The notes under the pieces: model-generated
The model's database searches: none
Told to the model about the DNA's origin: nothing
What the model saw: the letters and a program-made list of their open reading frames with translations, nothing else
IMG/VR virus record: IMGVR_UViG_2698536533_000004
DNA length: 13,399 nt
Reading direction: 5' to 3' (one strand)
Source of the DNA: a virus
Lineage: Duplodnaviria; Heunggongvirae; Uroviricota; Caudoviricetes
Made by a program: the position numbers and the translations under genes
Shown here: positions 1 to 13,399 of the stretch, piece after piece
Position numbering within the stretch: position 1 is the first letter of the stretch
Layout: each line of letters opens with the position of its first letter

Positions 1-1
1 G

Positions 2-310
2 ACGGATATAGCCCAGCTTAAGCAGGCTGGTTTTAACGTTGTGGTGAACAGCTCGAACCCGCCAGTAAAAGATCGCGTTAACTCAATGAATGCAATGTTC
101 TGCAATGCCAATGGTGAGCGTCGCTATAAAGTTAATGTGAAGCGTTGCCCGTTATATGCCGAATCTCTGGAGCAACAGGTCTGGGATGAGAAGGGGGAGC
201 CTGATAAAAAATCTGGCAATGATCACCCGAATGATGCCGGAGGTTATTTCATCGTTAAGCAATTCCCTATTGTCAAACCGACCGGAAGAGTCACATCACT
301 TCGGATTTAA
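2..310 (+). CDS. Terminase large subunit, C-terminal fragment (5' end lies upstream of the window)
   Basis: Frame is open from nt 2 to TAA at 308-310 with no stop; the ATG at 41 in the ORF track is internal. Sits immediately upstream of the portal gene with a 2-nt spacer, the canonical terminase-portal arrangement. Call is by position and the acidic DHPND...GGY C-terminal segment, not a verified alignment. Confidence 0.55.
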   Translation, partial: TDIAQLKQAGFNVVVNSSNPPVKDRVNSMNAMFCNANGERRYKVNVKRCPLYAESLEQQVWDEKGEPDKKSGNDHPNDAGGYFIVKQFPIVKPTGRVTSLRI

Positions 311-312
311 TT

Positions 313-1579
313 ATGGCTGATATATCAACACCCAACCTCGACTATAACGATATGCTGGAGGCGTGGGATATTAACGACGCACTGATGGGCGGTACGCTTG
401 AAATGCGCAGGCAGGGGGAAAATTATCTCCCAAAATGGCCTAACGAAGATGAAGACGCTTATAAAAAACGCCTGTCTGTGGCTACGCTACTTCCTGTGTA
501 TGAAGAAAGCATCAAGCAAAATATTGGGCGCATATTTGCAGAGCCGACAGTATTGAGTGAGGAAACGCCGGCAAAAATCAGGGAATATGCAGAAAATATC
601 GACATGGAGGGGAGCCGACTGGATGTGTGGGCGCAGCAATTTTTCAGCCTCGCATTTCAGTATGGTGTGGCACATGCGCTGGTGGACTATCCACGAACGG
701 ATATGAAAGAGATTCGGACAAAAGCCGATGAAAACGCGACCGGTGGTCGTCCGTACGTTACGATGCNNNNNNNNNNNNNNNNNNNNNNNNNNNNNNNNNN
801 NNNNNNNNNNNNNNNNNNNNNNNNNNNNNNNNNNNNNNNNNNNNNNNNNNNNNNNNNNNNNNNNNNNNNNNNNNNNNNNNNNNNNNNNNNNNNNNNNNNN
901 NNNNNNNNNNNNNNNNNNNNNNNNNNNNNNNNNNNNNNNNNNNNNNNNNNNNNNNNNNNNNNNNNNNNNNNNNNNNNNNNNNNNNNNNNNNNNNNNNNNN
1001 NNNNNNNNNNNNNNNNNNNNNNNNNNNNNNNNNNNNNCTGTACACGAAGAAAACAGGATTTATGCGTGGTACACCGCCATTGCTTAATCTTGGCTTGCTG
1101 AATATCAAGCACTGGCAAAGCCAGAGCGAGCAGGACAATATTCTTCATGTTGCCCGCGTTCCATTGCTGGTNNNNNNNNNNNNNNNNNNNNNNNNNNNNN
1201 NNNNNNNNNNNNNNNNNNNNNNNNNNNNNNNNNNNNNNNNNNNNNNNNNNNNNNNNNNNNNNNNNNNNNNNNNNNNNNNNNNNNNNNNNNNNNNNNNNNN
1301 NNNNNNNNNNNNNNNNNNNNNNNNNNNNNNNNNNNNNNNNNNNNNNNNNNNNNNNNNNNNNNNNNNNNNNNNNNNNNNNNNNNNNNNNNNNNNNNNNNNN
1401 NNNNNNNNNNNTGGCGAACTCCCTCGAAGATGCCCTCGATAATATTCTCCAGATAATGGCGGAATGGATCGGAGAGAGTTGCGGTGGCAATGTGGATGTG
1501 CGCACTGAACTGGATGTATCTGCCCAGGTGTTTGACTCATCCTCCGCGCTGGCTGTTCAGTCATTGCGTCAGGGCGGTN
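313..1579 (+). CDS. Portal protein (3' end lies inside N-run 1580-1836)
   Basis: ATG at 313 two nt after the terminase stop. Long protein-like ORF in three unmasked blocks (313-766, 1038-1171, 1412-1579). Placed between terminase and a MuF-like morphogenesis gene. The coding frame differs between blocks (1, 0, 1), attributed to inexact N-run lengths. Confidence 0.6.
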
Positions 1580-1836
1580 NNNNNNNNNNNNNNNNNNNNN
1601 NNNNNNNNNNNNNNNNNNNNNNNNNNNNNNNNNNNNNNNNNNNNNNNNNNNNNNNNNNNNNNNNNNNNNNNNNNNNNNNNNNNNNNNNNNNNNNNNNNNN
1701 NNNNNNNNNNNNNNNNNNNNNNNNNNNNNNNNNNNNNNNNNNNNNNNNNNNNNNNNNNNNNNNNNNNNNNNNNNNNNNNNNNNNNNNNNNNNNNNNNNNN
1801 NNNNNNNNNNNNNNNNNNNNNNNNNNNNNNNNNNNN

Positions 1837-2824
1837 TGCTCGCCTGCTGATAGCACTGGACAGCCTCGATCCAGGTAGTTTTACCGTTAAGCGCCTGGAG
1901 TCACTTCTGGCGAGCGTCAGAGAGGTTAACCGCACTGCTATTAACAGCATGTTTACCAGTCTCTCCGGAGAGCTGAACGAGCTGGCAATTTATGAGGCTG
2001 GTTATCAGTTAAGTCTGTTTGATTCTATGCTACCTGATTTTGTTGCTGATGTTCACCCTCTGGTTGGTATCTCTCCTGATGCACTTTATGCCGCTGCAAT
2101 GGCGCGACCATTCCAGGGACGACTGCTCAGTGAGTGGGCCTCAGATCTTGAGGCGGATCGGCTCAGACGCATAACAAATACAGTGCGTCAGGGTTTTTTG
2201 CTGGGGGATACCAATGAGCAGATCGCAAGAAAAATTCGGGGACATGTCAGTAAGGGATTTCAGGATGGTGCATTGCAGATGAGCCGGGCTAATGCGGCCA
2301 GCATTGCAAAAACAGCGGTTGGACATCTTGCTGCTACTGCCCGTGAGAGTTTTGCCAGCGCGAATAATGATTTGATTAAGGGTAAGCAATGGTTATCAAC
2401 GCTTGATAATCGTACTACGCCACAATGTCGAATCAGGGATCGCCTCAAATATACGCTGAATAATAAACCTGTAGGTCACAGCGTGCCTTATTTGCAGGGG
2501 CCGGGAAAAATTCATTTCTGCTGCCGCTCAACGGAAACGTTCATTCTGAAATCAGCGAAGGAACTGGGTATTGATGTTCGCGATATTTCCCCGGCTGAGC
2601 GGGCCAGCATGGATGGCGTGGTGGCCGGAGATACAACCTACAGGGAATGGTTTTTGCGTCAGCCTTACACCAGACAAAAACAGATTGTGGGGGAAAGCCG
2701 AGCAAAGCTGATTCGGGATGGTGGTATGTCGCCAGATGAATTTTACACCGATAAAGGCGAATGGCTGACGCTGAAGCAGCTCCGTGAGCGTGATGCACAG
2801 GTATTCAGAAAAGCAGGGATTTAA
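1837..2824 (+). CDS. Head morphogenesis protein, phage Mu F / SPP1 gp7 family (5' end lies inside N-run 1580-1836)
   Basis: About 329 codons of unmasked ORF ending at TAA 2822-2824. Contains a segment KQWLSTLDNRTTPQCRIRD that resembles the conserved D-x-R-T...C region of MuF-like minor head proteins as I recall it. Position directly after the portal is typical for this family. Confidence 0.7.
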
Positions 2825-2843
2825 ATAAATCATTTATTACAAC

Positions 2844-2868
2844 AGGCTACCTTCGGGTGGCCTTTTTT
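2844..2868 (+). terminator. Rho-independent terminator-like hairpin
   Basis: aggctacc (2844-2851) pairs with ggtggcct (2856-2863), giving an 8-bp stem with one G-U wobble and a ttcg (UUCG) tetraloop, followed by a T6 run at 2863-2868. Lies about 20 nt after the morphogenesis gene stop. Confidence 0.65.
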
Positions 2869-2928
2869 ATTGCTGCGATCCGGATGGTGAGCAGCGTAAC
2901 TGTCGGAAGACTTAAACCAGGTACTAAT

Positions 2929-3693
2929 ATGAAACTGAAAACGGTCGAGATTAACGGAAAACAATACGCAGAAATTGATACTGCTGGCCTGCCAGTTTAT
3001 GTGCACGACGATGGTAAAGAAATTGGCTTCGATGCACCGCTGGCGACAAAAAAAATTACAGAGCTTAATGGCGAGGCAAAAAATCATCGCCTGGCTAAAG
3101 AAGCTGCAGAGGAAAAACTGGCTAAGTTTGCCGCTATCGAAGACCCGAAGAAGGCGATCGAGGCACTGGAAATGCTGTCAAAAATCGACCAGAAAAAGCT
3201 GCTCGATGCGGGACAGGTTGACCAGGTTAAGGCAGAAATTACGAAAAATTTTCAGCAGCAATTAGATGAAGAAAAGCAACGCTCTCAGATGCTGGAGAAG
3301 CAGCTTTACGATTCTATGATTGGCGGTAGTTTTGCGGGTTCAAAATATATTGCCGATAAAATTGCGATTCCGGCAGATTTATTACAAGCCCGCTTCGGGC
3401 AGGCATTCAAAGTGGAAGAAGGGAGGATCGTTGCTTATGACGCTTCCGGCAACAAAATTTATTCCCGCGCGAAGCCTGGCGAACTGGCGCAGTTTGATGA
3501 GGCGCTGGAGTTCCTTGTCGAAAATTACCCTCAGAAAGACTACATCCTGAAAGCCAGTGGCAACAATGGCGGCGGCTCCCGTCCGACACAGCATGATATT
3601 GGTCAGAAAACGATGAAACGCTCTGCTTTTGATGCACTGGATGTTGCAGGTAAGCAAAACGCATTGAAAGACGGTATCACAATCGTTGATTAA
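2929..3693 (+). CDS. Putative capsid scaffolding protein
   Basis: ATG at 2929 to TAA 3691-3693, 254 aa. Central region is charged and helix-prone (EAAEEKLAKFAAIEDPKKAIEALEMLSKIDQKKLLDAGQVDQVKAEITKNFQQQLDEEKQRSQMLEKQL), typical of scaffolds. Located between the MuF-like gene and the major capsid gene as in SPP1-type head modules. The ORF-track start at 2857 is a GTG inside the terminator stem and was not used. Confidence 0.55.
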   Translation: MKLKTVEINGKQYAEIDTAGLPVYVHDDGKEIGFDAPLATKKITELNGEAKNHRLAKEAAEEKLAKFAAIEDPKKAIEALEMLSKIDQKKLLDAGQVDQVKAEITKNFQQQLDEEKQRSQMLEKQLYDSMIGGSFAGSKYIADKIAIPADLLQARFGQAFKVEEGRIVAYDASGNKIYSRAKPGELAQFDEALEFLVENYPQKDYILKASGNNGGGSRPTQHDIGQKTMKRSAFDALDVAGKQNALKDGITIVD

Positions 3694-3702
3694 CACATTT
3701 GT

Positions 3703-3722
3703 CAGCTTCCGGATGGGAGCTG
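3703..3722 (+). other. Stable RNA hairpin candidate just after the scaffold stop (no U-tract)
   Basis: cagcttcc (3703-3710) pairs with gggagctg (3715-3722), an 8-bp stem with one U-G wobble and loop ggat. No T-run follows, so it is not a canonical intrinsic terminator. Confidence 0.3.
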
Positions 3723-3791
3723 GTGTCAGGGCTGGATAGCTCATTACTCCATCTATTCACAATTACGCAAATTTTTAAGGAATATTTAATT

Positions 3792-5110
3792 ATGGCTGGA
3801 AATACCCTGACCGGGTTGATCCCGACTATTTATACCGCCCTGGATGTTGTATCCCGTGAGCAGGTAGGTTTTATCCCTGCGGTAGCAAAAAACGCAAAAG
3901 CTGACGCCGCAGCAAAAGATCAGACGGTAACCGCGCCAGTTGCGCCTGAGGCGAAAACCGAAGATATCGTACCGGGGCCGTCAGCTCCGAATACCGGTGA
4001 TCAAAATATTGGCACTGTTGATGTAAAAATTACTAAATCCAAAATGGCACCGGTTAAATGGAATGGTGAAGAACAACTGGCTCTTGGCCCTTCAGGGACT
4101 TACAACACCATTCTGGCTGATCAGTTCAAGCAGGCTTTTCGCGCCCTTGCAAACGAGGTTGAGGCTGATCTTGGTGCGTTGTATTTCGGTGCTTCCCGCG
4201 CCGTGGGAACCGCAGGGACAACGCCGTTTGGTGTTAAAGATGATCTTTCTGATGCTGCTCTGGCTCGTCAGGTTCTGGAGGATAACGGCGCACCGACAAC
4301 CGATCTGCAGATGGTGCTTGGCTCCACTGCCATTGCTAATTTGCGCGGAAAACAGTCTGTATTGTTTAAAGTGAATGAATCCGGCACTGAACAGCTACTG
4401 CGTGAGGGCGTGTTGGGGCGTCTGGAGGGATTCAATATTCACAGTTCGGCANNNNNNNNNNNNNNNNNNNNNNNNNNNNNNNNNNNNNNNNNNNNNNNNN
4501 NNNNNNNNNNNNNNNNNNNNNNNNNNNNNNNNNNNNNNNNNNNNNNNNNNNNNNNNNNNNNNNNNNNNNNNNNNNNNNNNNNNNNNNNNNNNNNNNNNNN
4601 NNNNNNNNNNNNNNNNNNNNNNNNNNNNNNGCCTTTACTGCAAATATGGCGTTTGATCGCAACGCGTTTCTGCTGGCATCCCGTACTCCGGCAATGCCGG
4701 AAGGTGGCGATAATGCTGATGATGTAATGAATGTTACGGACCCGATTTCAGGGATTACGTTCCAGATTGCACTGTATCGTCAGTATCGCCAGGTGCGCTA
4801 TGAAGTTGGACTGGCATGGGGTGTTTCATCNNNNNNNNNNNNNNNNNNNNNNNNNNNNNNNNNNNNNNNNNNNNNNNNNNNNNNNNNNNNNNNNNNNNNN
4901 NNNNNNNNNNNNNNNNNNNNNNNNNNNNNNNNNNNNNNNNNNNNNNNNNNNNNNNNNNNNNNNNNNNNNNNNNNNNNNNNNNNNNNNNNNNNNNNNNNNN
5001 NNNNNNNNNNNNNNNNNNNNNNNNNNNNNNNNNNNNNNNNNNNNNNNNNNNNNNNNNNNNNNNNNNNNNNNNNNNNNNNNNNNNNNNNNNNNNNNNNNNN
5101 TCAGGAGTAA
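3792..5110 (+). CDS. Major capsid protein (interrupted by N-runs 4452-4630 and 4832-5100; 3' end uncertain)
   Basis: ATG at 3792 preceded by taaggaat. Protein-like ORF 3792-4451, continuing as protein-like sequence at 4631-4831 (FTANMAFDRNAFLLASRTPAMPEGG...). The next gene has AGGAG plus ATG at 5114, so the stop is in the second N-run or at TAA 5108-5110. Position after the scaffold supports the call. Coding frame changes across the first N-run (0 to 2). Confidence 0.6.
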
Positions 5111-5113
5111 CAC

Positions 5114-5509
5114 ATGATCACTTACGTGACCTGTGATGACGTTGATAATGCGTTTGGGAACGCCTGGACGAGTGAGAACGCTAAAAATAAAGCTGTTTTA
5201 ATGGCTAATGCCTGGCTTAATGGCTTCAACCTGAAAATTAACCCATCCCGTATTCCGGAAGAGGTAAAACTTGCGGGAGCATATGCAGCCAGAATTGCCT
5301 CATTCGGTAAGTTGTTTCAGCAGAAAAATGATTCTGGCGTTGTTATCAGTAAAGCCGTGTCGGCTGACGGGGTCAGTGTATCGAAATCATTTTCTGAGTT
5401 GCCAGCAAACAGCACTGCATTGCTTGAACCCGATTTACAGCTTGCGATAGCACTGCTGAAACCGTACGGACTTAGTCGCTCACAAGTCAGGGTTGTGAGG
5501 GGGGGATAA
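5114..5509 (+). CDS. Putative head-tail connector / head completion protein
   Basis: AGGAG at 5103-5107 then ATG 5114; 131 aa; stop TAA 5507-5509 overlaps the next start (TAATG). Function inferred from position between capsid and tail genes only. Confidence 0.5.
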   Translation: MITYVTCDDVDNAFGNAWTSENAKNKAVLMANAWLNGFNLKINPSRIPEEVKLAGAYAARIASFGKLFQQKNDSGVVISKAVSADGVSVSKSFSELPANSTALLEPDLQLAIALLKPYGLSRSQVRVVRGG

Positions 5510-5892
5510 TGGGGCTTCGTGAAGAGATTCAGTCAGAGGTTGCCGCTGCTTTTGATGAGGATTTAGCGGACGCCGTGAGTGATTTTTCTGGTTCTTACGT
5601 TACGCACCGGCACTGGGATCCTGTGACGGAAACTGGCGGCGAATCAACCGCAATCTATACCGGGCGAGGCGTGTTGACACGTTATAAGCTGGGCAGAATT
5701 GATGGGATTAATATTTTGCATGGTGACCTTAAATTAACCGCTCTGGTATGCGAGGTTACGGATAAACCAGCTGTCGACCATATTATTGAGATTTATGATC
5801 CTGTATCAAGGCAGTTACAACGATACGAGGTAATTACAGCAAGTGTAGATCCTTCCGCATCAGTTTACTCTATCCAGTTAAGGAGAGCGTAA
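5509..5892 (+). CDS. Putative head-tail joining (head closure) protein
   Basis: ATG 5509 overlapping the upstream stop; 127 aa; stop TAA 5890-5892 abuts the next ATG. Function inferred from position. Confidence 0.5.
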   Translation: MGLREEIQSEVAAAFDEDLADAVSDFSGSYVTHRHWDPVTETGGESTAIYTGRGVLTRYKLGRIDGINILHGDLKLTALVCEVTDKPAVDHIIEIYDPVSRQLQRYEVITASVDPSASVYSIQLRRA

Positions 5893-6238
5893 ATGGCAAA
5901 GGCATGGGATATAGAACCGTCAATATTTGCCGGGATGATTGAGGAAGATGTAGGGCTGAAGATTCGCTACATCGCTATGCAGATTCTTACTGCTATTGAT
6001 ATTGCTGCTCCGGTTGATACCGGACGTTTCAGAAATAACAACCTGGTGTCGTTACAGCATCCCGATTTTGGTATATCTGATNNNNNNNNNNNNNNNNNNN
6101 NNNNNNNNNNNNNNNNNNNNNNNNNNNNNNNNNNNNNNNNNNNNNNNNNNNNNNNNNNNNNNNNNNNNNNNNNNNNNNNNNNNNNNNNNNNNNNNNNNNN
6201 NNNNNNNNNNNNNNNNNNNNNNNNNNNNNNNNNNNTGA
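5893..6238 (+). CDS. HK97 gp10-like head-tail/neck protein (3' end in or just after N-run 6082-6235)
   Basis: AGGAG 5881-5885 then ATG 5893. N-terminal 63 aa include AAPVDTGRFRNN, resembling the V-D-T-G-x-L-R motif I associate with the HK97 gp10 family. End not determinable because of the N-run. Confidence 0.45.
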
Positions 6239-6251
6239 TGGAAAAGACGTA

Positions 6252-6569
6252 TTGTATCCGAACGGGCCAACGTTCGATCCTTCCGGTAAGTTAATCTGGG
6301 CGCGGTTAAGTAATATTCCCGGGCAGGCTGGAGTTAATGAAATTGGCGCGGGGCCGGTTGTTTATCGCACGGGGATAATCATTATTCAGTTATTTGTCCC
6401 CGCAGGTTCTGGTTCAAAACTCATTACTGAGACAGCCGATAAATTGCGGGAACTGTTTGAGTTTCAGGATGACGATCGTCTCAGTTACCAGGCTGTTTCC
6501 TCAATAGCCGTTGGCGAAAAGAATGGCTGGTTCCAGCTTAATCTTCAAATTCCATATCGCGCGCTCTAG
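6252..6569 (+). CDS. Putative tail completion / tail terminator-position protein (5' end may lie in N-run 6082-6235)
   Basis: Protein-like frame open from the gap edge (DGKDVLYPNGPTFDPSGKLIWARLSNIPGQ...) to TAG 6567-6569. The only start codon in the unmasked part is TTG 6252. Function inferred from position just upstream of the major tail gene. Confidence 0.45.
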   Translation: MYPNGPTFDPSGKLIWARLSNIPGQAGVNEIGAGPVVYRTGIIIIQLFVPAGSGSKLITETADKLRELFEFQDDDRLSYQAVSSIAVGEKNGWFQLNLQIPYRAL

Positions 6570-6595
6570 CGCAATTAATGACATAGGAGGCTCCT

Positions 6596-7525
6596 GTGAG
6601 TTCAGGTGCAAAGGTTATCTCGGCATTTATCCGGGAGACGGTTGCAGGCACTACGCCAGCAAGTGGTGACTGGAGTTTATTAAAACGCACAAGCTGGGGA
6701 GTAAAACCCACCCAGAATAAAGGCGAAAATAATGAGATTGGTGGCTCCCGGATGGCTCAGGGGGCGACGCCTGGCACTGTGGATGTCGGCGGTGATGTTG
6801 GTACCAAATTTCGCTGGGGTCAACATGATGATTTTCTTGCATCCTGTTTCGGCGCGGAATGGTCAGGCGATTCTCTGACAATGGGGAATGAGCGAATAAC
6901 ATTTTCTCTGGCGACCTATGCGTCCGATGTCGGAATTGCCTCTGTCGTCAGAGGAGCGCAGGTTGGCTCATGGAAAATGCAGATCCCTAACGACGGCGAT
7001 ATTACAGCGACCGTAACCTTTGCCGGACTGGACTGGGAATCAAAGGCCGATGATACGAATTTTATCAAAGGCGAACCTGTGGATAGTGCAGGAAAGCTAC
7101 GTTATTCGTTTAAGGAGGTTTCAGCAGTAAGCCTGAATGGTGTTGCCGGAGGTAACGGTTTTTGTATCGACAGTTTTGATATTCAGTTCGATAACAAACT
7201 CCAGACACAGCGTTGTATCGGGACTGGCTCGCCTTATGCAGGAGCAAATATTCCGACTACTTTTACACCGTCNNNNNNNNNNNNNNNNNNNNNNNNNNNN
7301 NNNNNNNNNNNNNNNNNNNNNNNNNNNNNNNNNNNNNNNNNNNNNNNNNNNNNNNNNNNNNNNNNNNNNNNNNNNNNNNNNNNNNNNNNNNNNNNNNNNN
7401 NNNNNNNNNNNNNNNNNNNNNNNNNNNNNNNNNNNNNNNNNNNNNNNNNNNNNNNNNNNNNNNNNNNNNNNNNNNNNNNNNNNNNNNNNNNNNNNNNNNN
7501 NNNNNNNNNNNNNNNNNNNNNNNNN
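6596..7525 (+). CDS. Major tail (tube) protein (3' end inside N-run 7273-7525)
   Basis: AGGAGG 6585-6590, 5-nt spacer, GTG 6596. 225 unmasked codons of protein-like sequence. All three frames hit stops within about 15 nt after the N-run, so the gene ends in the gap. Called by position (before the chaperone pair and tape measure) and size; not lambda gpV-like by eye. Confidence 0.55.
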
Positions 7526-7590
7526 CTGAGGCGATTAGTTGATTTTCCGTTATTCCTCCTGTGGTACTGCCCTACAGGGGGACGCATTGA

Positions 7591-8052
7591 ATGAGGTTAT
7601 GGATGTTTATTCTTAATCAGAAAATTATCATTGGTGGAGAACGCTGGTTTACGCCAATGAAGGACTTAAAACCTGTAGACGGGTTAAAACTGTTGGTGGC
7701 AAGCAGCGATAACGATCAGTATCGCTCCCGTAATGCATTAATCCGTCGCCACATTGAGAAAATGGATGCCAGTTTGCACGTCGGAACGAAGGAGTTTGAT
7801 ATTTCAAAGGTTTCCGAGGTGGATTCTGTTGATGATTTACTCATTGATAATGCCGCTCGTTATCTGCTGAAAGACTGGAAAGGGGTTGGTGAACTGGTTA
7901 ATGGTGTTGAGGTTGCACTGGAATATACGGCAGAACGAGGGATCGCGCTGCTTAAGCAGAATCCAGAGTTGTACTGGCAGATCCTTGCAGAAGCAGCCAG
8001 CATCGCCCAGGGTAAAGAGCAGCAGAAGCAGGATACGATAAAAAAGCCATAG
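7591..8052 (+). CDS. Tail assembly chaperone (lambda gpG analogue)
   Basis: GGGGGA 7579-7584 then ATG 7591; 153 aa; acidic protein; stop TAG 8050-8052 lies 4 nt after a slippery heptamer. Canonical position between major tail and tape measure genes. An alternative start at ATG 7657 cannot be excluded. Confidence 0.6.
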   Translation: MRLWMFILNQKIIIGGERWFTPMKDLKPVDGLKLLVASSDNDQYRSRNALIRRHIEKMDASLHVGTKEFDISKVSEVDSVDDLLIDNAARYLLKDWKGVGELVNGVEVALEYTAERGIALLKQNPELYWQILAEAASIAQGKEQQKQDTIKKP

Positions 8053-8582
8053 CTGCCCAGCGGTGGTTATCGGAGTTCGGGGGAGAAAGGGGGGAAAAGG
8101 CAAGATGGAAGCGAGAAAAACTCAGGTTGCCACCGATACCGGAACCAGAAATAGACCCGGTGCTTAAGGAGTTGTTGTACGCCTATTCGGTAATATCCCG
8201 TGCCCGACGTTATGCTGGAATGGCTGGGGTGCCTTTGCCTTTATCTCTGACAGAGATAAATGAATATTTAGCCACTCATCCGGTATTGATTGAGCGCGAT
8301 GAATTTGAAGCAGTGANNNNNNNNNNNNNNNNNNNNNNNNNNNNNNNNNNNNNNNNNNNNNNNNNNNNNNNNNNNNNNNNNNNNNNNNNNNNNNNNNNNN
8401 NNNNNNNNNNNNNNNNNNNNNNNNNNNNNNNNNNNNNNNNNNNNNNNNNNNNNNNNNNNNNNNNNNNNNNNNNNNNNNNNNNNNNNNNNNNNNNNNNNNN
8501 NNNNNNNNNNNNNNNNNNNNNNNNNNNNNNNNNNNNNNNNNNNNNNNNNNNNNNNNNNNNNNNNNNCTGGAGCGAAAAATAA
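7591..8582 (+). CDS. Frameshift-extended tail assembly chaperone (lambda gpGT analogue), via -1 shift at 8040-8046
   Basis: A -1 slip at A_AAA_AAG moves from frame 1 to frame 0. I translated frame 0 by hand from 8046 and it is open with no stop into the ORF annotated at 8127-8582 (…AIAAQRWLSEFGGERGEKARWKREKLRLPPIPEPEIDPV…), ending at TAA 8580-8582. The C-terminal part is largely N-masked (8317-8566). Confidence 0.5.
8040..8046 (+). promoter_or_regulatory. Programmed -1 ribosomal frameshift slippery heptamer A_AAA_AAG
   Basis: Heptamer a(8040) aaa(8041-8043) aag(8044-8046) in the zero frame of the chaperone ORF, two codons before its stop. The -1 frame is open downstream for more than 500 nt. 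Confidence 0.6.
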
Positions 8583-8613
8583 TGCTGACAATCTGACCTC
8601 CTCATTAGTCAAA

Positions 8614-11600
8614 ATGACGCAGGCTGGGGNNNNNNNNNNNNNNNNNNNNNNNNNNNNNNNNNNNNNNNNNNNNNNNNNNNNNNNNNNNNNNNNNNNNNNN
8701 NNNNNNNNNNNNNNNNNNNNNNNNNNNNNNNNNNNNNNNNNNNNNNNNNNNNNNNNNNNNNNNNNNNNNNNNNNNNNNNNNNNNNNNNNNNNNNNNNNNN
8801 NNNNNNNNNNNNNNNNNNNNNNNNNNNNNNNNNNNNNNNNNNNNNNNNNNNNNNNNNNNNNNNNNNNNNNNNNNNNNNNNNNAAGCCGAGAAGGCCGGAA
8901 AACTTGCTGCCGCCCAGCAGGAAGCGCAGGCTCAGGCCTTTCAAAGAATGCTGGACAAGATCGACCCTCTGNNNNNNNNNNNNNNNNNNNNNNNNNNNNN
9001 NNNNNNNNNNNNNNNNNNNNNNNNNNNNNNNNNNNNNNNNNNNNNNNNNNNNNNNNNNNNNNNNNNNNNNNNNNNNNNNNNNNNNNNNNNNNNNNNNNNN
9101 NNNNNNNNNNNNNNNNNNNNNNNNNNNNNNNNNNNNNNNNNNNNNNNNNNNNNNNNNNNNNNNNNNNNNNNNNNNNNNNNNNNNNNNNNNNNNNNNNNNN
9201 NNNNNNNNNNNNNNNNNNNNNNNNNNNNNNNNNNNNNNNNNGTAGAACAACAGAAACAGCTCAATGAAGCAAAAGCTAAGGGGATGCTTTCTCCTGAAAT
9301 GTATGAGGAGCTTTCTGGAAAACTTCGTGCTATGCGGAGTGAGCTTGAGGTTACTCAATCACAATTAAGCAAAACCGGAATGTCGGCAAAACAAACGGCT
9401 TTTGCTATGCGCATGTTGCCTGTACAAATGACGGATATTGTTGTTGGGTTGTCCACTGGTCAGTCGCCATTTATGGTGTTAATGCAGCAGGGCGGCCAGC
9501 TAAAAGATATGTTCGGTGGGATTGGCCCGGCGATCAAAGGTGTAGGTTCTTATGTGCTGGGATTAATTAATCCTTTTACCCTGGCCGCAGCAGCCGTTGG
9601 GGTCTTAGGACTGGCTTACTATAAAGGCTCTCAGGAGCAGGACGAATTTAATAAATCTCTTATTCTTACCGGAAATCAGTTGGGGACAACCAGCGGGCAA
9701 TTGGGCGATATAGCTCAACGTGCCGGGAATGCGGCTGATTCGACAACTGGTGCTGCGGCGGCAGTATTAAATCAGCTTGTGCGTTCGGGAAAGGTAGCGA
9801 GCAGTTCGCTGGAGCAAGTGACGACAGCGATAGTAAAAACGAGCGAAGTAACAGGAATATCAACCGAACAACTGGTTAATGACTTCAATGAAATTGCAAA
9901 GGATCCTGTCAGTGCCATATCAAAACTTAATGATCAGTACCATTTTCTGACACTTGCGACTTATAACCAGATTAAGGCGCTACAGGATGAAGGGAACCAG
10001 CAGGAGGCCGCCCGCATTGCGACAGAAGAATACTCATCCTCAATGATCCAGCGCACCAACCAGATTAAAGAAAATCTTGGTTATCTTGAGACTGCATGGA
10101 AAGCTGTCGCAGACTCCGCAAAATGGGCATGGGATTCCATGCTGGATATTGGCCGTGAGGCCTCCCTTGATCAAAAAATCTCAGATGTTCTCCGTCAAAT
10201 TGATGAAATAGAAAAAAATACCCGACCCGGAGTTTTCGGGTTAGGTGGCATTGGAGATGGCGGAGCTCAAAATAAAAGGCTGGCACGATTAAAGCAGCAA
10301 TTGGGCGTACTTCAAGCAGAAAAAATTGCTCAGGACGTACTAAATTCATCAATAAACGATTACAACAAGCGACAACAGGAAGGAATTGAACTCAGACAGA
10401 GAGCAGATGCCTTTTCAAAACAATATCAGACCCGGGAGCAGCAGAGAGCTAGTGAACTTGCAAAACTGGAAAAGCTAAAGAATCAGTATTCAAAGGAAGA
10501 ATATAATAATCTTATCGCTCAAATAAATGAGCGTTATAAAGATCCAAAGCAACCAAAGGCGAAAGGTTATTCTGATGATGCAGCCCAACGAATGATTGAT
10601 CATCTGAATCAACAGAATGCGTTACTAAGTTCACAAGCTGAGTTGACCGTTAAATTAAGTTCCTCTGAACAGGAACTGGTTAAGTGGCGTCAGCGGATTG
10701 CCGACCTAGAGTCACGACCATCATCGAAATTAACCCAGGATCAGAAATCGCTTCTCTTACACCGGGAAGAAATAACCACGTTGATGGAGAAAAATGTTGC
10801 GATTGAAAAAAATAACAGGCTAATCAAGGAATCCGCCGAAATAACAGCATGGCGTGATTCATTGCAGGCTTCGATTGATAATCGTCAGCAGGGGTATGAT
10901 ATTCAGATTGCTGGTTATGGGGTTGGCGATAAAAATCAGCAACGCCAGCAGGAATTACTGCGGATTGAACATGGATATAACAATCAGCGTCTGCAACTTG
11001 AACGTGACTATGCAGATAAATCCCGTGGAATGTCAGATCATGTTTTTCAAGAGAAAATGCAGGCTCTGAATGATGCTCTGGAACGGGAAAAAGAAATTGT
11101 CAGACAGAAAAACGAGCAGCTCGATATTCAGGCAGGAGACTGGGTTAGTGGTGCCTCCCAGGGATTCAATAACTGGCTGGATGACACTAAGGATATCAGT
11201 GAGCAGATAAAATCAACCACGACTCAGATGTTTGATGGGATGACCGATGCGCTGGGTGATTTTGTCACGACAGGCAAGGCAAATTTTCGTTCTTTCGCTA
11301 CTTCCGTGATTTCGGATCTTAGTCGAATAGCATTAAAGGCTTCAATTACTGGGATTTTCGACAGCATTAGTAACAGTTCTTCTGGGGGGATTTTAGGAAC
11401 TATCGGGAGTGCTATTAGTAAATTTATTCCGAATGCAAAGGGCGGTGTTTATGAGTCTCCGTCATTGAGCACGTATTCGAACGGTATTTATGATTCCCCG
11501 CAATTTTTTGCTTTTGCAAAAGGGGCTGGTGTTTTTGGTGAGGCTGGACCGGAAGCCATTATGCCATTAACACGAACTTCCGATGGTTCTCTTGGTGTCA

Positions 11601-11797
11601 GAGCTATTAATAGTAAAAGTGGTAATGGAGGCGGAGATATTACCTATGCCCCTGTATACCAAATCACTATTCAAAATGACGGCCAGAATGGAGAGATTGG
11701 CCCTCAGGCAATAAAAGCACTTATGGGGATGGTTGATCAGCGGGTGCAGGGCAATCTGTTAAATATGCGACGTGATGGGGGAATGTTAAGTGGCTAA
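8614..11797 (+). CDS. H: Tail tape measure protein, lambda gpH-like (5' region mostly N-masked; true start uncertain)
   Basis: Continuous protein-like ORF from 9242 to TAA 11795-11797. Contains [41 protein letters not shown], matching the lambda gpH segment [38 protein letters not shown] as I recall it, and a C-terminus ([16 protein letters not shown]...RRDGGMLSG) like lambda H. Coiled-coil-rich middle. The ORF track starts at ATG 8948, but the same frame is open and protein-like from the gap edge at 8883, so the start is further upstream; ATG 8614 is the first candidate after the chaperone stop. Confidence 0.85.
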
Positions 11798-12128
11798 TAC
11801 GGAAGAATTTCACTGGTTACCAGAGGATGGAATGAAAACAGAAAATAAACCATCGATAAAAACTGTAAGATTTGGTGATGGTTATGAGCAACGAAGTCCA
11901 AATGGACTTAATCATTCTCTGCGCGTTTTCACCTGTGATTTCAAAGTTGAGGCGAATGAACGTGATTCATTTGAAAAATTTTTAGCCCGGCATGAAGGCT
12001 ATAAATCTTTTTTTTGGCGCCCGCCGGGTATTAACAGAAAAATCAGAGTGGTGTGTCGAACGTGGTCAGCGACAGAACATATCACCTATACCGATTTTTC
12101 GTGTCAGTTTGACGAAGTGGTGATCTGA
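11790..12128 (+). CDS. M: Minor tail protein M (lambda gpM homologue)
   Basis: GTG start at 11790 overlapping the H stop (GTGGCTAA). N-terminus aligns with lambda M as I recall it ([11 protein letters not shown]...KTVRFGDGY against FRWKVKPGMDV...KVRFGDGY), which supports the GTG start over the internal ATG at 11832. Stop TGA 12126-12128 overlaps the L start (TGATG). Confidence 0.85.
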
Positions 12129-12826
12129 TGCAGGACATACAACAGGAAACGCTGAATGAATGCATTCGTGCGGAGCAGTCGGCCAGCGTGGTGCTCTGGG
12201 AAATCGACCTGACCGAGGTAGGCGGGGATCGCTACTTTTTCTGCAATGAGCAGAACGAGAAAGGAGAGTCTGTCACCTGGCAGAGTCGGCAGTATCAGGC
12301 CTATCCCATTCAGGGGAGTGGATTTGAGATGAACGGCAAAGGTGCCAGTGCAAGGCCAACGCTGAAAGTCTCTAATCTGCACGGCATGGTCACCGGGATG
12401 GCGGAAGACCTGCAGAGTCTGGTCGGCGGAACGGTGGTCAGGCGTAAGGTTTACGCCCGTTTTCTGGATGCGGTGAACTTCGTCAACGGAAACAGTGACG
12501 CCGATCCGGAGCAGGAGGTGATCAGCCGCTGGCGTATTGAGCAGTGCAGCGAACTGAGCGCGGTCAGTGCCTCCTTTGTACTGTCCACGCCGACGGAAAC
12601 GGACGGCGCTGTTTTTCCGGGGCGCATCATGCTTGCTAATACCTGCACCTGGACCTATCGCGGTGATGAGTGCGGTTATCACGGTCCGGCTGTCGCGGAT
12701 GAATATGACCAGCCAACGTCCGATATCACGAAGGATAAATGCAGCAAATGCCTGAGCGGTTGTAAGTTCCGCAATAACGTCGGCAACTTTGGCGGCTTCC
12801 TTTCCATTAACAAACTTTCGCAGTAA
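12128..12826 (+). CDS. L: Minor tail protein L (lambda gpL homologue)
   Basis: 232 aa, the same length as lambda gpL. Sequence ([33 protein letters not shown]...CSKCLSGCKFRNNVGNFGGFLSINKLSQ) is nearly identical to lambda L from memory, including the C-terminal Cys cluster. Percent identity was not computed. Confidence 0.95.
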   Translation: MQDIQQETLNECIRAEQSASVVLWEIDLTEVGGDRYFFCNEQNEKGESVTWQSRQYQAYPIQGSGFEMNGKGASARPTLKVSNLHGMVTGMAEDLQSLVGGTVVRRKVYARFLDAVNFVNGNSDADPEQEVISRWRIEQCSELSAVSASFVLSTPTETDGAVFPGRIMLANTCTWTYRGDECGYHGPAVADEYDQPTSDITKDKCSKCLSGCKFRNNVGNFGGFLSINKLSQ

Positions 12827-12830
12827 TCCC

Positions 12831-13399
12831 ATGACAGAGACAGAATCAGCGATTCTGGCGCACGCCCGGCGATGTGCGCCAGCGGAGTCGTGCGGCTTCG
12901 TGGTGAGAACGCCGGAGGGGGAAAGATATTTTCCCTGCGTGAATATTTCCGGTGAGCCGGAGGAGTATTTCCGGATGGCTCCGGAGGACTGGCTGCAGGC
13001 AGAGATGCAGGGTGAGATTGTGGCGCTGGTCCACAGCCACCCCGGTGGTCTGCCCTGGCTGAGTGAGGCCGACCGGCGGCTGCAGGTGCAGAGTGATTTG
13101 CCGTGGTGGCTGGTCTGCCGGGGGGCGATTCATAAGTTCCGCTGTGTGCCGCATCTCACCGGGCGGCGCTTTGAGCACGGGGTGACGGACTGTTACACGC
13201 TGTTCCGGGACGCTTACCATCTGGCGGGAATTGAGATGCCAGATTTTCATCGTGAGGACGACTGGTGGCGTAATGGTCAGAATCTCTATCTGGATAATCT
13301 GGAGGCTACAGGGCTGTATCAGGTGCCGTTGTCAACGGCGCAGCCGGGCGATGTGCTGCTGTGCTGTTTTGGTTCATCGGTGCCGAATCATGCCGCCAT
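12831..13399 (+). CDS. K: Tail assembly protein K (lambda gpK homologue), 3' end beyond the window
   Basis: ATG 12831, 4 nt after the L stop, open to the window end (189 codons). Hand translation MTETESAILAHARRCAPAESCGFVV...VALVHSHPGGLPWLSEADRR... closely matches lambda gpK and retains a JAMM/MPN-type H-S-H-x7-S-x2-D motif. Missing from the ORF track only because no stop falls within the window. Confidence 0.95.
   Translation, partial: MTETESAILAHARRCAPAESCGFVVRTPEGERYFPCVNISGEPEEYFRMAPEDWLQAEMQGEIVALVHSHPGGLPWLSEADRRLQVQSDLPWWLVCRGAIHKFRCVPHLTGRRFEHGVTDCYTLFRDAYHLAGIEMPDFHREDDWWRNGQNLYLDNLEATGLYQVPLSTAQPGDVLLCCFGSSVPNHAA

Follow-up and report, generated by a model that had tools for sequence, protein, structure and literature searches.

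A probable programmed -1 ribosomal frameshift in the ydaY-type tail assembly chaperone gene of Rac-like lambdoid prophages

In the G/GT class of tail assembly chaperones, a GT fusion protein is produced at a low and fixed ratio to G, both proteins are needed for tail assembly, and neither is found in the virion. The G/GT chaperones of phage lambda are reportedly the subject of the work of Levin, Hendrix and Casjens in 1993 and of Xu, Hendrix and Duda in 2004, 2013 and 2014.

The lambda G/GT tail assembly chaperones have been reviewed, with about one GT being made per 30 G (PMC5009743), and 6–7% frameshifting was measured for two tail-chaperone sites of an HK97-like cluster (PMC3711429). As for the slippery sequences themselves, three heptamers (A_AAA_AAG, G_GGA_AAG and C_CCA_AAG) surpass all others in efficiency in E. 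coli once stimulators are provided (Sharma et al., 2014; PMC4066793). Frameshifting in a reporter was 0.29% for A_AAA_AAG on its own and 4–39% with stimulators (4.3% with those of IS911, 39% with the IS3 pseudoknot), and E. coli genes strongly avoid this heptamer in its slippery phase (z = -10.1; PMC4066793).

We have analysed a 13,399-nucleotide stretch of viral DNA (IMG/VR record IMGVR_UViG_2698536533_000004, hereafter the window), for which an initial annotation, made from the sequence alone, had proposed a G/GT-type arrangement with A_AAA_AAG as the slippery heptamer. It should be noted that G/GT frameshifting as such is textbook knowledge, and that a distant homologue of the genes discussed here, in the Acinetobacter phage vB_AbaS_TRS1, is already annotated as a joined coding sequence; the site in the window is unannotated. 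Unless otherwise indicated, coordinates are those of the window, and all the features described lie on the plus strand.

The tail module and its slippery site

The region is the tail module of a Rac-like lambdoid prophage. Positions 7526–8316 are 100% identical to Salmonella phage SPF_0923 (ON032529; L001 in our comparative set), as are positions 8567–8629, and the former stretch has 98% identity to a group of E. coli vB_EcoS phages. The chaperone pair is flanked on its 5' side by the tail tube (major tail) gene (6596–7542; Pfam Phage_tube_2, E 2.7e-24), which bears the name 'phage tail tube protein' in RefSeq, and on its 3' side by the tape measure gene (8524–11797; Pfam TMP_2, E 3.8e-82, with Tape_meas_lam_C and TMP_4). 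The same gene order is found in SPF_0923 and in E. coli RefSeq. Positions 7273–7525 of the tail tube gene are masked, and its end was set by homology to the SPF_0923 CDS 6990–7952; the start of the tape measure gene falls inside a mask as well, and was set by homology to the SPF_0923 CDS 8936–12169.

The upstream gene of the pair (7603–8052) encodes a predicted G-type tail assembly chaperone of 149 aa (16.9 kDa, pI 5.7), and the ORF is annotated in E. coli as 'ydaY' of Rac-like prophages. Its conserved start is ATG 7603 (MFILNQK...) and not ATG 7591, the 7591-type ATG being followed by an in-frame TAG in four relatives (L067–L070). In E. coli K-12, whose Rac prophage is defective, ydaY lies behind ynaK and has lost its 5' part. 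The orphan gene name ydaY of K-12 is accounted for in this way, as that of a truncated remnant of a tail assembly chaperone gene.

The upstream ORF (codons beginning at positions = 1 mod 3) ends with ...GAT ACG ATA AAA AAG CCA TAG, the TAG being at 8050–8052. The heptamer A_AAA_AAG occupies positions 8040–8046, in X_XXY_YYZ phase with this ORF; its 0-frame codons are AAA 8041–8043 and AAG 8044–8046, and the re-paired codons would be AAA 8040–8042 and AAA 8043–8045. Since the -1 frame is shut by the TAA at 8013–8015 and open from 8016, a ribosome can change frames only within the 37 nt from 8016 to 8052, which is the sole stretch where the 0 and -1 frames are open together, and A_AAA_AAG is the only slippery motif contained in it. 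The first codon after a slip would be GCC 8046, from which the frame (positions = 0 mod 3) reads AIAAQRWLSEFGG... and its product would be AIAAQRWLSEFGGERGEK..., with no stop up to 8316.

The mere presence of AAAAAAG is not significant, because the count of this string in the window (three, one of them on the coding strand) matches the 3.3 expected by chance. In-phase X_XXY_YYZ heptamers number 21 in the 16 genes (4402 codons) of the module, and the one at 8040–8046 is the only heptamer among them that lies within a gene and opens a long -1 ORF (104 codons), the other long -1 case being a gene-to-gene ATGA overlap. The weight of the heptamer observation rests on its phase, its position and its conservation.

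Bases 8317–8566 of the window are N, and this run is not true in length: piecewise BLAST gave an offset to SPF_0923 that changes from 410 to 412 across the mask, and the offset shifts at every other mask of the window too. The -1 frame is therefore not traceable through the mask, and the end of the T ORF was taken from relatives and not from the window, as the N-runs alter length. Unmasking of the window by a constant offset to SPF_0923 was tried and failed outside 7526–8316 for the same reason. Both flanks of the mask are identical in SPF_0923, where a TAG closes the -1 ORF 104 codons past the slip, at the equivalent of positions ~8358–8360; this length of T is common to most close relatives. 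The tape measure ATG lies ~165 nt further on. The predicted T-type extension in the -1 frame thus covers 8046–8360 (104 codons, AIAAQRW...QEQCV), readable to 8316 and with its end taken from SPF_0923.

Our codon reading agrees with the initial annotation in placing an in-phase A_AAA_AAG just before TAG 8050–8052 and in finding the -1 frame free of stops between 8046 and 8127, the frame being open to 8316 in readable sequence. The further statement that this frame continues into an ORF at 8127–8582 has to be abandoned: that ORF is a mechanical artefact, since it crosses an N-run of altered length, its TTG 8127 is merely the first mechanical start codon, and the extension ends at ~8360 instead of 8582.

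At the protein level, G alone matched the PHROG 313 profile ('tail assembly chaperone') with E 4e-46 over profile positions 13–149 of 258, while T alone matched PHROG 1189, which has no assigned function (E 1.4e-36), and gave a weak match to positions 173–246 of PHROG 313. The conceptual G-T fusion matched PHROG 313 with a higher score (E 6e-51), colinearly over positions 13–246 of 258, and the E-value of a second chaperone profile, PHROG 8233, went from 0.008 to 4e-8 upon fusion. Pfam and NCBIfam scans of G and T returned no family above threshold, the only Pfam match of T being the sub-threshold Phage_TAC_18 (E 0.003, 18 bits vs. a cutoff of 27), and a profile search of PDB sequences returned a chance match alone.

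G was modelled with AlphaFold on the basis of 17 homologues, and the model was of moderate quality (pLDDT 70, pTM 0.62). When this model was compared with 48,164 PDB chains, the top chain was the HK97 chaperone 2ob9, with a Z of just 4.9 over 80 residues. The BFVD matches of the model, at TM ~0.5 and with E-values as low as 3e-4, are proteins annotated as tail-assembly or tape-measure chaperones. The tail assembly chaperone fold, as represented by 2ob9, is reportedly treated by Pell and co-workers in their paper of 2013. T is mildly acidic (pI 5.0), as is G. The chaperone family and fold of G are a matter of resemblance, which for the fold is that of a predicted model.

Conservation of the site and of the overlapping frames

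The comparative set consisted of 176 related loci, which come down to 81 when identical G-T regions are counted once, drawn from a phage collection, IMG/VR, GTDB genomes and E. coli RefSeq; the scan of genome contigs provided at least seven confirmed loci. In 174 of the 176 loci, T is read in the -1 frame with respect to G. The two remaining loci, scored as having T 'in frame 0', come down to one IMG/VR contig with two 1-nt homopolymer deletions 3' of the site, which is probably the result of a sequencing error or of decay. In-frame fusions were also suggested by high tblastn scores in L125 and similar loci, and were rejected as a scoring effect, the normal site being kept there. The overlap of the two frames ranges from 34 to ~250 nt among the loci with the site fixed in place, and the 0-frame stop follows the site after 0 to 35 codons, depending on the relative.

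The motif N_NNA_AAG is present at the homologous codon in all 79 unique sequences (79/79), and this codon encodes a lysine that is invariant in the protein alignment (K148). The heptamer is A_AAA_AAG in 68 of 71 enteric-clade sequences, with G identity down to 64%, and is the form found in E. coli, Salmonella, Citrobacter, Klebsiella and related enteric sequences. The lambda heptamer G_GGA_AAG is found in Mixta and in Acinetobacter phages and prophages, and G_GAA_AAG in Pseudomonas phages, while Erwinia phage Gungnir39 has C_GCA_AAG, which is not a canonical heptamer and has a TAA directly after it. The -1 arrangement and the N_NNA_AAG site are conserved from E. coli to Pseudomonas and Acinetobacter phages. 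For Acinetobacter, shift sites at downstream A-runs had been considered and were rejected, as the alignment and the site survey give G_GGA_AAG at the homologous lysine; the fusion sequences of two Acinetobacter rows in alignment A1, built with the downstream A-run join, are consequently slightly off.

Codon usage in G bears on the nature of this conservation. Among the 71 unique enteric-clade G sequences, 40 of the 41 invariant degenerate residues use more than one codon, and the sole single-codon residue is the AAG of the heptamer. Since a single codon is kept there while the other conserved lysines mix AAA and AAG, selection at this position acts on the nucleotides and not on the protein.

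Downstream of the site, the 43 codons up to TTG 8175 (8046–8174) were compared in a codon alignment of 70 enteric-clade sequences, which contained 32 extra nucleotide states at codon position 1, 32 at position 2 and 89 at position 3. Of nine diverged relatives compared over the same stretch, eight had at least as many synonymous as non-synonymous differences, the exception being a Mixta sequence (L091) with 16 synonymous vs. 17 non-synonymous; in the Erwinia phage, where just 6 of the 43 codons are identical, there were 23 synonymous and 14 non-synonymous differences. The stretch also aligns at the protein level with Pseudomonas and Acinetobacter homologues. These patterns of substitution are those of a -1 frame under coding constraint over the 43 codons that follow the site.

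No start codon accompanies this constraint. From the opening of the -1 frame to codon 27 after the site, none of the unique sequences has an ATG, GTG or TTG in that frame, bar one, in which a lone TTG lies 55 codons 5' of the site; in 20 unique sequences, these codons are absent from the first 45 codons after the site. As far as sequence comparison goes, site, frame relation and coding constraint are kept in 79 unique sequences from at least five genera, isolated phages included.

Proposed recoding and alternative explanations

We consider it highly probable (about 0.9) that the comparative sequence data reflect a programmed -1 ribosomal frameshift at A_AAA_AAG, with G as the main product and a GT fusion as a minor one. 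Most ribosomes would stop at TAG 8050 and release the 149-aa G-type chaperone, while a minority would slip back one base on the heptamer at 8040–8046, the two tRNA-Lys shifting together from AAA-AAG to AAA-AAA. Reading would then resume in the -1 frame from GCC 8046 for 104 codons, and would yield a GT fusion of ~252 aa and 28.7 kDa containing the junction ...QDTIKK-AIAAQRW...; the predicted junction-spanning GT peptide after digestion with Glu-C or Asp-N is DTIKKAIAAQRWLSE. By analogy with gpG and gpGT of lambda, binding of the tape measure protein would fall to the G part that both products share, and recruitment of the tail tube protein to the T part, while the frequency of the slip would set the ratio of the two products. 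That the slip occurs, how often it does so, and what the G and T parts do are inferred, the last by transfer from lambda. The G/GT reading of the initial annotation is borne out by the synteny, the PHROG 313 match, the conserved site, the coding constraint in the -1 frame and the lack of a start codon belonging to T.

Among the alternatives, the one that fares best, very improbable as it is, considers T as an ordinary gene in its own right, initiated at TTG 8127, GTG 8160 or TTG 8175, with no fusion being made. Such a gene is indeed present in existing annotations, as SPF_0923 has a CDS equivalent to window positions 8175–8360 and RefSeq a 77-aa 'hypothetical protein' in some genomes, and AAGGAG is found just 5' of TTG 8175. 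However, this AAGGAG is a mere 3 nt from the TTG, and the candidate starts are unconserved, the 20 unique relatives mentioned above lacking any in their first 45 codons. In addition, the 27–43 codons that precede the candidate starts evolve as coding in the -1 frame and align, at the protein level, with the homologues from Pseudomonas and Acinetobacter. A separate T gene would also leave the invariant AAG codon unexplained.

A little less credible again is a slippage of RNA polymerase on the A6 run, adding one A to some transcripts. The site does contain six consecutive A, and bacterial RNA polymerase is known to slip on A runs (PMC5009743, PMC3711429), but the runs described are longer, namely more than 7 A, or 9–10 A in dnaX homologues (PMC3711429). 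The heptamers G_GGA_AAG and G_GAA_AAG of the relatives contain just 3–4 A, which preserves tRNA re-pairing and not a homopolymer, and the invariant last G of A_AAG is a ribosomal feature.

We attach still less credence to termination at TAG 8050 followed by reinitiation nearby in the -1 frame, which would produce a free T without the G part. This would suit the E. coli and Klebsiella types, where the 0-frame stop is one codon past the heptamer; in many relatives, however, the stop is 7–35 codons 3' of the site, and the T-frame homology still begins at the site (e.g. AIEAQKWLSEFGG and AIARFQWESEW). The variable position of the stop, against a T-frame homology that starts at the site, argues against reinitiation. 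The relatives also share no start or near-start codon at the stop. Finally, the idea of a fortuitous heptamer followed by a decaying remnant, with no recoding, would fit the chance-level count of AAAAAAG and the truncated prophage remnant that is the K-12 copy of the locus, but deserves practically no credit, because the conservation of site, frame relation and coding constraint in the 79 unique sequences from at least five genera excludes chance.

If a programmed frameshift takes place at 8040–8046, its yield could be very low, considering that bare A_AAA_AAG gave just 0.29%. Regarding a possible downstream hairpin or pseudoknot, the fold of 8047–8126 was no better than those of shuffled sequences (z 0.91 and -0.17). 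The hairpin predicted at 8047–8073 follows the heptamer with a spacing of 0 nt, has z = -0.17 vs. shuffles and is not conserved, and the consensus fold of 12 relatives reached -3.3 kcal/mol without supporting covariation. A conserved hairpin or pseudoknot spaced by 5–9 nt, of the type that stimulates A_AAA_AAG in dnaX and IS3, was not found at the site, and neither was a conserved SD-like element 5' of it. A weak AGGA is located 6 nt 5' of the heptamer in the enteric sequences and in TRS1, and is absent from the Erwinia, Pseudomonas, Mixta and TCUAN1 sequences. This AGGA is equally explained by the Gln-Asp/Glu codons.

A speculative and rather doubtful extension of the frameshift reading is that what really matters functionally in this chaperone family is slippage in the A site only, on A_AAG, and that the identity of the heptamer tunes the G:GT ratio in a host-specific way, perhaps together with an unrecognised stimulator such as the nascent C-terminus of G or the adjacent stop. 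What suggests this idea is that one lysine codon is held in gamma-proteobacterial phages whose G and T are ~25–40% identical, and that the heptamer turns over among these phages with A_AAG alone invariant and no RNA stimulator detectable.

Annotation status and comparison with known systems

The enteric records examined list 'YdaY', in some cases with a short hypothetical protein beside it, and none of them has a frameshifted chaperone pair; in GenBank and RefSeq, a separate short ORF is called from TTG 8175 or a similar codon. No annotated GT fusion for enteric YdaY-type genes was found in the phage and RefSeq records examined, nor in a 5.8-billion-protein database among the 120 matches listed, of which nine long or atypical ones were inspected. 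The only full-length single-ORF fusion among the matches listed (P0001) was discarded, being a 35-nt deletion mutant. A literature search linking ydaY to frameshifting returned no relevant paper. Because the locus is not annotated as a frameshifted pair in any enteric record examined, the predicted 28.7-kDa GT is missing from proteome databases. The value of the present analysis is mainly one of annotation, as 800 bases of the locus were found in 1073 of 5426 complete E. coli genomes, and the locus is also part of several deposited phage genomes. In addition, it contributes a well-supported case to a well-understood recoding mechanism, and a natural series of heptamer variants at a fixed position.

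The layout is that of lambda in several respects. In both cases, a pair of ORFs occupies the interval between the major tail and the tape measure genes, the downstream ORF of the pair lies in the -1 frame, overlaps its neighbour's 3' end and lacks a start codon, and an X_XXA_AAG heptamer is located a few codons before the stop with no obvious RNA stimulator. In lambda, the sequence is TCT GCG GGA AAG followed by five codons and TGA, T being counted from the G of AAG. The two systems differ in the heptamer (G_GGA_AAG in lambda, A_AAA_AAG here) and in the length of T (144 aa in lambda, 104 aa here). BLASTP gave no alignment to lambda G or T, and the proteins encoded here have no above-threshold match to a Pfam chaperone or T-domain (Phage_tail_T) family.

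The genes TRS1_18/TRS1_19 of Acinetobacter phage vB_AbaS_TRS1 (NC_031098), annotated as a joined chaperone CDS, are true homologues. The identity of their T part is 36–39%, G and GT align over their whole length, and the same -1 arrangement is present, with G_GGA_AAG at the homologous lysine codon. TRS1 differs in this heptamer and in its 0-frame, which stays open for 26 codons beyond the site. The TRS1 record also has an A7 run, lying further 3', that could have been picked as the join point.

The heptamer itself and the tRNA-Lys slippage chemistry are identical to those of E. coli dnaX and of IS911/IS3. There, however, the heptamer depends on an SD-like element 5' of it and on a hairpin or pseudoknot 3' of it, with frameshifting of 4–50% (PMC4066793, PMC3711429), whereas no conserved structure is detectable here.

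The same heptamer in a comparable position is found in ECs1801 of E. coli O157 Sakai prophage Sp9 (cluster A_AAA_AAG_25; Sharma et al., 2014; PMC4066793), a prophage chaperone gene that also lies between the major tail and tape measure genes and in which, as AGA AAA AAG TAG shows, the heptamer comes right before the stop. ECs1801 belongs to an unrelated protein family, with no BLASTP alignment to G (7603–8052), and its frameshift has been termed 'safely inferred' (PMC4066793). A_AAA_AAG is not an unusual choice, being among the top three heptamers when stimulators are present and having already been inferred for ECs1801 (PMC4066793).

Masked stretches and the ydaY gene

The window is interrupted by runs of N, at 767-1037, 1172-1411, 1579-1836, 4452-4630, 4831-5100, 6082-6235, 7273-7525, 8317-8566, 8630-8882 and 8972-9241. 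Comparison with the near-identical Salmonella phage SPF_0923 showed that the original length of the masked DNA is not preserved in these runs: between the two sequences, the offset shifts at each mask (e.g. from 410 to 412 over 8317-8566). Therefore, ORFs or frames traced across masks are unreliable, and this applies to the ORFs at 6596-7594, 8127-8582 and 8614-9267, and to the start of that at 8948-11797.

The upstream chaperone gene (G) lies at window 7603-8052, and the corresponding stretches in the loci L088 and L089 are 2493-2852 and 2603-2962 respectively. The ydaY gene of E. coli K-12 is a 5'-truncated remnant of this gene, located in the defective Rac prophage. RefSeq transfers the short 119-aa 'YdaY' start to intact prophages, where the conserved start gives a protein of 149 aa. 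It should be noted that YdaY-like proteins are apparently already covered by a recent Pfam family, because all the homologues listed in the protein database search (P0001-P0120) carry the precomputed domain PF27119.1, which is absent from the Pfam release used for our domain scan.

Other elements of the tail module

A terminator-like element, consisting of a strong hairpin and a T-run (GAAACCCAC TTCG CGGTGGGTTTT TTGTTG), was observed in SPF_0923 at 8890-8913, in the gap of about 165 nt separating the T stop from the tape measure start codon; this position falls inside the window mask 8317-8566, at roughly 8480-8503. A terminator within a late tail operon is unexpected at this location. In addition, the tape measure gene contains an in-phase G_GGA_AAG heptamer (window 9787-9793), which is probably fortuitous; a -1 slip there would lead to termination 28 codons on.

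Natural variation at the shift site and in the T frame

The homologous shift site is not a canonical heptamer in Erwinia phage Gungnir39 (GTC GCA AAG TAA, L003 1984-1995) and in Pseudomonas phage phiPSA1 (CTG GAA AAG, L004 432-440). Because A_AAG is the sole part retained in these two phages, sequence comparison suggests that A-site slippage alone may suffice there.

The T frame is disrupted in a single IMG/VR contig (2513237361_000013, loci L045/L097) by two single-base homopolymer deletions, G6 to G5 and GAGAAAAA to GGAAAAA, which lie about 40-75 nt beyond the heptamer on its downstream side and reflect either errors in sequencing or decay of the prophage.

A different deletion fuses G and T. 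The 10-nt direct repeat GCAGAAGCAG is present at window 7987-7996 and 8022-8031, and the 35 nt between its copies are missing in one E. coli strain, resulting in the in-frame junction ...QILAEA-GYDKKAIAAQRW... of the 240-aa protein NB16F79_39920 (P0001). This is a natural variant with GT only, without G, and defective tail assembly is to be expected of it if the G:GT ratio is important here, as in lambda.

Follow-up and report, generated by a model that had tools for sequence, protein, structure and literature searches.

The boundary between genes M and L in the window, by which we mean the whole stretch of 13,399 nucleotides analysed here (IMG/VR virus record IMGVR_UViG_2698536533_000004), is very probably a mosaic recombination seam. 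At this seam, Rac-type tail-shaft genes appear to have been joined to a lambda-type tail-tip block, and this right-hand block was probably overwritten later. The two sides of the boundary differ in ancestry, and the junction is old and shared rather than a recent event in this genome.

Identity and gene content of the window

The window comes from a Rac-family lambdoid prophage of Escherichia coli and represents its late-gene region. It does not include the flanks of the element; the markers and neighbours of the Rac locus were found in EC2, a complete member of the lineage from E. coli, and in ON032529, both of which are near-identical to the window across the junction. A junction-spanning stretch of 911 nt was matched at 100% in EC2, where it is flanked by trkG, ynaK and ydaY and, further along, by stfR, tfaR, sitABCD, uspF, ompN and nifJ/ydbK. 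The presence of sitABCD beyond tfaR is a feature of the lineage members. The best match to the whole stretch reached 99.9%. The major capsid protein at the EC2 locus is annotated as P22-family. The head and tail-shaft genes have 40-51% GC, against 55-60% for L, K, I, J and lom.

Ten runs of N mask parts of the window between 767 and 9241. The very low GC values that gave the appearance of AT islands at 600-9300 were rejected as an artefact of this masking, and they lie outside the signal described here. The 5' third of the tape measure gene is also masked, and its open reading frame is visible at 8948-11797; the start given in Table 1 was inferred by the offset to the 3,234-nt tape measure gene (TMP) of ON032529.

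Table 1. Positions in the window of the genes and sequence features at the M/L boundary.
Feature	Position	Strand	Remarks
Tail tape measure gene (H homologue), Rac-type	8564..11797	+	44.6% GC in N-free part; 29% aa identity to lambda gpH
Gene M (distal tail protein, gpM homologue), Rac-type	11790..12128	+	40% aa identity to lambda gpM
Gene L (tail-tip hub protein, gpL homologue), lambda-type	12128..12826	+	94% aa and 91.8% nt identity to lambda L
Gene K (tail-tip assembly protein; Prok-JAB + NlpC/P60 domains), lambda-type	12831..13399	+	partial, window end cuts K
Lambda-like block, first 1.3 kb	12106..13399	+	blastn vs lambda
Breakpoint zone, last 22 nt of M	12106..12127	+	onset of detectable nt homology to lambda-type and other lambdoid prophages
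GC change-point support interval	12111..12182	.	maximum-likelihood position 12167
TGATG M/L stop/start overlap	12126..12130	+	M stop TGA 12126-12128, L start ATG 12128-12130

The H homologue matched the Pfam families TMP_2, TMP_4 and Tape_meas_lam_C. Gene M starts with GTG and overlaps the stop of H. It matched PF05939 (Phage_min_tail) over positions 1-108 of the 108-position profile, with 109.8 bits against a cut-off of 39 (E=1e-31), and chain M of PDB entry 8IYK (E=2e-25); the same 339-nt coding sequence is annotated in its relatives. Gene L matched PF05100 (Phage_tail_L) over its full length (328.7 bits, E=1e-98) and chain L of 8IYK (E=4e-150). All eight cysteines of L are found at the lambda positions, including the Fe-S site formed by Cys173, 182, 205 and 212, which were named as the Fe-S cysteines of lambda gpL (PMC10721106). 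The reading frames of both M and L are full length, with complete Pfam matches.

Similarity to lambda and base composition across the boundary

The nucleotide identity to lambda, taken in 50-nt windows, was 0.32-0.66 up to 12099, 0.72 at 12100-12149 and 0.78-1.00 beyond. The sequence left of 12106 is about 40% identical to lambda, which makes it unalignable, and the sequence to the right is 84-100% identical. The megablast matches to lambda-like phages all began at query position 2865, which corresponds to window position 12106, and the matches in the phage and E. coli genome searches started at 12106, 12117, 12125 or 12176. The full block was recovered from EC2, where blastn against lambda 1-24000 returned one segment of 5,074 bp with 94.6% identity to lambda 13407-18474. 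This segment starts 22 nt before the M stop and spans L, K, I and all but about the last 430 nt of J; in the same search, the sequence upstream of the block in EC2 had no lambda match anywhere.

The original prediction, made from the letters of the window, described L and K as nearly identical to their lambda counterparts and M and the tape measure as homologous and clearly divergent. The amino acid identities to lambda agree with this description, with 29% for H, 40% for M, 94% for L and 98% for K over the comparable part. The 4-fold degenerate sites follow the same step (0.22 for H, 0.40 for M, 0.81 for L and 0.86 for K), being saturated in H and M and unsaturated in L and K. Because these sites show the step too, it reflects different ancestry and not stronger constraint.

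A history without recombination would require that H, M, L and K co-diverged, that L and K were slowed by purifying selection and that the GC contrast is a gene-specific amino acid or codon preference. Such a history has some basis, as L and K are generally somewhat more conserved, L reaches up to 55% identity in distant loci where M is at 38-44%, and L has a highly conserved C-terminal Fe-S domain. However, the 4-fold sites refute it: their identity to lambda is 81-86% in L and K and 22-40% in H and M. In a calibration with 24 loci from other genera, in which M is 27-44% identical to the window M, the identity of L was 29-55% and that of K 35-56%; the window, with 94% for L and 98% for K beside 40% for M, therefore lies far outside the range of co-divergence. 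Moreover, the GC difference sits at third codon positions, and L varies more than M does among the lineage members, where stronger constraint would predict the reverse. We regard co-divergence as very improbable.

The change in base composition falls in the same region. A single change-point likelihood scan over the N-free part of the window (9242-13399) gave 44.0% GC to the left and 58.2% to the right of the maximum-likelihood position, with an LLR of 34.7 against a maximum of 7.25 across 200 permutations; the support interval in Table 1 is the 2-lnL interval. In 100-nt windows, GC went from 0.42 to 0.46, 0.54 and 0.57, so the shift was complete within about 100 nt. The transition is step-like at the available resolution, which is the profile that the original prediction had expected from a sliding-window plot.

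That prediction was based in part on hand-counted GC in three short stretches. The counts proved exact, at 28.0% (11831-11880), 38.3% (10441-10500) and 60.0% (12181-12240), but the stretches are extreme spots and the contrast between whole genes is milder, with 44.6% for H, 40.7% for M, 55.4% for L and 60.5% for the partial K, which is GC-rich like L, as had been claimed. The difference is found mainly at third codon positions (GC3 of 33.6% in M and 66.5% in L). In lambda itself, H, M, L and K all have 56-60% GC; therefore, the composition of L and K in the window is lambda-type, and that of H and M is not. The 4-fold sites, the 24-locus calibration and the composition of lambda all support the recombination junction that had been proposed. 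For annotation, the GC step between M and L should not be taken as a prophage end or an island boundary.

Distribution and diversity of the two sides

The junction-spanning query was covered in 715 of the 5,426 complete E. coli genomes, about one in eight, and Shigella flexneri and Escherichia ruysiae carry this junction as well. The sequences related to the left side and those related to the right side form different sets. The left side was present in 721 genomes, and in 673 of these it was at least 99% identical and single copy, compared with only 105 genomes that reached at least 99% across the junction. The L side matched in 4,287 of the 5,426 genomes, at a median of 2 places per genome and up to 7-14. 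The M type of the window was essentially never joined to another L. At least four mutually divergent M types, with 44-60% nucleotide identity to each other and GC contents of 40, 50, 53 and 57-59%, abut one pool of L genes, and the L genes beside the four M types are at least 88.8% identical, with 54-56% GC.

A chimera of assembly or scaffolding, in which two prophages were collapsed at a shared repeat of the source assembly, would also bring unlike sequences together. The L-K-I-J region is prone to misassembly through its multiple copies in E. coli, and the window is partly masked. This explanation is refuted by independent assemblies, however, as the identical junction occurs in the 715 complete E. 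coli genomes, in about ten phage records, in S. flexneri and in E. ruysiae, with intact reading frames and the TGATG overlap kept in all carriers; its probability is close to nil.

About ten phage records, together with the 715 E. coli genomes, cover the whole stretch at approximately 97-100%. The original prediction had named, as a refuting result, one known phage with uniform identity over all of H-M-L-K, and the phage records seemed formally to provide it. We rejected this test as badly posed, because these records belong to the same lineage, which inherited the junction, and because the identity is not uniform, with 99-100% on the left and 89-94% in L among the lineage members.

A native left-side parent, which would carry this M type with a diverged L, was not found in the phages or in a scan of one genome per species. 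The DNA search in phages returned nothing above 70% for M outside the lineage, and tblastn in phages returned a next-best M of 49%. In the scan of one genome per species, the same junction occurred only in Shigella and E. ruysiae, and other M proteins were at most 44% identical. The nearest M relatives outside Escherichia and Shigella were only 43-44% identical. Since no left-side parent was found, the donor and the direction of transfer were argued from composition alone.

Members of the Rac lineage are nearly clonal on the left side, with a divergence of 0-0.8% (3.9% for APEC O1). In most pairs, L differs by 6-11% and K by 3-8%; taken together, the two genes differ by 3-11%. The asymmetry between left and right was significant in Fisher tests (p from 1e-8 to 1e-23), in a small sample of five lineage members; the genome-wide identity bands of at least 99% given above (673 and 105 genomes) agree with it. 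Polymorphism within the lineage starts at about 12141. The Rac-type L of APEC O1 shares 96.7% identity with the L from a prophage that carries another M type, but only 89% with the L of the window. Similarly, the L-K segment of the window is 96.1% identical to phage PhiR63_1 and only 92-95% identical to four of the five other Rac-lineage members. A clonal left side beside diverse L and K genes indicates repeated homologous exchange on the right side.

Sequence at the seam and the founding event

The switch had been placed exactly at the TGATG overlap in the original prediction. The gene-boundary region was correct; the homology break, however, lies 2-22 nt upstream of the overlap, in the last seven codons of M. 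The onset of homology depends on the partner M type, and it was located at 12106 for lambda and at 12112, 12122 or 12124 for the other M types. The TGATG sits in an 11-nt string, CTGATGCAGGA, which was invariant in seven of seven aligned M-L sequences. The 33 nt of the junction (12106-12138) are 67-88% identical among the M types, with only 44-60% in the gene bodies. When this segment was tested as a linker, CTGATGCAGGA was conserved, but the conservation on the M side was at the amino acid level, with synonymous differences, and that on the L side was the start of the shared block. The 22-nt patch at the seam has 82% identity to lambda and can be explained by the conserved C-terminal M codons F-[DE]-[EQ]-V-[VT]-x.

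No direct or inverted repeats and no hairpins were found at the seam in the segment searched (11600-12700). Chi is absent from the seam; the sole GCTGGTGG in the window is at 678-685, a count consistent with chance. A trace of homologous recombination, defined after De Paepe as a flank of intermediate identity of at least 50 bp, was absent on the left, where the identity to lambda at 12000-12099 is 0.42-0.52 and equals the background.

Two origins of the founding event were weighed against these observations. Illegitimate recombination at a random site, followed by selection for intact M and L (the Hendrix/Juhala model, summarised in PMC3029335), has a little less than an even chance. It accounts for the sharp boundary without an intermediate-identity flank of at least 50 bp on the left, and for a junction free of Chi, repeats and inverted repeats. 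In four unrelated M types, the homology ends 2-22 nt from the M stop, as the selection filter predicts, and about 70% of E. coli phage mosaics are without traces of homologous recombination (PMC3945230). Against it, the 11-nt string and the 22-nt patch with 82% identity lie exactly at the seam, which fits a short-homology crossover, and later homologous exchanges may have wiped the original breakpoint.

Homologous or relaxed recombination in the short conserved sequence that spans the M/L boundary (Susskind-Botstein/Clark-type), possibly by Red-beta or RecT, is an origin that we put forward tentatively. The high identity at 12106-12138 in spite of the divergent M bodies, the invariance of the 11-nt string and the reuse of the same boundary by at least four M types are in its favor. 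Rad52-like recombinases tolerate short, diverged homology, and recombination between lambda and Rac takes place in vivo (PMC3945230). This origin is weakened by the M-side conservation, which is at the amino acid level with synonymous differences (GTG/GTC, GAA/GAC), and by the L-side conservation, which is merely the start of the shared block. Furthermore, full conservation extends over only 11 nt, less than the Red-beta minimum of about 30 bp (PMC3945230).

A stronger proposal takes the M/L boundary as a preferred point of reassortment, with the patch GTGGTGAnCTGATGCAGGA as a substrate for phage annealases (Red-beta or the RecT of Rac itself), a loose electrostatic contact between gpM and gpL/gpJ, and at least four shaft modules pairing with one tip pool. 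We consider this doubtful; if true, E. coli prophages could in effect swap the tail tip freely as a cassette.

Proposed origin and maintenance of the seam

The mosaic seam that we favor probably arose and persisted as follows. The head and tail-shaft genes through H and M belong to a single lineage of 40-51% GC without nucleotide similarity to lambda. Starting in M, 22 nt ahead of its end, the sequence is a tail-tip block of L, K, I and most of J that comes from a GC-rich, lambda-type gene pool. The seam was probably made once, by recombination of two lambdoid genomes in the ancestor of the prophage lineage. The single origin is suggested by the fixation of the junction in the lineage, and independent re-creation at the same site is possible. 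The seam may have survived because, at the M/L overlap, the position of the M stop and the L start leaves both genes intact and translationally coupled.

At the protein level, the seam separates the gpM ring, which is 6-fold, from the gpL/gpJ hub, which is 3-fold. gpM is a hexameric distal tail protein, and the PDB entries each contain 6 M chains and 3 L chains. In the lambda tail-tip structure, the ring and the hub interact mainly electrostatically (PMC10721106). By analogy with lambda, we infer that this loose contact may allow a lambda-type hub to function with an M of 40% identity.

After the join, the right block would have been overwritten repeatedly through homologous recombination with L-J blocks of nearly the same sequence in other lambdoid prophages and in phages. 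About two such copies are found in most E. coli genomes. The exchanges would stop at about 12106 because homology ends there, and with no exchange further left, that side would stay nearly clonal and the discontinuity sharp. Homologous recombination is thus the process that we suppose to maintain the seam.

Comparison with known systems

The M/L seam is textbook lambdoid mosaicism, a kind already known, and it is well supported here. Lambdoid mosaicism with junctions at gene boundaries was described by Juhala et al. 2000 for HK97/HK022 and by Hendrix et al. 1999, and the modular theory goes back to Susskind & Botstein 1978, all as cited in PMC3029335 and PMC6379469. The seam shares with these mosaics the abrupt switch in nucleotide similarity, the intact reading frames, the different relatives on each side and the compositional discontinuity. 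There is no difference in kind, the present case being specific to the M/L boundary of Rac-type prophages; a limited open-access literature search found no paper on this particular seam. It is therefore a clean example of the modular assembly of lambdoid prophages, and it leaves the current understanding unchanged.

The tail-tip genes L-K-I-J of E. coli behave as a shared, actively recombining pool on at least four unrelated tail-shaft modules. The seam bears on prophage typing, as its two sides yield different phylogenies; on assembly, as a multi-copy repeat makes up its right side; and on the evolution of host range, as the exchanged block carries most of J.

The study of De Paepe et al. 2014 (PMC3945230) reported (relaxed) homologous recombination of lambda with Rac, Qin and DLP12, and an abundance of mosaics above 90% identity among temperate and defective phages of E. 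coli. The partners are alike, as lambda-type phages and Rac are involved in both cases, with shared segments of 90-96% identity amid unrelated sequence, and the shuffling of L-K alleles in the Rac lineage fits the process measured there. The assay of that study differs in that it concerned stf-tfa of the K-12 Rac, which has lost H-M-L-J, whereas the present seam concerns L-K-I-J of a full-length Rac-type prophage. The traces of homologous recombination described there, of at least 50 bp, are absent from the left flank here.

The tail tip of phage lambda (PDB 8IYK/8IYL/8K35/8XCG/9E7M; Xiao et al. 2023, PMC10721106) has the same gene order and the same TGATG overlap between M and L. L, K and the Fe-S cysteines of L are alike in lambda and in the window; the differences are found in M (40%) and H (29%) and in the head and shaft genes, which have no nucleotide similarity. 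The genomes near-identical to the window carry the element in the same neighbourhood as the K-12 Rac, from trkG/ynaK/ydaY to stfR/tfaR and beside uspF-ompN-ydbK. In the K-12 Rac, most structural genes are deleted, and a tape-measure remnant, lomR, stfR and tfaR are retained. The present element differs from the K-12 Rac in that it has retained the complete late operon.

Compositional and similarity break at the M/L boundary

The original prediction held that composition breaks abruptly between M, the distal tail protein gene, and L, the tail-tip hub gene. A likelihood change-point scan of 9242-13399 bore this out, returning a single break at 12167 (2-lnL support interval 12111-12182) that separates 44.0% GC on the left from 58.2% on the right. 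The change-point LLR was 34.7 against a maximum of 7.25 among 200 permutations, and the shift was over within about 100 nt in 100-nt windows; therefore, the compositional step is real, significant, and step-like. Whole-gene GC was 44.6% in the tape measure gene (H), 40.7% in M, 55.4% in L, and 60.5% in the tail-tip assembly gene (K), the contrast coming mostly from third codon positions (GC3 of 33.6% in M versus 66.5% in L). The three earlier hand counts (28.0%, 38.3%, and 60.0%) were exact and reflected a real contrast, although the sampled stretches were extreme and the whole-gene contrasts are smaller.

Ten runs of N, about 2.4 kb in total, lie between 767 and 9241, and the sequence is N-free from 9242 to its end. 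Very low GC values (0-0.3) in 767-9241 were rejected as an artefact, since N had been scored as non-GC in the composition count. ORF calls crossing the masks are unreliable, and this applies to the 8948 "start" called for H.

Positions of masked runs, genes, and the M/L overlap in the window
Feature	Position	Remark
N run	767-1037	
N run	1172-1411	
N run	1579-1836	
N run	4452-4630	
N run	4831-5100	
N run	6082-6235	
N run	7273-7525	
N run	8317-8566	
N run	8630-8882	
N run	8972-9241	
H, tape measure	visible 8948-11797	true start ~8564, in masked run (offset to 3,234-nt homologue in ON032529)
M	11790-12128	GTG start
L	12128-12826	
K	12831 to past window end	partial
TGATG (M/L overlap)	12126-12130	

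Lambda (NC_001416) was aligned to the window, and nucleotide identity in 50-nt windows was 0.32-0.66 up to 12099, 0.72 at 12100-12149, and 0.78-1.00 beyond. In the phage collection, the matches of lambda-like phages (434, 21, ev099, PhiR63, and others) all began at 12106, 22 nt upstream of the M stop, with 93-96% identity. At the protein level, L and K proved nearly identical to lambda (94% and 98%) and M and the tape measure divergent homologues (40% and 29%), as had been recognized. Stronger constraint on L and K as the cause of the step was ruled out by identity to lambda at 4-fold degenerate sites of identical-amino-acid codons (H 0.22, M 0.40, L 0.81, and K 0.86). For calibration, we compared the window with 24 loci from other genera (Providencia, Pantoea, Xenorhabdus, Neisseria, Pseudomonas, and others), where M was 27-44% identical, L 29-55%, and K 35-56%. 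Judged against these sequences, M at 40% paired with L at 94% is far beyond co-divergence. The lambda left arm has 53-61% GC throughout (H 58.9%, M 55.8%); thus, L and K of the window are lambda-type in composition, and H and M are not.

The two sides of the seam differ in ancestry. The recombination junction proposed at M/L stands, but it is not placed exactly at the overlap: the breakpoint lies 2-22 nt upstream, and the seam covers the final seven codons of M together with its overlap with L. The refuting condition set beforehand, one phage matching evenly along H-M-L-K, was formally approached by about ten phage records; these belong to the same lineage, however, and their identity was non-uniform. 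The observation was confirmed, and its interpretation as a mosaic junction is supported with these minor corrections.

Extent of the lambda-like block

The corresponding prophage of E. coli EC2 was compared with lambda 1-24000 by blastn. One 5,074-bp segment matched at 94.6% (lambda 13407-18474), beginning 22 nt upstream of the M stop and ending in J about 430 nt ahead of the J stop. This search gave no lambda match upstream of the block and patchy 78-93% matches beyond it, in lom, stf, and tfa. GC in EC2 was 45-51% in the head and shaft genes, 44-45% in the tape measure gene, and 40.7% in M; to the right, it was 55.5% in L, 59.5% in K, 59.0% in I, 56.2% in J, 55.7% in lom, 53.6% in stfR, and 48.5% in tfaR. 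The block and the per-gene GC make the window feature the left-hand boundary of a tail-tip module of 5 kb.

On the right, the block ends outside the window (EC2 locus L003 25524, lambda 18474) at a second mosaic junction, located inside a gene and ahead of the C-terminal receptor-binding part of J. Lambda K is annotated from an internal ATG as 199 aa (reference L040). When lambda 14133-14875 was aligned to window 12831-13399, lambda was one base short (GAGG-CTATTT versus GAGGAGTATTT), about 130 nt downstream of the upstream ATG at 14133. The window and E. coli prophages with 744-nt K genes have a longer K, with Prok-JAB N-terminal to NlpC/P60.

A Rac-family late operon

Pfam assigned M to PF05939, L to PF05100, K to Prok-JAB and NlpC/P60, and H to TMP_2, TMP_4, and Tape_meas_lam_C. 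In PDB, M and L hit tail-tip chains of lambda (8IYK and related entries), and L has eight cysteines at the lambda positions, among them Cys173/182/205/212, the Fe-S ligands named for lambda gpL in PMC10721106.

A 911-nt stretch spanning the junction was 100% identical in E. coli EC2, with the genes inside a prophage flanked by essD-rrrD-rzpD, trkG, ynaK ... ydaY ... stfR, tfaR, sitABCD, uspF, ompN, and nifJ/ydbK, which is the neighbourhood of the Rac prophage. Its head genes include a P22-family major capsid protein. The best match to the whole of 9242-13399 was E. coli APEC17, at 99.9%. This neighbourhood and this match identify the window as the late operon of a Rac-family prophage of full length.

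In EC2, the best match to the window across the junction, the Rac-type prophage is defective: IS1 interrupts its tape measure gene, and its tail tube gene carries a frameshift (L003 18800-19497 and 14193-15154); the N-free part of H in the window has no IS1. In EC2 (L003 30900-34349) and ON032529, sitABCD lies directly beyond tfaR at the prophage end and may be prophage-adjacent cargo. ON032529.1, deposited as the complete genome of "Salmonella phage SPF_0923", is 100% identical to window 11200-12127, and its late genes are surrounded by trkG, sitABCD, uspF, ompN, and pyruvate-flavodoxin oxidoreductase. The record thus holds the Rac locus of E. coli plus adjoining chromosome. It resembles a contig from a prophage or chromosome rather than packaged phage DNA, and its Salmonella host label is doubtful.

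Recurrence and distribution of the boundary

We aligned M-L of lambda, an O157:H7 prophage, three other E. coli prophages, the window, and APEC O1. These seven sequences held four M types (Rac, lambda/O157, and two others) with mutual nucleotide identity of 44-60% and GC of 40%, 57-59%, 50%, and 53%, respectively, all adjoining L genes of at least 88.8% identity whose GC stayed at 54-56%. As four M types of differing GC adjoin one L pool, the GC step is confined to the AT-richer M types, whereas the similarity step at M/L is general. Homology to the window started at 12106, 12112, 12122, or 12124, depending on the M type, and matches across E. coli genomes agreed with this, starting at 12106, 12117, 12125, and 12176. 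The 11-nt CTGATGCAGGA over the stop/start was invariant in 7/7 sequences, and in one M type the overlap is replaced by a 10-nt spacer that carries a Shine-Dalgarno-like GGAGG of its own. A modest addition of this work is that M/L recurs as a boundary for at least four shaft modules. It seems improbable that M/L is a preferred reassortment point, uniting a short-homology annealase substrate with a generic Dit-hub interface.

Of 5,426 complete E. coli genomes, 721 had the left side (11300-12100), nearly always as a single copy, and in 715 a junction query (11650-12560) was covered to at least 80%. Hence, in E. coli, the lambda-type L follows this M type in practically every case. The same junction occurs in Shigella flexneri, Escherichia ruysiae, and about ten phage records; the L side was matched in 4,287 of the 5,426 genomes, at a median of two places per genome. 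The junction arose in an ancestor and is widespread; it is no peculiarity of the genome of the window.

Diversity within the Rac lineage

Six Rac-type sequences, among them the window, were aligned. Across 903 nt of the H 3' end and M, pairwise divergence was 0-0.8%, with 3.9% for APEC O1, whereas most pairs differed by 6-11% in L and 3-8% in K (Fisher p from 1e-8 to 1e-23). The last 22 nt of M were invariant, and polymorphism began at about 12141, just within L. In line with this, identity of at least 99% was reached in 673 of the 721 genomes on the left, and in only 105 across the junction. Diversity is far higher on the right than on the left, and this strong asymmetry is a second modest addition. 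The L of APEC O1 was 96.7% identical to the L of a prophage whose M is of another type and only 89% to that of the window; L-K of the window was 96.1% identical to phage PhiR63_1 and only 92-95% to four of the five other members. By these identities, the L alleles conflict with the left side in phylogeny.

At the 5' end of L, APEC O1 (L006) shares a highly divergent patch of about 45 nt (…CACATCATGAGACGACACGCCT…, equivalent to window ~12150-12195) with FDAARGOS_1277 (L010), which has a different M type. This small mosaic shows that L itself is a patchwork. The 3.9% difference of APEC O1 from the window in H and M ceases past ~11995, and 11996-12140 (alignment columns ~1197-1341), comprising the last ~145 nt of M and the first 13 nt of L, was identical in 6/6 members. 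This identity may be the footprint of a within-lineage exchange tract reaching left into M.

Origin and maintenance of the seam

The seam is inherited. The join probably goes back to a single founding event and would have been kept because both ORFs and their translational coupling stayed intact. Alignment to lambda revealed no intermediate-identity region of at least 50 bp on the left flank, and there was no Chi site near the seam and no repeat or hairpin at it, a picture that fits a founding join by illegitimate recombination filtered by selection (model summarised in PMC3029335). A crossover at short homology may have occurred instead, given the 22-nt patch at 82% and the invariant 11-mer. 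On the M side, what is conserved is the amino-acid sequence, with codons differing synonymously, so this conservation is no strong argument for a dedicated linker sequence. The seam would also represent a tolerant protein interface. Lambda gpM is a hexameric distal tail protein whose E-loops touch the trimeric gpL HDI and gpJ HDII ring, "electrostatically stacked" on them (PMC10721106).

For the later history, the simplest reading is that L-J blocks of other lambdoid elements have repeatedly overwritten the right block via homologous recombination. Leftward, these exchanges would stop where homology ends, and homologous recombination would maintain and sharpen the seam. A direct precedent is that lambda recombines in vivo with Rac, Qin, and DLP12 (PMC3945230).

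Relation to known lambdoid mosaicism

Hundreds of public genomes contain the sequence, with annotation. Searches of an open-access library turned up no paper on this particular M/L seam. Mosaicism among lambdoid phages has been documented since the heteroduplex era. Its formal description came from Juhala et al. (2000) and Hendrix et al. (1999), as cited in PMC3029335 and PMC6379469. The seam is already known in kind: it is a standard example of this mosaicism, and the exchange process is the same as that measured by De Paepe et al. (2014; PMC3945230).
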